A stretch of DNA of 64,000 nt from Candidatus Niyogibacteria bacterium. Lineage in GTDB: Bacteria; Patescibacteriota; Minisyncoccia; JACROR01. The stretch covers positions 11,907-75,906 of the forward strand of contig JACPLO010000001.1 in assembly GCA_016186495.1 (NCBI GenBank), in the 5' to 3' direction. Made by a program: the position numbers and the translations under genes. Below the pieces are notes generated by a model. It was not told where the DNA came from and did no database searches. It worked only from the letters and a program-made list of their open reading frames with translations. Below are positions 1 to 64,000 of the stretch, in pieces. Positions within the stretch are counted from its first letter, which is position 1. Each line of letters starts with the position of its first letter.

Positions 1-126
1 GGCGGGTCGGCGATGGCGGCGCTTTTCGGCGCGTTGGGAATTTTAGAAAGCATGCGGCGTTATTCTCTGGAAATGCCGGGCAACAACCATAAAAATATTT
101 TAGATGAACGGGAATTTCAAATTTGA
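1..126 (+). CDS. 3' end of an upstream CDS (partial, unknown function)
   Basis: Frame open from window edge to TGA at 124-126 (...NILDEREFQI*); no recognisable motif. Confidence 0.3.
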   Translation, partial: GGSAMAALFGALGILESMRRYSLEMPGNNHKNILDEREFQI

Positions 127-254
127 ATATATGAATCCCGTTAGAAATCGTGGACGCATAATTATAATATATAATGCCGATAAAACATTAAAATTTATAA
201 GTAATATCGTAGAACGCGCAGCGCTTTTAGTGTCCGCGTCCTATTTCTAATGGG

Positions 255-2669
255 ATGAAACAATACAATCATAAAGCAATAGAAAAAAAATGGCGCGAGA
301 AATGGCAAAAAAACGGGCTTTATAGAACCGAAGAGAATTTTAAAAAATCCAAAAGTTATGTTTTGGATATGTTTCCTTATCCTTCGGGCGAAGGACTTCA
401 TGTGGGGCATCCGAAGGGGTATATCGCGACTGATATTTATTCGCGCTGCCAAAAAATGAAAGGCAAAAATATCTTGCGGCCAATGGGGTGGGACGCGTTC
501 GGGCTGCCGGCGGAAAACTACGCTCTTGAACACAAGATTCATCCTAAAGCGGCGGTGGATAAAAACATAAAAAGATTTAAAAAACAGCTGTCTCTTTTAG
601 GCTTTAATTATGATTGGTCGCGCGAGATTAACACCACGGATCCGGATTATTACAAATGGACCCAGTGGATTTTTCTAAAACTTTTTGAAAAAGGATTGGC
701 TTACGAGTCAAATGAGCCGATTAATTGGTGTCCGTCGTGCCTGACCGGCTTGGCTAATGAGGATTTGGAAGGAAATGTTTGCGAGCGGTGCGGCAGCGCG
801 GTGGAAAAAAAACCTCTGCGGCAGTGGATGTTAAAAATCACCGATTACGCGGAGCGTTTATTGGAAGATTTGGAAGAACTAAATTGGCCGGAATCCATTA
901 AAGAATCGCAGAGGAATTGGATCGGAAAAAGTCAGGGAGCGGAAATAGATTTTGGCGTTGTCGGGAATAATGAAAAAATAACAGTTTTTACCACGCGTCC
1001 CGACACGCTTTTTGGCGCTACTTATTGCGTGCTTTCTCCGGAACACAAAATAATTAAAAATTTAAAATTTAAAATTAAAAATTACAGTGAGATCAATGAA
1101 TACATTGAAAAAGCGGCGGCTAAATCCGAAATTGAACGAATTGCCGAGGATAAAGAAAAAACCGGCGTGGAATTAAAGGGGATTAAGGCGATTAATCCGG
1201 CGAATAACGAAGAATTGCCGGTTTTCATCGCGGATTACGTGCTGATTCATTACGGTACGGGCGCGATTATGGCCGTGCCGGCGCATGATGAACGGGATTG
1301 GCAATTTGCCAAGAAATTCAATTTGCCGATTAAACAGGTAATCTGCCAGTTTTATCCGGAACCTAAATGTCCGGTTCTGGATAACGCTTATCTCGGCGGG
1401 GGAAAGCTGGTGCAATCCGGAAAGTTTAATGGAATGGATTCTGAAAAAGCAAAAAAAGAAATCACCAAGTTTGTCAACGGAAAAATTGCCGTTAAATATA
1501 AATTGCGCGATTGGGTATTTTCCCGCCAGCGTTATTGGGGCGAACCGATTCCGATTATCCATTGCGAAAAATGCGGGGCCGTGGCGGTGCCGGAAAAAGA
1601 TTTGCCGGTGAAGTTGCCTAAAGTCAAACATTATGAGCCGACAGGCACGGGAGAATCGCCGTTGGCGGGGATAAAAAATTGGATGAAAACAAAGTGCCCG
1701 AAGTGCGGCGGAAAAGGAAAAAGGGAAACCAACACGATGCCGCAATGGGCGGGCTCGTCCTGGTATTATCTTCGTTATCTTGATCCGAAGAATGATCAGG
1801 CGCTTGTTGACAAGAAAAAAGAAAAATATTGGTCGCCGGTTGACGTGTACGCGGGCGGAGCGGAGCACGCGACGCGCCATTTGATTTACGCGCGTTTTTG
1901 GCATAAATTTCTCTATGACCTCGGGGCGGTGAATTATTCCGAACCTTTTAAGCGCCTTCAAAACGTGGGATTGATTATTGCCGAAGACGGCCGAAAAATG
2001 AGCAAACGTTACGGTAATATCATTAATCCCGACGATATCGTGGAAGTTTACGGCGCCGACACTTTACGGATTTATGAAATGTTTATGGGGCAGTTTGATC
2101 AGGCGGCCAACTGGAACACCGAAAGCATTATCGGGGCAAGAAGATTTTTGGAAAAGATTTGGCGATTAGCGGAAAAAATCGGGAAGCCGGAACCGCGGAT
2201 TAAGAACAAAAGAATTGAATATTTAATTAATCAAACCATTAAGAAAGTCGGCGAGGATATTGAAGAATTTAAATTTAACACCGCGATCGCTCAAATGATG
2301 ATTTTATTAAATGAGCTGGAAAAAAGCGGAACAACGCCGAAAAATGTTTTTGAGCCGTTTCTTAAAATTCTCGCGCCGTTCGCGCCGCATCTTAGCGAAG
2401 AACTCTGGGAAAAAATGGGAAACAAAACTTCGGTTCATTCGGCAAAATGGCCGGAGTACGATCCAAAAATGATTAAGGAAAAAATTTTTGAATTGGTGAT
2501 TCAAATAAACGGCAAAGTGCGGGCAAAAATGGAAGCGCCGGTTGAAGCGAGCAAAACCGAACTTCAAGAGCTGGCGCTCAATCATCCCGTTATAAAAGAA
2601 AAATTAGCCGCCACCGCGCCTAAAAAAATAATCGTCGTCCCCGGCCGCTTGGTAAATGTGGTTGTTTAA
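255..2669 (+). CDS. leuS: leucyl-tRNA synthetase
   Basis: 804 aa; class I aaRS HIGH motif (PSGEGLHVGHPKGY), KMSKS (KMSKR), LeuRS editing/CP1 and anticodon-binding regions recognisable. Confidence 0.95.
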   Translation: MKQYNHKAIEKKWREKWQKNGLYRTEENFKKSKSYVLDMFPYPSGEGLHVGHPKGYIATDIYSRCQKMKGKNILRPMGWDAFGLPAENYALEHKIHPKAAVDKNIKRFKKQLSLLGFNYDWSREINTTDPDYYKWTQWIFLKLFEKGLAYESNEPINWCPSCLTGLANEDLEGNVCERCGSAVEKKPLRQWMLKITDYAERLLEDLEELNWPESIKESQRNWIGKSQGAEIDFGVVGNNEKITVFTTRPDTLFGATYCVLSPEHKIIKNLKFKIKNYSEINEYIEKAAAKSEIERIAEDKEKTGVELKGIKAINPANNEELPVFIADYVLIHYGTGAIMAVPAHDERDWQFAKKFNLPIKQVICQFYPEPKCPVLDNAYLGGGKLVQSGKFNGMDSEKAKKEITKFVNGKIAVKYKLRDWVFSRQRYWGEPIPIIHCEKCGAVAVPEKDLPVKLPKVKHYEPTGTGESPLAGIKNWMKTKCPKCGGKGKRETNTMPQWAGSSWYYLRYLDPKNDQALVDKKKEKYWSPVDVYAGGAEHATRHLIYARFWHKFLYDLGAVNYSEPFKRLQNVGLIIAEDGRKMSKRYGNIINPDDIVEVYGADTLRIYEMFMGQFDQAANWNTESIIGARRFLEKIWRLAEKIGKPEPRIKNKRIEYLINQTIKKVGEDIEEFKFNTAIAQMMILLNELEKSGTTPKNVFEPFLKILAPFAPHLSEELWEKMGNKTSVHSAKWPEYDPKMIKEKIFELVIQINGKVRAKMEAPVEASKTELQELALNHPVIKEKLAATAPKKIIVVPGRLVNVVV

Positions 2670-2727
2670 ATATCAATACTATTTGTTTTTACTGGTGTAA
2701 ATAAAGATATGACAAATAAGTAATTAA

Positions 2728-2752
2728 AAATGGCTTTAAATAAGCCATTTTT
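2728..2752 (+). terminator. weak intrinsic terminator after leuS
   Basis: 9-bp stem AAATGGCTT/AAGCCATTT with 5-nt loop followed by TTAAGTT; AT-rich, modest. Confidence 0.35.
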
Positions 2753-2782
2753 AAGTTATCCACAATTTTTGCAGAAAATACT

Positions 2783-2811
2783 TTGACAAAATAATAAAAA
2801 GTTTTTAAACT
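2783..2811 (+). promoter_or_regulatory. sigma70-like promoter, probably leaderless transcript for the TrmB-like regulator
   Basis: TTGACA (2783-2788), 17-bp spacer, TAAACT (2806-2811), ATG at 2818 with no convincing SD. Confidence 0.4.
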
Positions 2812-2817
2812 GGAAAG

Positions 2818-3573
2818 ATGCTTGCTAAAATAATTCCGCTCTTAAAATCTATCGGGCTTAATGATAAAGAAATAGCGGTTTATTCGGCGATTTTGCCTTT
2901 AGGTTCGGTTTCTATCCGCGTTATTGCCGAGAAAACCGGCATTAACCGCGGCACGGTCTATGATATTTTAGAATTGCTTTCCGCAAAAGGGCTGATTTCT
3001 TCGGAAAAGCGCGGCGCGAAAAGAAAATTTATTGTGGAATCTCCGGAAAAAGTTTTAGAAGAGTTGGAAAAAAAAGAAAAGATGATTCAGTTTCAAAAAC
3101 AAAAAGTTCAGGAAGCAATGCCAACTTTTTTGTCTTTTTACGCCAAGCAAGGCGGCCGGCCCACGGTGGAATATTTTGACGACGACCAGGGGATTAAAAT
3201 GATTTTGGAAGATGTTTTGGAAATTAACCGTAAATTGGAAGAAAAGATGACTTATGTTTATTCTTCGCGGCCGGTCAGGGATTATCTTTACCGCCTTTTT
3301 CCTGAATTTACCAAAGAAAAAATAAAACAAGGCATCAAAACAAAAGTCGTGGCGCTGGGAGCCGGCGGCGATCCTAAGAATTTAAAAATGGCGGAACGCC
3401 GATGGCTGAAAGACGAAGCGCCGGCTTATTTTTTGCTTTACGGCCCGAAAATCGCCTTAATTTCGGTCGCGGAAGATGAAAAGCCGTTTGGAGTGGTTGT
3501 CAGCGACGAAAAAATCGCCAAGACGCAAAAAATTATTTTTGAATCCCTTTGGGAAAGATTAAAAGAGAAGTAA
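2818..3573 (+). CDS. TrmB-family HTH transcriptional regulator
   Basis: N-terminal winged-HTH (IAVYSAILPLGSVSIRVIAEKTGINRGTVYDILELLSAKGLI) typical of TrmB sugar regulators, C-terminal effector-like domain. Confidence 0.6.
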   Translation: MLAKIIPLLKSIGLNDKEIAVYSAILPLGSVSIRVIAEKTGINRGTVYDILELLSAKGLISSEKRGAKRKFIVESPEKVLEELEKKEKMIQFQKQKVQEAMPTFLSFYAKQGGRPTVEYFDDDQGIKMILEDVLEINRKLEEKMTYVYSSRPVRDYLYRLFPEFTKEKIKQGIKTKVVALGAGGDPKNLKMAERRWLKDEAPAYFLLYGPKIALISVAEDEKPFGVVVSDEKIAKTQKIIFESLWERLKEK

Positions 3574-3618
3574 TACTATTATTGTGAAATTATAAAGTTT
3601 TAAATAAGCTTAAAGCTC

Positions 3619-3767
3619 GGAAATACCTGACTTTCAAGACACATTTTGCTCGCTCCTGCGGCTCGCTTCATTCTATCCTCGGCGAAAAAATTTTTTGTTA
3701 AAGAAATATTATAACAAAAAATACCAATCTTTTTCGCCTGCGGGCGGTCTTGAAAGTCAGTATTTCC
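3619..3767. repeat. 149-bp element bounded by 22-bp near-perfect inverted repeats (long hairpin / MITE-like), followed by a T-run
   Basis: GGAAATACCTGACTTTCAAGAC (3619-3640) vs GTCTTGAAAGTCAG-TATTTCC (3747-3767), 21/22 complementary; inner GGCGAAAAA/TTTTTCGCC pairing; CTTTTTTG follows. Confidence 0.6.
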
Positions 3768-3815
3768 TCGCTTTTTTGAATTTCATGATAAGTATAAGTA
3801 ATAAATATAAATAGC

Positions 3816-5648
3816 ATGTGCGGCATCGTAGGTTACATCGGCGATAAAAACGCGATTAAAATAGCGCTTGAAGGAATCAAGCGCTTGGAATATCGCGGTT
3901 ACGACAGCGCCGGAGTGGTTGGTTTGGCCAAAGCCGGCGGCAAGCCGTTTTTTAAAAAATCCGCGGGAAGAATTTCCGTTCTTGAAGCAAAAATCAAAAA
4001 AATTCCTCAAGCTTCCTGCGCTATCGCCCATACGCGCTGGGCCACCCACGGCGAGCCTACGGTTGCCAACGCCCATCCCCATTCTTGCTGCCGAGAAGAA
4101 ATTTTTGTGGTCCATAACGGCATTATTGAGAACCATAATTTTTTAAGAGGCGCGCTGGAGCGCGAAGGCCATATTTTCAAATCCGAAACTGACACGGAAG
4201 TTTTAGCTCATTTAATTGAAAGAAGTTCTGACGCGAATGGTTTAGAGAGCGCAGTTAGGGAAGCGCTCCGCCATGTTAAAGGAACTTTTGGCTTAGCGGC
4301 GGTCAGCCGCCGTTATCCGGACCGATTAGTGGCGGCTCGCCGCGGCTCGCCGCTTTTAGTGGGAGTGGGGGAAGGTGAATATTTTTTAGCTTCGGACGCG
4401 GCGGCTTTAGTCAATTATACGAAGCGGGTAATTTATTTAAATGACAATGAAATGGCGGTTTTAACTTCCAAAGGATGCGATATTTTTGATTTTTCCAAAA
4501 AGAAAATTTCCAAAACCATTGATACGATTGATTGGGATTTGGAAGAATCGCAAAAAGGCGGCTACGCTCATTTTATGGAAAAAGAAATTTTTGAAGCGCC
4601 GCAGGTTATAAAAAACACCATTGGCGGCCGGATCATCGCCAAAGAAGGCGAGGTAAAACTGGGCGGTTTAGAGCCGATTGAAGATCAGCTTTACGATATT
4701 AACCGTTTGGTGGTCGTTGCTTGCGGCACTTCTTATTATTCCGCTTTGATTGGAAAATATTTATTTGAAGAATTTGCCGGTTTGCCGGTAGAAGTGGAAT
4801 ATGCTTCCGAATTCCGCTATCATTCTTTGCCGCTCGGCAAACGTACGGCGGTTTTGGCGATTTCTCAATCCGGCGAGACCGCCGACACTTTGGAAGCGAT
4901 CAGAGAAGCTAATCGAAAAGGCGCTTTAACTTTAGGAATTGTTAATATAGTGGGTTCTTCCATCGCGCGCGAAGTAAGAGCCGGCGTTTATAATCACGCG
5001 GGGCCGGAAATCGCGGTTGCTTCCACTAAAGCGTTTTTATCGCAATTGACGGTTTTAACTCTGATGGCGGTTTATTTCGGCCGCTTGAGGTATTTGGAAA
5101 AAGAAGAAGCAAAAAAAATTCTGGCTGATTTACTTTCGCTTTCCGGAAAAATTGAATATCTTTTTCGCCAAGCCGGCGCCATTAAAAAAATCGCCGCGAA
5201 ATTCAAGGATTCTTTAAATTTTCTGTATTTGGGGAGAAAATATAATTGGCCCGTGGCTTTGGAAGGCGCGCTAAAATTGAAAGAAATTTCTTATATTCAC
5301 GCCGAGGGTTATCCGGCCGGCGAAATGAAACACGGCCCGATCGCGGTCATTGAGCCTTCTTTTCCGACAATCGCCATTGCTCTGAAAGACAGCGTTTACG
5401 AGAAAGTTTTATCCAACGTGGAAGAAATCAAAGCGCGCAAAGGAAAAGTGATTTTGATTTGCGAGGAAAAAGACCGGCGGGCGGCGGCGATCGCCGATGA
5501 AGCGATTTTTATTCCCAAAGTCAGCGAGCCGCTTTCGCCGATTCTTTCGGTGATTCCCCTCCAGCTCTTCGCTTATTATCTGGCGGTTTTAAAAGGGTAT
5601 GACGTTGATAAACCGCGTAATTTAGCCAAAAGCGTTACGGTTGAATAA
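3816..5648 (+). CDS. glmS: glutamine--fructose-6-phosphate aminotransferase (isomerizing)
   Basis: 610 aa; N-terminal MCGIVGY Ntn-amidotransferase start, two SIS domains, C-terminal ...KSVTVE. Confidence 0.95.
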   Translation: MCGIVGYIGDKNAIKIALEGIKRLEYRGYDSAGVVGLAKAGGKPFFKKSAGRISVLEAKIKKIPQASCAIAHTRWATHGEPTVANAHPHSCCREEIFVVHNGIIENHNFLRGALEREGHIFKSETDTEVLAHLIERSSDANGLESAVREALRHVKGTFGLAAVSRRYPDRLVAARRGSPLLVGVGEGEYFLASDAAALVNYTKRVIYLNDNEMAVLTSKGCDIFDFSKKKISKTIDTIDWDLEESQKGGYAHFMEKEIFEAPQVIKNTIGGRIIAKEGEVKLGGLEPIEDQLYDINRLVVVACGTSYYSALIGKYLFEEFAGLPVEVEYASEFRYHSLPLGKRTAVLAISQSGETADTLEAIREANRKGALTLGIVNIVGSSIAREVRAGVYNHAGPEIAVASTKAFLSQLTVLTLMAVYFGRLRYLEKEEAKKILADLLSLSGKIEYLFRQAGAIKKIAAKFKDSLNFLYLGRKYNWPVALEGALKLKEISYIHAEGYPAGEMKHGPIAVIEPSFPTIAIALKDSVYEKVLSNVEEIKARKGKVILICEEKDRRAAAIADEAIFIPKVSEPLSPILSVIPLQLFAYYLAVLKGYDVDKPRNLAKSVTVE

Positions 5649-5726
5649 AATGATTATATTTATTTAAAAAAACAAAACTGTTGCATTTTTTAATGAGGTA
5701 TGTTATTATATTTTTAGTATAGATTT

Positions 5727-5755
5727 TTGACAGTTAAATTTGACAGTTATAAAAA
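5727..5755 (+). promoter_or_regulatory. candidate promoter with duplicated TTGACAGTTA box upstream of 5791 gene pair
   Basis: Direct repeat TTGACAGTTA at 5727-5736 and 5740-5749 (13-bp period); TATAAAAAT at 5748-5756; strong SD AAGGAGGT at 5779-5786 before ATG 5791. Confidence 0.35.
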
Positions 5756-5790
5756 TGGCAATTATGCCTTAAATAATAAGGAGGTAAGCA

Positions 5791-6303
5791 ATGCGACAGT
5801 ATGAATTGGAAGATGTAAAGGCTTATACAAGATCATTTTTAGGTGTGATATGTGTCGGTTTTCTGTTTATTTTGTTTAGTCTTATTTTTAGATTGATATT
5901 TGTCAATTTCGTTGACAACTATGAAATTGGTTATAGATATGAGACTTTTGGTGAGAATGCTGGCAAGGTTTCGGCACTTTCCAGAACAGGTTATTTCATT
6001 ACTTGGCCATTCAAAACTAAAATTCACACAATTGACGGACGCCCAATGCAGGTTTGTATCAGTTCAATCAACCGCGTACTGAATTGCAAATTAGTCCAGT
6101 TTAATCCAAAGGGGGTTGACCTATTTATTTCTTGGCATGGGCGCGGCAATTACGATAATGTAAGCACAACTCATGGACCGTCGCTATTAAATCAGATCCT
6201 TATGGCTTATGCTTATGAGGGTAGCGGCAAGGAGTATCCGTTTCTTACTATTATCCGCGAGTTGAAACCATCTGAAATTCAAATTCAGGAGGTCAAAAAG
6301 TGA
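5791..6303 (+). CDS. hypothetical membrane-anchored protein (paralog A of tandem pair)
   Basis: 170 aa, N-terminal TM helix, strong RBS; shares motif block (PMQVCISS..RVLNCKLVQFN) with downstream ORF. Confidence 0.5.
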   Translation: MRQYELEDVKAYTRSFLGVICVGFLFILFSLIFRLIFVNFVDNYEIGYRYETFGENAGKVSALSRTGYFITWPFKTKIHTIDGRPMQVCISSINRVLNCKLVQFNPKGVDLFISWHGRGNYDNVSTTHGPSLLNQILMAYAYEGSGKEYPFLTIIRELKPSEIQIQEVKK

Positions 6304-6743
6304 AGAAATTGCGTGTCGCTGGGATTACTTGCTTGGCGGCGTTAGTTCTTTTTTGGCTTATCTGCGTTCATTATGCAGAAGTAAACCAGTTGGGCATCCG
6401 CTGGAATTTCGTTACCGGCGAAATAAGCGCAGATATTCATAAAGGAATTAATGTAACGCCGCCTTGGGTTCTTGTCTCTCTTATTAACACGCACCCAATG
6501 AGGGTGTGTGTTACAACCTCCGGAAGAGGATTTAACTGCCGCCTAATTCAGTTTCAATCGAAATATTACCGCGAATTTGTTGAAACTGAAGGTTTCCGTT
6601 ATTGGTGGTGGGCAAATCGTATTTCTTTCAATTTTGGATATTCCGAGGAGTATCGAGGAATGAAAGATCTCTTGCGAGGATATTCTTATGGTGTCAAACA
6701 ATATTCGTTTGTAAAAACTTTGAAAGAATATCAAGAAGAATAA
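6300..6743 (+). CDS. hypothetical membrane-anchored protein (paralog B), GTG start overlapping upstream stop
   Basis: 147 aa, N-terminal signal/TM; GTGA start-stop overlap; motif PMRVCVTTSGRGFNCRLIQFQ matches paralog A. Confidence 0.5.
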   Translation: MKKLRVAGITCLAALVLFWLICVHYAEVNQLGIRWNFVTGEISADIHKGINVTPPWVLVSLINTHPMRVCVTTSGRGFNCRLIQFQSKYYREFVETEGFRYWWWANRISFNFGYSEEYRGMKDLLRGYSYGVKQYSFVKTLKEYQEE

Positions 6744-6748
6744 ATATG

Positions 6749-6790
6749 AGCCTGGATTCGCTAACGCGACGCTCCAGGCTTTTTTATTTT
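6749..6790 (+). terminator. intrinsic terminator
   Basis: AGCCTGGA...TCCAGGCT stem followed by TTTTTATTTT. Confidence 0.6.
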
Positions 6791-6934
6791 ATGCTAAAAG
6801 TAACTATTGATTAAACTGAATTTTTATTTTAATATCTCAATCAGTAATCGCGCGCTTAAAATGCGCGTTTCAGCAAATTTAAAAACAATGGATTATCCAT
6901 TTATAAGGAAGAAAAAAATGAAAGGAGGAATAAA

Positions 6935-8035
6935 ATGATTCTGCCCTATCAGCATTTAATCAGCGCGGTGGACGGCAAAAAGCCGATAGTTTTAGCCGAG
7001 CCGAAGATTTTAAAAAAACAAATTCAAGCGGCGACGATTGACTGCCGTTTGGGAGAAAGAATTTTTCGGATAAGCACTTCAATGATTCCCCAATCAAATG
7101 AAAAAATCAGCGAGCTTATCAAGAAATATTGCATTTACGATTTTAAAATAAAAGAAGGCTCGGTTTTAGAGCCGAACGCCTGTTACCTTATTCCTTTAAG
7201 GGAAGAATTAAAGCTTCCGAAAGAGTTCTTCGCCGTGTTCAGCCCGAAAAGTTCAAGCGGCCGGGTGGATACTTTCATCAGAGTTTTAAGCGATAATTTT
7301 TCCAGATACGATATTGTTTCTTATGGCTATCAGGGAAAACTTTATCTGGAAATTATTCCGCTTTCCTTTCTTATCGGGATTGCGCCCGCCATTGAATTAG
7401 TTCAATTAAGGATCAAGAGCAGAGACAGTTTTCTTTCAAATGAAGAATTGCGTTTGGCGCACGTCAAACACGGCTTGGTTTATTCGAATAATGGAGAATT
7501 ATTAGATGCTGACGAAATAGTTTTGCAGAGTGGAAGCGTTCAGTTCAGCATTGATCTTAGCGGAAGGGAAATCGTGGGGTTTAAAGCAAAAAGAAATCCC
7601 ACTGATAAAATTGATCTTTTCCGCAAGAATTATTATGAAGCGGAAAATTTTTGGATTCCCATTCAAAGGCCGAAAAATCGCGAATTAGTTCTGACGCCCG
7701 GCGATTTTTATCTTTTAACGACAAAAGAAAAGATAAAAATCCCGCCGGAGTACGCCGCGGAAATTATGGTGTACGATGTTACTGCCGGGGAATTACGGAC
7801 TCATTACGCGGGATTTTTTGATCCCGGCTTTGGGGGAGAATTTGGCACAAACGTGGTTTTGGAGGTCAGGGCAAGGGACGTTCCTTTTCGGCTTTTTGAC
7901 GGCCAGCCGATTTGCCGGATGGTTTTTGAAAAAATGCTGGAAACGCCGGAAAAAATTTATGGAGAAGGATTTGGTTCCCATTATACCGGCAGCGGGCCTT
8001 CTTTAAGCAAGCATTTTAAAAAAGCATGGCGGTAA
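6935..8035 (+). CDS. long-form dCTP deaminase-like protein (tandem dUTPase-fold domains)
   Basis: 366 aa; C-terminal half has dCTP deaminase motifs (SIDLSG, HYAGFFDPGFGGE, VVLEV), N-terminal half a degenerate copy (ATIDCRLGE, SPKSSSGRVD). Confidence 0.6.
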   Translation: MILPYQHLISAVDGKKPIVLAEPKILKKQIQAATIDCRLGERIFRISTSMIPQSNEKISELIKKYCIYDFKIKEGSVLEPNACYLIPLREELKLPKEFFAVFSPKSSSGRVDTFIRVLSDNFSRYDIVSYGYQGKLYLEIIPLSFLIGIAPAIELVQLRIKSRDSFLSNEELRLAHVKHGLVYSNNGELLDADEIVLQSGSVQFSIDLSGREIVGFKAKRNPTDKIDLFRKNYYEAENFWIPIQRPKNRELVLTPGDFYLLTTKEKIKIPPEYAAEIMVYDVTAGELRTHYAGFFDPGFGGEFGTNVVLEVRARDVPFRLFDGQPICRMVFEKMLETPEKIYGEGFGSHYTGSGPSLSKHFKKAWR

Positions 8036-8046
8036 TTTTGCCGCAA

Positions 8047-8082
8047 AATCCGGATATTTCTAAAATATTCGGATTTTTTTTT
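8047..8082 (+). terminator. intrinsic terminator
   Basis: AATCCGGATATT / AATATTCGGATT stem followed by TTTTTTTTT. Confidence 0.55.
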
Positions 8083-8149
8083 GTTGTTTTACGGCTTAAT
8101 TATTGTTATAGTGTAATCAGGAAAATTCTTTCGCTAAACTGACATATAA

Positions 8150-10327
8150 ATGTCCAGAAAAAAATCACTTAAAGATCAAAATCAAAAATGGCATCACGTT
8201 TTAGAGCCGGAAACCAAACGTTCCATTTGGGCGATTATTTTTTTTGCCGTTGCCCTTGTTTTTACTTTGGCGGCCTTTGGAAAAGCGGGATTGGTCGGCG
8301 GGACGCTTTATGCCCTTTTTAACACTTTTTTTGGCGAGGCCTTTTTTTTGATTCCGGTTGTTTTTATTCTGATGGCTTTTTCTTTTCTTTTTGCTTTAAA
8401 AGATAAAATTCTGGCGGCCACGATTATCGGCGCTGTTTTATTCCTTTTAAGCTCTTTAGGCCTGACGGAAGCGATTTTTGGCGAAAAAACCGGCGGCTAT
8501 GTCGGATTTTTAACCGCTTATCCTTTACAGAAACTTTTTGATTTTTGGGCGGCGCTGATAATTTTTTCCTCTTTGATTATCGTTTCTCTTTTAATGATGT
8601 TGAATGTTCCTTTACGCTTATCGTGGATTTGGCGGCGCGCTAAAGAAGAAAAAGAAGAAGAACTGAAAATCAATCAGATTTATCTTGAAGGATCAACGCC
8701 GATTAAAAAAGAAACAAGCGAGATTTCCAAGCCGGAGATAATGACAGCCGAGAAAGAAAAAATAAAAGAAGATTCTAAAACAGGCTGGCTGCCCAAATTC
8801 AGCTGGCGTTTGGCTAAGAAATCCGACCTTGCTTCACTTTCGCAGATTCCGCTTGAACTTTTAGAAGGAGACCGCGGTAAGCCGGCGGGCGGGGATATTA
8901 AAGCCAATTCCAATATCATTAAGCGGACTCTTCAGAATTTTGGCATTGATGTGGAGATGGGCGAAGTAAGCATCGGCCCTTCCATTACTCAATATAGCCT
9001 TCGGCCGGCGGAAGGAATGAAGCTTTCCAAAATTCTGGCTTTGCAGAATGATTTAGCTTTGGCTTTGGCGGCCCATCCGATAAGAATTGAAGCTCCGATT
9101 CCGGGAAAATCTTTGGTCGGGATTGAAATTCCAAACCGAGCAATCGCGACCGTCGGCCTTAAAAATCTTTTATCAACGGAAGAATGGCGGAATTCTTTAA
9201 CTTCGCTTTTTCTGGCGCTGGGCCGAAATGTTTCCGGCCATCCCATTTACGCTGATTTGGCTAAAATGCCCCATCTTTTAATCGCCGGTTCAACCGGAGC
9301 GGGAAAATCAGTGTTTCTTCATTCTTTAATTATTAATCTTCTTTACCAGAATAATCCGGACCAATTGAAGTTTTTGCTGATTGATCCTAAAAGAGTGGAA
9401 TTGCCGGCTTACGAAGACATTCCCCATCTTTTATCGCCGGTTATTATTGACGCCAAAAAGGCGATTTTGGCTTTGCGCTGGGCGGCCAAAGAAATGGAAC
9501 GGCGCTACGATATTTTATCTTCGCATAAAATGCGCGACATCGCTTCTTATCATGAAAAAATAAGCGGCGATGAAAAAGCGGATTTTTTGCCTTTTATCGT
9601 GATTGTCATTGATGAATTGGCGGATATTATGGCGGCTTATCCGCGGGAGTTGGAATCGGCCATTGTCCGGCTGGCGCAGATGTCCAGAGCAGTCGGGATT
9701 CATTTGATTATTTCCACTCAACGGCCGGAAGTTTCCGTGATTACCGGATTGATTAAAGCTAATATTCCCACGCGGATTGCCCTTCGCGCCGCTTCGCAAA
9801 CAGACTCGCGCACTATTCTGGATGCCGCGGGAGCGGAAAAACTTTTAGGAAACGGCGATATGCTTTATCTTTCCGGCGACGCCTCAAAGCCGGTTCGCGT
9901 TCAGGGTGTTTTCGTGACCGCGAAAGAAGTAAAAAGAGTGGTGGAATACCTCAAAAAAGAATACGAGGATTTCGGTGAAGAAAAAGAAGTGAATTTTGAA
10001 AATAATAAGGTTAAGGATGTTTCGGCTGTTTTTGATGAATTGAAACCGATTTCTATTTTTGATGAGATGGAAGATGAGAAAGAAGAAGACGAGCTTTATG
10101 AACAGGCGCGGGAAATAGTGGTTCAGGCAAAACGAGCTTCCACTTCTTATCTTCAGCGCCGCCTGCGGCTCGGTTACGCGCGCGCCGCCCGTTTAATGGA
10201 TGTTTTGGAAGAAAAAGGAGTGGTTGGTCCGGCTGACGGCGCCAAACCAAGGGAAGTGCTGATAAAAAATACTTCATCCGATGCCGAAAGCGACAATCAA
10301 AAGCTGTTAAATGAATTCAAAAATTAG
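8150..10327 (+). CDS. ftsK: DNA translocase FtsK/SpoIIIE
   Basis: 725 aa; N-terminal TM segments, Walker A GSTGAGKS, FtsK motor motifs (IDELADIM, LIISTQRPEVSVITGLIKANIPTRIAL), C-terminal gamma winged-helix. Confidence 0.9.
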   Translation: MSRKKSLKDQNQKWHHVLEPETKRSIWAIIFFAVALVFTLAAFGKAGLVGGTLYALFNTFFGEAFFLIPVVFILMAFSFLFALKDKILAATIIGAVLFLLSSLGLTEAIFGEKTGGYVGFLTAYPLQKLFDFWAALIIFSSLIIVSLLMMLNVPLRLSWIWRRAKEEKEEELKINQIYLEGSTPIKKETSEISKPEIMTAEKEKIKEDSKTGWLPKFSWRLAKKSDLASLSQIPLELLEGDRGKPAGGDIKANSNIIKRTLQNFGIDVEMGEVSIGPSITQYSLRPAEGMKLSKILALQNDLALALAAHPIRIEAPIPGKSLVGIEIPNRAIATVGLKNLLSTEEWRNSLTSLFLALGRNVSGHPIYADLAKMPHLLIAGSTGAGKSVFLHSLIINLLYQNNPDQLKFLLIDPKRVELPAYEDIPHLLSPVIIDAKKAILALRWAAKEMERRYDILSSHKMRDIASYHEKISGDEKADFLPFIVIVIDELADIMAAYPRELESAIVRLAQMSRAVGIHLIISTQRPEVSVITGLIKANIPTRIALRAASQTDSRTILDAAGAEKLLGNGDMLYLSGDASKPVRVQGVFVTAKEVKRVVEYLKKEYEDFGEEKEVNFENNKVKDVSAVFDELKPISIFDEMEDEKEEDELYEQAREIVVQAKRASTSYLQRRLRLGYARAARLMDVLEEKGVVGPADGAKPREVLIKNTSSDAESDNQKLLNEFKN

Positions 10328-10646
10328 AAACACAGTTATTTTTTCCCTTTGGCTGATTTTCGCCGCCTATTTTTTTTATGAGGCTCGGGATTTATTTTTC
10401 GGTTTTTCGGCGGAAATTTTTTATCCAAAAGAAGGAATGTTTCTTGAGAATTCTGAATTAACGGTGGCGGGAAAGGTTAAGAACGCTTCTTATATTTTTT
10501 TGAACGGCCGCCGCATTTTTACCGATGAAAAAGGTTTTTTTAAAGAAAATTTTATAATGGCGACGGGCGTTAACGCCATCTCGTTGAAAGCGGAGAATAA
10601 GTACGGCCGAATTATTGGCGATCGGCGATTGATTGTGGTAAAATAA
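10311..10646 (+). CDS. hypothetical small membrane protein
   Basis: 111 aa, single N-terminal TM; overlaps ftsK stop; no known motif. Confidence 0.4.
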   Translation: MNSKIRNTVIFSLWLIFAAYFFYEARDLFFGFSAEIFYPKEGMFLENSELTVAGKVKNASYIFLNGRRIFTDEKGFFKENFIMATGVNAISLKAENKYGRIIGDRRLIVVK

Positions 10647-10677
10647 AAAGCGTATTGTTAATAATATATAAAGCGCA

Positions 10678-11688
10678 ATGTTTAAAAAAACAGTTAAAAA
10701 AGAAGTTAAAATTAAAAATGCTGGCGTGGAAGCCGCTTTGAAAGAAATTCAGGCAAAATACGGCGAAGGCGCGATTATGAAACTTGGCGAGGCCCCCCGG
10801 GTTGACGTGGATAGTATCCCGACCGGCTCTTTAGGTTTGGATTTGGCGTTGGGAATAGGCGGGATGCCGAGGGGGAGAATCGTGGAAATTTTCGGGCCGG
10901 AATCTTCCGGAAAAACCACTTTGGCTTTGAATGTGGTGGCGCAAGCTCAAAAAAAAGGCGGGCTTTGCGCTTTTGTTGACGCGGAACATGCTTTGGATCC
11001 GGAATACGCCAAAAAATTAGGCGTTAAAATAAATGACCTTTTAGTTTCCCAGCCGGATACCGGTGAACAGGCTTTGGATATTGTGGAAGGACTGGTGCGT
11101 TCGGGAAGCATTGATGTAATTGTTGTTGATTCCGTGGCCGCTTTGACGCCGCGGGCGGAAATTGAAGGAGAAATGGGCGCCCATCATGTCGGCACTCAAG
11201 CGCGGCTGATGTCCCAGGCCTTGCGCAAGCTTACGGCGATTTCCGCTAAAACCAAAACTATCGTTATTTTTATAAACCAAGTCAGGATGCAGATTGGCAT
11301 AATGTTCGGCAATCCTGAAACTACGCCGGGCGGCAAAGCGCTTAAATTTTATTCTTCGGTCAGAATTGACGTCCGGCGGCGGGCGCAGATTAAAAAAGGA
11401 GATGAAGTAATCGGCAACCGGGTGAATGCCAAGGTGGTTAAAAATAAAGTCGCCCCTCCTTTTAAAGCGGCGGAATTTGACATTATGTATAACGAAGGAA
11501 TTTCTTACGAAGGAGATATTATTAATCTTGGCGAGAAATACGGATTGATTAAAAAATCCGGCGCTTCATATTCTTATGGCGGAGAAAAAATCGGCCATGG
11601 TTATGAAAACGCGAAAAAATATCTGCGGGAAAATTCGAAAATTACTTCAGAAATCGTTAAAAAAATAAAAGAAGCGGCAAAATCTTAA
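10678..11688 (+). CDS. recA: recombinase RecA
   Basis: 336 aa; [36 protein letters not shown]2 loop region, classic RecA. Confidence 0.95.
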
Positions 11689-11692
11689 TTGG

Positions 11693-11896
11693 TCATCTGC
11701 TCGTATAAGGAATGACCGCTATTTCGCGGGCGTGTTTGATGGCCCGCGCCAATTTTCTCTGATGAATGGCGCAAACGCCGGTTTTACGGCGAGGCATAAT
11801 TTTTGATTGCGGATTAATGAATTTTTTTAGAGTTTCCGCGTCTTTATAATCAGCGATGATTGAGTTATTGACGCAAAAGTGGCATTGTTTTTTCAT
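11693..11896 (-). CDS. rpsR: 30S ribosomal protein S18
   Basis: 67 aa; CHFC...ADYKD...RRKTGVCAIHQRKLARAIKHAREIAVIPY; last gene of rpsF-ssb-rpsR operon. Confidence 0.9.
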   Translation of the reverse strand: MKKQCHFCVNNSIIADYKDAETLKKFINPQSKIMPRRKTGVCAIHQRKLARAIKHAREIAVIPYTSR

Positions 11897-11914
11897 TTTT
11901 TCGCGGCTTAATTT

Positions 11915-12364
11915 TTAAAAAGGAATATCTTCCGGATTAATATTTTCTTCGGGATATTCTATGGTGTCAAGTTTTTCTTCCGGCGGCGCTTGTCTTGTAA
12001 TTTCTGCCGGATCAACGGCGCTGGCCGCGAATTTTACGCTTTTCGGCCCCATTTGCATGGCATCGGCGATGATTTCCGTGGTATATCGCTTGACGCCGTC
12101 TTTTCCGTCCCAGGAACGGTTATTAATCCTTCCTTCAATCATGGTCAGCGAACCTTTTTTCAGATATTGATTGGCGATTTCCGCCAGTTTGCCGAACATC
12201 ACAATGTTATGAAATTGGGTGTCTTGCTGGCGCTCGTTGTTTTGGTTTTTCCATATCCGATTGGTCGCCAGTCCGAAATTAACCACTGATTTTCCGGAAG
12301 AAAGAGCCCGCATTTCCGGATCTCTTGTCAGATTGCCGATTAAAAATACTTTGTTTAGATTCAT
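11915..12364 (-). CDS. ssb: single-stranded DNA-binding protein
   Basis: 149 aa; OB-fold N-terminus (NKVFLIGNLTRDPE), acidic C-terminal tail ending DIPF. Confidence 0.9.
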   Translation of the reverse strand: MNLNKVFLIGNLTRDPEMRALSSGKSVVNFGLATNRIWKNQNNERQQDTQFHNIVMFGKLAEIANQYLKKGSLTMIEGRINNRSWDGKDGVKRYTTEIIADAMQMGPKSVKFAASAVDPAEITRQAPPEEKLDTIEYPEENINPEDIPF

Positions 12365-12374
12365 AAAATATCGG

Positions 12375-12875
12375 TTAGCCTAAAATTTCTTCTAATTTTT
12401 TATCCAATTCTTCTTCTTTGACTTCTTCTTTCTTTTCCGTTCTTTTTTCTGTTGGCGCCGGTTTTCTGATTATCCGTTTTTTAGAAATTTTACTTGATTC
12501 TTTCGGTATTTTAGACAACGAAAATCGTGTTATTTCTTCTATTTTTTTGAAACGTTCTTTTAATCCCGCTGTTTCTTCCGGCTTGATCATAAATTTAAAC
12601 CAACCCCGGCCTCCTTCCGTTATTTTGTTTATTTTATAAGCCAGCCGGCTGATTTGGGGCGGTTTTTCTCCGATAATGATTCCTTTTTGTTCCAGAATTA
12701 GATTTCTGACGGTTTCCAGTGTTTTTATAACTGCGTTTTCTTCCAGGCCAGCTTTGATAATATAAAAAAATTCGTAAAATCTCGGCTCTAAAGGAAGCTT
12801 AAATTCATCCTCAGCGATTGGCTGAATTTCTTCTTCAGTATTAATTTCCGCGATTGCGTTTTCCATTATTCCCAT
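12375..12875 (-). CDS. rpsF: 30S ribosomal protein S6 with N- and C-terminal extensions
   Basis: S6 core (RFYEFFYIIKAG...ISRLAYKINK...GWFKFM) flanked by ~35-aa N-extension and K/E-rich tail; operon position upstream of ssb. Confidence 0.75.
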   Translation of the reverse strand: MGIMENAIAEINTEEEIQPIAEDEFKLPLEPRFYEFFYIIKAGLEENAVIKTLETVRNLILEQKGIIIGEKPPQISRLAYKINKITEGGRGWFKFMIKPEETAGLKERFKKIEEITRFSLSKIPKESSKISKKRIIRKPAPTEKRTEKKEEVKEEELDKKLEEILG

Positions 12876-12902
12876 CTTATCTTAAATATAAAAATATCGC
12901 AA

Positions 12903-13934
12903 CTAAATTTTAAATTCCATTACATCGCCGTCCTGAACTAAATAGTCTTTACCTTCAAGGCGGAGAAGCCCTTGATTGCGGGCTTGGTTCCAACCGCCGG
13001 CTTTGATCAAGTCTTTCCAGAAAATAACATTGGCTTTGATGAATTTTTCTTCAAAATCGCTGTGAATGGCGCCGCCGGCTTTTTTCGCGGTCGCGTCCCG
13101 TTTTACGGTCCAGGCGCGCGTTTCTTTTTCTCCGGTCGTAAAAAATGAAATTAAACCCAGTATTTCATAAGCTTTTTTAATTATCAAATCTAAACTTGTT
13201 TCTGTCCGAAACTCCCGTTGCTCTTCATCGGAAAGAGCGTTCAGTTCCGATTCTTCTTTAATGTTAAGAGCCAGAGAATTTTCAAAATGTTCAGTTGCGG
13301 CGGACGGATCGCCGTTGAAAACATACATCAAAGGTTTGGCGGTCAGCAGATTTATGCTTTGGCCAATTTCTTTTTCTTCCGGCGGCCGCTGATTGGCCAA
13401 CTGGCCTCGGCTTAAACCGTTTTTTAACGATTCAAAAAGTTTAAGCCGATTATTGATTTTTTTTGCCGCTTCTTTATCAACCCCTCTTAATTCTTTTTCA
13501 ATTTTAGGCAAGTGATTATTGATTGTTTCCAGATCTTTTAAGATTAATTCAGTGGCAATGATTTCCATATCTCTTTTAGGGCTGACAGTTCCTTCTACAT
13601 GAGCGACGTCTGATTTTTCAAAAACGCGCACCACTTCCAGGATAGCGTCCGCTTCGCGGATATGGCGCAAAAATTGGTTGCCTAATCCCTCGCCTTGATT
13701 AGCGCCTTTAACCAGGCCGGCAATATCCACAAATTCCACAATCGCGGAGACTATTTTTTCTGAACGGGAAATTTCCGCCAGTTTAATTAATCTTTCGTCG
13801 GGCACCGGCACGACGCCGACGTTCGGCTCAATCGTGGCAAAAGGGTAATTGGAAGTATCCACCTCTCGCTTAGTCAAGGCTTGAAACAAAGTTGATTTTC
13901 CCACATTGGGCAATCCGACAATGCCTATTTTCAT
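12903..13934 (-). CDS. ychF: ribosome-binding ATPase YchF (Obg-family GTPase)
   Basis: 343 aa; G1 GLPNVGKST, coiled insert, C-terminal TGS domain. Confidence 0.9.
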   Translation of the reverse strand: MKIGIVGLPNVGKSTLFQALTKREVDTSNYPFATIEPNVGVVPVPDERLIKLAEISRSEKIVSAIVEFVDIAGLVKGANQGEGLGNQFLRHIREADAILEVVRVFEKSDVAHVEGTVSPKRDMEIIATELILKDLETINNHLPKIEKELRGVDKEAAKKINNRLKLFESLKNGLSRGQLANQRPPEEKEIGQSINLLTAKPLMYVFNGDPSAATEHFENSLALNIKEESELNALSDEEQREFRTETSLDLIIKKAYEILGLISFFTTGEKETRAWTVKRDATAKKAGGAIHSDFEEKFIKANVIFWKDLIKAGGWNQARNQGLLRLEGKDYLVQDGDVMEFKI

Positions 13935-13970
13935 ATCTGTTTTATATTAGAACATGCTAAAATAAAAACA

Positions 13971-15323
13971 ATGCCGATTAACGCCAAAATTTTTAAAGAA
14001 TATGATATTCGCGGAGTTTATCCCAATGAAATAAATAAGGAAGCGGCTTATAAAATCGGCCGCGCTTTTTGCGTTTATCTTGGCAAAAAAAATCCAAAAA
14101 TAATAATGGGCCGCGATGTTCGTCTTTCTTCGCCGGAGTTGAGCGAGGCTTTTATCAAAGGATGTTTAATCCAAGGCGGCGAAGTAAGCGATATTGGAAT
14201 TGTTACCACTCCCGCGCTTTTTTTCTCCGTTAATCTTTTAAAAGCCGATGCGGGCGCGATTATTACCGCTTCTCATAATCCTTCCGAATATAACGGCATT
14301 AAACTGGTTGGGAAAAAAGCGGTTTCCATTTTGCCAAAAGAACTTTTAAATTATTTGAAAGCCGAATTTTTAAATAAATCCCCGCAATTAAAAAAGCAGG
14401 GTTTTTTAAAAAAAGTGGATATTATTTCCAGTTATGTTGATTTCCTTTCTTCTTTTGCCAAAAAAGAAATTAACGGCCAATTTCGGTTAGTGGCGGACGC
14501 TTCCAACGGCGCGGCCGGAGAAATGCTTAAACTTCTTTTAAATAAATTAGAGATTTCTTATTGGCCTTTATTTTTTGAGTTGGACGGCAATTTCCCCAAC
14601 CATTCGCCAAATCCTCTTGAAAAAAAATCTCAACAAAAAGCTAAAGAGCTGATTATCCATCGGGGCGCGGATTTCGGTTTTGTTTTAGACGCGGACGGCG
14701 ACCGGATAGTTTTTCTGGATGAAAAAGGCAAAGAAATACGCGGCGATTTGATCATCGCCTTTTTAGCCGATTATTTGGTGAAAAAAGGCGATCGCGTTTT
14801 AACGGATTCGGCGGCCAGCCGGATTGTTTTTGACGTGGCTAAAGAAAAGGGCGCTGAAGCTGAGCGCGCCAGAACCGGCCATTTGAATATTGAAGACGCG
14901 ATGCGGAAAAAAAGAGCGCCTTTCGGCGGCGAAGTTTCCGGCCATTATTATTTTAAGGATTTCTTTTTTTCCTCCTCCGCTCTTTTTACGCTGATTTGCG
15001 TTTTAAATATCTTAAGCGGATTAAGAAAAACTCTTTCTTGCGCTCTTGAGCCTTATGAAAAATATTTCCATTCCCGCGAATATAATTTTAAAATTAAAGA
15101 CCAAAAAACCGCGGAAAAAATTATCGTTGTTCTGAAAAAGAAGTATCTTGGCGGTAAGCAAAGTTTTATTGACGGCTTGACCGTGGAATATCCGGAATGG
15201 TGGTTTAATATCCGCCCTTCGCATACCGAACCGATAATTCGCTTAAATATAGAAGCTGATGAAAAATTCCTGCTTCAAGAAAAGATTAAAGAACTTACTT
15301 CTTTAATAAACGCATTTCATTAA
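13971..15323 (+). CDS. phosphoglucomutase/phosphomannomutase family protein
   Basis: 450 aa; active-site serine loop TASHNPSEYNG, Mg loop DADGDR, sugar-binding GEVSGH. Confidence 0.85.
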   Translation: MPINAKIFKEYDIRGVYPNEINKEAAYKIGRAFCVYLGKKNPKIIMGRDVRLSSPELSEAFIKGCLIQGGEVSDIGIVTTPALFFSVNLLKADAGAIITASHNPSEYNGIKLVGKKAVSILPKELLNYLKAEFLNKSPQLKKQGFLKKVDIISSYVDFLSSFAKKEINGQFRLVADASNGAAGEMLKLLLNKLEISYWPLFFELDGNFPNHSPNPLEKKSQQKAKELIIHRGADFGFVLDADGDRIVFLDEKGKEIRGDLIIAFLADYLVKKGDRVLTDSAASRIVFDVAKEKGAEAERARTGHLNIEDAMRKKRAPFGGEVSGHYYFKDFFFSSSALFTLICVLNILSGLRKTLSCALEPYEKYFHSREYNFKIKDQKTAEKIIVVLKKKYLGGKQSFIDGLTVEYPEWWFNIRPSHTEPIIRLNIEADEKFLLQEKIKELTSLINAFH

Positions 15324-16324
15324 ATTCCGATTGTTTTTTTAATTTCAGCCAGAGTCCGGTTGGCGATTTTTCGGGCTGTTTTTGAACCGTTTTCCAGAAT
15401 TTTTCGGATTTTATCCGTATTTTCCATCAATTTTTGATAGCGTTTTTGCAAAGGCGTTAAAAATCCGATAATTTCTTCAGCCATTTCTTTTTTGAATTCT
15501 TTATAGCCAAGCCCTTCAAATTTTTTTTCAATTTCTTCTCTGTTTTTATCCGCGGCAAGCTGATAAAGCGCGATTAGATTGGAAAGCGCCGGTTTTTGGG
15601 CGGAATATTTAATTTCCCGGCCGGAATCCGTCACTGCCCGTTTTATTTTATGCCGGATTTTTTCCGGCAAATCTAAAAGCGAGATGTAAGAATTTTCATC
15701 GGCGGATTTGGACATTTTTTTGGTTGGGTCCTGGAGCGACATTATTTTAGCCGTTTTTTCAAAAAGCGCGGCTGGTTTTTTTAATACTTCGCCGCCTATT
15801 CCTCCTTTAGGGGAAAAACGGCGATTAAAGCGGCGGGCCAGTTCGCGCGCCAGTTCCAGATGCGGCGCCTGGTCTTGGCCGATAGGAACCCGTTCCGCTT
15901 TGTATAAAAGAATATCCGCGGCTTGCAGGACCGGATAAGAGAGAAGTCCGAGCGTGTTTGATTTTGGATGTTCCGCTTTCATTTCTTTGTAAGTCGGATT
16001 CAGTTCCAGCAGAGAAAGAGGAGAAATCATTCCTAAAATCACCGCCAATTCGCTGTGTTCCGGAACTTTGGATTGGATAAAAAGCGTTGATTTTTTAGGA
16101 TTAAGTCCGGCCGCCAGCCAGAGCGCGGCCATTTTAACGGTGTTTTTTTTGATTTGAGCGGTGTCTTCAAAAGTGGTAAGGGCGTGCAGATCGGCGATCA
16201 TATAAAAACATCGGTAAAAATCCTGGAGTTTTACCCAATTTTTCAGCACGCTGAAATAATGCCCTAAATGAAGTTCGCCCGTGGGGCGCATAGCTGAAAG
16301 GATAATTTGTTTGTTTTTAATCAT
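15320..16324 (-). CDS. trpS: tryptophanyl-tRNA synthetase
   Basis: 334 aa; HIGH-type GELHLGHY, KMSKS motif KMSKSADE. Confidence 0.9.
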   Translation of the reverse strand: MIKNKQIILSAMRPTGELHLGHYFSVLKNWVKLQDFYRCFYMIADLHALTTFEDTAQIKKNTVKMAALWLAAGLNPKKSTLFIQSKVPEHSELAVILGMISPLSLLELNPTYKEMKAEHPKSNTLGLLSYPVLQAADILLYKAERVPIGQDQAPHLELARELARRFNRRFSPKGGIGGEVLKKPAALFEKTAKIMSLQDPTKKMSKSADENSYISLLDLPEKIRHKIKRAVTDSGREIKYSAQKPALSNLIALYQLAADKNREEIEKKFEGLGYKEFKKEMAEEIIGFLTPLQKRYQKLMENTDKIRKILENGSKTARKIANRTLAEIKKTIGI

Positions 16325-16377
16325 TGTTTAGATTGTAGCAAAACTTGTTTAAAATTAAAAATTCGCTATAATATAAT

Positions 16378-16843
16378 TATGGACAATCTGCCTCAAATTC
16401 GTAAAAAAGGATATTTAAAAGAAGTTTTCAGATTTTATTTTAAACCGAATTGGCAATCGGCGGTTTTGACCACGTTTTATCTTTTTTTCTTTTCATATTT
16501 TGCCGTTTTTTATATCGGTAATGTCTGGTTAGCCATTAAATTCATCTGGTACACAATGATTCATTCCGGCTCTCTTTTAGGCCTTTCTTATCTTTTTTGG
16601 GGAGTATTATTTTTAATCACTTTGATTGTGCCTTTTTCCGTCAGCGTTTACGCCTTGATTTTGCTTTATGAAATTTGGCTGAAAGACTGGGAAAAAAAGG
16701 ATAAAGTTCTAGGCACGATTCTTTTGATAATCTCGGTGCCAGTCTTGATTATTTTGACGGATGAAATTGTCAGAGTGGCCGCTTCCCGGGATGTTTTAAG
16801 GGAATTTTCTCAACTAAATAGTCTTAATATAAAGGGGAAATAA
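16378..16843 (+). CDS. hypothetical polytopic membrane protein
   Basis: ORF 16307-16843; likely start ATG 16378 (MDNLPQIRKKGY); 3-4 predicted TM helices; divergent from trpS. Confidence 0.4.
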
Positions 16844-16851
16844 GGAGAGGG

Positions 16852-18636
16852 TCAAACTTCAATAATCACGGGCAGCACCATCGGCCGTTTTTCGGTTTGG
16901 GTGAACAAAAATTTTCCGAGCCGTTCTTTCAAGACTTCCTTCACATAATCCCAATTTATAGGATGGATATTGGAAGCGGTTTCTTCAATGATTTTCAGAG
17001 TCAATTGGCGCGTGTGATAAAGAAGTTTTCTGGATTCCCGGAGATAAATGAAGCCGCGCGAAATAATATCGGGTGAACCTTTTACTTTTCCGTTCTGGCT
17101 GTCCACCACCGCGATAATGACAAAAATGCCGTCCTGGGCCAGAGCTTGGCGGTCTCTTAGGACCACTTCCTGCATGTCGCCCACGCCCAAACCATCCACC
17201 ATTACGTAGTTGGCGGGCACATATTCTTTGGTTAGTTGAACTTTGTTTTTTGAGGCCTCAACAATTTGTCCGTTGTCCGAAACGATAATTTGATCTTCTT
17301 TTAAGCCGGCTTGGCGGCCGATTTTTGCGTGAATTTTTAAGAAAGAATGATTTCCTTCAATCGGCATCAGGTAGCGGGGCTTGATCATTTGAATCATTTC
17401 TTTTAAGTCTTCCTGCTTGGCGTGGCCGCCCGCGTGAATGTCCAGCATCCGGTAGTTGATTACTTCGGCGCCGTCGCGATAAAGTTTATCGGTCAGATGC
17501 TGGACCGAACGTTCGTTTCCGGGAACGACCGACGATGAAAATACCACCGTGTCGGTCGGCTGGATCCGCAGATATTTGTGCCTTTTATTCACGATTCTCA
17601 TTAAAACGGCATTGTCTTCCCCTTGGGCGCCGGTGGCTAAAATTATAATTTTATGAGGCGGGTAATTGGCCGCGGCGCTTATCGGAATAACGGTTTTTTT
17701 ATCAAATTTCATGTAGCCGAGTTGGGTGGCAATTTCAATATTTGTTTTCATGGAGTAGCCCTCAATGATGATTTTTTTATCGTGTTTTTCCGCGATTTGA
17801 ATAATTTCATTAAGCCGGCCCAAAAGAGAAGCAAACGTTCCGATGATCAATCGGCCGGTGGCGTTTTTAATTATTGATTCTATTTCCAGAGTAATTTCTT
17901 TTTCACTGAATTGATGTCCCGCGGATGAAGCGTTAGTGCTGTCAGCCATCAAAAGAAGAACATTTTTTTCGCCGAGGGCTTTGATTTTTTCAATTTCTGT
18001 TTTACCGGCGATATCTGATTTAAGATCCAGTTTAAAATCGCCGGTGTGAATCAAAATGCCGACTGGCGTATTGATGATTATTCCCACGGAAGCGGGGATG
18101 TTATGCGAAATGCCGAAAAATTCCAGCTGAAAAGGGCCGGCTTTGACTTTTTTTTCGGTATTTATTTCTTTAAGGTTAAGAGGCGTGGCGGGTTTGTAGT
18201 CAGTCTGCCTTTTTTTTATGATCGCCAGAGTAAGATCCGTGCCAAGAATCGGGATATTCCGGCCAAGTTTAGGCATTAAATGGGGGATTCCTCCGATGTG
18301 GTCGAAGTGGGCGTGAGTAATGATAATACCCTTGATTTTTTCCCGTTTAGGAATCAGGGAAGAAACATTAGGGATGATATAGTCAATGCCCGGCATATTT
18401 TCTTCTGGAAATTGAAGACCCATGTCAATGATAATAATGTCTCCGTGCTGGGGCGAGCCGGGATTATGGTATTCCAAATACATCATATTGCGGCCGACCT
18501 CCTCTAATCCTCCCAAAGGCACAATTTTAATATGCTCATTTTTTTGGCCGACTATTTTTTGCGCGTGGCGAAAAACCGTTCGCCGGGGACGGGAAGGAGA
18601 AACAGCTCTTTCTCTGTATTTTTTTGTCATAATCAT
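16852..18636 (-). CDS. rnj: ribonuclease J (metallo-beta-lactamase/beta-CASP)
   Basis: 594 aa; HxHxDH motif IITHAHFDHIGG, beta-CASP and C-terminal domain. Confidence 0.9.
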   Translation of the reverse strand: MIMTKKYRERAVSPSRPRRTVFRHAQKIVGQKNEHIKIVPLGGLEEVGRNMMYLEYHNPGSPQHGDIIIIDMGLQFPEENMPGIDYIIPNVSSLIPKREKIKGIIITHAHFDHIGGIPHLMPKLGRNIPILGTDLTLAIIKKRQTDYKPATPLNLKEINTEKKVKAGPFQLEFFGISHNIPASVGIIINTPVGILIHTGDFKLDLKSDIAGKTEIEKIKALGEKNVLLLMADSTNASSAGHQFSEKEITLEIESIIKNATGRLIIGTFASLLGRLNEIIQIAEKHDKKIIIEGYSMKTNIEIATQLGYMKFDKKTVIPISAAANYPPHKIIILATGAQGEDNAVLMRIVNKRHKYLRIQPTDTVVFSSSVVPGNERSVQHLTDKLYRDGAEVINYRMLDIHAGGHAKQEDLKEMIQMIKPRYLMPIEGNHSFLKIHAKIGRQAGLKEDQIIVSDNGQIVEASKNKVQLTKEYVPANYVMVDGLGVGDMQEVVLRDRQALAQDGIFVIIAVVDSQNGKVKGSPDIISRGFIYLRESRKLLYHTRQLTLKIIEETASNIHPINWDYVKEVLKERLGKFLFTQTEKRPMVLPVIIEV

Positions 18637-18690
18637 AATGCTGGGAGGGAGATTTGAACTCCCACTCTCTCGCGAGAACTAGCTCCCTTG

Positions 18691-18799
18691 TCCCGTTAGA
18701 AGTGTCGGAGATGGGATTTGAACCCATACAGTCTTGCGACTACTAGCTCCTGAAGCTAGCGCGTCTGCCAATTCCGCCACTCCGACACTTCTAACGGGA
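18691..18799. repeat. palindromic element copy (13-bp perfect TIRs TCCCGTTAGAAGT / ACTTCTAACGGGA) whose cargo is the tRNA-Leu(CAG) gene
   Basis: Inverted repeats abut both ends of the tRNA acceptor stem; same CCCGTTAGAA core as repeats at 24261, 27370, 40571 and variant at 20556. Confidence 0.7.
18704..18786 (-). tRNA. tRNA-Leu (anticodon CAG)
   Basis: 83 nt read by eye: GTCGGAG TG GCG GAATTGGCAGA CGC G CTAGC TTCAGGA GCTAG [var arm TAGTCGCAAGACTGT] ATGGG TTCAAAT CCCAT CTCCGAC, discriminator A; no encoded CCA. Confidence 0.85.
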
Positions 18800-18849
18800 T
18801 GAACTAGCGCGTCTGCCAATTCCGCCATCCCAGCTTTTTCAACCGGAGA

Positions 18850-20553
18850 TTAATCCGTTAAAAATTTCCATACTTTTTTGGTATCAATATACCATTCATT
18901 TACTTGAGTAAAGCGATCTGAAGGAACGGTAATGTGGGAAATATCCATACCTTTTAAACGTTCAGGGAGAATGTATAAATAGTGCGGCGCATAAAGGAAG
19001 ATTGCCGGAATATCTTTTTGGACTTCTTTTTGGAAAGCGACGTAGTTTTTAGCGCGTTTTGCCGGATCGGCGATACTTCTCGCTTTCTCTAAAAGATCAT
19101 CCGCAGTGATGTTGGCATAAAGGGCGATATTTAAACCCGGATCGTTCCTTTGGGAAGAATGCCAGAAAGCGAACGGATCAGGATCAAATCCTGTTATTTC
19201 TCCGAAAAGAAGAGCATCGTAGTCCCGCGGCCGGATAATATTTTTTTCAAAATCGCCAATTTCAAATATTTTAACATCAGTTTTCACGCCGATGTCTTCC
19301 CACATTGTTTTTAAAAGTTCCGCGGTTTTGACCAATTCCGGCGCCATTGAAGTAGACAAAGAAAGGGTCAGAAGGATTGTTTCTTTTTTAATTTTCTTTT
19401 CCATTATTCCCGATTTTTCGTTTAATTTCCATCCTGATTTTTCAATCAGGATTTTGGCTTGTTCCGGGTCATAATCGTTGTTATTTTCTTCTTTGATAGA
19501 ACCAAGCGTGTCCGGCGGAATAGGATGGTCAATGGCCGATCCGTAACCGGCCAACGCTTCTTCAATAATTTTTCTTTTATCAACGGCCAGTTTCAGGATT
19601 TTTCTGACTGCGGCATCGGCCAGGATTTTATTCTTATTTTGATTTAAAAAAACGCCAAAAACGCGGGAAAGAGTCATTGTTTGAAGCCGGGATTCTTTTC
19701 TAAGAATAGCCGATATTTTTTGGGAAGAAACCGCTCCAATGCTGTCAATAATCCGATTTTCATAAGCCGCCAAGAGATCAGCTTCCGAGTTGTAGAATTT
19801 AAAAATTATCTTTTTTAAATAAGGTTTTTTTAAGGCGTAATCTTCAAAAGATTCCAAAGTGTAAGAATTGATGATTCCCGATGAATTCCGTGATATTTTT
19901 TTAACGCGGTAGGGGCCGGCGCCGATCGGTTCAATGTTAAATTGGCTTAAACTGATTTGTTCGGGCTTAAGGTCGGCCCATAAATGGTAAGGAAGGATTT
20001 CCAAAGTAGTATTTTCCAGAAACGGAGCGTAGGGTTTTTTGAGAATGAATTTAACGGCGCGGGAATTAATAATTTTCGTTTCCACTCCCTCCCAATTAGC
20101 TCTTTTCGGGCTTTTAGTAAAAGGATCTTGAGCAAGTTTGACGGTAAAAATAATATCTTGAGCGGTAATCGGCTGGCCGTCTGACCAGCGCAAATTTTCT
20201 TTCAGAAAAAAAGTATAAGTAAGATTGTCTTCGCTGATTTCATATTTTTCCGCTAATTCCGATTTTAATCCGCCTTGGCCGTCTGATTTTAAAAGGCCGG
20301 CGTAGATAAGTTCAGTCAGATCGTGGTCTGCTTCGGAGACGGCGATCAAAGGATTGATAAAACGAGGAAAACCGATGACTCCTTCGTAAAGGACGCCGCC
20401 GTCAACCGGCGTTTCAACGGCGATTCGGTCATTGATAATCATTGAAAGGCCGATTATTCCCGTAAAAAACAGCAAGGCGAAAAACGCAAAAGCGGCTTTT
20501 TCTTTGATATTCAGCGTGCGGATAATAAAGCGGATTTTGGTAAAAGACGGCAA
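18850..20553 (-). CDS. ABC transporter substrate-binding protein, family 5 (peptide/nickel type), orphan
   Basis: SBP_bac_5-like sequence; N-terminal signal anchor; ORF extends to 20670 but probable start is TTG at 20553 preceded by GGGG SD, leaving the tandem repeats in the 5' leader. Confidence 0.7.
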   Translation of the reverse strand: MPSFTKIRFIIRTLNIKEKAAFAFFALLFFTGIIGLSMIINDRIAVETPVDGGVLYEGVIGFPRFINPLIAVSEADHDLTELIYAGLLKSDGQGGLKSELAEKYEISEDNLTYTFFLKENLRWSDGQPITAQDIIFTVKLAQDPFTKSPKRANWEGVETKIINSRAVKFILKKPYAPFLENTTLEILPYHLWADLKPEQISLSQFNIEPIGAGPYRVKKISRNSSGIINSYTLESFEDYALKKPYLKKIIFKFYNSEADLLAAYENRIIDSIGAVSSQKISAILRKESRLQTMTLSRVFGVFLNQNKNKILADAAVRKILKLAVDKRKIIEEALAGYGSAIDHPIPPDTLGSIKEENNNDYDPEQAKILIEKSGWKLNEKSGIMEKKIKKETILLTLSLSTSMAPELVKTAELLKTMWEDIGVKTDVKIFEIGDFEKNIIRPRDYDALLFGEITGFDPDPFAFWHSSQRNDPGLNIALYANITADDLLEKARSIADPAKRAKNYVAFQKEVQKDIPAIFLYAPHYLYILPERLKGMDISHITVPSDRFTQVNEWYIDTKKVWKFLTD

Positions 20554-20555
20554 AT

Positions 20556-20633
20556 TTACCCCGTTAAATAGTTGCGAGGCGAATTTAACGGGGTTTACCC
20601 CGTTAAATAGTTGCGAGGCGAATTTAACGGGGT
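20556..20633. repeat. two tandem 39-bp units each containing palindrome CCCCGTTAAAT-N13-ATTTAACGGGG
   Basis: Units at 20559-20597 and 20598-20636 nearly identical; related to the CCCGTTAGAA palindromic family; would encode PVKFASQLFNGVN x2 if translated. Confidence 0.75.
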
Positions 20634-20695
20634 GAACGCGCTGCTTAAATAATGAGAATATTTTTTTCACAATGATTTTATGGTGATAACGGGAA

Positions 20696-20923
20696 TTATT
20701 TAAGAAGAAGATTTAAGAAAGCGGAAAACAAGAATAATCCGGCTAAAATAATAGTGGCGTTGAAAATGATTTTTTCCAAACCTCTTTTTGTGGCGTAAGA
20801 GCCGCCATCCGCGCTTCCGCCGAAAGCCGCGCTTAATCCGGCGCCTCGCTTTTGCAGAAGGATAGAGGCAATCAGCAGAATAGAAACAATTATCTGGAAA
20901 TACGGGAGAACAGTTAACAGCAT
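20696..20923 (-). CDS. secG: preprotein translocase subunit SecG
   Basis: 75 aa; two TM helices with LLQKRGAGLSAAFGGS loop characteristic of SecG. Confidence 0.75.
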   Translation of the reverse strand: MLLTVLPYFQIIVSILLIASILLQKRGAGLSAAFGGSADGGSYATKRGLEKIIFNATIILAGLFLFSAFLNLLLK

Positions 20924-21007
20924 ATTTTATAGTATATAAAGCAATGCGGCCGGTTGTCAAGCCGAATAAAAAAGAGCAATCAATGATTGCTCTTTTTCTT
21001 TTAAAAT

Positions 21008-22630
21008 TTAATCTTCATCTTCTTTCATTAAATTATCGGCATTTGGATCCTCGGCACTGGAAAGCACTTGGATTTTTCTAAAATACACCGAAGGGCAAAG
21101 GCCGCTTACTCTGACATAGCCGGAATTAGAACCGCAGTGGCCAACGCACTCCGTAAGATTATTCCCAACCGCTTTTACCTGATTAAGGGTTTCATAAGCG
21201 CTGCCGCTGATGAAGGCGCTTGAAACCGGTTCTATTTTACCGTCAGGATAAATTTTATAAAATTCACTTACGTATATCTTGAATTGGCCGCTTTCAACTT
21301 CCACTTCGCCCGAACGGCCATTGATGTAAAGCCCGAACGGCTCCTTATGGTATTTTAAATCTTCAATTATCATCTTTATAAGTTTATCGGAGGAAACGGA
21401 TTTTTTTGATGAGACAATCATATTCGCGGTTCTTGCTTCCGGAATTTCTCCGAATTCGGCTCTGGAGTGGCCGTTTGAAATGATGTTGTCGCGGCCGGCG
21501 CTGATCCGATCATGGAGATAGCTTTTTAAGATTCCGTTCTCAATTAAAACAACTTTTTTTGCCGGCTGGCCGTCATCGTCAAATTTATAAGATCCGAAAT
21601 AATTTTCCATCGTGGGATCGTCTATTATGTCTATATTATCCGGCAAAATTTTTTGGCCCAATTTTGCTTTAAAAGCGGTGGCCCCTTTCTCGTCAATCAA
21701 TCTGGCGGAAGCCAGATGCGCGCCGAATCCTTCATGGAAAATCGTATAAGTCGTTTCCGGAGAAAGCACCGCCCGATAAAGGCCGGATTCAAGTTCCGGC
21801 GCCTGATGAAATTTTTCCGCGAGATTTCCCATTATTTTTTGAAGATCATCCGTTTCTTTTTTACAATTAAAACCGTCGGTTAATTTTCTTGTTTCATAAA
21901 ATTTTATATCTCGGCCTTTAATGTCTTTTACGGTTATCATCCAGCTGATAAAACCGTAAATCTCGGAAGTAAAAATTTGATTTTCCGATTCTTGGCCGTC
22001 CATTCGTTTTTCAAAAGAAGCAAACCAGCAATTTTCTTCGGTGATTGAAAATTCAAGCTCCGAATGTTTAATTTTTTTATTTTTTGAAATTAAATTATCC
22101 GCCTCCTCAATAACGCCGGCGATTTTCTTAAAATCACAAATTAATCGTTTTTCCGCTTCGGAATAATTCGTTGATTTTCCTTTTGAAAGTTTCTGAAATT
22201 CTTTATCTTTTTTATATTCGGAAATTTGGGAGTGATGCTGAAAATATTCGCTTAAAGCCATTTTAAACGCGCCGTCAATCGCTTTATTGATATTTTTTTT
22301 AAGCGCGTTTGATTTTAAAGAAGTTCTGTCCGTATAATGGCCGATGCCCAAGCCGTTGGCCTTGGGATGGTTAAAATCGCCGACGCCGATTGTAACGCAA
22401 AAGCCGATATTGGCGTACTCATTCGGTTTTTTTAAATCATTGACAAGGCCGCCATTTTCCGAAATTATGCTGAGATTTCTAATCTTCTTTAAATTGATTC
22501 CCATGTATACCGGACTAAAAATTATTTCTTTATCCACGATAAACCGCCTGACCCTGACTTTTTTCCATTTTTCAAAAAGTTCGCGGGTTAAAATTAAAAT
22601 TTCGTCTTTTTCCAAAGATTTATCATTCAT
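21008..22630 (-). CDS. TldD/PmbA-family metallopeptidase-like protein
   Basis: 540 aa; HEGFGAH metal-binding-like motif, C-terminal GHCGSNSGYVRVSG resembling the TldD/PmbA G-x-C-G-K-G motif. Confidence 0.5.
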   Translation of the reverse strand: MNDKSLEKDEILILTRELFEKWKKVRVRRFIVDKEIIFSPVYMGINLKKIRNLSIISENGGLVNDLKKPNEYANIGFCVTIGVGDFNHPKANGLGIGHYTDRTSLKSNALKKNINKAIDGAFKMALSEYFQHHSQISEYKKDKEFQKLSKGKSTNYSEAEKRLICDFKKIAGVIEEADNLISKNKKIKHSELEFSITEENCWFASFEKRMDGQESENQIFTSEIYGFISWMITVKDIKGRDIKFYETRKLTDGFNCKKETDDLQKIMGNLAEKFHQAPELESGLYRAVLSPETTYTIFHEGFGAHLASARLIDEKGATAFKAKLGQKILPDNIDIIDDPTMENYFGSYKFDDDGQPAKKVVLIENGILKSYLHDRISAGRDNIISNGHSRAEFGEIPEARTANMIVSSKKSVSSDKLIKMIIEDLKYHKEPFGLYINGRSGEVEVESGQFKIYVSEFYKIYPDGKIEPVSSAFISGSAYETLNQVKAVGNNLTECVGHCGSNSGYVRVSGLCPSVYFRKIQVLSSAEDPNADNLMKEDED

Positions 22631-22755
22631 CGGCCGTTCTCTCCTTTTAATTATAATTATTAATTTTTCAAAAAACTGATTTTAATTTAAAGCAAATCAT
22701 CAAATCGCGCAAGTTTGCCTAATAAACAATATAGTATATTATTTGTTATAATTAT

Positions 22756-22827
22756 GTCGGTGTAGCTCAGTGGTAGAGCGAGGGACTCATAAACCCTAGG
22801 CCGGAAGTCCGATTCTTCCCACCGACA
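22756..22827 (+). tRNA. tRNA-Met/fMet-like (anticodon CAT) with atypical T-loop
   Basis: GTCGGTG TA GCTC AGTGGTA GAGC G AGGGA CTCATAA ACCCT AGGCC GGAAG TCCGATT CTTCC CACCGAC A; T-loop has C at position 55 instead of U; 31:39 A-A mismatch. Confidence 0.65.
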
Positions 22828-22850
22828 CAAAGACATGCGGCATAAATTTT

Positions 22851-23951
22851 ATGAAAGTTCTAAGCATTAGTTCGGATAGAAACATTTTTAACGAAAATTC
22901 TGAAGTCAGGCAGAGAACGATTGAATACGGCCGTTTGGCGGAAGAATTGCATATCATCGTCTTTACAAAACGGAAATTGGAAACAAATCCTAAAATTCAA
23001 ATTTCCGAAAATACTTTTTTTTATCCGACAGATTCATTTAGTCGATGGAGTTATATTTTTAACGCGGTAAAAATCGCCAAAAAAATAATTGGAAATTATC
23101 CTGATAAGTTTCTTGTCACAAGTCAGGATCCTTTTGAAACTGGATTGGCCGGCTGGCTAATCGCACGCCAGTTCAATTTTCCGCTTCAGCTTCAAATTCA
23201 CACTGATTTTCTCTCTTCGTATTTTCGGCGCGAATCTTTTTTGAATAAAATCCGCGTTTGGCTCGCTAAATTTTTGATTTTTCGCGCCGCTTGTCTCCGC
23301 GTCGTTTCCGAAAGGATAAAAAAATCATTGGCGGCCATCGGTTATCCTTTAAATTTCGTAACAGTTTTGCCGATTTTCGTTGATGTTGGAAAAATAAAAA
23401 ACGCGCCGATTAAAACCGATCTCCGGCAAAAATATCCGCAATTTGATTTCATTATTTTGACGGCGTCGCGCCTGACGCGCGAGAAAAATATCGGCTTAGC
23501 CGTTGAAGTGATGGCTGAAATTATAAAAGAATATCCTCAAACCGGCTTGATTATTGTCGGCAACGGACCGGAAGAGCTTGATTTAAAATTTAAAATTAAA
23601 AATTTAAAGTTGGAAGAAAATGTTATTCTTGAAGATTGGACGGAGGATCTCGCGTCATATTATAAAACCGCGGATTTGTTTCTCCTTACTTCCAATTACG
23701 AAGGATACGGCCGGACTCTTATTGAAGCTGTTTTCTCGGGATGCGGCGCGATTTCCGCCAATGTCGGCATTGCCGATGAAATTTTGGCTAAAGAAAATAT
23801 TTTTGAGCCGGACGATAAAAAGGCCCTTGTGGAAAAAATAACAAAAGCAATGAAAGGCGAACTTCTTCAAATTAAGTTTAGGGCAGAAATACGGACAAAG
23901 GACCAGTATTTAGAAAAATATAAAAAATCATGGGAAACATGCAGCTATTAA
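22851..23951 (+). CDS. glycosyltransferase family 1 (GT4-type)
   Basis: 366 aa; C-terminal GT-B motif EGYGRTLIEAVFSGCGAIS. Confidence 0.8.
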   Translation: MKVLSISSDRNIFNENSEVRQRTIEYGRLAEELHIIVFTKRKLETNPKIQISENTFFYPTDSFSRWSYIFNAVKIAKKIIGNYPDKFLVTSQDPFETGLAGWLIARQFNFPLQLQIHTDFLSSYFRRESFLNKIRVWLAKFLIFRAACLRVVSERIKKSLAAIGYPLNFVTVLPIFVDVGKIKNAPIKTDLRQKYPQFDFIILTASRLTREKNIGLAVEVMAEIIKEYPQTGLIIVGNGPEELDLKFKIKNLKLEENVILEDWTEDLASYYKTADLFLLTSNYEGYGRTLIEAVFSGCGAISANVGIADEILAKENIFEPDDKKALVEKITKAMKGELLQIKFRAEIRTKDQYLEKYKKSWETCSY

Positions 23952-25075
23952 TTTTGACTCAAAAAATAGATATAAATGACGATAATCTTGGTTTTTTTGT
24001 GCGTTGGGTTGAAGAATTCGCTAAAAATGTTGAAGAGGTTTTTGTAATCGCGAATTTCACCGGCGAACGCCATTTGCCGGACAAGGTAAAAATTTTTTCT
24101 TTGGGAAAAGAAAAAGGATTCGGAAGAATCAGGCGGTATTTTAATTTTTTCCGTTATCTTTTTGAGATTTTGCCGAAATCGGACGCGGTGTTCGTCCATA
24201 TGATTCCCGTTTGGGTGGTGGCGGGCTGGCCGCTTTATAAAATTTTCAGAAAAAAAGTTTATCCCGTTACATTTTTAAAACCCCGCGGTCTTGCCGCAGG
24301 GGTATCACAACAATATTTTAACATTTTTGCGTGGTTTAATGCTCTGTTGAAATGTAACGGGATTTATTTATGGTACACGCATAAGTCCGTCACTTTTTCT
24401 TTGCGGATGGCGGAAAAAATAGTTGAAAAAATATTTACCGCCTCGCGCGAAAGTTTTCGCTTGCCGTCCAAAAAGGCGGAAATTTTAGGCCATGGCATTG
24501 ATATAGAAAAATTTAAACCGGCGGTTAATTATCAATCATCCGCCAGCTATCAAATTATTACGGCGGGCCGAATCGCGCCGAGCAAGAATTTGGATATTTT
24601 GATTGAGACCGCGGAAATTTTAAAAAAACAGAAGATGAATTTTGAGATGAAAATTGCCGGCGCACCGATCACCGCGGCTGACGACCAATATTTTAAAAAG
24701 CTGAAAGATTTAATTGTAAAAAATAATTTAAAAGATACCATCAGATTCAGCGGCGCGATTCCTTACGGCGAAATTGAAAAATTTTATCAAAAAGGGGATT
24801 TATTCGTGAATTTAAGCGCCACCGGTAGCTTGGATAAGTCTGTTCTTGAAGCGATGGCGTGCGGCGTGAATGTTCTTGTTTCAAACGAGGCCTTTTCTAA
24901 TATCCTGCCGGAGGAAAATTTTATTAAAAATTCAACAGTCGGACAAATTACTGAAAGAATAAAATATTTTATGGATAATCGGGATTCGGCGAATAAAACG
25001 ATTTTGCGCGAAATAATCGTTAAGAATCATAATCTGAAAAATTTAATCAAGAAATTGGTTGAAAATATAAATTGA
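23930..25075 (+). CDS. glycosyltransferase family 1 (GT4-type) carrying an in-frame palindromic element
   Basis: 381 aa; GSLDKSVLEAMACGVNVLVSN; residues ~111-145 encoded by repeat 24261-24363. Confidence 0.8.
   Translation: MGNMQLLILTQKIDINDDNLGFFVRWVEEFAKNVEEVFVIANFTGERHLPDKVKIFSLGKEKGFGRIRRYFNFFRYLFEILPKSDAVFVHMIPVWVVAGWPLYKIFRKKVYPVTFLKPRGLAAGVSQQYFNIFAWFNALLKCNGIYLWYTHKSVTFSLRMAEKIVEKIFTASRESFRLPSKKAEILGHGIDIEKFKPAVNYQSSASYQIITAGRIAPSKNLDILIETAEILKKQKMNFEMKIAGAPITAADDQYFKKLKDLIVKNNLKDTIRFSGAIPYGEIEKFYQKGDLFVNLSATGSLDKSVLEAMACGVNVLVSNEAFSNILPEENFIKNSTVGQITERIKYFMDNRDSANKTILREIIVKNHNLKNLIKKLVENIN
24261..24363. repeat. palindromic element copy inside GT1 CDS (14-bp TIRs ATCCCGTTACATTT / AAATGTAACGGGAT, 75-bp core)
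   Basis: Perfect 14-bp inverted repeats; translated in-frame as YPVT...KCNGI within the protein. Confidence 0.7.
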
Positions 25076-25102
25076 AATAAAATAATTAAAGGTAATAAAA
25101 AT

Positions 25103-25822
25103 ATGAGCCAAGAAGCCAAGAAAATATCAATTGTTATTCCGGCATACAATGAAGAAGAACTTTTGGAAAGAGAGCTGGAAAAAATCATATCCAAAACTAA
25201 TGAAGTGATTGAAAACAGAAACTATGAAATAGTAATAGTAGAAAATGGCAGTACTGATAAAACATTGGAGATAGCGCGCGAATTATCAGCCCGCTATCCG
25301 CAGATTTTTGTTATTTCTTTAACGATCGCGAATTACGGCAGTGCTTTAAAAAATGGAATTTTTAGCAGCCAAGGAGAATTAGTCGCTGTTTTTAATGTTG
25401 ATTTTTGGGACGTTGGCGCGATGAAAAAGGCTTTGGATATTCTTTTAAACGAGAATTGCGATATTGTGGTTTGTTCAAAATCAATGAAAGGAGCGCGAGA
25501 TTTAAGGCCTCTTTTAAGGAGAATTGTCACCCGAGGATTTAATCTGATGCTTTGTTTATTTTTTGGATATCGCGGCACGGACACGCATGGAGTTAAATTT
25601 TTTAAAAAGGAAAAAATATTGCCGATCATTAAACAATGCGTAAATGAGCGGGATTTATTGGATACGGAACTTTTGATCCGCGCGCAAAAAGCGGGGCTTG
25701 TGATAAAAGAAATTCCGATTGTTTGCGAAGAAAAAAGGAAAAGCGTTTACGGCCTTTTTGGAAAAACGCCGAGAATCTTAAAAGATTTGATTCTTCTTTT
25801 CGTTTCTATCCATAAGCGATGA
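25103..25822 (+). CDS. glycosyltransferase family 2
   Basis: 239 aa; ISIVIPAYNEE... GT-A fold, DxD-like region. Confidence 0.8.
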   Translation: MSQEAKKISIVIPAYNEEELLERELEKIISKTNEVIENRNYEIVIVENGSTDKTLEIARELSARYPQIFVISLTIANYGSALKNGIFSSQGELVAVFNVDFWDVGAMKKALDILLNENCDIVVCSKSMKGARDLRPLLRRIVTRGFNLMLCLFFGYRGTDTHGVKFFKKEKILPIIKQCVNERDLLDTELLIRAQKAGLVIKEIPIVCEEKRKSVYGLFGKTPRILKDLILLFVSIHKR

Positions 25823-25823
25823 T

Positions 25824-27308
25824 ATGAATAATAAGATAACAATATCGGTTACCGCCTTATTTGATATTTTTGAAAAATATTTTTTGATATTGCTTATCGG
25901 ATTGGTTTTTGGAATGGCTCTTTGGAATTTTCAAACAAGTCCGGGTTTTTGGTTTGACGAAGGAATTATCGCGCAGGCCGCGAAGAATATAGCGGAACAC
26001 GGAATATACGGAATTCAAACCGCGCCGGAACAATTTTATACCGATAATTTTTGGATTACCACGAGTTATTCTCTGATCTGGCCGGTTGCTTTATTCATAA
26101 AAATTTTCGGCGCGTCAATCTGGGCCGCCCGTTTAGCCCCCTTGTTGTATTTGGTTTTTTTCGTTCTCGTTTCTTATTTTTTCATAAAAAAACTTTACGG
26201 TTTCAGAATTGCCGTCCTGTCGTCTTTTTTACTCGCGACTTTTTCTCCTTTGTATGGAAACGGCAAAGCGGTTTTAGGAGAAGTGCCGGGACTTTTTTGG
26301 TTAATATCCGGAGCTTTGATTTATCTGGCGTATCAAGAAAGCAAAGAAAGAAAATTTTTATTTTTTAGCGCGTTTTTTTGGGGGATTGCCGTAAGCACGA
26401 AGCCGTATTATTTGCTTTTTGGCTTAAGCGTTTTGTTTATTCTTGTTTTTTTATGGTTGAAACAGAAAATCATTGATTTAAAAACCGTGATTTTATTTTG
26501 TTTTATTTTTTCTCTACCTGTTTTTTTGTGGATTTTTTTATCGTTTGATTTTTCTTCATTGAACGGATTTCAGAAAACGTTGGTGTTTTTCTCCAATTCC
26601 TACGGTGTTTCGTCATTTGAGCCGCTGAAAAATCTTTTACGGTTCGTGACTGAATCAACGCCGATTCATTTTACATTTTTAATGATTTTTATTTTCGCGG
26701 CGCTATTTGTCCAAAAAGGCGGCTGGCGAAGCGTTAATTCCGCGGTTGGCGGATTTTTAATTTTTATGCTTATTTCATTTTTATGGTATTTAAAAACACC
26801 GGGCTGGTACCGTTATTTTTTTTCCATCCATGTTTTGGCGATTTTATTTTTTCCCGCTTCGCTGATGATTGTCGTCGAACGAACCGGCGCTTATTTTCAA
26901 AAGGAAAGAATGATAAAAATACTGGGAAAAGCGATAATCGGCGCGCTGATAATTTTTCAAGCGGGATTTTTGATCATAAATTATAATCAGTTTTTCCGCG
27001 ACGATTTATTGCGGCTTAAAGATTACGCTGAAAAAAATATTTCCGATGATTCGTCCGTTTTTATAATGAACTTGCCGGAAGCGGCGTTTCTGTTAAATGA
27101 TAAAAATTTATACCAATATATTTTTATCAATGAAAATTTAGCGATAAAATCCGACCGCCCGAAACGTTTAATGGATTATATTATCGTCGGATCGTCCGAT
27201 GATAAATTTATTCTTGGCAATAAAAACTTAATTGATTTTGAATATGTTTTGGAACAAAAAATCGGCCATTATAATATTTACAAAAATATTACTCGTAAAA
27301 TTTCTTAA
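25824..27308 (+). CDS. GT-C fold membrane glycosyltransferase, ArnT/PMT_2-like
   Basis: 494 aa, ~11 TM; first-loop acidic motif FWFDEGIIAQAAKNIAEHGIYG typical of PMT/ArnT family. Confidence 0.55.
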   Translation: MNNKITISVTALFDIFEKYFLILLIGLVFGMALWNFQTSPGFWFDEGIIAQAAKNIAEHGIYGIQTAPEQFYTDNFWITTSYSLIWPVALFIKIFGASIWAARLAPLLYLVFFVLVSYFFIKKLYGFRIAVLSSFLLATFSPLYGNGKAVLGEVPGLFWLISGALIYLAYQESKERKFLFFSAFFWGIAVSTKPYYLLFGLSVLFILVFLWLKQKIIDLKTVILFCFIFSLPVFLWIFLSFDFSSLNGFQKTLVFFSNSYGVSSFEPLKNLLRFVTESTPIHFTFLMIFIFAALFVQKGGWRSVNSAVGGFLIFMLISFLWYLKTPGWYRYFFSIHVLAILFFPASLMIVVERTGAYFQKERMIKILGKAIIGALIIFQAGFLIINYNQFFRDDLLRLKDYAEKNISDDSSVFIMNLPEAAFLLNDKNLYQYIFINENLAIKSDRPKRLMDYIIVGSSDDKFILGNKNLIDFEYVLEQKIGHYNIYKNITRKIS

Positions 27309-27369
27309 ATAATTTAATCTCTTTCTCTTTTTATTTTTTTCTGTTATCATTGCTCTTAAGTTTGAATTT

Positions 27370-27449
27370 ACCCCGTTAGAAAGTTATTTTTAAACTATAT
27401 GAATAAGATTTATTTCTGGATGTTTACGAAGCGAGCTTTCTAACGGGGT
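27370..27449. repeat. intergenic palindromic element copy (14-bp TIRs ACCCCGTTAGAAAG / CTTTCTAACGGGGT, 52-bp core)
   Basis: Perfect inverted repeats with the CCCGTTAGAA core. Confidence 0.75.
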
Positions 27450-27491
27450 TTAGAACATTAATAATCTTTTTATTATAAATAAGGAGGCAGG

Positions 27492-28424
27492 ATGAAAATT
27501 TTAATTACCGGCGGAGCTGGATTTCAAGGAAGCCATCTGACTGAATTTTTATTAAGAATCGGACATCAAATTTCCGTTCTTAACACTTATTCTGAAAAAT
27601 CAGTTTTTAATCTCGCGGCCGTATTGGATAAAATAAATTTGATTTGGGGGAGCATCACCGATAAAGAGCTGGTGGATAAAAGCGTGCGCGGGCATGAAGC
27701 GGTGATCCATATGGCGGCGCGCATCAATGTTGACGAGTCGCTTAAAGATCCTTTAGCGTTTTTTTATTCCAATATTCTTGGCGCTTACAATATTTTAGAA
27801 GCGGTTAAGAATTATGGCTCAAGGCTTATTTTTGTTTCTACCTGCGAAGTATACGGCGATGGCCATGATCTTAAAGACGGAGAACTGCTGGATGAATCAG
27901 CGGAATTAAAGCCTAACAGCCCTTATGCTGCGTCCAAAGCGTCCGCGGACAGGATTTGCTACGCTTATTTCAGGTCTTTTGGTCTGGACGTGACGATTGT
28001 CCGGCCGTTTAATATTTACGGCGAACGCCAGAAGAGCGGATTATTCGGAGCATTAATTCCCATTTTAACCGCGAAGGCCCTGAAAGGAGAAAATTTGACG
28101 GTCTTCGGAGACGGAAGCGCGACTCGCGATTACACTCACGTCAGCGATATTGTGCGGGCATATAATCTGATTTTGGAAAATTCTTCTTTAAAAGGCAAGA
28201 CGATTAATTTTGCCAGCGGCCGGAATGCCAAAATAAAAGAAATAGCGGAGTATATCGCGAAAAAATTCGGAGTCCGGGTTGTCCACGGCCCCTCAAGGCC
28301 CGGTGAAGTAATGAGATTTCCCGCGGATATCTCTTTTGCCAGAAGTTTGGGATATGTTCCCAAAATTAATATCTGGGAAGGAATTGACAGATATTTGGAA
28401 TGGGCCAAATTAAATTTAAAATGA
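27492..28424 (+). CDS. NAD-dependent NDP-sugar epimerase/dehydratase (extended SDR)
   Basis: 310 aa; TGGAGFQGSHL Rossmann motif, catalytic YAASK. Confidence 0.85.
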   Translation: MKILITGGAGFQGSHLTEFLLRIGHQISVLNTYSEKSVFNLAAVLDKINLIWGSITDKELVDKSVRGHEAVIHMAARINVDESLKDPLAFFYSNILGAYNILEAVKNYGSRLIFVSTCEVYGDGHDLKDGELLDESAELKPNSPYAASKASADRICYAYFRSFGLDVTIVRPFNIYGERQKSGLFGALIPILTAKALKGENLTVFGDGSATRDYTHVSDIVRAYNLILENSSLKGKTINFASGRNAKIKEIAEYIAKKFGVRVVHGPSRPGEVMRFPADISFARSLGYVPKINIWEGIDRYLEWAKLNLK

Positions 28425-28484
28425 ATCTTAACATAAAATAATTCATTATTTAGACACTCTGCGAAAATCGCAGGGTGTTTTATT

Positions 28485-29849
28485 TTGGCCGCAAATGCTG
28501 TTAAAATAAGCGTATCATTTATGATGGATAAAAATAAAATTATAATTATAACGGCAGTCGTGCTCGCGGCTTTTATTTTATCGCTGGCTTATTCTTTTTA
28601 TTTTAAAATTAATCCGGCGGTGGATGCCGCGGCTTACGATAAAATCGCCTGGAATCTGGTTCAGGGAAATGGTTATAAAGAGTCGGCGGATTTGCCGTTT
28701 GATAAGGATATCGCGATTTTGCGGGTCGGTCCGGGTTATGAATTTTTTCTGGCGCTGATTTATTATGTTTTCGGGCATTATCTTTGGGTTGTCTGGATTA
28801 TTCACGCTCTTTTAAGCGCGGCTGCGGCTTATCTGGTGTTTTTGCTTTCCAAAGAAATTTTCAAAGAAAGCCGGAATTTTTTCATCGGCGTGGCGGCGGC
28901 GTCTTTCATGGCATTTTCTCCCGATTTGATTACAATGAGCGGAATGATAATGACCGAGATTCTGGGCGTTTTTTTGATAATTTTAAGCGTTTATTTATTT
29001 TTTAAATATATAAACAGCGAAGCCAAGTCGGTTTATCTTGTTATTTTGGCGGCGTTGGCGTTTGGCGCGGCGGTTTTGGTCCGAACGCCGATCGCCCTGC
29101 TTTTTTTGCCTTTTGCCGGCTATTTTATTTTTCATAAAAATTGGCGGCATTTTTTATTTTTTTCTTTCGCGCTGATTTTAATTTTTCTGCCCTGGACTTT
29201 AAGAAATTATCAAACTTATCATTCATTCATTCCGACTAACTTGGCTTTTGGCTATGATCTTCTGGCCGGAAATCATTCAGGCGCGACCGGCGAACTGGAA
29301 CCGTATTATTTAAACGAACAATTTATGGAGCAGGGAAGAATTGAAGGGAATAAACTTGCCCTTAAAGAAGCCCTGTTTTTTATTTTTGCCAACCCGCTGG
29401 AATTTTTAAAAATTACTTTTTACCGGATTTCCATTTATTTCAGCTTCGCGCGGCCGACCGGATTTTGGTTTCATTTGGAAGGCGCGAGCCGGGCATTGAC
29501 TTTGGCTCTTTCCGCTTTATATTCTGTTTTACTTTTTGTTTTTGGATTTTTTGGGATTTATGGGATAAAAGAATTGCCGCCAACAGACAAAAAAAGAGCA
29601 AAATTTTTTATTTGGACGCTTTTAGCGATGCCTTTGGCCGTCGTTTGGATTATCGTGGAAACGCGCTATCGTTTTCTCGTTTATCCTTTTTTCGCGGTTT
29701 TCGCGGGCTATGGATTGTGGACATTGTTTAATAAAAAAATTGCCCTTAAAATATTGCTTGGCATCTTCGGAATTTTATTTTTGAACACCGCTTTTGACGC
29801 TTGGCGAAATTCGGAAAGAATAATAGAAAGAATCGCGGAGTTATTATGA
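28485..29849 (+). CDS. GT-C fold membrane glycosyltransferase, ArnT/PMT_2-like
   Basis: 454 aa polytopic; loop motif DAAAYDKIAWNLVQGNGY; start may be the downstream MMDKNK. Confidence 0.5.
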   Translation: MAANAVKISVSFMMDKNKIIIITAVVLAAFILSLAYSFYFKINPAVDAAAYDKIAWNLVQGNGYKESADLPFDKDIAILRVGPGYEFFLALIYYVFGHYLWVVWIIHALLSAAAAYLVFLLSKEIFKESRNFFIGVAAASFMAFSPDLITMSGMIMTEILGVFLIILSVYLFFKYINSEAKSVYLVILAALAFGAAVLVRTPIALLFLPFAGYFIFHKNWRHFLFFSFALILIFLPWTLRNYQTYHSFIPTNLAFGYDLLAGNHSGATGELEPYYLNEQFMEQGRIEGNKLALKEALFFIFANPLEFLKITFYRISIYFSFARPTGFWFHLEGASRALTLALSALYSVLLFVFGFFGIYGIKELPPTDKKRAKFFIWTLLAMPLAVVWIIVETRYRFLVYPFFAVFAGYGLWTLFNKKIALKILLGIFGILFLNTAFDAWRNSERIIERIAELL

Positions 29850-30538
29850 AACTTTCAATCATTATTCCCGTTTATAACGAAAAAAACACCGTTCAAGAAC
29901 TTATTAAAAAAGTTCAGAATGTTTTTTTGCCGGATATGGAAAAAGAAATCATTATCGTTGACGATGGTTCAACTGACGGGACGCGCGATATTTTAAAAAA
30001 AGTAAGCGGCATTAAATATATTTTTCACGACAAAAATCTCGGCAAAGGCGGAGCGATAAAGACCGGTTTTCAGCGGGCGACCGGCGATATTATCCTTATT
30101 CAGGACGCGGATTTGGAATATGATCCGAATGAATACGGCCGGCTGATCGCGCCTATTTTTTCCGGTCGCGCCGATGTGGTTTATGGCTCTCGTTTTGTCG
30201 GCAATGATCCTCACCGCGTTCTTTATGTTTGGCATTATCTGGCCAATCGTTTTTTGACGATTTTATCAAATATTCTGACCGGTTTTAACTTATCCGATAT
30301 GGAAACTTGTTATAAAGTATTTAGAAAAGAAGTGGTTGATTCTTTTAAAGAAAAACTAAAATCAAAAAAATTCGGCATTGAGCCGGAATTGACGGCCAGA
30401 ATCGCCAAAGGCCGGTGGCGGATTTACGAAGTCGGCATTTCTTATTACGGCCGAACTTACGAGGAAGGCAAAAAAATAAATTGGAAAGACGGCTTAGCCG
30501 CGATTTGGCACATTATTCGTTTTAATTTATTTAATTAA
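29845..30538 (+). CDS. glycosyltransferase family 2, dolichyl/polyprenyl-phosphate sugar synthase-like
   Basis: MKLSIIIPVYNEKNT...IVDDGSTDGT...QDADLEYDP; ATGA overlap with upstream gene. Confidence 0.8.
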
Positions 30539-30557
30539 ATTTGCGGTAGAAATTCAT

Positions 30558-32393
30558 ATGTGCGCGATTAACGGATTTAATTTTAAAGACGAAAAATTGA
30601 TTGTTCAAATGAATGCCGTTACTCGCCGCCGCGGACCGGATGGGACGGGCGTTTTTACGGATGAGGGTATTTCTTTAGGCCACAATCGTTTAAGCATCAT
30701 TGATTTGACTGATGCCGCTTCCCAGCCAATGCAAAATAATGACGGCAATTTAGTCATTGTTTTTAACGGGGAGATTTATAATTTTTTGGAATTAAAGCGC
30801 GAGCTTGCCGGCAGTTATCAATTTAAGACATTAAGCGATACCGAGATTATTTTGGCGGCTTATCAGAAATGGGGCGCGGAATGCGTTAAAAAATTCAACG
30901 GCATATTTGCTTTTGTTATTTGGGATAAGTTAAAGCGGGAATTATTTTTGGCGCGCGATCCGATCGGCGTCAAGCCTCTTTATTATTTTTGGGATAGCCG
31001 AAAATTTATATTTTCTTCCGAAATAAAAGCGATTTTGGAACATAATGTTTCCCGTGTTCTGGATAAAGAAGCGTTTAACCATTATCTGCGGCTGTTGTAT
31101 GTGCCGGAACCCTTGACAATGTTTGAAGGTGTGAGAAAATTTCCGCCAGCCAGCTATGCGTTGTTAAAAAACAATAAATTCACAACTTATAATTATTGGG
31201 ATTTAAAAACAAAAGAGAAATTTTTTGGAACAAATAAAAAATTAGCGGTTGAACTTCGGGAAAAAGTGGAACAGGCGGTAAAAAGCCAGTTGATTTCCGA
31301 CCGGCCTTTGGGAATTTATCTTTCCGGCGGTATAGATTCAAGCGTGGTTTTAGATTGCGTGGCAAAAGTGCGCGATAATATAGATACTTTTTCCGTTGGT
31401 TTTAACCTTAAAGAAAAAGAACAGAAAGAAAAATTTAACGCGGATTTTAATCTGGCGCGGCGGACGGCCGAGTATTATGGCACGAATCACCATGAAGTTT
31501 TGTTATCTCCGCAAGATGTTTTGGATTTGCTGGATAGAGTTGTCTGGCAAATGGACGAGCCGATTTCCAATCCCACGGCGATCGCGATGATGAAGCTGGC
31601 CGAGTTCACTAAAAATAAAGCCGATGTGGTTTTAGGCGGGGACGGCGGCGACGAGCTTTTTGGCGGTTATGACCGATATCGGTTGAGTTTGGCGGCGAAT
31701 TATTATCAAAAATTGCCAAAATTGTTTCGTGGAGCGATTGCTAAATTCAGCCAAAAAGCGGGGAAACTGAATGTGCCCGCTGGCATAGAACGTTACGCGC
31801 TTTTTATGTTTCAGAAAGACGAGATTTTACGAAAGAGTATAAGTGAAGAATTTTTAGATTTTAATCTTACCAAGAATTTTTTTAACAAAAAATTCAAATT
31901 TAACGATCGTTCCGCCGCGTTTGAGGAGATTTTAATGGAGGTAGACAGAAAAAGCTGGTTGGCTGATTTTTCGCTCATCCTGACCGATAAAATGTCAATG
32001 GCTTTCGGTCTTGAAGCCAGAGTGCCTTTTTTGGATAAAAATCTGGTGGAATTTGCCGCGAAAATACCTCTTAAATATAAAATAAGTTTGTTCAATAACA
32101 AGATTATTCTGAAAGAGGCCTTTTACGGGAGAATTCCGAATTTTCTTTTTAATCAGCCGAAAAGAGGCTGGTTTTCGCCGGCGGCCAAATGGCTGAGATA
32201 TCCGGAAATGCAAAAAATGATCAAAGAGGTTTTATCGGAAAATTATTGCGAAAGCACGCGCCGGATTTTTAGATGGCGGAAATTGCAGGATATTTTTGAA
32301 GGGCACTGTTTTCGCGGCGAATATAATTTAAATATAATTTGGGCAATTTTAACTTTTCAAATCTGGGCCAAGCAATATAAGATTCAAATATGA
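30558..32393 (+). CDS. asnB: asparagine synthetase (glutamine-hydrolysing) family amidotransferase
   Basis: 611 aa; N-terminal MCAINGF Ntn nucleophile, PP-loop SGGIDSS. Confidence 0.85.
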   Translation: MCAINGFNFKDEKLIVQMNAVTRRRGPDGTGVFTDEGISLGHNRLSIIDLTDAASQPMQNNDGNLVIVFNGEIYNFLELKRELAGSYQFKTLSDTEIILAAYQKWGAECVKKFNGIFAFVIWDKLKRELFLARDPIGVKPLYYFWDSRKFIFSSEIKAILEHNVSRVLDKEAFNHYLRLLYVPEPLTMFEGVRKFPPASYALLKNNKFTTYNYWDLKTKEKFFGTNKKLAVELREKVEQAVKSQLISDRPLGIYLSGGIDSSVVLDCVAKVRDNIDTFSVGFNLKEKEQKEKFNADFNLARRTAEYYGTNHHEVLLSPQDVLDLLDRVVWQMDEPISNPTAIAMMKLAEFTKNKADVVLGGDGGDELFGGYDRYRLSLAANYYQKLPKLFRGAIAKFSQKAGKLNVPAGIERYALFMFQKDEILRKSISEEFLDFNLTKNFFNKKFKFNDRSAAFEEILMEVDRKSWLADFSLILTDKMSMAFGLEARVPFLDKNLVEFAAKIPLKYKISLFNNKIILKEAFYGRIPNFLFNQPKRGWFSPAAKWLRYPEMQKMIKEVLSENYCESTRRIFRWRKLQDIFEGHCFRGEYNLNIIWAILTFQIWAKQYKIQI

Positions 32394-33034
32394 AAGACGC
32401 GGTAATTTTTATAAAAGAATTATGGCGAGGCAAGGATTTGTGCAGAATTTTAATGAATTTAGAATGCAGGAAGTTCGCGCTTGAAGGACATGTTTTGGAT
32501 ATTGGAAGCGGATTAAATCGGGCCAGTTATCATCGTTTTTTCAAAATTTCGCCGGATGCCGAAATTTTTTCTTTGGACCAGGCCGTATCAGAAATTGATT
32601 TTGAAAAAGATAAATTACCTTACAAAGATAATAGCATGGACGCGATTTTAATTTTTAATCTTTTAGAGCATATTTATAATTATTCTTTTTTACTCGCGGA
32701 AATAAAAAGAGTTTTAAAGCCCGGCGGGCAAATGATCGGCGCCGCGCCTTTTTTGGTCGGCTATCATCCGGACCCGCATGATTATTGGCGATACACGAAT
32801 GAAGCGCTTTTTAAAATTTTTAAAGGGCAGAATTTTAAAAATATCGAAATTAAACCGATTGGCCGAGGGCCTTTTACGGCCGTTTATTCGCAAGTGGAAT
32901 TTATGCTGCCGCGGGTTTTAAAAATAATTAAATTGCCGGTTGTTTTGTTTTTAGATCGGCTGATTTTTAAAATTAAGCCGAATTTTAACCGTGAAAAATT
33001 TGCTCTTGGATTGTTTTTTTCTGGAATCAAATAA
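32390..33034 (+). CDS. class I SAM-dependent methyltransferase
   Basis: 214 aa; motif I VLDIGSGLN, post-I LKPGGQMI. Confidence 0.6.
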   Translation: MKDAVIFIKELWRGKDLCRILMNLECRKFALEGHVLDIGSGLNRASYHRFFKISPDAEIFSLDQAVSEIDFEKDKLPYKDNSMDAILIFNLLEHIYNYSFLLAEIKRVLKPGGQMIGAAPFLVGYHPDPHDYWRYTNEALFKIFKGQNFKNIEIKPIGRGPFTAVYSQVEFMLPRVLKIIKLPVVLFLDRLIFKIKPNFNREKFALGLFFSGIK

Positions 33035-33114
33035 ATCAAATAATCATTGTTTGGTTTGTCATGATGGATAAAATTTGATAATCAGATAATAATGCCAAGA
33101 TAGGTAATAAGCGT

Positions 33115-34110
33115 ATGATTGATGAAAAAGCAAGAAAAAATCCGGAATTATCGGTGATTATTCCCGTTTATAATTCCAGAAAAACGATTAATCAATGCCT
33201 GAACGCGGTTTTTTCGTCTGATTTTAAAGAATTTGAAGTGATTATGGTTGATGATTGTTCAACCGATGATACCTTAGAAATGGCAAAAAAATATCCTTGT
33301 AAAGTTATTAAGCTTAAAAGAAACTCCGGGCCTTCATCGGCGAGAAATCAAGGAGCAACGGCGGCCAGCGCGGAGATATTATTTTTTATTGATTCCGATG
33401 TCATTTTAAACAGTAACGCGCTTCGCGAAGTATTTAATTTTTACAAAGATGAGAAAATTCACGCGGCAATCGGGATGTACGCGAAAGAATCGGCGAATAA
33501 CGGCTTTTTCCATGAATATATGGCTCTTTGGAAATATTATACTTGGATGTATCCTCAAGCTCCGGAATATTTTAGTTTTTTTATCGCCTCCTGCGGTTCA
33601 ATGCGCCGGAAAGTTTTTTTTGAATTGAACGGTTTTAACACCGAGTATCGGGGAACCGATGTTGAGGATTATGAGCTTGGCTATCGCTTAAGGGAAAAAT
33701 ATAAAATTTATTTTAATCCAAAAATTCAGGGCAAACATTATCATCCGGATTTTATGACCTGCGCGAGAAATTATTATAAAAGAGCGTCATTATGGTTTAA
33801 TCTTTTTATGAAGCAAAATTCGTTTGATAACGGCGCCGCGTCAGCTTCGCGAGGCGTCTCGTCGCTGATCGGATTTTTAATTCCGGTTTTAATATTATTC
33901 GCAATCTTCTTTCCGTTGTTATGGATAGCGGTTGTTTCTTTAAGCGTGATTTTTGTGATAATGAATATGAAATTCTATCTGCTGGCTTTTGAAGAAAAAG
34001 GATTATGGTTTATGATGTTTTCAATCGCCGCCAATTTGATTTTGTCAATTTTTATCAGCGCGGGCGTTTTTAAATCAATTATTTCAATATCTTTTTTAAA
34101 ATGGATCTAA
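33115..34110 (+). CDS. glycosyltransferase family 2 with C-terminal TM helices
   Basis: LSVIIPVYNSRKT...VDDCSTDDT...DSD. Confidence 0.75.
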   Translation: MIDEKARKNPELSVIIPVYNSRKTINQCLNAVFSSDFKEFEVIMVDDCSTDDTLEMAKKYPCKVIKLKRNSGPSSARNQGATAASAEILFFIDSDVILNSNALREVFNFYKDEKIHAAIGMYAKESANNGFFHEYMALWKYYTWMYPQAPEYFSFFIASCGSMRRKVFFELNGFNTEYRGTDVEDYELGYRLREKYKIYFNPKIQGKHYHPDFMTCARNYYKRASLWFNLFMKQNSFDNGAASASRGVSSLIGFLIPVLILFAIFFPLLWIAVVSLSVIFVIMNMKFYLLAFEEKGLWFMMFSIAANLILSIFISAGVFKSIISISFLKWI

Positions 34111-35174
34111 AAAAATATTATCACATCGGAAAAGTGTTTTTTAATAAGATGCCGTCTTATCTTATATTTTTTGTGACAGCCAGATGCAATTCCCGCTGCC
34201 GAATGTGTTTTTATTGGAAAAATATTGAAAATCCCCAAAAAGAATTAAGTTTGGAAGAGATAAAAAAGATATCAAAAGGATTCGGGCATTTGCAGTATCT
34301 GACGGTATCAGGAGGAGAGCCTTTTTTGAGAACAGATTTATCGGAAATTATTCAAACATTTGTCAAACAAAATAATTTGCAGTTTGTCAGTATTCCGACC
34401 AACGGATTATTGCCGGATAGAATAGCCAGCGTTTCGGAAGATATGTTTAAGAAATGTCCGAATACGTTTTTTAGAATTGCGTTGTCGCTTGACGGTATTG
34501 GCCAGGATCACGACGAGATCAGAGGAATTCCCGGTAATTTTGAAAAATTAAAAGAGTCTTACGCGCGATTGAATGAATTAAGGAAAAAGTACGGTAATTT
34601 TAACATTGATTCAACAACGGTTTTTACCAATTTCAATCATCGCAAGATTAAAGGTATATTTGAATGGGTGGATAAAAATATAAATATTGACAATCATGTG
34701 CTTCTTTTGGCGCGCGGTAACGCGAGGGAATCTATTGCTAAGCAAGTGTCAATTGACGAATATGCTGAAATGGCGGATTATGTTGAACAAAAAACATTTG
34801 CCAAATCGCCAAGGAAAAAGCAATTTTATCTGAAAGCCTTGAAAGCGGTTAAATTGGTGATGAGGGATGTGATTGTCAGGACGGTTAAAGAAAAAAAGAT
34901 GATCCTGCCGTGCGTGGCGGGAAAGAAAATGGTGATAATCAGTGAGACGGGCAAAGTGTATCCCTGCGAACTTTTGCCCAAGGAAATGGGGGATTTGCGG
35001 AAGAATAATTATGATATAAAAAAGATACTTTTTTCGCAGGCGGGAAAAGATATCAAGCGGCAGATTAAAGAAACTAAATGCCATTGTACTTTTGAATGTG
35101 CGATCCAAAATAATATTTTTTATAATCCTTTGGCTTACCCTTCAATTATTAAAAAACTTTTTCGTTTAAAATGA
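34101..35174 (+). CDS. radical SAM protein (possible SPASM-type C-terminus)
   Basis: 357 aa; CxxxCxxC cluster motif TARCNSRCRMCFYW; C-terminal Cys-rich CHCTFEC. Confidence 0.7.
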   Translation: MDLKKYYHIGKVFFNKMPSYLIFFVTARCNSRCRMCFYWKNIENPQKELSLEEIKKISKGFGHLQYLTVSGGEPFLRTDLSEIIQTFVKQNNLQFVSIPTNGLLPDRIASVSEDMFKKCPNTFFRIALSLDGIGQDHDEIRGIPGNFEKLKESYARLNELRKKYGNFNIDSTTVFTNFNHRKIKGIFEWVDKNINIDNHVLLLARGNARESIAKQVSIDEYAEMADYVEQKTFAKSPRKKQFYLKALKAVKLVMRDVIVRTVKEKKMILPCVAGKKMVIISETGKVYPCELLPKEMGDLRKNNYDIKKILFSQAGKDIKRQIKETKCHCTFECAIQNNIFYNPLAYPSIIKKLFRLK

Positions 35175-36136
35175 ATATGGCCTTAAAACCCGAAGCTAAA
35201 ATATCAATCGTGATTCCGGTCTATAACGAAGAAAATTCGGTGGCTGAATTGCACCGGGAAATAGTGGAAGTTTTTCAAGGCCTGAAACACGATTATGAAA
35301 TTATTTTTATTGATGATGGTTCAACGGATAAGACGTTGGCTGAACTGAAAAAACTTGTTTTCGTCCGGATTATTTCTTTTGCCAGAAATTTTGGAAAATC
35401 CCAAGCTTTGCAAGCCGGTTTTGATGAAGCGCAGGGAGACTATATTATTACGCTTGACGGCGATTTGCAGGATGATCCCCATGAAATTCCTAAATTTTTG
35501 GAAAAATTAGAGGGCGGATTTGACCTTGTTTGCGGTTGGAAACAAAAAAGAGCGGATTCCTTATCGCGGAGGTTTGCTTCTAAAATTGCCAACAGTATAG
35601 CTCGAAAAATGACCGGCATAGATATTCATGATATGAATTGCTGCTTTAAAATTTATAAAAAAGAAACGGCTAAAAGCCTTTCTCTCTACGGCGATATGCA
35701 TCGCTATATTCCGTCTATTGTTTCGGGAATGGGGTTTTTGGTCGGCGAAACGGCAATCAATCATCGTCCGCGCCGCTACGGAGATTCAAAGTACGGATTT
35801 GGCCGGTTTGCCAGCAGTATTTTTGATTTTATTACTTTGATTTTTTTGCGGCGATTCACTGATCGGCCCATGCATTTTTTCGGCTTGATAGGAATTATTC
35901 TTTCTTCGGCCGGAGTGATTATTTTAGCGTTTTTAAGCTGGCGGAAAATTTTTTACGGGCTTTTGCTCGCCGGCCGGCCATCTTTGCTTTTAGGCATTTT
36001 AATGGTGATTGTCGGTTTGCAATTGTTTTTATTAGGTTTCATCAGCGAATTAATAATCCGGCAATCTTCATCGGAAAAAAGAAATTTTGTCGTTAAAGAA
36101 AAAATAATCAGGAATCAGCGTGAAAATATTTCTTGA
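35171..36136 (+). CDS. glycosyltransferase family 2, polyprenyl-phosphate glycosyltransferase (GtrB/ArnC-like)
   Basis: 321 aa; ISIVIPVYNEENS...FIDDGSTDKT...LDGDLQDDP; two C-terminal TM helices. Confidence 0.8.
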   Translation: MNMALKPEAKISIVIPVYNEENSVAELHREIVEVFQGLKHDYEIIFIDDGSTDKTLAELKKLVFVRIISFARNFGKSQALQAGFDEAQGDYIITLDGDLQDDPHEIPKFLEKLEGGFDLVCGWKQKRADSLSRRFASKIANSIARKMTGIDIHDMNCCFKIYKKETAKSLSLYGDMHRYIPSIVSGMGFLVGETAINHRPRRYGDSKYGFGRFASSIFDFITLIFLRRFTDRPMHFFGLIGIILSSAGVIILAFLSWRKIFYGLLLAGRPSLLLGILMVIVGLQLFLLGFISELIIRQSSSEKRNFVVKEKIIRNQRENIS

Positions 36137-37481
36137 CGTTATAAAAAAACGAAAAAGCGTCCGCAGTTTTCTCGCGAAAACCGTAGATCTTGCTTTAATT
36201 AAAGAAATAATCGCTCTCGCCACTTACGCTCCCACCAGCTGCAATCAGCAATTGTGGAATTTTATCGTTATTGACGATGCTCTAACGAAAGAAAAACTGA
36301 TTAAAGAAGCCGCCGCCAACACTTTAATAAGAAGAGCGCCGGTTGTTATTGCGGTTACTTATGACGGCTGGAATTATAAAGAAGCGCTTCAGGGGGCAAG
36401 TTTAGCCGTGGGACATATTTTATTGGCGGCGGAATATTACGGCCTCGGCGCTTTGCCGATTAATAGTTACGGGGCGGATTGCAAAGTCAAAAAAATTTTA
36501 AACATTCCCGTTAAAGAAAAAATTTGCTGTTTTATCGCTCTGGGGCATCCTGATGAGCGGGCGCAGCAATCTCCTCTGGTTTCCCGAAGGCCGGTTGAAG
36601 AAGTATTTCATCAAGGAAAATTTCGGGATAATAATGCTCCTCCTTTTACTTATGATCCTAATGATTGGAGTTTGGAAAATTTGCGCAATCATCAGAAATA
36701 TTATTGCCGGAAAACTTTTTTAGGAAAAGAAATGGATATAATGAACCAACGGGAAAGGGAATTGATAAAAAATACTCTCGGCGATATAAAAAATAATTTG
36801 CTTGATTTATTTTCTTACGATGGAAGTTTTTTAAAAGAATTTCCTCTTCTGCCGATTATCGCCATGGATTTGACTCAAGAAACATCCGCTTATACCAGAG
36901 CGGCCGTCCGGTTGTTTGCCAAAAATAAATTATTAAAAGCGGCTCATATTATTTATGATGATAAAAAAAAAGCATTTACGGAAAATCAACAGGCCGCCAT
37001 CAGCCTTATTTATAAATTAGAGAGAATATCCGACGCCTTAAAGGAAAATTTATTCATTCAAGCGTACAATACTTTGCGAAAAGAAGGAGAATTTATTATT
37101 ATCGCGAGGAAATCAAACATATTTTTGTCTTTTTTCTTTTTTGCCGTAAGATTAATCTTCGGCCAGGATGTCAGAAAAACGGGAATTTACAGCTTTTTCG
37201 GGCCGTATCAGCCCGTCAGTTTGCGTAAAACAAAACAACAATTAAAGAAAGCGGGCTTCCGGGATATTTCATGGTCCGGATATTTTTTCATTCCTGTATT
37301 TTATGAACAAATCTATCAGATGATCAAGCAATATATCCGCAGCGGAGGCACAAGTTATTTGCATCGGGAGCCGAAGGAAGACGCGATAAGCAAATTTCTT
37401 TCTTTTATTATGAAAATTCAAGGTCTGCGTAAATTTGGTTTATTGGGATCGGTCGCGGTAATAATATGCCGCAAGCAATAA
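36120..37481 (+). CDS. nitroreductase-family domain fused to a C-terminal methyltransferase-like region
   Basis: 453 aa; N-terminal nitroreductase fold (KRKSVRSF...APTSCNQQLWNFIVIDD); C-terminal ~200 aa resembles degenerate class I MTase. Confidence 0.55.
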   Translation: MKIFLDVIKKRKSVRSFLAKTVDLALIKEIIALATYAPTSCNQQLWNFIVIDDALTKEKLIKEAAANTLIRRAPVVIAVTYDGWNYKEALQGASLAVGHILLAAEYYGLGALPINSYGADCKVKKILNIPVKEKICCFIALGHPDERAQQSPLVSRRPVEEVFHQGKFRDNNAPPFTYDPNDWSLENLRNHQKYYCRKTFLGKEMDIMNQRERELIKNTLGDIKNNLLDLFSYDGSFLKEFPLLPIIAMDLTQETSAYTRAAVRLFAKNKLLKAAHIIYDDKKKAFTENQQAAISLIYKLERISDALKENLFIQAYNTLRKEGEFIIIARKSNIFLSFFFFAVRLIFGQDVRKTGIYSFFGPYQPVSLRKTKQQLKKAGFRDISWSGYFFIPVFYEQIYQMIKQYIRSGGTSYLHREPKEDAISKFLSFIMKIQGLRKFGLLGSVAVIICRKQ

Positions 37482-39097
37482 AAAATAACGTATTTTTACG
37501 TTCGGTTATTTGTGAAATTCCGCGTTTATTGGGCCAGTTAAATCGAAATCCATCTTCCCGTTCCTACGGATCTTTTGATCGGGCTTATTGGCATTATCGG
37601 ACGAATGATATAAGCTCCGCCCGTTATCAAGAGGCGGTTTTAACTTTAACGCTGCTTTATTCTTCGCCGTTTGAGGGGAATATTTATTATCAGGATAAAA
37701 ATATTTTGGAGTGGATTAACGCGGCTTTAAATTTTTCTTGCTCTATTCAAAATAAAGACGGTTCTTTTGATGAGTGGTATCCGTATGAGGGATCGTTTGT
37801 GGCCACTTCTTTTGTGGTTGCCGCCTTGGCCAAGGTTTTATCGCTTTTAGGAGAAGATAATATTCCTTCTTATAAAATCATCCGCGCGAGGCTTGAACGG
37901 GCGGCTGATTGGATTATTTGCCATGAAGAAAGTTTGGTTTTAAATCAAACCGCGGGAAGCGCTCTGGCTTTGCTGAATGTTTTTCTTTTAAACGGAGATA
38001 TTTTTTACAAGCAAGCGGCCGAAAAAAAAATTCAATTTATTCTTAAAAGTCAAACTAAAGAAGGATGGTGGAATGAATATGGCGGTCCGGACGCGGGTTA
38101 TTTGTCGCTGACGGTTGATTATCTGGTTAAATATTATCGTCAAACTGACGATCAAGATGTTTTATCAGCCGTTAAAAACGCGATATCGTTTTTTATTCAT
38201 TTTCTTCATCCTAATTTTACCGTTGGCGGAGAATATATGTCCCGCAATACCGAGTATTTGATTCCTTCCGGTTTTGCTTATTTTTCATCCTTTGACGAGA
38301 CGGCAAAAATTATCACTGCTTTCAGCGCGGCTTCGTTGGAGTTGAAGCAAGGAGTTAATCCGCAAAATCTTGATGACCGGTATCTTTGTTACATTCTTTA
38401 CAATTGGCTTGAAGCCGGCCTGATTTTTAACAATGAAAATTTTCTTAAGGAAAGCGAAGTTTATTTCCAAGAAAGGAGATTTGACGTATTTTTTAAGGAA
38501 GCAGGCATAAGGGTTATCCAAAATAAAAAATATTATTTTGTCGTTAATCTGCGAAAAGGCGGAGTTTTCAGGATATATTCAAAAGGGGCGGCTTATTTTG
38601 ATTCCGCCCTGGAAGTTGATTTTTCGGGAAAGGTTTACATTGCCAACGCACTTGATAAAAAAAATGAAATTGAATCAGGGCCGGATTTTTTGCGGGTGCG
38701 CGGCGCGTTGAAACCTGTTCAAGAACCGTTGCTGCGCGCTTTTACGATGATTGCGTTCAAGGCCTTTCAAATCACTTTAGGGAGAATGAACGTTTTTCAG
38801 AAATTGATGAAGAAATTTTTAAGAAAAAAGATGATTATTTACGAAAATTCAACTTCTTTGATTTTTGAGAGGTTATTGAAGATTTCTCATAACAATATTA
38901 AAATAAAAGATGTTCTTCATAAAGAAATATCCGGCAAGCATCTTCGTTTCGGTTTGAAATCTTCATACGCGTTTATTCCCAGCTCTAAATATTTTACGGT
39001 TCAGGAATTGGAGGCTGGTTCTCTGAAACCTTCCGAAGAAAAATGTTTTATTGAAAAAGGCAAAACTGTTGTCAGCCGGACTTTCTTTTTTGATTAA
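37466..39097 (+). CDS. hypothetical protein (soluble, ~543 aa)
   Basis: No recognisable catalytic motif; embedded in the glycan locus. Confidence 0.4.
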   Translation: MPQAIKNNVFLRSVICEIPRLLGQLNRNPSSRSYGSFDRAYWHYRTNDISSARYQEAVLTLTLLYSSPFEGNIYYQDKNILEWINAALNFSCSIQNKDGSFDEWYPYEGSFVATSFVVAALAKVLSLLGEDNIPSYKIIRARLERAADWIICHEESLVLNQTAGSALALLNVFLLNGDIFYKQAAEKKIQFILKSQTKEGWWNEYGGPDAGYLSLTVDYLVKYYRQTDDQDVLSAVKNAISFFIHFLHPNFTVGGEYMSRNTEYLIPSGFAYFSSFDETAKIITAFSAASLELKQGVNPQNLDDRYLCYILYNWLEAGLIFNNENFLKESEVYFQERRFDVFFKEAGIRVIQNKKYYFVVNLRKGGVFRIYSKGAAYFDSALEVDFSGKVYIANALDKKNEIESGPDFLRVRGALKPVQEPLLRAFTMIAFKAFQITLGRMNVFQKLMKKFLRKKMIIYENSTSLIFERLLKISHNNIKIKDVLHKEISGKHLRFGLKSSYAFIPSSKYFTVQELEAGSLKPSEEKCFIEKGKTVVSRTFFFD

Positions 39098-39103
39098 AAT
39101 AAT

Positions 39104-39400
39104 ATGTTTGGTTTTGATATAAATTTTTGGCTTATCTTGGGCTTTTTTGGGCAATTCCTGTTTTTTATGAGATTTTTTGTCCAATGGATCGCTTCCGAAA
39201 AAAGAAGGGAAAGTTTTTTCCCGGTTGCTTTTTGGTATTTTAGCATCGGCGGCGGCGTTATTCTTTTAATTTACGCCGTGTCCATTAAAGATCCGGTTTT
39301 TATTTTAGGGCAGGGCGCCGGATTGTTAATTTACATCAGAAATTTAGTTTTGATTCGGAAAAAAAATATTTTAAATAAATCTCACGCTCCGCAAATATGA
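39104..39400 (+). CDS. lipid-A-disaccharide synthase N-terminal (LAB_N) domain membrane protein
   Basis: 98 aa, 3 TM; RFFVQWIASEK...FWYFSIGGGVILLIYAVSIKDPVFILGQGAGLLIYIRNL matches LAB_N pattern as recalled. Confidence 0.5.
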   Translation: MFGFDINFWLILGFFGQFLFFMRFFVQWIASEKRRESFFPVAFWYFSIGGGVILLIYAVSIKDPVFILGQGAGLLIYIRNLVLIRKKNILNKSHAPQI

Positions 39401-41166
39401 ATTTATTAAGTTTAAAAAACATATTTAGCGCGGATTTTTTGGAGAAATACGGCCTAGTTTTTATTCTCGCGCTTTTTGTCGCGTTTGGCATAGTCGGAAT
39501 TTTTTATAATTATTCAATTTCCAATACGATTGGCGAAGAGTCTATTTTGATGGCGGCCACCTTAAAAATGATCGCCGAATTATCATTAAGGCCGAATTAT
39601 CCGACTATGTATCATATGCCGTTCGGGACATATTTTTATTTGCCGTTTTTTATTGTTTTGCTTGTTTTTTTAAGGCTTTCCGGCTTATTTGCCAGCTTAG
39701 AGGAATTGAAAGTTTTTGGAATAACAGATTATGAAAAATTATTGCCGATGGCAAGATTTATTTCAATATTTTTAGGAGTAGCCTCGGTATATATGGTTTA
39801 TAGAATTTGTGAAAAATTATTCAATAATAAATTTATTTCTCTAGTCGCTTCATTTTTGCTTGCCACCAATCTAATATTCGTGCAGATGTCCCATTTCGGC
39901 AAAGTTTGGATTATCCAGATATTTATTGTTCTGTTAACTTTTTATTTTATTGTTGCTTTATATCAAAAAGAACGGCCCGGATTTAAGGATTATTTTTATC
40001 CCGCGCTTTTGACGGCAATTTCTTTCGGCGTCCATTTTATCGGCATATTGATTTATCTGCCATTTTTAACGGCGCATTATTTGAAAAATAAAGAAAAGAA
40101 ATTTAGGGAGATTTTTATAACAAACAGGAATTTTTGGCTCTCTAATTTAGTGATCGCGATTATATTATTGTTTATTTTTTATTTAAACCCTTATGGATTT
40201 GCCAATTACGGCCTGCGATCCGTGGCGGCGGCCGCGGCTATTATTCAGGAGAGCGCCGGCGCCAGCGGCGGTTATGATTTTTGGTTAATGTTCAGCAATT
40301 ACGGAAAAGTATTGTTTGAAAACGGTCCGGCTCTGACCATAATATTTGTTTTCAGTTTAATTCCCTTATTTTTGCGAAGGAGAGATTTATTTTTTATATT
40401 CAACTCTTTTATATTCGGCTACTATATTATTATAGGCCCGATCCTCGGCCCGACAATCGGAATTAACGGCCGAGGATTTTATATCTCGCCTATTATACCG
40501 TTTATGGCTGTTGTGTCCGCTTTTGGTATTTATGTGTTTTATAAAAGTGATTTATTAGGCAAAAGGATAAATCCCGTTAGAAATATTATTTCTAACGGGA
40601 TAAAGATTTTCTTACTGGCTTTGGTTTTTCTTTTTTCCGCGTACATTCCGATTTTATGGAATTATAAGCTGATTCAGCCCAGCGCCTGGATTTTGGCTAA
40701 AGATTGGATTTATAATAATCTACCGTCGGGAGTAAGCATAATCAATCTCAATACCGAGCTTCCCATTAATGAAAATAAGGAGTCTGTGGAAGATACCAGA
40801 GTTTATACGCCGAATTTTTTTACAAAAAAACAGGATTATTTGTCGTCAGTCGGCGATAATCAATATCCCAAGCCCAATTATTACGTTTTAAAGTTCGCCG
40901 ATTATAGAGAGGGTATTCCTAAGGCCGTTTTAGATAGAGGTTTTGATTATATGGTTATAGAATGGTGGGATCAGGCGAGATATGAAAAAACTATGCAAGA
41001 TGTCCGTCAACTTAATTTAGAAGAAATAAATTTAATTAAAATATTTCCGGCTGGCGCCTCTTCCACTACCTTAAATATGGATATGGAAAATATAAAGAAT
41101 CCCCTTATTAATTTGCGAAAAATAGACCATACGGGACCGGTTATCGCTATTTATAAATTAAAATAA
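39397..41166 (+). CDS. GT-C fold membrane glycosyltransferase-like protein (ArnT/PMT_2-like)
   Basis: 589 aa, >10 TM; loop motif IGEESILMAATLKMIAE; contains in-frame palindrome at 40571-40601. Confidence 0.45.
   Translation: MNLLSLKNIFSADFLEKYGLVFILALFVAFGIVGIFYNYSISNTIGEESILMAATLKMIAELSLRPNYPTMYHMPFGTYFYLPFFIVLLVFLRLSGLFASLEELKVFGITDYEKLLPMARFISIFLGVASVYMVYRICEKLFNNKFISLVASFLLATNLIFVQMSHFGKVWIIQIFIVLLTFYFIVALYQKERPGFKDYFYPALLTAISFGVHFIGILIYLPFLTAHYLKNKEKKFREIFITNRNFWLSNLVIAIILLFIFYLNPYGFANYGLRSVAAAAAIIQESAGASGGYDFWLMFSNYGKVLFENGPALTIIFVFSLIPLFLRRRDLFFIFNSFIFGYYIIIGPILGPTIGINGRGFYISPIIPFMAVVSAFGIYVFYKSDLLGKRINPVRNIISNGIKIFLLALVFLFSAYIPILWNYKLIQPSAWILAKDWIYNNLPSGVSIINLNTELPINENKESVEDTRVYTPNFFTKKQDYLSSVGDNQYPKPNYYVLKFADYREGIPKAVLDRGFDYMVIEWWDQARYEKTMQDVRQLNLEEINLIKIFPAGASSTTLNMDMENIKNPLINLRKIDHTGPVIAIYKLK
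40571..40601. repeat. 31-bp perfect palindrome ATCCCGTTAGAAATA-T-TATTTCTAACGGGAT inside CDS
   Basis: 15-bp arms with single-base centre; translated as NPVRNIISNGI; minimal member of CCCGTTAGAA family. Confidence 0.8.
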
Positions 41167-41172
41167 ATAGCC

Positions 41173-41832
41173 ATGCAAATTTTAAATGGCGCGCAATTCA
41201 AAAAAATGGATTTTTGGAAAGCAATGGCGGCCGGAGAAGGTATTGCGATTTTAGCTTTACCGGTAATTAACAACTTAAATTTTTTCGGAGCGGTTTCTGT
41301 AAAAAATAGTTTTATTTTACCGGTGTTTTTGATTGCCTGGATGATTATTTTGCCTTTTGCCGCTGCTGTCGGGCTTTATCTGGTTTATTTGCTCACCGCG
41401 CATAAATGGCCGATTGTTTTCCAAATAGGCAAATATGGCGTTATCGGCATTCTAAATACTGTTATGACGGCGGGTATTTTTAATTTTTTTATATGGATGA
41501 CCGGCAGAGCAACGGGTTTAATGGTGGATTTTTTTATTTTTATCGCTTTTGTCGTGACCGTGACCCATAGTTTTTTTTGGAATAAGTTTTGGACATTTGG
41601 CGCCAATCACAGAGACGGCGCGGAAATGGAATATGTAAAATTTTTTTCCGTTACCGGATTCACGGCATTGCTGGAGGTTGTCATAATGCATATTTTTATA
41701 AATACGATCGGCGCGCCTTCCGGCATTGATCCTAAAATTTGGGCGAATGTGGCGTTTGCTATTTTGATTCCCATGGCGTTTCTTGGAAATTTTTTCGGTT
41801 ATAAAATTTTTGTTTTTAAAAAATATCCTTAA
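41173..41832 (+). CDS. GtrA-family membrane protein with extra N-terminal TM segments
   Basis: 219 aa; GtrA-like core (KYGVIGILNTVMTAGIFNFFIW ... HSFFWNKFWTFG). Confidence 0.55.
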   Translation: MQILNGAQFKKMDFWKAMAAGEGIAILALPVINNLNFFGAVSVKNSFILPVFLIAWMIILPFAAAVGLYLVYLLTAHKWPIVFQIGKYGVIGILNTVMTAGIFNFFIWMTGRATGLMVDFFIFIAFVVTVTHSFFWNKFWTFGANHRDGAEMEYVKFFSVTGFTALLEVVIMHIFINTIGAPSGIDPKIWANVAFAILIPMAFLGNFFGYKIFVFKKYP

Positions 41833-41847
41833 TTTTTACCATCGTTT

Positions 41848-42882
41848 ATGGAAAAAGAATTTAAAAAATTTTTCAAAAATAAAACTTTTTTAGTGTGCGG
41901 CGGATGTGGTTTTATGGGATCCAATTTTATTCATTATGTTGCGCGAAATTTTAACGAAGCGAAGATTATAAATCTTGATTTGTTGACCTACGCGGGAAAT
42001 AAAGACAATTTATCAGGCATCAAAAGGACGGGATATAAGTTTATCAGGGGTGATATTTGCGATGTCGCGTTGGTAAAAAAATTAATGCGCGATGCTGATT
42101 TTGTGATTAATTTTGCGGCTGAAACGCATGTTGACAGGTCGGTTCATTCCGCGGCCGATGATTTTATTCGCACGAATATTTTAGGAGTCCACTCTCTTAT
42201 AAAGGCATTGCAGTCATCAGTCGGCGTTAGTAAGATGGTGCATATTTCTACCGACGAAGTTTGGGGTGATTTGCCGCTTAAATCAAAAGCCAAATTTAAT
42301 GAAGATTCCGCGATCAGACCGAATTCTCCGTATGCCGCGTCCAAAGCCGCGGGTGATGCTTTGATCAGGGCGTATGTAAAGACACACGGATTGCCTGTCA
42401 TAGTTTCGCATTCCGTCAATAATTTCGGGCCAAGGCAGTTTCCGGAAAAACTCATTCCATTTTTTGTTTTGCGCGCGATGCGCGATAAGCCGCTGCCGTT
42501 GTACGGAGACGGAAAAAATGTCCGCGATTGGATTTACGTTGATGACCACACTACGGCAATTTTAACGATTCTTTATCGGGCGCAAGCCGGAGATATTTAT
42601 GCCATCTCCAGAGATGAGGAATGTTCCAATATAGAAATAGCCGATAAAATTCTTAAAATTTTACAAAAACCAAAAACTTTGATAACTTTTGTCAAAGACA
42701 GACCCGGGCACGACCGAAGATATTCCGTAGATTCATCAAGATTAAAGCGTCTTGGCTGGAAGCCGCGGTATTCCTTGGACAGCCAAATCGTAGAAACGAT
42801 AAAGTGGTATGAGGAAAATAAATTATGGGTCAATAATATAATCAAGAAAAGCAGTGGCATAAATACTCATCTTAGCGTATAA
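41848..42882 (+). CDS. rfbB: dTDP-glucose 4,6-dehydratase
   Basis: 344 aa; GGCGFMGSNF, YAASKAAGD, DRPGHDRRYSVDSSRLKRLGWKP. Confidence 0.9.
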   Translation: MEKEFKKFFKNKTFLVCGGCGFMGSNFIHYVARNFNEAKIINLDLLTYAGNKDNLSGIKRTGYKFIRGDICDVALVKKLMRDADFVINFAAETHVDRSVHSAADDFIRTNILGVHSLIKALQSSVGVSKMVHISTDEVWGDLPLKSKAKFNEDSAIRPNSPYAASKAAGDALIRAYVKTHGLPVIVSHSVNNFGPRQFPEKLIPFFVLRAMRDKPLPLYGDGKNVRDWIYVDDHTTAILTILYRAQAGDIYAISRDEECSNIEIADKILKILQKPKTLITFVKDRPGHDRRYSVDSSRLKRLGWKPRYSLDSQIVETIKWYEENKLWVNNIIKKSSGINTHLSV

Positions 42883-42892
42883 TTTCAGCGTT

Positions 42893-44341
42893 ATGAAAGG
42901 AGTTATTCTTGCCGGAGGTAAGGGGACGCGACTGCATCCCTTTACTCATATTACTAATAAGCACCTTTTGCCGGTATACAATAAGCCGGTTATTTATTAT
43001 GCGGTTGAAAAACTGGCTTTAGCCGGTATTGAGCAGATTATGATCGTGACGTCTCCAGAACACGTAGATAATTTTATAAAAATTTTAGGTTCGGGTGAAA
43101 ATTTTATTTTCAAAAAAACGGCAAAACCCGTTAAGATAAATTACGGCATACAAAAAACTCCGGGCGGCATAGCCGAAGGCCTGCATATTGCCAAGGATTA
43201 TGTGGGTAAGGACGACTGCATTCTTTATCTCGGGGATAATGTTATAGAAGAAGACATAAGCGAGCATATAAAAAATTTTAAGGATGGAGCCACGGTTTTT
43301 CTGAAAGAAGTTAACGATCCGTGGCGTTTTGGCATAGCGACTGTCGCTTCGACTGGCGCGATTACCGAAATTATCGAAAAGCCGAAAAACCCTCCGACTA
43401 ATCTCGCGGTTGTTGGAATTTATATTTACGATAATTCTGTTTTTAAAAAAATGGTTGGACAGCCCAAGTCGGACAGAGGCGAGTATGAGATAACATATAT
43501 TAATAATAAATATATTGAAGAGGGAAAGCTTAAATCGGTGCTGCTTGAGAAAAAATGGTTTGATATCGGAACAATAGACAGTTTATTGGAAGCGGGGAAT
43601 TTTATACGCAGCCGCAATTTGCTTTGCGCCAAGGTAAAATCGCTTTCCATTCTTTTAACTTGTTTCAACGATAAAGGAACGGCCGCGAGCGTTATATTAG
43701 AAGCAAAAAAAATAGCTCAATCTTTGACGGACGATTTTGAAATTATAGTTGTTGACGATGGATCATCTGACGGAAGCCGTGAACTTTTTATGGGACTCGC
43801 GAAGAACATTCCAGAGCTAAAACTCGTCTTTCACGAAAGTCCCAAAGGACACGGCGCGGCTTTGAGAGACGGCTTTCGGTTCGCGGCTAAAGACATTGTT
43901 TTTTACACCGACGGCGATGGACAATACGATATTAATGAACTGTATCTTTTGGTGGAAAAACTTGACGACAATGTTGATATGGTTAATAGTTATAAAGTAA
44001 AAAAGATTGATCCTTTGCGCCGTATTGTCATCGGTTATATTTATCAGCAGGTTGCGAAATGGTTTTTTTGGCTTCCGATTAAAGACCCTGATTGCGATTT
44101 TCGTCTTATTCGCCGTAAAGTTCTTGATTCTGTTGAGTTAAAAAGCGACAGCGGAACCATTACCATAGAGCTTATTAAAAAAATTCAAAGAGCGAACTTT
44201 CGTTTAGTTGAAGTCGGGATTTCCCACTATAGCCGCACATGCGGACCGTCCCAGTTTTTTACGCCGAAACGCATTGCAAAAGCGTTTTATCGCCTTGCCG
44301 TACTCTGGTTTGACTTATTTTTAAAAAGAGGAACGATATGA
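42893..44341 (+). CDS. fusion: glucose-1-phosphate nucleotidyltransferase (RfbA-like) + family 2 glycosyltransferase
   Basis: 482 aa; N-term MKGVILAGGKGTRLHPFT...; C-term GT2 (IIVVDDGSSDGS...YTDGDGQYD) paralogous to ORF 45072-45806. Confidence 0.75.
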   Translation: MKGVILAGGKGTRLHPFTHITNKHLLPVYNKPVIYYAVEKLALAGIEQIMIVTSPEHVDNFIKILGSGENFIFKKTAKPVKINYGIQKTPGGIAEGLHIAKDYVGKDDCILYLGDNVIEEDISEHIKNFKDGATVFLKEVNDPWRFGIATVASTGAITEIIEKPKNPPTNLAVVGIYIYDNSVFKKMVGQPKSDRGEYEITYINNKYIEEGKLKSVLLEKKWFDIGTIDSLLEAGNFIRSRNLLCAKVKSLSILLTCFNDKGTAASVILEAKKIAQSLTDDFEIIVVDDGSSDGSRELFMGLAKNIPELKLVFHESPKGHGAALRDGFRFAAKDIVFYTDGDGQYDINELYLLVEKLDDNVDMVNSYKVKKIDPLRRIVIGYIYQQVAKWFFWLPIKDPDCDFRLIRRKVLDSVELKSDSGTITIELIKKIQRANFRLVEVGISHYSRTCGPSQFFTPKRIAKAFYRLAVLWFDLFLKRGTI

Positions 44342-44373
44342 TTAAAAATCAGATTTTTATCTTATGTTAACTT

Positions 44374-45093
44374 TTGTATATGAGACACGACGAATATCAA
44401 AATATAGCCGATCAGGATGAAAAGCATTGGATGTGTTTAGGTCGGGCCGAAATAATGAACAAGGTTTTGAATAGATTTAACGCCGGCGGATCAATTTTAG
44501 ATGTGGGATGCGGGACAGGTTATATCAGCAAATTATTAAAGCAAAGAGGCGATGTTAAATGCTTAGATATAAACAATGAGGCCATAAGGATATGCCGTGA
44601 GCGGGGATTAAATATTGAAAAAGGAGGCGTTGAGAACATTCCTTATCCGGAAAACAGCTTTGATTTAGTCGTTTGCATGGATGTTTTATACCATCGGGAA
44701 GTAAAAAACGAAGAAGCGGCTTTAAAAGAATTGAAAAGGGTTTTAAGGCCGGGCGGATACTTGTTGATTTTTTTGCCTGCGCACATGTATTTATTTGGCA
44801 GTCATGACCGCGCCGAATTCACCCGCAGGCGTTATGAAAAAAATGACGTATTGGAATTATTCAAAAAAACAGGACTTGAAATGAAATATTTTACTTTCGC
44901 GAATTTCTTTTTATTTCCCGTTGTTTATTTTAGGCGGAAATTTATGGGCGAGTCCGAACAATCGGACTTTGTGGAGATGCCAAGAATTATAAATTGGTTA
45001 TTGTTGACTATTTTAAGACTGGAAGCTTGGTGGATATCAATGTTTTCTTTTCCTAACGGAGTCGCCATAGTTTGTTTGGGCAAAAAAATATGA
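44374..45093 (+). CDS. class I SAM-dependent methyltransferase
   Basis: 239 aa; ILDVGCGTGYIS, RVLRPGGYLLI. Confidence 0.6.
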   Translation: MYMRHDEYQNIADQDEKHWMCLGRAEIMNKVLNRFNAGGSILDVGCGTGYISKLLKQRGDVKCLDINNEAIRICRERGLNIEKGGVENIPYPENSFDLVVCMDVLYHREVKNEEAALKELKRVLRPGGYLLIFLPAHMYLFGSHDRAEFTRRRYEKNDVLELFKKTGLEMKYFTFANFFLFPVVYFRRKFMGESEQSDFVEMPRIINWLLLTILRLEAWWISMFSFPNGVAIVCLGKKI

Positions 45094-45806
45094 AAATCAA
45101 CAGCTTATCTATATTTTTTCCTTGTTATAATGATAAGGGCACTATTCAAGGATTGATAGAAAAATCCATTAAAACCGTTAAGGATCTTGGAATAGAAGAT
45201 TATGAAATAATCGTTGTTGACGATGGCAGCGCTGATGGTGCTCGTGAATTGCTTTTGTCTTTGCAAAATGCCATTCCGAAACTTAAAGTCGTATTTCATG
45301 AAAAAAATCGCGGATATGGCGAGGCGTTAAAAAGCGGATTTGCAGCCGCCGGCAAAGAATGGGTATTTTATACGGACGGCGACGCTCAATACGACGTTGG
45401 AGAACTGTCTTTGTTAGTTAATGCCTTGAAGGAGGAAATAGATGTGGTAAATGGATATAAAATTAAACGCCGAGATCCGCTAAACAGAATTATAATCGGA
45501 AAAATATATCAATGGGTCATTAAAATCGTTTTTTTTCTGAAAGTTCGCGATGTGGATTGCGATTTTCGTCTTATTAGAAAGTCAAAAATTGATGAAATTA
45601 GATTAACGAGCGATGGAGGAAGCGCTTGCATGGAGTTGTCAAAAAGATTACAGAACGCCGGAGCAAGATTAGCCAATGTTCCTGTTCATCATTACAAGCG
45701 CGTATACGGACAATCGCAGTTTTTTAAAGTTTCCAGGATTACCAGCACGCTTATCATGTTAATTAAGCTTTGGTGGGAGTTGGTTTTACTCGGTAAATTC
45801 AAATAA
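45072..45806 (+). CDS. glycosyltransferase family 2 (paralog of C-terminal domain of 42893-44341)
   Basis: 244 aa; IIVVDDGSADGA...YTDGDAQYD...DCDFRLIRK; ~45% identity by eye to the fusion's GT2 domain. Confidence 0.75.
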   Translation: MFGQKNMKINSLSIFFPCYNDKGTIQGLIEKSIKTVKDLGIEDYEIIVVDDGSADGARELLLSLQNAIPKLKVVFHEKNRGYGEALKSGFAAAGKEWVFYTDGDAQYDVGELSLLVNALKEEIDVVNGYKIKRRDPLNRIIIGKIYQWVIKIVFFLKVRDVDCDFRLIRKSKIDEIRLTSDGGSACMELSKRLQNAGARLANVPVHHYKRVYGQSQFFKVSRITSTLIMLIKLWWELVLLGKFK

Positions 45807-45820
45807 AGCGTTATTGCATT

Positions 45821-46408
45821 ATGAGTTTTATTCAAAATTTAACTGCTAAGCCCGCTATCCTTGATTTTTTAAGAAAGCTTTTGGAGAACAATCATCGTGG
45901 CGAAAAACAGGTTATTTTAAATGAGCTTCCTGATAGAATTTCTAAAAAAGTGCTTGATTTGGGCTGCGGCACTGGCGCGTTTTCTCCGTTTTTTGGTCCG
46001 GATTATATCGGAATGGATATTTCAGAAAAATATATTGAATATGCGCGCCATAAATATAGCGATAGAACTTTTTTGGCGGGGGATGCGCAAACACTGGATT
46101 TTCCCGCCAGCTTTTTTGATATTATTTTCGTCAACGGAGTTTTGCATCATTTAGATGATGACACGGTGTTGAAAATAACGCGAGAAATAAATAGGGTGTT
46201 GCGGCCGGAAGGCCGAGCGCTTATTATGGAAAATATTTTGAACGAAACATTATTGTCTAAATTAATTGCTATGCTGGATTTAGGAAAATATATCCGCCCT
46301 TCCGGCGGCTATCGCCGTCTTTTGGCTGAATATTTTAATATTGCCGATACTTATCCGATAAGAATGGGAATTTGCGATTACCAGGTTTTTGTTTTAACCA
46401 AAAATTAA
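45821..46408 (+). CDS. class I SAM-dependent methyltransferase
   Basis: 195 aa; VLDLGCGTGAFS, RVLRPEGRALI. Confidence 0.6.
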   Translation: MSFIQNLTAKPAILDFLRKLLENNHRGEKQVILNELPDRISKKVLDLGCGTGAFSPFFGPDYIGMDISEKYIEYARHKYSDRTFLAGDAQTLDFPASFFDIIFVNGVLHHLDDDTVLKITREINRVLRPEGRALIMENILNETLLSKLIAMLDLGKYIRPSGGYRRLLAEYFNIADTYPIRMGICDYQVFVLTKN

Positions 46409-46412
46409 TATA

Positions 46413-46844
46413 ATGGCAAAAATTAAGGTGAAAAACGCGAATTTTATCAAGTTGCCGATTTTTAGCAATTACCCGCATGGCGATTTGGGCGTTGGTGAGA
46501 TTAAGAAAAACATTCCCTTTGCGATCAAGAAATTTTATTTTATTAATCATATGTTTGATCCGAAAACCATTCGCGGCAGGCACGCCCATAAAAAATTACA
46601 GCAGGCGCTTTTTTGCATTAACGGTTCTTTTGAATTGCATTTGGATGACGGATACAAAAAGCAAAGAATTTTAATGAATGATCCGTCATCGGGCGTGTTT
46701 TTGGGAGCAAAACTTTGGCGCGTTATGAAAAAATTTTCGCGCGATTGCGTTATTTTGGTGCTTGCCGGCGATTATTATAAAAAAAACGATTACATTAGGG
46801 ATTACGAGAGTTTTTTAAGATATGTGAAAAATAAAACAAAATAA
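46413..46844 (+). CDS. WxcM/FdtA-like cupin (NDP-sugar 3,4-ketoisomerase-like)
   Basis: 143 aa; IRGRHAHKKLQQALFCINGSFELHLDDG pattern of FdtA/WxcM C-domain. Confidence 0.5.
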   Translation: MAKIKVKNANFIKLPIFSNYPHGDLGVGEIKKNIPFAIKKFYFINHMFDPKTIRGRHAHKKLQQALFCINGSFELHLDDGYKKQRILMNDPSSGVFLGAKLWRVMKKFSRDCVILVLAGDYYKKNDYIRDYESFLRYVKNKTK

Positions 46845-48641
46845 ATGAAAATTAAAGATTATTTTAAAAATCATTATTTAGCCATTTTTTTTGCAGTATT
46901 AGTCGGTTTTATTTATCTGGCGCCGAATTTATTTTTTGTTTTATCTTTAGGCGGCGATTATCAGGGCATCCCGATCATGCGGACCGCCAACGAAGATTAT
47001 TATTTGGCGAGGATTCAGGAAATTTTAGACGGGCATTTCTTGGTGGCTTCCCATGGGTTTTATGAGTACAAAGATCAGCTTCCGACAGCGCCGCCGGTGG
47101 GGGAATTTTTCTATGCCTTGCCCGCTCTGCTTTTCGGCGTATCGCCGGCCAATGTTTTGATGGCGAGCCGATTTATTTTGCCGTTCATTCTATTTCTTTT
47201 GGTTTATTTTTTAATGCGGAAGCTGACTGGCGATGCGGAAATTTTTTCAAATAAAATCAATGCCGTCGCGGGGGCGCTTTTTGTAACTTTAGGGTATGAT
47301 CTTGCGGATTTTCGCGGAATTTTTAAGTTTTTATCCGGAGGAGATTTTATCGGTTCTAATTTTTTAATGTGGGCGCGTCCGGTCAATCCGATTTTAGGAG
47401 CGATTTTTTTGTTTTCTTTTCTGATTTTGATTTGGAAAATAATTGAACAATCAGGACGGCGGGCGATAAATATATTCGGCGCGTCTATTTTTTTAGCTTT
47501 AATGATAGGCAGTTATTTTTTCAGCTGGGGTATTGCTTTGTCGGTTACGGCAATGCTCATTCTTATTTATTTTTTGAGGAAAGAATATAAGGCGGCAAAA
47601 AATTTGATATTTGTTCTTTTGTCGGCCTTCGTATTTTCCGCGCCTTATTGGTATTTGATGTGGCGGTCCAGCCAAAGTCCGTGGTATGAAGAATCTCTTT
47701 TAAGAAGCGGAATGTTTTATACGCATTATCCGCTTTTAAATAAAATTATGCTGGCGGTTTTGGCCGTGTATATTCTTATGTTATTTTTTGAAAGTTGGAA
47801 ATGCAAAAAATCCAACATGGTTTTTCAGTTTAAAAATTGGCATATATTTTGCTTAGCGTTTATTTTGGGGTCTTTGTGGGTCTATAGTCAGCAGATTGTC
47901 ACGGGACGCACGGTCTGGCCGTATCATTTTCCGCAGTACACCATACCTCTGGCGATGATTGTTCTGATAACCCTTTTTTATAATATTTTAAAGAAAGAGT
48001 CGGCATATTTATGGAGAGCTGGAATTTTTATTATAGTATTTTTTTCTTTGGCAATCGGTATATATACTCAAGCGTATGTTTATCAAAAGTTTTTTTATGA
48101 ATATGCGGCAAGGCAGTCTTACGTAGAGATTTTTAATTGGCTCAATAGCCGGAAAAAGGATTGCGTTGTGTTAGTCAGGCAAAATGGAAGAGAGGCGTCT
48201 AAAATAGAAGGTCTTATTCCCGCCTTTACTCATTGCAATGTTTATGCTTCCTCATGGATTTATACTCTTATGCCGAGCGATCGCCCGCAATTTAATTATA
48301 TGGTGATTTTGCGTTTGAACGGGATAACGGGCGAGGAAATAGACCGGTATATGGCGGAGCATAAAGGGCAAGAAAATGGCTATCTTTTTTCCAATTGGAA
48401 GGGACTTTATGGCGTAAAAGATTTCCCTGATTTTTCAGATTCGCTTTTGGCGGAACAATCCAAACAATTTTCGGAAAATTACAAAGCGTTTATGAAAAAA
48501 GATTTTAGAGCAGAGCTTGAAAGATATAAGATTGATTACATTCTTTCTCTTGGCCCGCTGGATGAATTAATGTCTTCTTCCTTGCGTGACGTCCATGAAA
48601 TTTTTAAGATGAAAAATGTTTTTATATACTCTTTTAATTAA
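46845..48641 (+). CDS. polytopic membrane protein, GT-C/ArnT-like
   Basis: 598 aa, many TM; loop motif EDYYLARIQEILDGH. Confidence 0.4.
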   Translation: MKIKDYFKNHYLAIFFAVLVGFIYLAPNLFFVLSLGGDYQGIPIMRTANEDYYLARIQEILDGHFLVASHGFYEYKDQLPTAPPVGEFFYALPALLFGVSPANVLMASRFILPFILFLLVYFLMRKLTGDAEIFSNKINAVAGALFVTLGYDLADFRGIFKFLSGGDFIGSNFLMWARPVNPILGAIFLFSFLILIWKIIEQSGRRAINIFGASIFLALMIGSYFFSWGIALSVTAMLILIYFLRKEYKAAKNLIFVLLSAFVFSAPYWYLMWRSSQSPWYEESLLRSGMFYTHYPLLNKIMLAVLAVYILMLFFESWKCKKSNMVFQFKNWHIFCLAFILGSLWVYSQQIVTGRTVWPYHFPQYTIPLAMIVLITLFYNILKKESAYLWRAGIFIIVFFSLAIGIYTQAYVYQKFFYEYAARQSYVEIFNWLNSRKKDCVVLVRQNGREASKIEGLIPAFTHCNVYASSWIYTLMPSDRPQFNYMVILRLNGITGEEIDRYMAEHKGQENGYLFSNWKGLYGVKDFPDFSDSLLAEQSKQFSENYKAFMKKDFRAELERYKIDYILSLGPLDELMSSSLRDVHEIFKMKNVFIYSFN

Positions 48642-48672
48642 TATTTAAATGATTTTAGTCAAACTTTTTTTA

Positions 48673-49917
48673 TTATACGATTCTTGGTTTAGGCAGAGGA
48701 ATAATAAATTTACCTTTATAGCCTTGCGTTCTTAATTTTTGCGTGAGTTCTTCTCCGATATGCCAAGCAAGGATAAGCGCATATTCGGGTTGGTCTTCAA
48801 AAAGTTGCTTTTCCTCAATTACCGGTATATGCGTTCCCGGAGTAAAAAGGCCGATTTTTGGCGACCCTTTTTTTTCACAGATATAATCCAGTATATCTTT
48901 ATTTATTTTTGCAAACCCCATCAGTATATTTGATCGTGCGGAAGAACCGATAGCCGCGATCCGGCCTTTTTTCTTACAATTAATTAGTAAAGATAAGAGA
49001 TCATATTTTGCAGTTTTTGCTTGTTCTGAGAATTTTTTTAATCTTTTGATATCATATAGCCCTGCTTTTTTCTCAGCCGTAATTAATTCAACTACGCGCT
49101 TGCCGGGCGTTCGTTTTCCTTTCATGGCATATGCCCGGATTGATCCTCCGGCTGCCGGTATTATTTCAGCGTCTATCAAAGTAAAGCCAGCCCGTGAAAA
49201 TAGATATGCCAGAGGTTTTAAGGAATAAAAGCGAAGATGTTCGTGATAAATACAATCAAAAGCGCCTTTTTCAATAGTATTTAGAAGGTATTGAGATTCG
49301 GAAACAAAAACACCTTTGTTGCTTAAAAGATGCTTAACGCCTTGAAGCAGATCAAAGAGCTCGTTAACATGGGCAAAGGCGTTTGTCATAGTAATAATTT
49401 TTGCCTTTCCTTTTTTTATGACTATGTTTTTTGCCACCTCTTTGTTAAAGAATTTTTGAATCGTAGGGATACCGTTTTTTATAGCGATTTTTGCAACATT
49501 AGTAGGTTCAACCCCCAGTACCCGCATGCCATTTTTTTTAAATCCTTTTAGAAGAGTTCCGTCATTTGAACCTATATCAACAATAAGATCATCGCTTTTT
49601 AATTTATAATTTTTGATTAATAATTCCGCCAAAGAGCAGAAATTTTTTATAAGCATATTGGTCATTCCTGTCTGATAAGGATAAGCTTTATGGAAGGCGG
49701 TTTGAGGTTCAACAATGTAATCAAGTTGCAGTAAGCCGCATTTTGCGCAACGGCAAAAATTAAGCGGATAGGTCATTTCCGATTTTTGAAGTTCTTCTTT
49801 GCTAAGGTAAGAAGAAACAAGCGCTTGATGGCCAAGAGAAAGAATATTTTCCAGTTTGTTGTCAGAGCATATTTGGCACTTTTTTATTGCGCCGATTAAA
49901 GCAGTTTGTTTTTTCAT
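48673..49917 (-). CDS. NDP-sugar C-methyltransferase-like (TylCIII/Methyltransf_13-12-14 architecture)
   Basis: 414 aa; N-terminal zinc ribbon CQIC...CAKCGLLQL, central SAM fold DIGSNDGTLL, C-terminal C-MT domain. Confidence 0.6.
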   Translation of the reverse strand: MKKQTALIGAIKKCQICSDNKLENILSLGHQALVSSYLSKEELQKSEMTYPLNFCRCAKCGLLQLDYIVEPQTAFHKAYPYQTGMTNMLIKNFCSLAELLIKNYKLKSDDLIVDIGSNDGTLLKGFKKNGMRVLGVEPTNVAKIAIKNGIPTIQKFFNKEVAKNIVIKKGKAKIITMTNAFAHVNELFDLLQGVKHLLSNKGVFVSESQYLLNTIEKGAFDCIYHEHLRFYSLKPLAYLFSRAGFTLIDAEIIPAAGGSIRAYAMKGKRTPGKRVVELITAEKKAGLYDIKRLKKFSEQAKTAKYDLLSLLINCKKKGRIAAIGSSARSNILMGFAKINKDILDYICEKKGSPKIGLFTPGTHIPVIEEKQLFEDQPEYALILAWHIGEELTQKLRTQGYKGKFIIPLPKPRIV

Positions 49918-50103
49918 AGCGTAAAGTAATTAATATTGATATTGATTTTTACTATATTTATAATGTTAATTTTTTAACGCTTACTTTGTCAATGTTTGTT
50001 AATCGGCAATGTCTGCGGACATTATCCATTTAACTTGAATTTTAAATAAAAATACACTATGATAAATAAAATCTTAAATTAAAGCTTTTAAGGATTAGAA
50101 TAT

Positions 50104-51171
50104 ATGGTAAAAAAAGCGCTTATTACGGGTATCACTGGCCAGGACGGATCGTATTTGGCGGAATTTTTGCTGGAAAAAGGATACGAAGTTTACGGTATTC
50201 AGAGGCGAGCGAGTATGTCAAATACCCAGCGTATTGATCATATTTTGCATTCCAATCTGTTTATTATGTACGGCGATTTGTCAGACGCTTCTAATTTGAC
50301 GCGCATTTTGCATAAGGTTCAGCCGGATGAAATTTATAATCTTGCCGCTCAGAGCCATGTCAGAGTAAGTTACGATAAGCCGGAGTATACGGTAAATATC
50401 AACGCGTTGGGACCACTCCGTATTTTAGAGACAATTCGCACGCTGGGTTTGCCTGCTAAATATTATCAAGCAAGTTCGTCCGAGATGTTCGGAAAAGTTT
50501 TAGCCACCCCGCAGAATGAAAAGACGCAATTTAATCCCCAGTCGCCATACGGCCTGTCTAAGGTTTTTGCTTTTTATATTACGAAAATTTTTCGCGAGGG
50601 TTACGGCATATTTGCTTCCAACGGCATACTTTTTAATCATGAATCTCCGCGCCGAGGATTTAATTTCGTAACGCGAAAAATTACTTTAGGGCTTTCTAGG
50701 GTAAAGCTTGGTTTACAGCCGATTCTTAAATTGGGCAATATGGATGCGAAGCGCGATTGGGGCCATTCTAAAGATTATGTGGAAGCAATATGGAGGATTT
50801 TGCAGCATGACAAACCGGATGATTTTGTGATCGCGACTGGCGAAAATCACACTGTAAGGGAATTTGTGGAGGAGGTGGCTAAACATTTAGAAATGAATAT
50901 TGAATGGACAGGCAGCGGATTAAAAGAAAAGGGTGTTGATAAGAAAACCGGCAAAATTATTATTGAAATAGACCAAGAGCATTTTAGGCCGAATGAAGTT
51001 GATTTATTGCTGGGTGATTCTGCTAAGGCGCGCCAGATTTTAGGGTGGCAGCCAAAAGTGACTTTCAGCGAGTTGGCGCGGATAATGGCAAAAGAAGATT
51101 TTGATTATGCAAATCGTGAGGCGCGATTAAAAAGTCCGATTGGAAACAAGCATAGATTTCATATTGCATGA
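50104..51171 (+). CDS. gmd: GDP-mannose 4,6-dehydratase
   Basis: 355 aa; [36 protein letters not shown] catalytic, classic Gmd. Confidence 0.9.
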
Positions 51172-51569
51172 TTGCAAATAGTGCCGGATTAGATAAAATT
51201 TTTTATAAAAATATTTTATTTGGAATTTGTTTAAAGAATTTTTCTCAAGGTTCTGTTCCTATAACTGGAGAAATGGAATCTTTACAATTACTTACTTTAA
51301 AATACAAAAAAGGGTATTTGATTAAGCCGCATACGCATGCCTTCAAAAAAAGAATGACTAAAACGCTGCAAGAATGTTTAGTGGTAAAAAAAGGAAAGAT
51401 CAGGGTGGATTTTTATGCGCCGGATAAAAAAATCTTTAAATATATTTATGTTAAAGCGGGCGAAGCCTTGATTATATTGCGGGGAGGCTATGGCGTCCGC
51501 GTTATGCAAAACGCGGAAATATTTGAGTTGAAGAACGGCCCGTTTAAAGAAGATAAAATGCTAATATAA
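51168..51569 (+). CDS. hypothetical small protein (possible cupin, WbuC-like)
   Basis: 133 aa; His-rich beta-strand region HTHAFKKRM; weak. Confidence 0.3.
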
Positions 51570-51574
51570 ACATT

Positions 51575-52678
51575 TTATCTTTCGGCATAAAACTCCCGTA
51601 TATATTTAGAAACAGTTAAAATATCTTTATTAGATAAAGTAAATGCTGAAGGCAGCCATATAGATTTTGAGCACAATTTTGTACTGTTGGGAAATTGGCT
51701 ATCCGGCAAACGATAAGGAGGTTGAGTATGGAGCGGCTGCGAGTATGGCCTGCAAAAAACATTTTTTGCTTTAAGAAATTCATTTAAGGCATCTCTGTTT
51801 TCTACGATAGCATCCGTCCACTGGGGTATTTCACCCCGATTGACGCCTGTTTTATACATTGTTACTCTTTTTACATTTTTTAAATTATCCGCATATAATC
51901 TATAGATTTTTTTCATGCGCTGGATCCTTTTATTAAGATAACAGAGTTGTCCGAGTCCCAAGGCCGCCTGAATATCTGTAAATTTAAAGTTGTATCCGAT
52001 AATATTATGCCGGCGATCATCTTGCGCTCCTCCGAATGGCCGGCCTTGATTTTTTAGTTCTTTGATGCGTTGATATAAAGTTTTATTATTAGTTACTATC
52101 ATCCCTCCTTGGCCTGTTGTGATCGTTTTATTTGGTGAAAAAGAAAAGCAACCCGCATCGCCAATGGCGCCTAAATAGCGGCCATTATATTGTGACATAA
52201 AACTTTCTGCCGCATCCTCTACGACATATATATTATATTTTTTTGCAATCGCAAGCATTGATTTCATGTTAGCGGCTCTTCCGGTCATGTGCACGGGAAT
52301 AATCGCTTTGGTTCTCGGAGTGATGGCATGTTGCGCGCTCTTGCTGTTGATATTCGCAGTTTCGGGATCAATATCAACAAGTATTGGTTTAGCGCCTGTC
52401 AGATGAACGGCATTCGCGGTCGCAATGAAAGTAAAGTCCGGGACGATCACTTCGTCTCCATGTCCTATATTTAAACCTTTTAGCACCAAGAAGAGGGCGG
52501 TTGTCCCGCTCGTAGTGGCTACCGCATAAGATACGTTTAATAATTGAGCTACTTTTTGTTCAAATTTATAAGTCAGAGGGCCTTCATTGATAAAATTTGT
52601 ATCAAGCACTTTTTTAATTAATTTACGTTCTTGATTGCCGATTTGAGGCATCCACCAGGGAATTTTTTTGTTTTTCAT
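51575..52678 (-). CDS. DegT/DnrJ/EryC1/StrS-family PLP-dependent sugar aminotransferase (perosamine-synthase-like)
   Basis: 367 aa; PLP-lysine region FSFSPNKTITTGQGGMIV; adjacent to gmd. Confidence 0.8.
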   Translation of the reverse strand: MKNKKIPWWMPQIGNQERKLIKKVLDTNFINEGPLTYKFEQKVAQLLNVSYAVATTSGTTALFLVLKGLNIGHGDEVIVPDFTFIATANAVHLTGAKPILVDIDPETANINSKSAQHAITPRTKAIIPVHMTGRAANMKSMLAIAKKYNIYVVEDAAESFMSQYNGRYLGAIGDAGCFSFSPNKTITTGQGGMIVTNNKTLYQRIKELKNQGRPFGGAQDDRRHNIIGYNFKFTDIQAALGLGQLCYLNKRIQRMKKIYRLYADNLKNVKRVTMYKTGVNRGEIPQWTDAIVENRDALNEFLKAKNVFCRPYSQPLHTQPPYRLPDSQFPNSTKLCSKSIWLPSAFTLSNKDILTVSKYIREFYAER

Positions 52679-52847
52679 ATACGTTTGATTATTTTTGGTT
52701 TCAGTAATGACATTATGAATTTGTCTTTAAATAATTTTTAAGATAGCATTTTCGTTGGTATATGACAAACTTGTTATTGTAATTATTTTAATTGTTGTTT
52801 ATTATAAATTATGTTCTTTTATGATTAATGTTAAGGGAGGGTATATT

Positions 52848-53420
52848 GTGAGCACAAATCATAATAAATTAAATTCACCGCAATACGACAAGTCTTTGTT
52901 GAAATTTGTGGGCGAAGACGTATTTATTAGCGTTAATGTGGAAATTCGCAGACCTCAATTGGTATCCATAGGAAATCATGCAGCGATTGATACGGGATTT
53001 TATCTTACTGCGCAAGCGGATATTGGCAGTTATTTACACATAGGTCCTTATGTAAGCATTATTGGCGGCGCTAAAGGATTTTTCAAGATGGGTAGCTTCA
53101 CTAATATAGCGGTTGGCAGCAGAATTATCTGCGCTTCAGATACCTTTACTGGAGAAGGACTAATCACCGCTCCCGGCATACCGGAGGAGTTAACTAAATT
53201 AAAAATCAAGCCGGTGATTTTTGAAAATTTTGTAAATGTGGGGGCGAATGCGGTTATAATGCCGGGTGTAACGCTAAGAGAAGGTTCAGTTATCGGGGCA
53301 TGTTCATTGGTGATTAAAGATACTGAACCATGGACAATATACGCCGGCATTCCGGCAAAACCAATTAAAAAAAGACCCAAGGAAAAAATGTTGCAATATG
53401 CGAAAAAATTAGGATACTAA
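52848..53420 (+). CDS. hexapeptide-repeat (LbH) sugar N-acetyltransferase
   Basis: ORF open from 52755; preferred start GTG 52848 behind strong SD AAGGGAGGG; repeated [LIV]G-x4 hexapeptides (NVGANAVIMPGVTLREGSVIGACSLV). Confidence 0.65.
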   Translation: MSTNHNKLNSPQYDKSLLKFVGEDVFISVNVEIRRPQLVSIGNHAAIDTGFYLTAQADIGSYLHIGPYVSIIGGAKGFFKMGSFTNIAVGSRIICASDTFTGEGLITAPGIPEELTKLKIKPVIFENFVNVGANAVIMPGVTLREGSVIGACSLVIKDTEPWTIYAGIPAKPIKKRPKEKMLQYAKKLGY

Positions 53421-53431
53421 CCTGATTCTTA

Positions 53432-53458
53432 AACAGCCGTAAAGCGGCTGTTTTTTTG
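53432..53458 (+). terminator. intrinsic terminator
   Basis: AACAGCCG-TAAAG-CGGCTGTT followed by TTTTTT. Confidence 0.7.
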
Positions 53459-53528
53459 TTTGCGCAATTTTTTTAATTTGGCTTGCAATGCAGTTGATTA
53501 TACGGCTTAGAAGCATTATATTTATTTT

Positions 53529-54722
53529 ATGAAAATTGTTTTTATTACCTCTAAATTAAATTTTACTGGAGCGGGAGGTTCGGTTGAGGAGATTGATATT
53601 ATTGCCAGAACTTTAATGAAGCTGGGAAATGAGGTCGTGGTGATCACTGCCTTTTCGCATTTCAATGATATTAACCAAATTCTGCCATATAAGGTCGTTG
53701 AAGAACGGATTTCGTCAGGCCGTATGCTGGGCATTCAGAGGGGCGTTTTTGAGCTTTTAAAAAAATATGAAGATCAGGCGGATTTTTTTCATGTTGACCA
53801 CCTCTTTTTATATGGGGCGGGATTTTATCGGAGGATTGGCGGTAAGATTCCGATCGTTTTGTTGTTTAATCAGTTTATGACCTGTTTGCCCGATATTGCT
53901 CCCACGCTTTTTCCCAGAAAGAAAAGTTTTTTTGTCAGGTTAAAACAAAAAATCCGTTTTTATGTTGAAAAATATATTGGCGTGCCGATAGCTAACGGCA
54001 TTGATATTTTTGCGATAGTCAGCCCGCCGCTCAAAAAAATGTACGAAGATTTTGGCATACGAGGACGGCTTTGCAACATTGTGTTGGGCGATCCGACTGA
54101 TTTTCGGCAAATTATGACAGAGGGCGGGACAGAAAAAGATTCATATATTAAGAGAAATAAGCGCCAAGGCTCTTTTATCATTTTTTATTCCAGCAGAATG
54201 GTTTCGGGTAAAGGATTTGATTTGCTTTTAGACGGATTTTCAAAAGTGAAAAATAAAGATAATTTCAGGTTGATTTTGGGCGGTTCCGGTCCGGAAGAGA
54301 AAATAATTCATAAGATGGCGTTTGATTTAAATCTTGAAAAATACGTCACTTTTCCCGGCTGGGTCTCCAGAAAACAACTTTTTAGCTATTATAAGAATGC
54401 CGATATATTTATTCAGGTTGGATGGAGGCCGGAAGGGACATCAATTTCTTTGCAATATGCTATGGCTTTTGGGATTCCTTCAATATTGCCCGGCGGAGGA
54501 GGGCTTGAATGGGTCGCGAAAGACAGCGCGATTTATGTAAAGAACGGCGATCCTTATGATTTGGCGGAGAAGATAGAAAAGCTCGCCGGTGATTATGATT
54601 TAAGAGCAACACTTTCGCGTAATTGTTATAGGCGCATATCGGATGACGAAATGAATTATGAGATGAATATAAGAAGATTATTTGAAAAAATGAAAGAGCT
54701 CGTGAATTTAAAAACCCCATAA
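53529..54722 (+). CDS. glycosyltransferase family 1 (GT4-type)
   Basis: 397 aa; GT-B C-terminal domain (EGTSISLQYAMAFGIPSI). Confidence 0.8.
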   Translation: MKIVFITSKLNFTGAGGSVEEIDIIARTLMKLGNEVVVITAFSHFNDINQILPYKVVEERISSGRMLGIQRGVFELLKKYEDQADFFHVDHLFLYGAGFYRRIGGKIPIVLLFNQFMTCLPDIAPTLFPRKKSFFVRLKQKIRFYVEKYIGVPIANGIDIFAIVSPPLKKMYEDFGIRGRLCNIVLGDPTDFRQIMTEGGTEKDSYIKRNKRQGSFIIFYSSRMVSGKGFDLLLDGFSKVKNKDNFRLILGGSGPEEKIIHKMAFDLNLEKYVTFPGWVSRKQLFSYYKNADIFIQVGWRPEGTSISLQYAMAFGIPSILPGGGGLEWVAKDSAIYVKNGDPYDLAEKIEKLAGDYDLRATLSRNCYRRISDDEMNYEMNIRRLFEKMKELVNLKTP

Positions 54723-54748
54723 TAAATATTTATTATGGGGTTTTTTTT
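54711..54748. terminator. bidirectional intrinsic terminator between convergent genes
   Basis: Perfect palindrome AAACCCCATAATAAATA/TATTTATTATGGGGTTT flanked by A-run and T-run. Confidence 0.7.
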
Positions 54749-54767
54749 ATATTTTAATTTATTTAGA

Positions 54768-56792
54768 TTAAATTGGTTTAAATTCAGCCCAAAACGGACT
54801 AAACCCTTTAGCATCATAATCGGTGAATATCTTGCTGACGACAAAAAAAAGATCATCGCCGTACAGATTTTTACCGTTTTTAATAATTTCAGCCACTTTT
54901 TGCTTGTTATAAACGACTTCATAACATACAAATCCGGCGTAAGATGTTAATGGTTTTACGCCTTTGTTTTTGTACCAGGCGCTTACATCATAAGCCAGAC
55001 TTAGGTTGTTTTTGGTTGGTTCGTTCCGCACAACGGCGTTTATATCCCGGCCAACCATTGCCCATTTTTTAGCAGAGTCAAGGGAGTTTTTTACTTCCGC
55101 GGTGATTTTATGCGCGCCAACTTTTGCGATAACATCATACGCCAGCTCAAAAGTTTCCGCGCATCTTTCAAGAATAATTTTCGTTTTATGCTTTCTTATA
55201 AGATTGTCCCCCAGTTTTCCGGAAAGCAATTTTTCATAATTTTCCGATTTTGAAAAATACTCATAAAGTTCTTTTTTGGAATCCCAAAGTTCTTCTTTAG
55301 TTTCCCGGATGTATTCATAATAGGCCGCAGACAGTTCAGTATCGCCTGATTTGGCTATTTTCCAAAAACGGATCAAATAGTCATAGGTGTTGATTTCCAA
55401 TTCTTTGAGGTGGCGATGGATGATGTCAAATTGGTCGTGGGATAATAAGGCTGAAATCAGTCCGAAACCGCGGCATTCCAAATATTCCTCAAAAGACAAA
55501 GTATTCGTTTCAATGCAGACTTCTTCGGTTTCAAAGCACTTTTGCCCCGCGTAAGCGCCAAATTGCCTTGGGATGAGGCGGTATTTTGTTTTCATCGCGT
55601 AAGCTTTTCTGGATTCTTGGGAGGCAAGCGGAGTTCCTTTCAGCATCATCGTGGTATAGGGCACGATATGGTCCACTTTTGCGTTTAAAAATGTTTTGAT
55701 TCCTTCAAAAAAAGAAGATTTTGTTTCTTTTGGCATTGGCACAATAAGTTCGGAGCCGAATGGCAGGCCGAGTTCTTGAATGCGGCGTCCGAATGCCAGA
55801 TATTTTTCCAGTGAAATATTTTGTCTTTTAATGATTTCTAATGTTTCCGGATTGGTTGATTGTAAGGATCCTCCGATCGGCATCTTGTTTTGCAGAATGG
55901 AGGATATGCGAAGCACTCTGTTATGGTTGGTTTTGCTGGTTGTGACATCAAAAGCGTTAGGCCAGCCAAACATGTTTTGTAAATCGCGAATATGCTTTGC
56001 TATTTCTTCGTCCCGAGGGAGTATTCCGAAATTGGAATCGTATATCGCTAACAGCGTATTGGAATATGGCTGCATTTTTCGCGCAATATAGTTAAGCTCC
56101 GTTTTTATTCTTTCTATGCTGAATTTTGCGATAGGAGAATACCAAGCCTGCGATGCCTTGCAAAAGGCGCAGGTAAACGGGCATCCTTTGGCGGTCAGCA
56201 AAGAAGGAGCATAATGTCCGTCAAACCATTTATCCATCATGCCGCTTAAATAAGGGGATGGTATTTGATCCAGGTCCATTATGCGCGGAATCGGTCCACC
56301 GACAATTAAATTGCCGGCCGCGCTAATTGACATTATGCCTTTTTGCGCGCGGTTTTTTAAGTCGGGAAGTTTTTCTCTTGCGATGATTTTTCGGATTAAT
56401 TCCGTAAAAGCGATTTCACCCTCTTGATAGGCATAGAAATCAATATTTTTTCTGCTTGAAAGATAATCTTCGCATTCTTTGTTTTCGCGCGGGAATTCCG
56501 GTCCGCCGGCAATGCAAAAGATATTCGGATTAATTTTTTTCGCATAGCCGAAAACTAAATGAGACAGTTCCGCGTTCCAGCAGTAATTGGAGAGCGCGAT
56601 TATATCCGGATGCCATGCCTTTATATCTTTTAAGATGGCGTTAGCATCAACATAAAAATGAAGTTCAATATCATTATGATCAGGCACATTAGCCAGCATA
56701 TATGAAGCGATGTAGCTTATGCCAAGCGGCATAAAACTTGAATGTATGCCGGCGGTTTTGTGTTTAAGGTCGCCCATTGCGATTTTCAGCAT
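54768..56792 (-). CDS. B12-binding domain radical SAM protein
   Basis: 674 aa; N-terminal cobalamin-binding-like domain, CxxxCxxC motif KGCPFTCAFCKAS. Confidence 0.65.
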   Translation of the reverse strand: MLKIAMGDLKHKTAGIHSSFMPLGISYIASYMLANVPDHNDIELHFYVDANAILKDIKAWHPDIIALSNYCWNAELSHLVFGYAKKINPNIFCIAGGPEFPRENKECEDYLSSRKNIDFYAYQEGEIAFTELIRKIIAREKLPDLKNRAQKGIMSISAAGNLIVGGPIPRIMDLDQIPSPYLSGMMDKWFDGHYAPSLLTAKGCPFTCAFCKASQAWYSPIAKFSIERIKTELNYIARKMQPYSNTLLAIYDSNFGILPRDEEIAKHIRDLQNMFGWPNAFDVTTSKTNHNRVLRISSILQNKMPIGGSLQSTNPETLEIIKRQNISLEKYLAFGRRIQELGLPFGSELIVPMPKETKSSFFEGIKTFLNAKVDHIVPYTTMMLKGTPLASQESRKAYAMKTKYRLIPRQFGAYAGQKCFETEEVCIETNTLSFEEYLECRGFGLISALLSHDQFDIIHRHLKELEINTYDYLIRFWKIAKSGDTELSAAYYEYIRETKEELWDSKKELYEYFSKSENYEKLLSGKLGDNLIRKHKTKIILERCAETFELAYDVIAKVGAHKITAEVKNSLDSAKKWAMVGRDINAVVRNEPTKNNLSLAYDVSAWYKNKGVKPLTSYAGFVCYEVVYNKQKVAEIIKNGKNLYGDDLFFVVSKIFTDYDAKGFSPFWAEFKPI

Positions 56793-56977
56793 TTTTTCTC
56801 CTTTCGTTTTTTGATTTTTAAAGTCCTTAATTTTAAATAATTCATAGCATAAAAAATGCGCGGTGACAATATTTCGTCAAGAAGGAAATAGTGGAAATGA
56901 GTGTGAAGATGAACGAAATACATACCGAATTTTAACATAATTCGTTGCGGTGTGAAAAAAATACCTAAAATAAATAA

Positions 56978-57021
56978 AAAGAGGGGTTGAGTTTTTAAAT
57001 CTGAATAACTCAACCCCTTTT
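56978..57021. terminator. intrinsic terminator downstream of flotillin-like gene (minus strand), palindromic/bidirectional
   Basis: AAAAGAGGGGTTGAGTT...AACTCAACCCCTTTT with flanking A/T runs. Confidence 0.7.
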
Positions 57022-57026
57022 ATTTA

Positions 57027-58385
57027 TTATTTTGATGACGATGTTTTTTTAACAATCGTCATATCAAGGCCAAGGTCTTTGAGAACCTTGGCAGTAAATA
57101 GATCTATAAGAATGTTGGCTTCATTTCCTTTGGCGCCAGCATTAGCATTGTTTATTTGAACTTCTGGCACCCATTTCTGTTTTGAAAGCTCTTCAAAAGC
57201 TTTGCTCATGATGTTCTCATAAGTTGTAAGCTTTTGTTCAAGAGCTCCATCAGCTTGAAGTACCATCTGTTTGCGTTTTGCATCGCCTTCTCCCCGAAGG
57301 ATCTGCTCCATTTTATATTCAGTCGCTGCCAGTTTCTTCTGTTCAGCTTCTAATTTTACTTGTTGAGCTACTTCTACAAGCTGTGTGGCGTTTATTACCG
57401 CCACTTCTTTTATTTTTTGAGCGTCAACAACCGCCTGAACTTTTTCAACTTCCTTGCCATATTTCGCCGTCATTACGTTTGCTTGTCCTTGAGCTTCTGC
57501 CGTAATCTTTATTTGTTCCGCTTTTTCAGCCTCGGCTTTAGCTTGAACTATAGCCATCAGCGCTTCTCTTTTTCTCTGAATTTGTTCAAGTGTTTTTGGC
57601 TCATATGTCCAGTTAACAATCTGACATTGGGTTACCATAACCCCATATTCTTTAAATGGACTTTTACCATGCATAGGTTCGTTTTGATCTTCATCTTTAT
57701 ACATAATAGTGGCTCTTTGGACTTCTTCTGTTCTGCCGGATTCTCCGGAAACTTTTAACGTAACTAATTTGGTTTTATAAGGGCCATTTATCATCTGATC
57801 TTCGGCCCAACGTTGGAATTTTTCTTTTGCCGTGGTATAACTTTCCTCGCTTGACATAAGCGAGGCAGTCAAATTCATAACATTTTGAGCAGTTACTTTG
57901 ATTAATGATTCAACAGTATGGTCATAGCTGCGAAAAGCGTTATGAATTTTTAAATCATTTCCACTATCAGCAGGCATTCTAAAACGAATTTTCCCGTAAA
58001 TATGGCCAGTGCCTCCGTCATTGTAACGAACCGGAAGCGCCTGACTGTTAGTTGAACCTAGTAGTTCTTCATCGGAAGGATTAATAACAGACTGCTGAAT
58101 AGTTATTTTTTTGCCATCAGCAGTCGTCATTTCCACTGGCTGCATATCCTGATCAACGGGAATTATGAACGAATATGTTCCCTCTTTTTTATACTCTGTG
58201 ATTTTTCCGCCATATTGCCCAAACATTCCCGGGTTATAAAAAATATCAAGTGTGCCGGTCACCGGCATCTGTCTGATCTTATAATATCCCGCGAAGTTGG
58301 TTTCAACAATTGATTTCGTTAAAATCCCACACAAAACTACAACAGCAAAAAATCCTATACTTAATATCTGTTTTTTCGTCATCAT
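57027..58385 (-). CDS. SPFH/band-7 (flotillin-like) membrane protein
   Basis: 452 aa; N-terminal TM, long Ala/Glu/Lys/Gln-rich coiled-coil (AKAEAEKAEQIKITAEAQG...). Confidence 0.5.
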   Translation of the reverse strand: MMTKKQILSIGFFAVVVLCGILTKSIVETNFAGYYKIRQMPVTGTLDIFYNPGMFGQYGGKITEYKKEGTYSFIIPVDQDMQPVEMTTADGKKITIQQSVINPSDEELLGSTNSQALPVRYNDGGTGHIYGKIRFRMPADSGNDLKIHNAFRSYDHTVESLIKVTAQNVMNLTASLMSSEESYTTAKEKFQRWAEDQMINGPYKTKLVTLKVSGESGRTEEVQRATIMYKDEDQNEPMHGKSPFKEYGVMVTQCQIVNWTYEPKTLEQIQRKREALMAIVQAKAEAEKAEQIKITAEAQGQANVMTAKYGKEVEKVQAVVDAQKIKEVAVINATQLVEVAQQVKLEAEQKKLAATEYKMEQILRGEGDAKRKQMVLQADGALEQKLTTYENIMSKAFEELSKQKWVPEVQINNANAGAKGNEANILIDLFTAKVLKDLGLDMTIVKKTSSSK

Positions 58386-58663
58386 TATTTTTCCTCCTTT
58401 TTCTGAAAAATGCCCTGTTTTTTTAAATTTTCATCAAGATTTTCTTCTAAATTTTGAGAGGTTTTACCGCCATATTTTTTCCTAATGTTTTTTAATAGCG
58501 ATATGGCATCCCGCAAAATTTCACTTTTTCTTTTCTCTTTTTCTACTTTATCAAATTTTTTTCTGATTTTTTTGATATCGCTATCTTCTTTTTTAAAAAG
58601 CTGATAAACGATATAAATCAGCACGACAAAAATCGTTAATTCTAAAATAATGTCAAAAATCAT
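58385..58663 (-). CDS. hypothetical small membrane protein (TM + K/E-rich tail), co-transcribed with flotillin-like gene
   Basis: 92 aa; stop overlaps downstream start. Confidence 0.35.
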   Translation of the reverse strand: MIFDIILELTIFVVLIYIVYQLFKKEDSDIKKIRKKFDKVEKEKRKSEILRDAISLLKNIRKKYGGKTSQNLEENLDENLKKQGIFQKKEEK

Positions 58664-58784
58664 TCTTTTTTACCTCCTTTCTTTTACAGTTTTTCTAATT
58701 GACATTATATAAATATGGATTAGTTTGTCAAGAGCAACAGGTAATCTGCACACACATATGGCGGTTTTCTCCTAACATGGAGAA

Positions 58785-59736
58785 ATGGCTATATCTATGT
58801 CAAAAACAATTAAAGAAGAGCGTTTACGATGGGTACTGCCCCTCATTCAAAAAGAGATAAGGTTAGTTGATGCGGCAAAAGTGTGTCCGTATGGTAAACG
58901 AAGCCTCGAACGATGGGTTGTTGCATATCGCGAAGGCGGCGAGAAGGCCCTGGAACCGAAGTCAACAGAACCGAAGCGTTATCGAACCGAAACCCTGATC
59001 TGGCTCAAAGAGAAGATCCTCGCCATCCGAACCGAAACCAAGAAATGCGCCCGGGAGATTCATTGGCAGCTCGAGAAAGAAGGAATTAAGATTGATACGC
59101 GCACAATCGGAAAAATCTTGAAAAAAGAGGGGCTCGTGCGGAAGTACCGGGTGAAAAGAACCAAATACAAATATTTCAAAGCTGAACTTAAATCCGGAGA
59201 ACTGGTCGAAATCGATGTGAAATATGTACCCGGAATGATCGCCGGACAGCAATATTTTCAATATACGGCGGTGGATCGGGCATCCAGATGGCGACACCTG
59301 GAAATATATGACGAGCAGATAAACCTCCATAGTGTTTTGTTTCTTGAAACGGTGATCGGTCGAGCGCCATTTACGATTCAAGCCATCAAAACAGACAATC
59401 ATGCTACGTTTACGAATTACTACACCGGAACCAATAAAAGAAGCGACCTTCTGGTAAAGTCGCTGCATGCTCTGGATGAGGAGTGCCGCAAACGCGGCAT
59501 CAAAACACTACTTGATCGATCCGGGCAAGCCGGCGCAGAACGGAACCGTAGAACGGAGCCACCGCGAAGACCAGGAAAAATTCTACGAAAGAAATAAATT
59601 CAGAAATTTAAAAGAGTTGGAAAGAAAAATTAAAATGTGGAATAATGAATACAATAATTTAGAGCACTGTTGCCTGAATGGATTATCACCTAACGAATTC
59701 CTTAGGTTGTCAGAAGTGCAAAATGTCCGTGGTTAA
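58785..59736 (+). mobile_element. IS481-family transposase gene interrupted by a frameshift (pseudogene or sequencing error)
   Basis: N-terminal HTH, rve core (DVKYV...TDNHATF); C-terminal LIDPGKPAQNGTVERSHR lies in +1 frame (ORF 59467-59736); shift maps to the A-run in GGCATCAAAACACTAC (~59497-59505); GC-richer than the rest of the window. Confidence 0.7.
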
Positions 59737-59766
59737 AACAGTGTTTTAACCACGGACATTTTCAAT
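59722..59766 (+). terminator. perfect 19-bp-arm palindrome / terminator at transposase 3' end
   Basis: AATGTCCGTGGTTAAAACA|GTGTTTTAACCACGGACATT followed by TTCAATT. Confidence 0.6.
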
Positions 59767-59793
59767 TGATAATGTTCGTGTTATTTTAACCAT

Positions 59794-60768
59794 ATGAATT
59801 TACGAAGAAGCAATAAATTTCGGGTGTCTTTCCCTTCCGGTAAATTTTATCTTAATTTTAAGACGGCGATTATCACCGGCGTTTGTCGGTCTGGAAAAAC
59901 CACTTTAGGCAATTTGCTTGCCACTTATAAAAATGTGGAACACGCAGAAGAGCCGTGGACTCTTAATTTATTGCCCACCATGATAAAAATGGGCGTTATC
60001 AAGAGAAAAATAGGAGCAGAAATGTTTAACGCTTATTTGCATGAATTGATGGTTCATACGGTGCTTTTGCGCCAAGCTAATTTTCGGCCCGGAGATTTAA
60101 GCGCTATTTGGACAAAAAAGCCGGAGAAAGAAATTTTATCAAGGCTGATAAATCTTAAAACTCGCGCGGATGTTCTTAATTTCGTAAAAAAAAATAAATC
60201 TGTCTTTCTTTTGATTATGCCGGAATCTCTGCTTTTTAATTTACCGGCTATATTTGATGCTGTGCCGGACGCCAAAATTATTCACGTGGTTAGAAAAGGA
60301 ACGGACGTGGCGCATCTTTTAAGCGGCAAAGAATGGCTTTCTGACAAACAACTTACCCGGCCTCCGCACGCGCGAATTTATTACGAGACGATACGCCGAA
60401 GTTATCCGTTTTATCTGCCCTGTTGGATAAAATTAAAAGACGCAGAACGATTTATCGCATCCTCTGAATATGAGAGAGGACTTTTATATTGGTGCTCGCT
60501 TATGGAAAATATGATTGAATCATTGAAAAAATCGGATAATAAAAAGCGATGCATGACTGTAAAATTTGAAGATCTTGTGGCAAATCCCGGAAAGACAACG
60601 GAAAAGGCGGCCGCGTTTTTAAATGTAAAGCCGTCATCAATGACCGGACCGATTTTGCGCGAGGTGAAAAATTATAAAAATATCCGCGCAGAAGTCCCTG
60701 TTTTGCCGGAAGAGCTGATTGCGAGAGTTAAAAAAATATATAAACATTTTGGATATGAGTGGAGTTAA
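59794..60768 (+). CDS. sulfotransferase-family protein
   Basis: 324 aa; PAPS 5'-PSB-like ITGVCRSGKTTLGNLL and 3'-PB-like IHVVRKGTDVAHLLSG. Confidence 0.5.
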   Translation: MNLRRSNKFRVSFPSGKFYLNFKTAIITGVCRSGKTTLGNLLATYKNVEHAEEPWTLNLLPTMIKMGVIKRKIGAEMFNAYLHELMVHTVLLRQANFRPGDLSAIWTKKPEKEILSRLINLKTRADVLNFVKKNKSVFLLIMPESLLFNLPAIFDAVPDAKIIHVVRKGTDVAHLLSGKEWLSDKQLTRPPHARIYYETIRRSYPFYLPCWIKLKDAERFIASSEYERGLLYWCSLMENMIESLKKSDNKKRCMTVKFEDLVANPGKTTEKAAAFLNVKPSSMTGPILREVKNYKNIRAEVPVLPEELIARVKKIYKHFGYEWS

Positions 60769-61699
60769 AAAATATTTTGAAGATAACGCTGAACAATGGA
60801 TATTAAACGGCTATGGCGACGACGGATACAATTATCCCACGGCTTTTCATCGCGTAAGGATAGTTTCGCGGTTTATTTCTTCTTTGAATAAAAAGAAGCT
60901 AAAGATTATTGATCTTGCCTGCGGCGGGGGAGATTTAGCTTGTCGTTTGGCGAGCGACGGACACATAGTGACCGGCATTGATCAGTCTCAAAAAATGCTG
61001 GATATCGCGGAAAGCAGGCGAAAGGAATTGCCAAAGAAAATTCAGAATAATATCAAATTTTTGCGGGGAGAAATAGGAAATAAACTTGATTTGGGCGGGC
61101 AATTTGACGCGGTTGCCGCTATGGGCATTATCGGCTATTTGCCGAATGATAAAATTATTTTTAATGCCGCGAATAGCCTGCTGAAATCGGGCGGCTATTT
61201 TTTAATTTCTTGCCGGAATCGTTTATTTAATATGGTAAGCATCGGCAAACGAACGGAAAAAGAGGTTAAAAACAAAGGAGCTATAAAACTTATAAGAGAA
61301 ATCGGCGCGCTCTACGATAAAGTGTCCGCTAAAGACGCGGAAAGATTTGTTAAAAATTTTAAAAAAATAGCCGCTGGTTTGCCGGAGAAGATGTCTTTTG
61401 ACAAAAAATCAATGCTTTCTCCAGCGGAAAAATACGCTCCCTATATTTCAACTTTAGATGTCGAGCCCAGACAAAATATGCCGGATGAATTAAAGAAGAC
61501 CGCTTTAAAGTGCGGATTTAAACATCGCGCATATTACGGCGTGCATCCGCATTTGATGGATCCTAATTTAAATAAAATGCTTCCGCCCCGGCTTTTTAAT
61601 AAAATATCGGGATGTCTGGAAGCGCTGGAGCATTTGCCGATGAGTCTCGCGTGGAGCTCGGTTTTTATCGGCGTGTTTCAGAAGAGCAAGCGCCGCTAA
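60755..61699 (+). CDS. class I SAM-dependent methyltransferase
   Basis: Motif I IIDLACGGGDLACRL; start ATG 60755 overlapping upstream gene end (ORF opens at 60719). Confidence 0.6.
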   Translation: MSGVKKYFEDNAEQWILNGYGDDGYNYPTAFHRVRIVSRFISSLNKKKLKIIDLACGGGDLACRLASDGHIVTGIDQSQKMLDIAESRRKELPKKIQNNIKFLRGEIGNKLDLGGQFDAVAAMGIIGYLPNDKIIFNAANSLLKSGGYFLISCRNRLFNMVSIGKRTEKEVKNKGAIKLIREIGALYDKVSAKDAERFVKNFKKIAAGLPEKMSFDKKSMLSPAEKYAPYISTLDVEPRQNMPDELKKTALKCGFKHRAYYGVHPHLMDPNLNKMLPPRLFNKISGCLEALEHLPMSLAWSSVFIGVFQKSKRR

Positions 61700-61707
61700 A
61701 CCGTTTT

Positions 61708-62574
61708 TCATATTTCTTTTTCGCAGTATAAATTAACAAATTGGTTATACGCGGTTCCGTCGCGCGATTCAGGAATAAATTTTTCGTAATCGCTGTCATT
61801 GTCGGATTTAATTTTTTCCATTGCATCAGGCAGAACGGCGAAGATTTCAAAACCGTACGCCGAAATTTTTTTCAGAAAATCAAGCGGATTTAAGGTTTTT
61901 TTTATCCAAGCCGGAGCAAACTCAAGCACCATTTTTATATTTTGATTTTTATTCAGTAAATTCTGCATGCCGGCAATGGCTTTAGGTTCTCCTCCTTCAA
62001 TATCCATTTTTATGATATTGATCCGGTTTATTTTTTCGCGCGCGATTATATTGTCCAAAGTGTCGGCTGGGACGCTTATTTTTCTCATTTTAAAATTCAA
62101 AGGTTGGTCGGGAAGCGTGCTGTGGCAGCCGGCCTTCTCTTCGCAGTGATAAAAATCAATTTCTCCGGCATGATCGGATATTGCCAGCCGGCAGATTTTT
62201 ATATTTTTGAGATGTTTCGTGTTTTTTTGCAATAATTCAAAATTTTCCGGGTCCGCTTCAAACGCGTAAACCACGCCGTTTTTTCCGGCTAACCGAGAGA
62301 ATATGCGCGTAAAATATCCGACATGCGCTCCGATGTCCACGATTACCATTCCGGGCTTGATTATTTTTTTAAACAAAGCGGCAGTCTCCGGCTCGTATAA
62401 TTCCCAAAGCATATCCAGTTTCCATCGCCTGATATAGTTCTTGGGAAATGAATAATGCCTGGAATACGCGTAAATATTTGTAATTGTATCTAATATTTTA
62501 TAAATTAATTTATCTAACCACGGCGAGCGTATAAATTTTCTATAGATTTTTCTAATAATTGAAACTATTGCCAT
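61708..62574 (-). CDS. FkbM-family methyltransferase
   Basis: 288 aa; VVDIGAHVGYFT and FkbM-like core. Confidence 0.65.
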   Translation of the reverse strand: MAIVSIIRKIYRKFIRSPWLDKLIYKILDTITNIYAYSRHYSFPKNYIRRWKLDMLWELYEPETAALFKKIIKPGMVIVDIGAHVGYFTRIFSRLAGKNGVVYAFEADPENFELLQKNTKHLKNIKICRLAISDHAGEIDFYHCEEKAGCHSTLPDQPLNFKMRKISVPADTLDNIIAREKINRINIIKMDIEGGEPKAIAGMQNLLNKNQNIKMVLEFAPAWIKKTLNPLDFLKKISAYGFEIFAVLPDAMEKIKSDNDSDYEKFIPESRDGTAYNQFVNLYCEKEI

Positions 62575-62619
62575 CTTATTTTAAGATTAAATTATTGCCA
62601 TAAATTTGTCTATTTTTAA

Positions 62620-64000
62620 ATGAAAAACGAAATTAAAAAAAATACTTCCAATAAAATAAAATTGGCCTTTTTTCTGGGCAGGAGGTTTACTTATATCGGG
62701 CACACAATCGCCATACTGTTAAAAGAAAGGCATGGATTGAATAATTTTTGCGCGTACGTGGCGATGCGTTCGGGATTTAATTTTTTAAAATCACAAAAGG
62801 ATATTCAATATAATCAGCTATTTCTGGCAGAAGATGTTTTCGCAAAATACAAGAATGAAAAGATTGATTTAGATTATATCAAATCACTTGAGCATGAATT
62901 TGGTTTGCCCAGTCTGTGGCCGTATATAGTGCTGGACAGAGTGCTAATTTCTAATTTATTTCTTCGTGCCTATCCTTCGGATACTCCAAAATATTCTCAT
63001 GAAGATATGCTTAAGATTTTTCAGGTGATCGCAAGAACAGTCATTGAATTTTTTGATAAAGAAAAGCCTAATTTTATACTTTTTTCGGCAATTACCGATC
63101 TGGGCACATTATTGCTATACGAGGCAGCGAAAAAGAGAAATATCAAAACTCTTTTTATCTGTTCTGTAAGGATAGATAATTTTTACATTCTTAGCGAGCG
63201 ATATGATAATTATAGCGACTTGAATGAATTATTTATAAAGATGCGCCAGAACATGGATAGTTTGGAAAATCAGCAGTATAAAAAAATGGCTAAGAATTTT
63301 TTAATAAGTTTTCAAAATAAACCGACATATTATGTAGAGAAGTCCAAAGCCGCTTCTTATTTTTTGGAAGATTATGCGAGTCTTATTTATCATTTTCGTT
63401 TTTTGTCGCCTTTTAGGATTGGCCAAACAATTCGTTGGTTTTTAAAAACACATTATGACTATTTCATAAATAAGGCCGGGGATAGAGATGATTTTACCAC
63501 TAAAAAGCCGTGGTGGGAGGCGTGGGATAAATTAGTCAGGAAAATCAGGGTGTTGGTTGGTTACGGAGATTTGTATGACAAGGAAAAAGACGGCGAAGAT
63601 TACGCATATTTTGCTCTTCATCTTGAACCTGAATCTCTTCCGACTCTAGTGGCGCCTTTCTATACGGATCAAAAATGGCTGATTAAGCAGATTGCTCGTT
63701 CGTTGCCTGTTCATTATAAGTTATATGTTAAAGATCATTCTAAAATGCTGGGTCTTCGCACGCGTTCGTATTATAAAGAGCTCAAAAAAAATCCTAATGT
63801 TAAACTGATTGATCCCGCGGTTTCCAGTTTTGAACTTATCAAAAAAAGCAAACTTGTTATTAATATTGTTGGCACTGCCAGTTTGGAAGCGGCTCTAATG
63901 AAAAAGCCCGTCATTATGTTCGGCAATATCTTTTTTGATAAACTGTCTATGGTTAAAATTTGCCATAATATTCAAGATTTGCCATCTTTGATTAAGAGCC
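62620..64000 (+). CDS. capsule-polysaccharide-biosynthesis-like protein (KpsS/LpsZ Capsule_synth-like), 5' portion; runs off window end
   Basis: ATG 62620, open to window end (not in ORF track because no stop); FALHLEPESLP and LVINIVGTASLEAALMKKPVIMFGN resemble Capsule_synth family. Confidence 0.4.
   Translation, partial: MKNEIKKNTSNKIKLAFFLGRRFTYIGHTIAILLKERHGLNNFCAYVAMRSGFNFLKSQKDIQYNQLFLAEDVFAKYKNEKIDLDYIKSLEHEFGLPSLWPYIVLDRVLISNLFLRAYPSDTPKYSHEDMLKIFQVIARTVIEFFDKEKPNFILFSAITDLGTLLLYEAAKKRNIKTLFICSVRIDNFYILSERYDNYSDLNELFIKMRQNMDSLENQQYKKMAKNFLISFQNKPTYYVEKSKAASYFLEDYASLIYHFRFLSPFRIGQTIRWFLKTHYDYFINKAGDRDDFTTKKPWWEAWDKLVRKIRVLVGYGDLYDKEKDGEDYAYFALHLEPESLPTLVAPFYTDQKWLIKQIARSLPVHYKLYVKDHSKMLGLRTRSYYKELKKNPNVKLIDPAVSSFELIKKSKLVINIVGTASLEAALMKKPVIMFGNIFFDKLSMVKICHNIQDLPSLIKS

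Follow-up and report, generated by a model that had tools for sequence, protein, structure and literature searches.

A perfect palindrome in a Candidatus Niyogibacteria glycosyltransferase gene is a minimal member of an undescribed family of very small mobile DNA hairpins

Introduction

Why should a perfect palindrome lie inside the open reading frame of a glycosyltransferase gene, and how did it come to be there? The window considered here, a whole stretch of 64,000 nucleotides (64 kb) from a metagenome-assembled genome (MAG) of Candidatus Niyogibacteria, contains on its plus strand a GT39/PMT_2 glycosyltransferase gene (39397-41166), which carries at 40571-40601 the sequence ATCCCGTTAGAAATA-T-TATTTCTAACGGGAT, translated as NPVRNIISNGI. 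A sequence-only reading of this DNA described a 31-bp palindrome of 15+1+15 nt at this position, improbable by chance and of one family with other inverted repeats in the window, and we confirm that the palindrome is perfect. We conclude that it belongs, as a minimal copy, to a family of tiny mobile DNA hairpins that had not been described before.

An insertion in the GT39/PMT_2 gene

The outermost A and T of the 31-mer are part of flanking TAAA repeats (40568-40571 and 40601-40604) and lie outside the element. The element proper, which we refer to as E6, occupies 40572-40600 with no strand assigned and has the form T-CCCGTTAGAAAT-ATT-ATTTCTAACGGG-A, that is 29 nt made up of T, 27 nt and A, folding as a hairpin with a 13-bp stem and a 3-nt loop (ATT). 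The closest orthologue (L139) holds the empty site AAGAGAATAAAGATT with a single TAAA, and the two TAAA copies in the window therefore set the net insertion at 33 bp, or 11 codons. Being in frame, E6 is transcribed and translated, and it adds 11 residues, located in a loop preceding a membrane helix of the predicted product (...GKRINPVRNIISNGIKIF...). Orthologues, which the sequence-only reading had suggested consulting for this 11-residue segment, lack it entirely in 14 of the 19 homologues compared; four orthologues have decayed relics at the same site, while the copy in the window is perfect, and the insert-bearing GT39 protein is recorded on four contigs. E6 is a recent DNA insertion at a TAAA of the GT39 gene, with the frame kept.

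The earlier judgement that the palindrome is beyond chance is borne out by three kinds of evidence. Allowing at most 3 mismatches, there are 11 occurrences of the 15-mer arm in the window where 3.9 are expected, and none of 100 shuffles reached that count. Counting palindromes with an arm length of 12 nt or more and a spacer no longer than 3 gives nine, against 0-2 in 30 first-order Markov simulations. The hairpin has a folding energy of -13.7 kcal/mol as DNA and -18.9 kcal/mol as RNA (z about -5). Downstream of the stem follows AAAGATTTTC, still within the coding sequence; because it contains no T-run, and because the flanks of other copies vary, an intrinsic terminator was rejected.

Other copies in the window

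The window holds seven copies of the family at six loci, about one per 9 kb. The grouping of E6 with the other inverted repeats proposed from the sequence proved correct, as those at 136-255, 18691-18799, 20559-20593 with 20598-20632, 24262-24362 and 27371-27448 all have a common stem foot. Their arms are perfectly complementary over 13-20 bp, except for one G:T mismatch in the stem of E1 (136-255; no strand is assigned to this copy or to E3, E4 and E5), which is G:U-compatible on the sense strand. E1 has a loop of about 94 nt, is flanked by TGAA at 132-135 and 256-259, and its final A doubles as the first base of the leuS start codon (255-257). E3 (20559-20632) consists of two tandem 35-nt copies (20559-20593 and 20598-20632) with TTTA between them, read on the minus strand as HPVKFASQLFNGV-NPVKFASQLFNGV in the ORF 18850-20670. 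It has no flanking target duplication, and its unit of tandem duplication is the hairpin plus a tetranucleotide; relatives have one copy (L148 and L149) or none (L150 and L151). E4 (24262-24362), with the arm variant CCCGTTACATTT/AAATGTAACGGG, lies in frame in a GT4 gene (23930-25075), to which it adds 34 codons. It is flanked by TTTA at 24258-24261 and 24363-24366, is missing from nine homologues, and its empty site in L149, GTTTATTTATGG, has one copy of the tetranucleotide. E5 (27371-27448) is intergenic, with TTTA flanks at 27367-27370 and 27449-27452.

The remaining copy, E2 (18687-18799, minus strand), has as its loop an entire tRNA-Leu(CAG) gene (18702-18786, minus strand). The insertion point lies within the anticodon loop of a resident tRNA-Leu(CAG) gene (about 18640-18835, minus strand), which is thereby split, and BLAST comparison with relatives places the breakpoints at 18686/18800. 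E2 comes after TTCA and is followed by an additional CAAG (CTTG on the plus strand, 18687-18690), which the element itself brought; a flanking repeat is absent. The empty site is known: the gene is an ordinary uninterrupted tRNA-Leu(CAG) in close relatives (L148, L149 and L150; relatives 84-93% identical), and the insertion of E2 is therefore recent. The interrupted gene in the window has already lost C31, and acceptor pairing is perfect in the interrupted tRNA halves of the window, L145 and L147. In five of five tRNA-bearing copies the left flank is TTCA and the right flank CA(A/G)G, always in one orientation, and removal of the hairpin plus CAGG from L147 leaves a perfect tRNA. A search of the genome loci for tRNAs inside arms gave none besides E2 of the window. 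We rejected a reading of the outer gene as an intron-containing tRNA-Leu(CAA), or as a functional nested or split tRNA, as no excision yields a canonical anticodon loop.

A family defined by its stem foot

Copies also exist beyond the window, a point on which the sequence-only reading had made its interpretation depend. A pattern scan found more than 120 loci in other genomes, from Patescibacteria, Omnitrophota, Planctomycetota, Desulfobacterota, Nitrospirota and Gammaproteobacteria (at least six phyla), and 16 family stretches were found in viral contigs; the assemblies stem from many projects and assemblers. The family is dispersed across phyla. What is conserved is the stem foot, Y-CCCGTTA...TAACGGG-R; further along, the two arms vary together, and loops measure anything from 1 nt to over 100 nt and can hold a tRNA gene. 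Units measure from 23 to about 135 bp, the minimal ones 23-29 bp. The earlier description of E6 as a minimal, arms-only form also stands, its 27-nt core being the commonest single size among the 152 copies elsewhere (13 copies). Loop subfamilies are shared between genomes, and those of 38, 30 and 66 nt comprise identical or near-identical short units at different sites.

Perfectly complementary arms are found in the 152 copies elsewhere as well. The stem extends past the fixed core in 132 of them, ending sharply about 2 nt beyond it in 73, and 95% of copies have a complementary first flanking pair. Compensated double changes occur within the arms (GAT/ATC, ACAA/TTGT, GAG/CTC), in one case at a single site, where L149 has CCTG/CAGG and the window CCCG/CGGG. 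The label of terminal inverted repeats (TIRs) that the sequence-only reading had applied to the arms is thus only partly apt, since with such compensated changes they act as one hairpin stem and not as two independent protein-binding ends. No copy of the family matched an Rfam covariance model, either at the gathering threshold or at E<=5, and literature searches by exact sequence and by keyword found no description of the family.

Flanking repeats, targets and mobility

A perfect 4-nt flanking repeat (TNNA) is present in 75 of 152 copies, against 8 expected, and flanks match at three or more of the four positions in 100 of 152, against 32 expected. The target pattern is symmetric (R-YNNR-Y), with TTTAC and ATTGAT among the commonest left flanks; TTAC and TTGAT are the targets of IS608 and ISDra2. 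The repeat is missing in 56 of 165 copies, 20 of which have CAAG or CAGG on one side. Palindromic tetranucleotides (TTAA, TATA) account for just one of the 75 repeats; by our own estimate their share should be roughly a quarter. In the GC-rich loop subfamily TTGA occurs in five of ten copies, always in the same orientation relative to the loop, and a TCAA repeat in none, while the 38-nt loop subfamily has repeats that vary by copy (TTCA, TTTA, TTTA).

Empty sites have been seen for E6, E4 and E2. The locus L148, 93% identical to the window over 5.8 kb, is without E2 and without the second copy of E3. Two of the copies in the window are missing from relatives of about 90% identity, which shows that in this lineage the family is active.

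Reading frame and survival in genes

About a fifth of copies lie inside ORFs, some of them in essential genes (dnaK, fusA, polA, proB), and the length of these in-ORF copies is a multiple of three in 22 of 23 and 25 of 26 cases in two counts. Among copies whose length is not a multiple of three, 53 of 56 lie outside ORFs, and deletion restores an ORF in only two marginal cases. Since copies within ORFs preserve an open frame and those that would shift it are excluded from ORFs, the elements are translated and not spliced from the mRNA; the family survives inside genes because the reading frame is kept, and in-gene copies persist only when in frame. On the same grounds we rejected an archaeal-type bulge-helix-bulge intron and ribosome bypass with take-off and landing repeats.

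The P-V and N-G reading of the arms, which had been taken to suggest a constraint shared between in-CDS copies, is indeed common to all three in-CDS loci of the window and to 23 of 26 in-ORF copies elsewhere, but a special peptide constraint is unnecessary. One of the three frames has a stop inside the arm (CGT-TAG), and a second is shut by TAA or TGA where the flank reads TAAA or TGAA; this second frame further depends on rarer TNN codons in the target sequence. We infer that these frame limits explain the reading. No bias of the flanking tetranucleotide towards either strand relative to the coding strand was seen (TAAA 5, TTTA 5).

The search for a moving enzyme

Among the 40 ORFs scanned in the 64-kb window there is no Y1/HUH or other candidate transposase with family ends, nor is there an autonomous partner with such ends in about 150 loci of up to 8 kb. 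A search for arms without a partner, for distant arm pairs whose flanks match and for recurrent neighbour proteins returned only housekeeping genes and combinations of separate small copies. The sole transposase-like gene in the window is an IS481-like rve pseudogene with TG..CA ends (58785-59597); a link to it and to its 43-bp palindrome was rejected, as those ends differ from the family's and no sequence is shared. We know of no site architecture among Tn3, IS1380, IS5, IS630, IS91 and the serine- and tyrosine-recombinase systems that fits all features of the family.

How the elements might move

On balance we favour, with moderate confidence, an account of E6 as a minimal non-autonomous mobile element whose two ends pair in a single hairpin and which transposes in trans as a single strand. 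The element would have no host function of its own and would be mobilised by an enzyme encoded outside the window, which would recognise the folded hairpin on single-stranded DNA. In this hairpin the foot (Y-CCCGTTA / TAACGGG-R) is constant, the remainder of the stem may vary so long as it stays complementary, and the loop may be as short as 1 nt or as long as a whole tRNA gene. The hairpin would be inserted with a fixed orientation on the 3' side of a tetranucleotide T-N-N-A(Y), bringing its own 3' tetranucleotide, usually equal to the target; this route would resemble the IS200/IS605 type (HUH) and not a cut-and-paste reaction in which both strands are cut with a stagger. A requirement for a stem, or template switching within the quasi-palindrome, could keep the arms symmetric. 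A broader version is more speculative, and we put it forward tentatively: an unrecognised cross-phylum transposition system that moves a single DNA hairpin (at least about 23 nt, foot YCCCGTTA) as one strand by a hairpin-specific enzyme, with the loop as cargo. Its tRNA-Leu(CAG) version would enter the TTCA of the resident tRNA-Leu(CAG), destroy that gene and supply its own copy, so that the host would come to depend on the element whose insertion replaced the resident gene.

Several features of the family count against the single-strand hairpin route. IS200/IS605 ends are two separate subterminal hairpins with no flanking repeat, candidate Y1/HUH or other transposases are missing from the window and the roughly 150 loci, and a perfect E6 where four orthologues have decayed relics is left unexplained by this route.

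The main alternative, possible though in our view doubtful, is a classical MITE, in which a DDE transposase encoded elsewhere binds two 13-bp TIRs on double-stranded DNA and cuts TNNA with a 4-bp stagger, so that the target is duplicated. Internal deletion would then produce the arms-only copies, quasi-palindrome template switching would keep the arms symmetric, and copies without a repeat would stem from later mutation or from recombination between copies. The excess of perfect and near-perfect flanking repeats over expectation favours this model, as does the symmetric target, and the single tetranucleotide at the E4 and E6 empty sites is exactly what a staggered double-strand cut gives; these points also weigh against the hairpin route, and repeats that vary within the 38-nt loop subfamily fit target duplication better than a fixed tail. 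E2, however, is very recent and has a known empty site, yet shows no duplication and has CAAG added, and neither the invariant TTCA...CA(A/G)G setting of the tRNA-bearing subfamily in one orientation nor the one-way TTGA of the GC-rich copies suits the model. The near absence of palindromic tetranucleotides among the repeats, the compensated changes within the arms and the lack of an autonomous partner among the loci searched also speak against it, and assembly of a transpososome on a double-stranded unit of 23-29 bp is doubtful.

The other explanations have far less in their favour. P elements leave their termini and a target repeat on excision, and the short palindromes could likewise be scars of a larger transposon that left both termini and its target repeat, rather than mobile units. 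A fixed internal cleavage would give the sharp end of the stem extension about 2 nt past the core, and the arms-only form is the commonest size; we nevertheless hold such footprints to be very improbable, given near-identical short units of three subfamilies at different sites and in different genomes, copies in dnaK, fusA, polA and proB, where a full transposon would be lethal, the tandem E3 built of hairpin plus tetranucleotide, and no long element at any orthologous site examined. Scarcely more credible, and if anything a little less so, is a functional RNA hairpin acting as a processing, splicing, ribosome-bypass or regulatory signal, with excision of the insert rescuing the interrupted tRNA-Leu. 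Transcription of either strand yields the same stem, the E1 mismatch can pair as G:U in the sense RNA, and the acceptor stems of the interrupted tRNAs are intact; but nearly every in-ORF copy keeps an open frame and out-of-frame ones are not found in genes, orthologous copies decay, no Rfam model matches at either threshold, and no T-run follows the stem. The interrupted tRNA in the window is explained by the recency of the insertion, with the gene whole in the relatives and C31 already gone. A chance palindrome or an assembly artefact has a negligible probability: although the source is a MAG, the shuffle and Markov statistics exclude chance, and the insert-bearing protein on four contigs, the family's presence in the assemblies of many projects and the relics at the same orthologous site argue against an artefact.

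If the hairpin family is what we propose, a widespread class of very small mobile DNA would be added to tiny-genome lineages such as Patescibacteria and Omnitrophota, which are thought to carry few transposons. By writing extra peptide segments into housekeeping proteins, the elements are a source of protein indels and of artefacts in MAG annotation and alignment. A stem foot common to several phyla implies a conserved enzyme, and the mix of repeat-bearing and repeat-free junctions offers a concrete handle on its chemistry. In the tRNA-bearing copies a mobile element replaces the very gene that it disrupts, and strains in groundwater metagenomes could be told apart by the copies that they carry or lack.

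Comparison with known systems

Among systems defined by structure, integron attC sites are similar in being hairpins of variable length with a short foot box containing GTT/AAC. They were rejected as an identity for the family, as the order of the boxes is reversed (GTTAGAA 5' and TTCTAAC 3', against RYYYAAC...GTTRRRY) and there are no extrahelical bases; attC sites are also arrayed behind cassettes, whereas family copies are scattered singly and also lie inside genes. The coding palindromes of Nematomorpha mitochondria (PMC6649704) are likewise perfect inverted repeats translated within coding sequence, but they reach 284 bp, are organellar and do not form a dispersed family with a common sequence.

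Correia, ERIC, RUP and Nezha MITEs have in common with the family TIRs, a short flanking repeat, a non-coding and dispersed character and movement in trans. They measure 100-300 bp, have an interior specific to each family and can be traced to a parent IS, known or inferred, whereas the interiors here are unrelated and some junctions have no repeat. The likeness to IS200/IS605 elements, PATEs and REP/REPIN with RAYT (Y1 HUH) (PMC3733652) lies in a hairpin with compensated stem changes, in insertion beside a T-rich tetra- or pentanucleotide of the TTAC/TTGAT type, in the orientation-specific insertion of the tRNA-bearing subfamily without duplication, and in a patchy presence and absence compatible with precise loss. 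IS200/IS605 elements, however, have two different ends, each with its own hairpin, and no repeat; in the family both ends form one stem, the arms are not self-complementary and a perfect 4-nt repeat accompanies half of the copies. REP/REPIN sequences are extragenic, lineage-specific and marked by a GTAG or CGTC tag on one side of their GC-rich hairpin, while this family enters ORFs with about a fifth of its copies and has the foot YCCCGTTA without such a tag.

Among the closest counterparts are the Rickettsia palindromic elements (RPE) and other in-frame MITEs, such as the Coxiella QMITEs (PMC5896051; see also the review PMC10969869), which are also short, palindromic, non-coding mobile repeats found both between and within genes. 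Their in-gene copies keep the frame and are translated as an extra peptide, as is matched by E3, E4, E6 and 25 of 26 in-ORF copies elsewhere. RPE are about 100-150 bp long with a conserved interior and belong to one genus, while here only the stem foot is conserved, the loop is free, the minimum is 23-29 bp and at least six phyla are represented. The family works like in-frame palindromic MITEs of the RPE kind, and several of its features point to hairpin-specific, strand-specific transposition.

A palindrome within a glycosyltransferase gene

The perfect 15+1+15 palindrome at 40571–40601, ATCCCGTTAGAAATA-T-TATTTCTAACGGGAT, is a copy of a family of DNA insertions that have been active recently, survive in frame within genes and are dispersed across phyla. 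Its symmetry and its translation as NPVRNIISNGI within ORF 39397–41166 (forward strand), both proposed in the sequence-only reading, hold in the window sequence. A database entry on a 167-kb contig of a Candidatus Niyogibacteria MAG, named 'glycosyltransferase family 39 protein', matches the host protein at 100% identity; the protein carries PMT_2, a domain of GT-C type membrane glycosyltransferases. The same reading considered chance a very unlikely source of the palindrome, and chance is now excluded: the window contains 11 occurrences of the arm (one stem half) at up to three mismatches, where 3.9 would be expected; near-perfect palindromes of this size never arose in Markov simulations of its sequence; and in stability the hairpin exceeds shuffled sequences by about 5 sd, both as DNA and as RNA.

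Membership of a wider family had also been suggested, and a core search of the window recovered further stem-loops sharing the foot, or conserved stem base, (C/T)CCCGTTA...TAACGGG(A/G). The copies are E1 (136–255, upstream of leuS), E2 (18691–18799, within a tRNA gene), E3 (a tandem at 20559–20593 and 20598–20632, in ORF 18850–20670 on the reverse strand), E4 (24262–24362, in ORF 23930–25075 on the forward strand), E5 (27371–27448, intergenic) and E6 (40572–40600), the element proper of the palindrome studied here. Beyond the foot the stem varies (GAAAT, GAAGT, GAAAG, AAT, CATTT) and is complementary each time. At all three in-CDS loci the length including the flank is a multiple of three, and the reading frame used is CCC-GTT...AAC-GGG.

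E1 ends with the first base (A) of the leuS start codon (255–257), and upstream of E1 a duplicate of the original ATGAA opens a short frame that stops inside the element; in other genomes many copies likewise lie directly 5′ of an ATG start codon. Two more intergenic stem-loops with A/T runs at their flanks, at 54710–54745 and 56967–57033 (AAAAACCCCATAATAAATA/TATTTATTATGGGGTTTTT, and an imperfect 30-nt pair around GAGGGGTTGAG), look like ordinary terminators, possibly bidirectional.

Anatomy of the element

Across 152 non-redundant copies, the base adjacent to CCCG is a pyrimidine paired with a purine on the opposite side in 95%, and the stem exceeds the fixed 10 nt in 132, most commonly by exactly 2 nt. 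Changes in the arms are compensated (GAT/ATC, ACAA/TTGT, GAG/CTC). A stepwise view of such co-variation is offered by the foot at the E3 site, which is CCTG/CAGG in the close relative L149, half-changed to CCCG/CAGG in its counterpart L148 and CCCG/CGGG in the window. The four-base flanks outside the Y/R pair repeat each other directly: perfectly in 75 of the 152 copies, where 8.2 would be expected and none of 1000 shuffles gave more than 18, and at three or more of the four positions in 100 copies, where 32 would be expected. Most of these repeats have the form T-N-N-A (TTTA, TGAA, TTCA, TAAA, TTGA); palindromic tetranucleotides hardly ever occur among them.

Filled and empty sites

The orthologue check proposed for the 11-residue segment, run on 20 aligned GT39 homologues, found it exactly missing from 14 sequences, with a degenerate 11-residue segment in P0003 and P0004 and a partial one in P0007 and P0008. 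In L139, the closest orthologue (71% identical in protein), the empty site is AAG AGA ATA AAG ATT, and the filled site in the window is AGG A-TAAA-[T..A]-TAAA-G ATT, so that a single TAAA in the former corresponds to one on either side of the element in the latter. At the DNA level the relics in three other loci (L001, L002 and L140) are decayed and their palindrome is gone; some relics at this site are half-deleted. The relics at the exact site in the four homologues with a degenerate or partial segment have decayed as much as neutral sequence, E6 is a perfect consensus, and the site is clean and empty in the sister P0002 and in P0005/P0006. Either the site is a repeatedly hit hot spot, or an old copy has disappeared precisely from some lines and been renewed here; each scenario takes three events on the tree.

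The E4 segment (34–35 residues) is missing from nine homologues, and its empty site in L149 reads GTTTATTTATGG, against G-TTTA-[T..A]-TTTA-TTTATGG in the window. The E3 site, at the N-terminus of an SBP gene, holds one copy in L148 and L149, none in the relatives L150 and L151, and a tandem pair in the window only, the duplication (20555–20636) being a 39-bp tandem of hairpin plus TAAA.

A copy carrying a tRNA

On the minus strand, the E2 region (18640–18835) comprises the 5′ half of a tRNA-Leu, an arm, a complete tRNA-Leu(CAG), an arm and the 3′ half, the insertion having split the resident tRNA-Leu(CAG) gene in its anticodon loop. No excision tried gave a canonical loop for an intron-like or split tRNA, and the question is settled by the syntenic relatives L148 (93% identical), L149 (88%) and L150 (84–85%, two syntenic segments), each with one uninterrupted tRNA-Leu(CAG) whose acceptor stem is the same. 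BLAST breakpoints place the insert at 18687–18799; in the tRNA sense, ...CTAGC-TTCA/GGA-GCTAG... became ...CTAG-TTCA-[T-arm-tRNA-arm-A]-CAAG-GGA-GCTAG..., with no duplication, four added bases (CAAG) that arrived with the element, and loss of C31. The incoming and resident tRNAs are identical at positions 8–43 and differ in acceptor stem, variable arm and T stem. The insertion therefore destroyed one tRNA-Leu(CAG) gene and supplied another.

Scanning metagenomes for the arm joined to a tRNA-Leu D-arm turned up seven loci that carry this module around a different inner tRNA. It lies at the same TTCA/GGA position with CAAG in L141–L144, and in the D-arm after GATTCA with CAGG in L145 and L147, where removal of hairpin plus CAGG restores a perfect tRNA. 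In each of the five tRNA-bearing contexts, counting E2, the element is preceded by TTCA and followed by CA(A/G)G, always in the same orientation. CAAG or CAGG also stands at one side of 20 of the 56 repeat-free copies, including 27-nt minimal copies within unrelated genes. In L141 (7,400–8,200 of the locus) and L142–L144, tRNA-Leu genes and fragments hold other short hairpin inserts, namely a GC-rich 19–37-nt hairpin after GGCAGAC and a CCCCGTA...TACGGGG variant in the D-loop, and on these contigs the interrupted tRNA-Leu gene is partly duplicated in tandem.

Distribution and fate inside genes

A scan of one-genome-per-species contigs for CCCGTTAGAA-(1–61 nt)-TTCTAACGGG matched at least 120 stretches, about 30 of which would be chance matches by our own estimate. 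Hosts among the listed matches span many Patescibacteria classes, Omnitrophota, Planctomycetota, Desulfobacterota/Syntrophia, Nitrospirota and Gammaproteobacteria, and 16 stretches of viral contigs match the same pattern. Loops are mostly unrelated from copy to copy, some containing nested copies, and three loop subfamilies recur across genomes, one GC-rich, of 66 nt and with two hairpins, the others of 38 nt and 30 nt. TTGA flanks 5 of 10 GC-rich copies, from different genomes and in constant orientation relative to the loop, and TCAA is the repeat in none of the ten. One orthologous pair (L071/L097) differs solely by a loop indel. A 27-nt minimal copy in L074 (800–826) has flanks that are also inverted repeats over 11/12 further bases (CATTCCCGCTTG/CAAGCGGGAATC), and is possibly nested in the centre of a second palindromic element.

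Copies with at least 60 codons of ORF sequence on each side were open and a multiple of three in 22 of 23 cases by one count and 25 of 26 by another. The P-V reading that the sequence-only reading had seen as common to both in-CDS copies is used by 23 of 26. Copies that are not a multiple of three lie outside ORFs in 53 of 56 cases, and deleting them in silico regained an ORF in two marginal cases only; together with the open, in-frame state of in-ORF copies, this indicates that the elements are kept in the mRNA and translated with it. Insertions that break the frame are evidently purged from genes, and the genes that carry copies include housekeeping ones (dnaX, fusA, polA, proB, dnaK).

Mode of transposition

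The flank repeats and two clean empty sites resemble the product of a 4-bp staggered cut, as made by a classical MITE, a reading that we consider possible, and the less likely of two. Weighing the features of the copies together, we lean towards transposition of the kind seen in IS200/IS605 elements, on a single strand and guided by the hairpin; the element would then bring its own 3′ tetranucleotide, usually the same as the target. This is suggested by the compensated stems, by units down to 23 nt and the T-N-N-A-Y flank type, by junctions that lack a repeat and keep one orientation in tRNA-bearing copies and in those tailed by CAAG or CAGG, by a subfamily-specific flank in fixed orientation with palindromic tetranucleotides avoided, and by patchy absence at orthologous sites without scars. 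Template switching in quasi-palindromes could maintain arm symmetry under both models.

A scan of 40 window ORFs found no transposition enzyme for the family: apart from one IS481-like rve pseudogene, whose ends are unrelated, they serve housekeeping or glycosylation. No candidate lies beside some 120 loci, whose neighbours are unrelated housekeeping genes. The C-terminus of the IS481-like transposase gene (58785–59762; domains HTH_28, rve and HTH_32) is frameshifted, and its 3′ end leads into a second perfect palindrome of 21+1+21 nt (59720–59762) with arms TGTTTTAACCACGGACA (TG..CA ends). That palindrome has no further copy in the window and bears no relation to the CCCGTTA family. In L151 (52–1580), a gene for a large serine recombinase (Resolvase, Recombinase, Zn_ribbon_recom) adjoins a tRNA-Met gene, probably as an integrated element unconnected with the hairpins.

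Comparison with known systems

Rfam holds no model for the CCCGTTA hairpin, and a literature search by exact sequence and keyword found no account of it. Identity with attC sites was rejected. In function the family comes nearest to in-frame MITEs such as the Rickettsia palindromic elements; in mechanism it may be nearest to IS200/IS605-derived or REP-like hairpin elements. In contrast to these, the CCCGTTA family has neither a second hairpin nor a tag and often has a flank repeat, and it thus departs from defining features of each of these systems.
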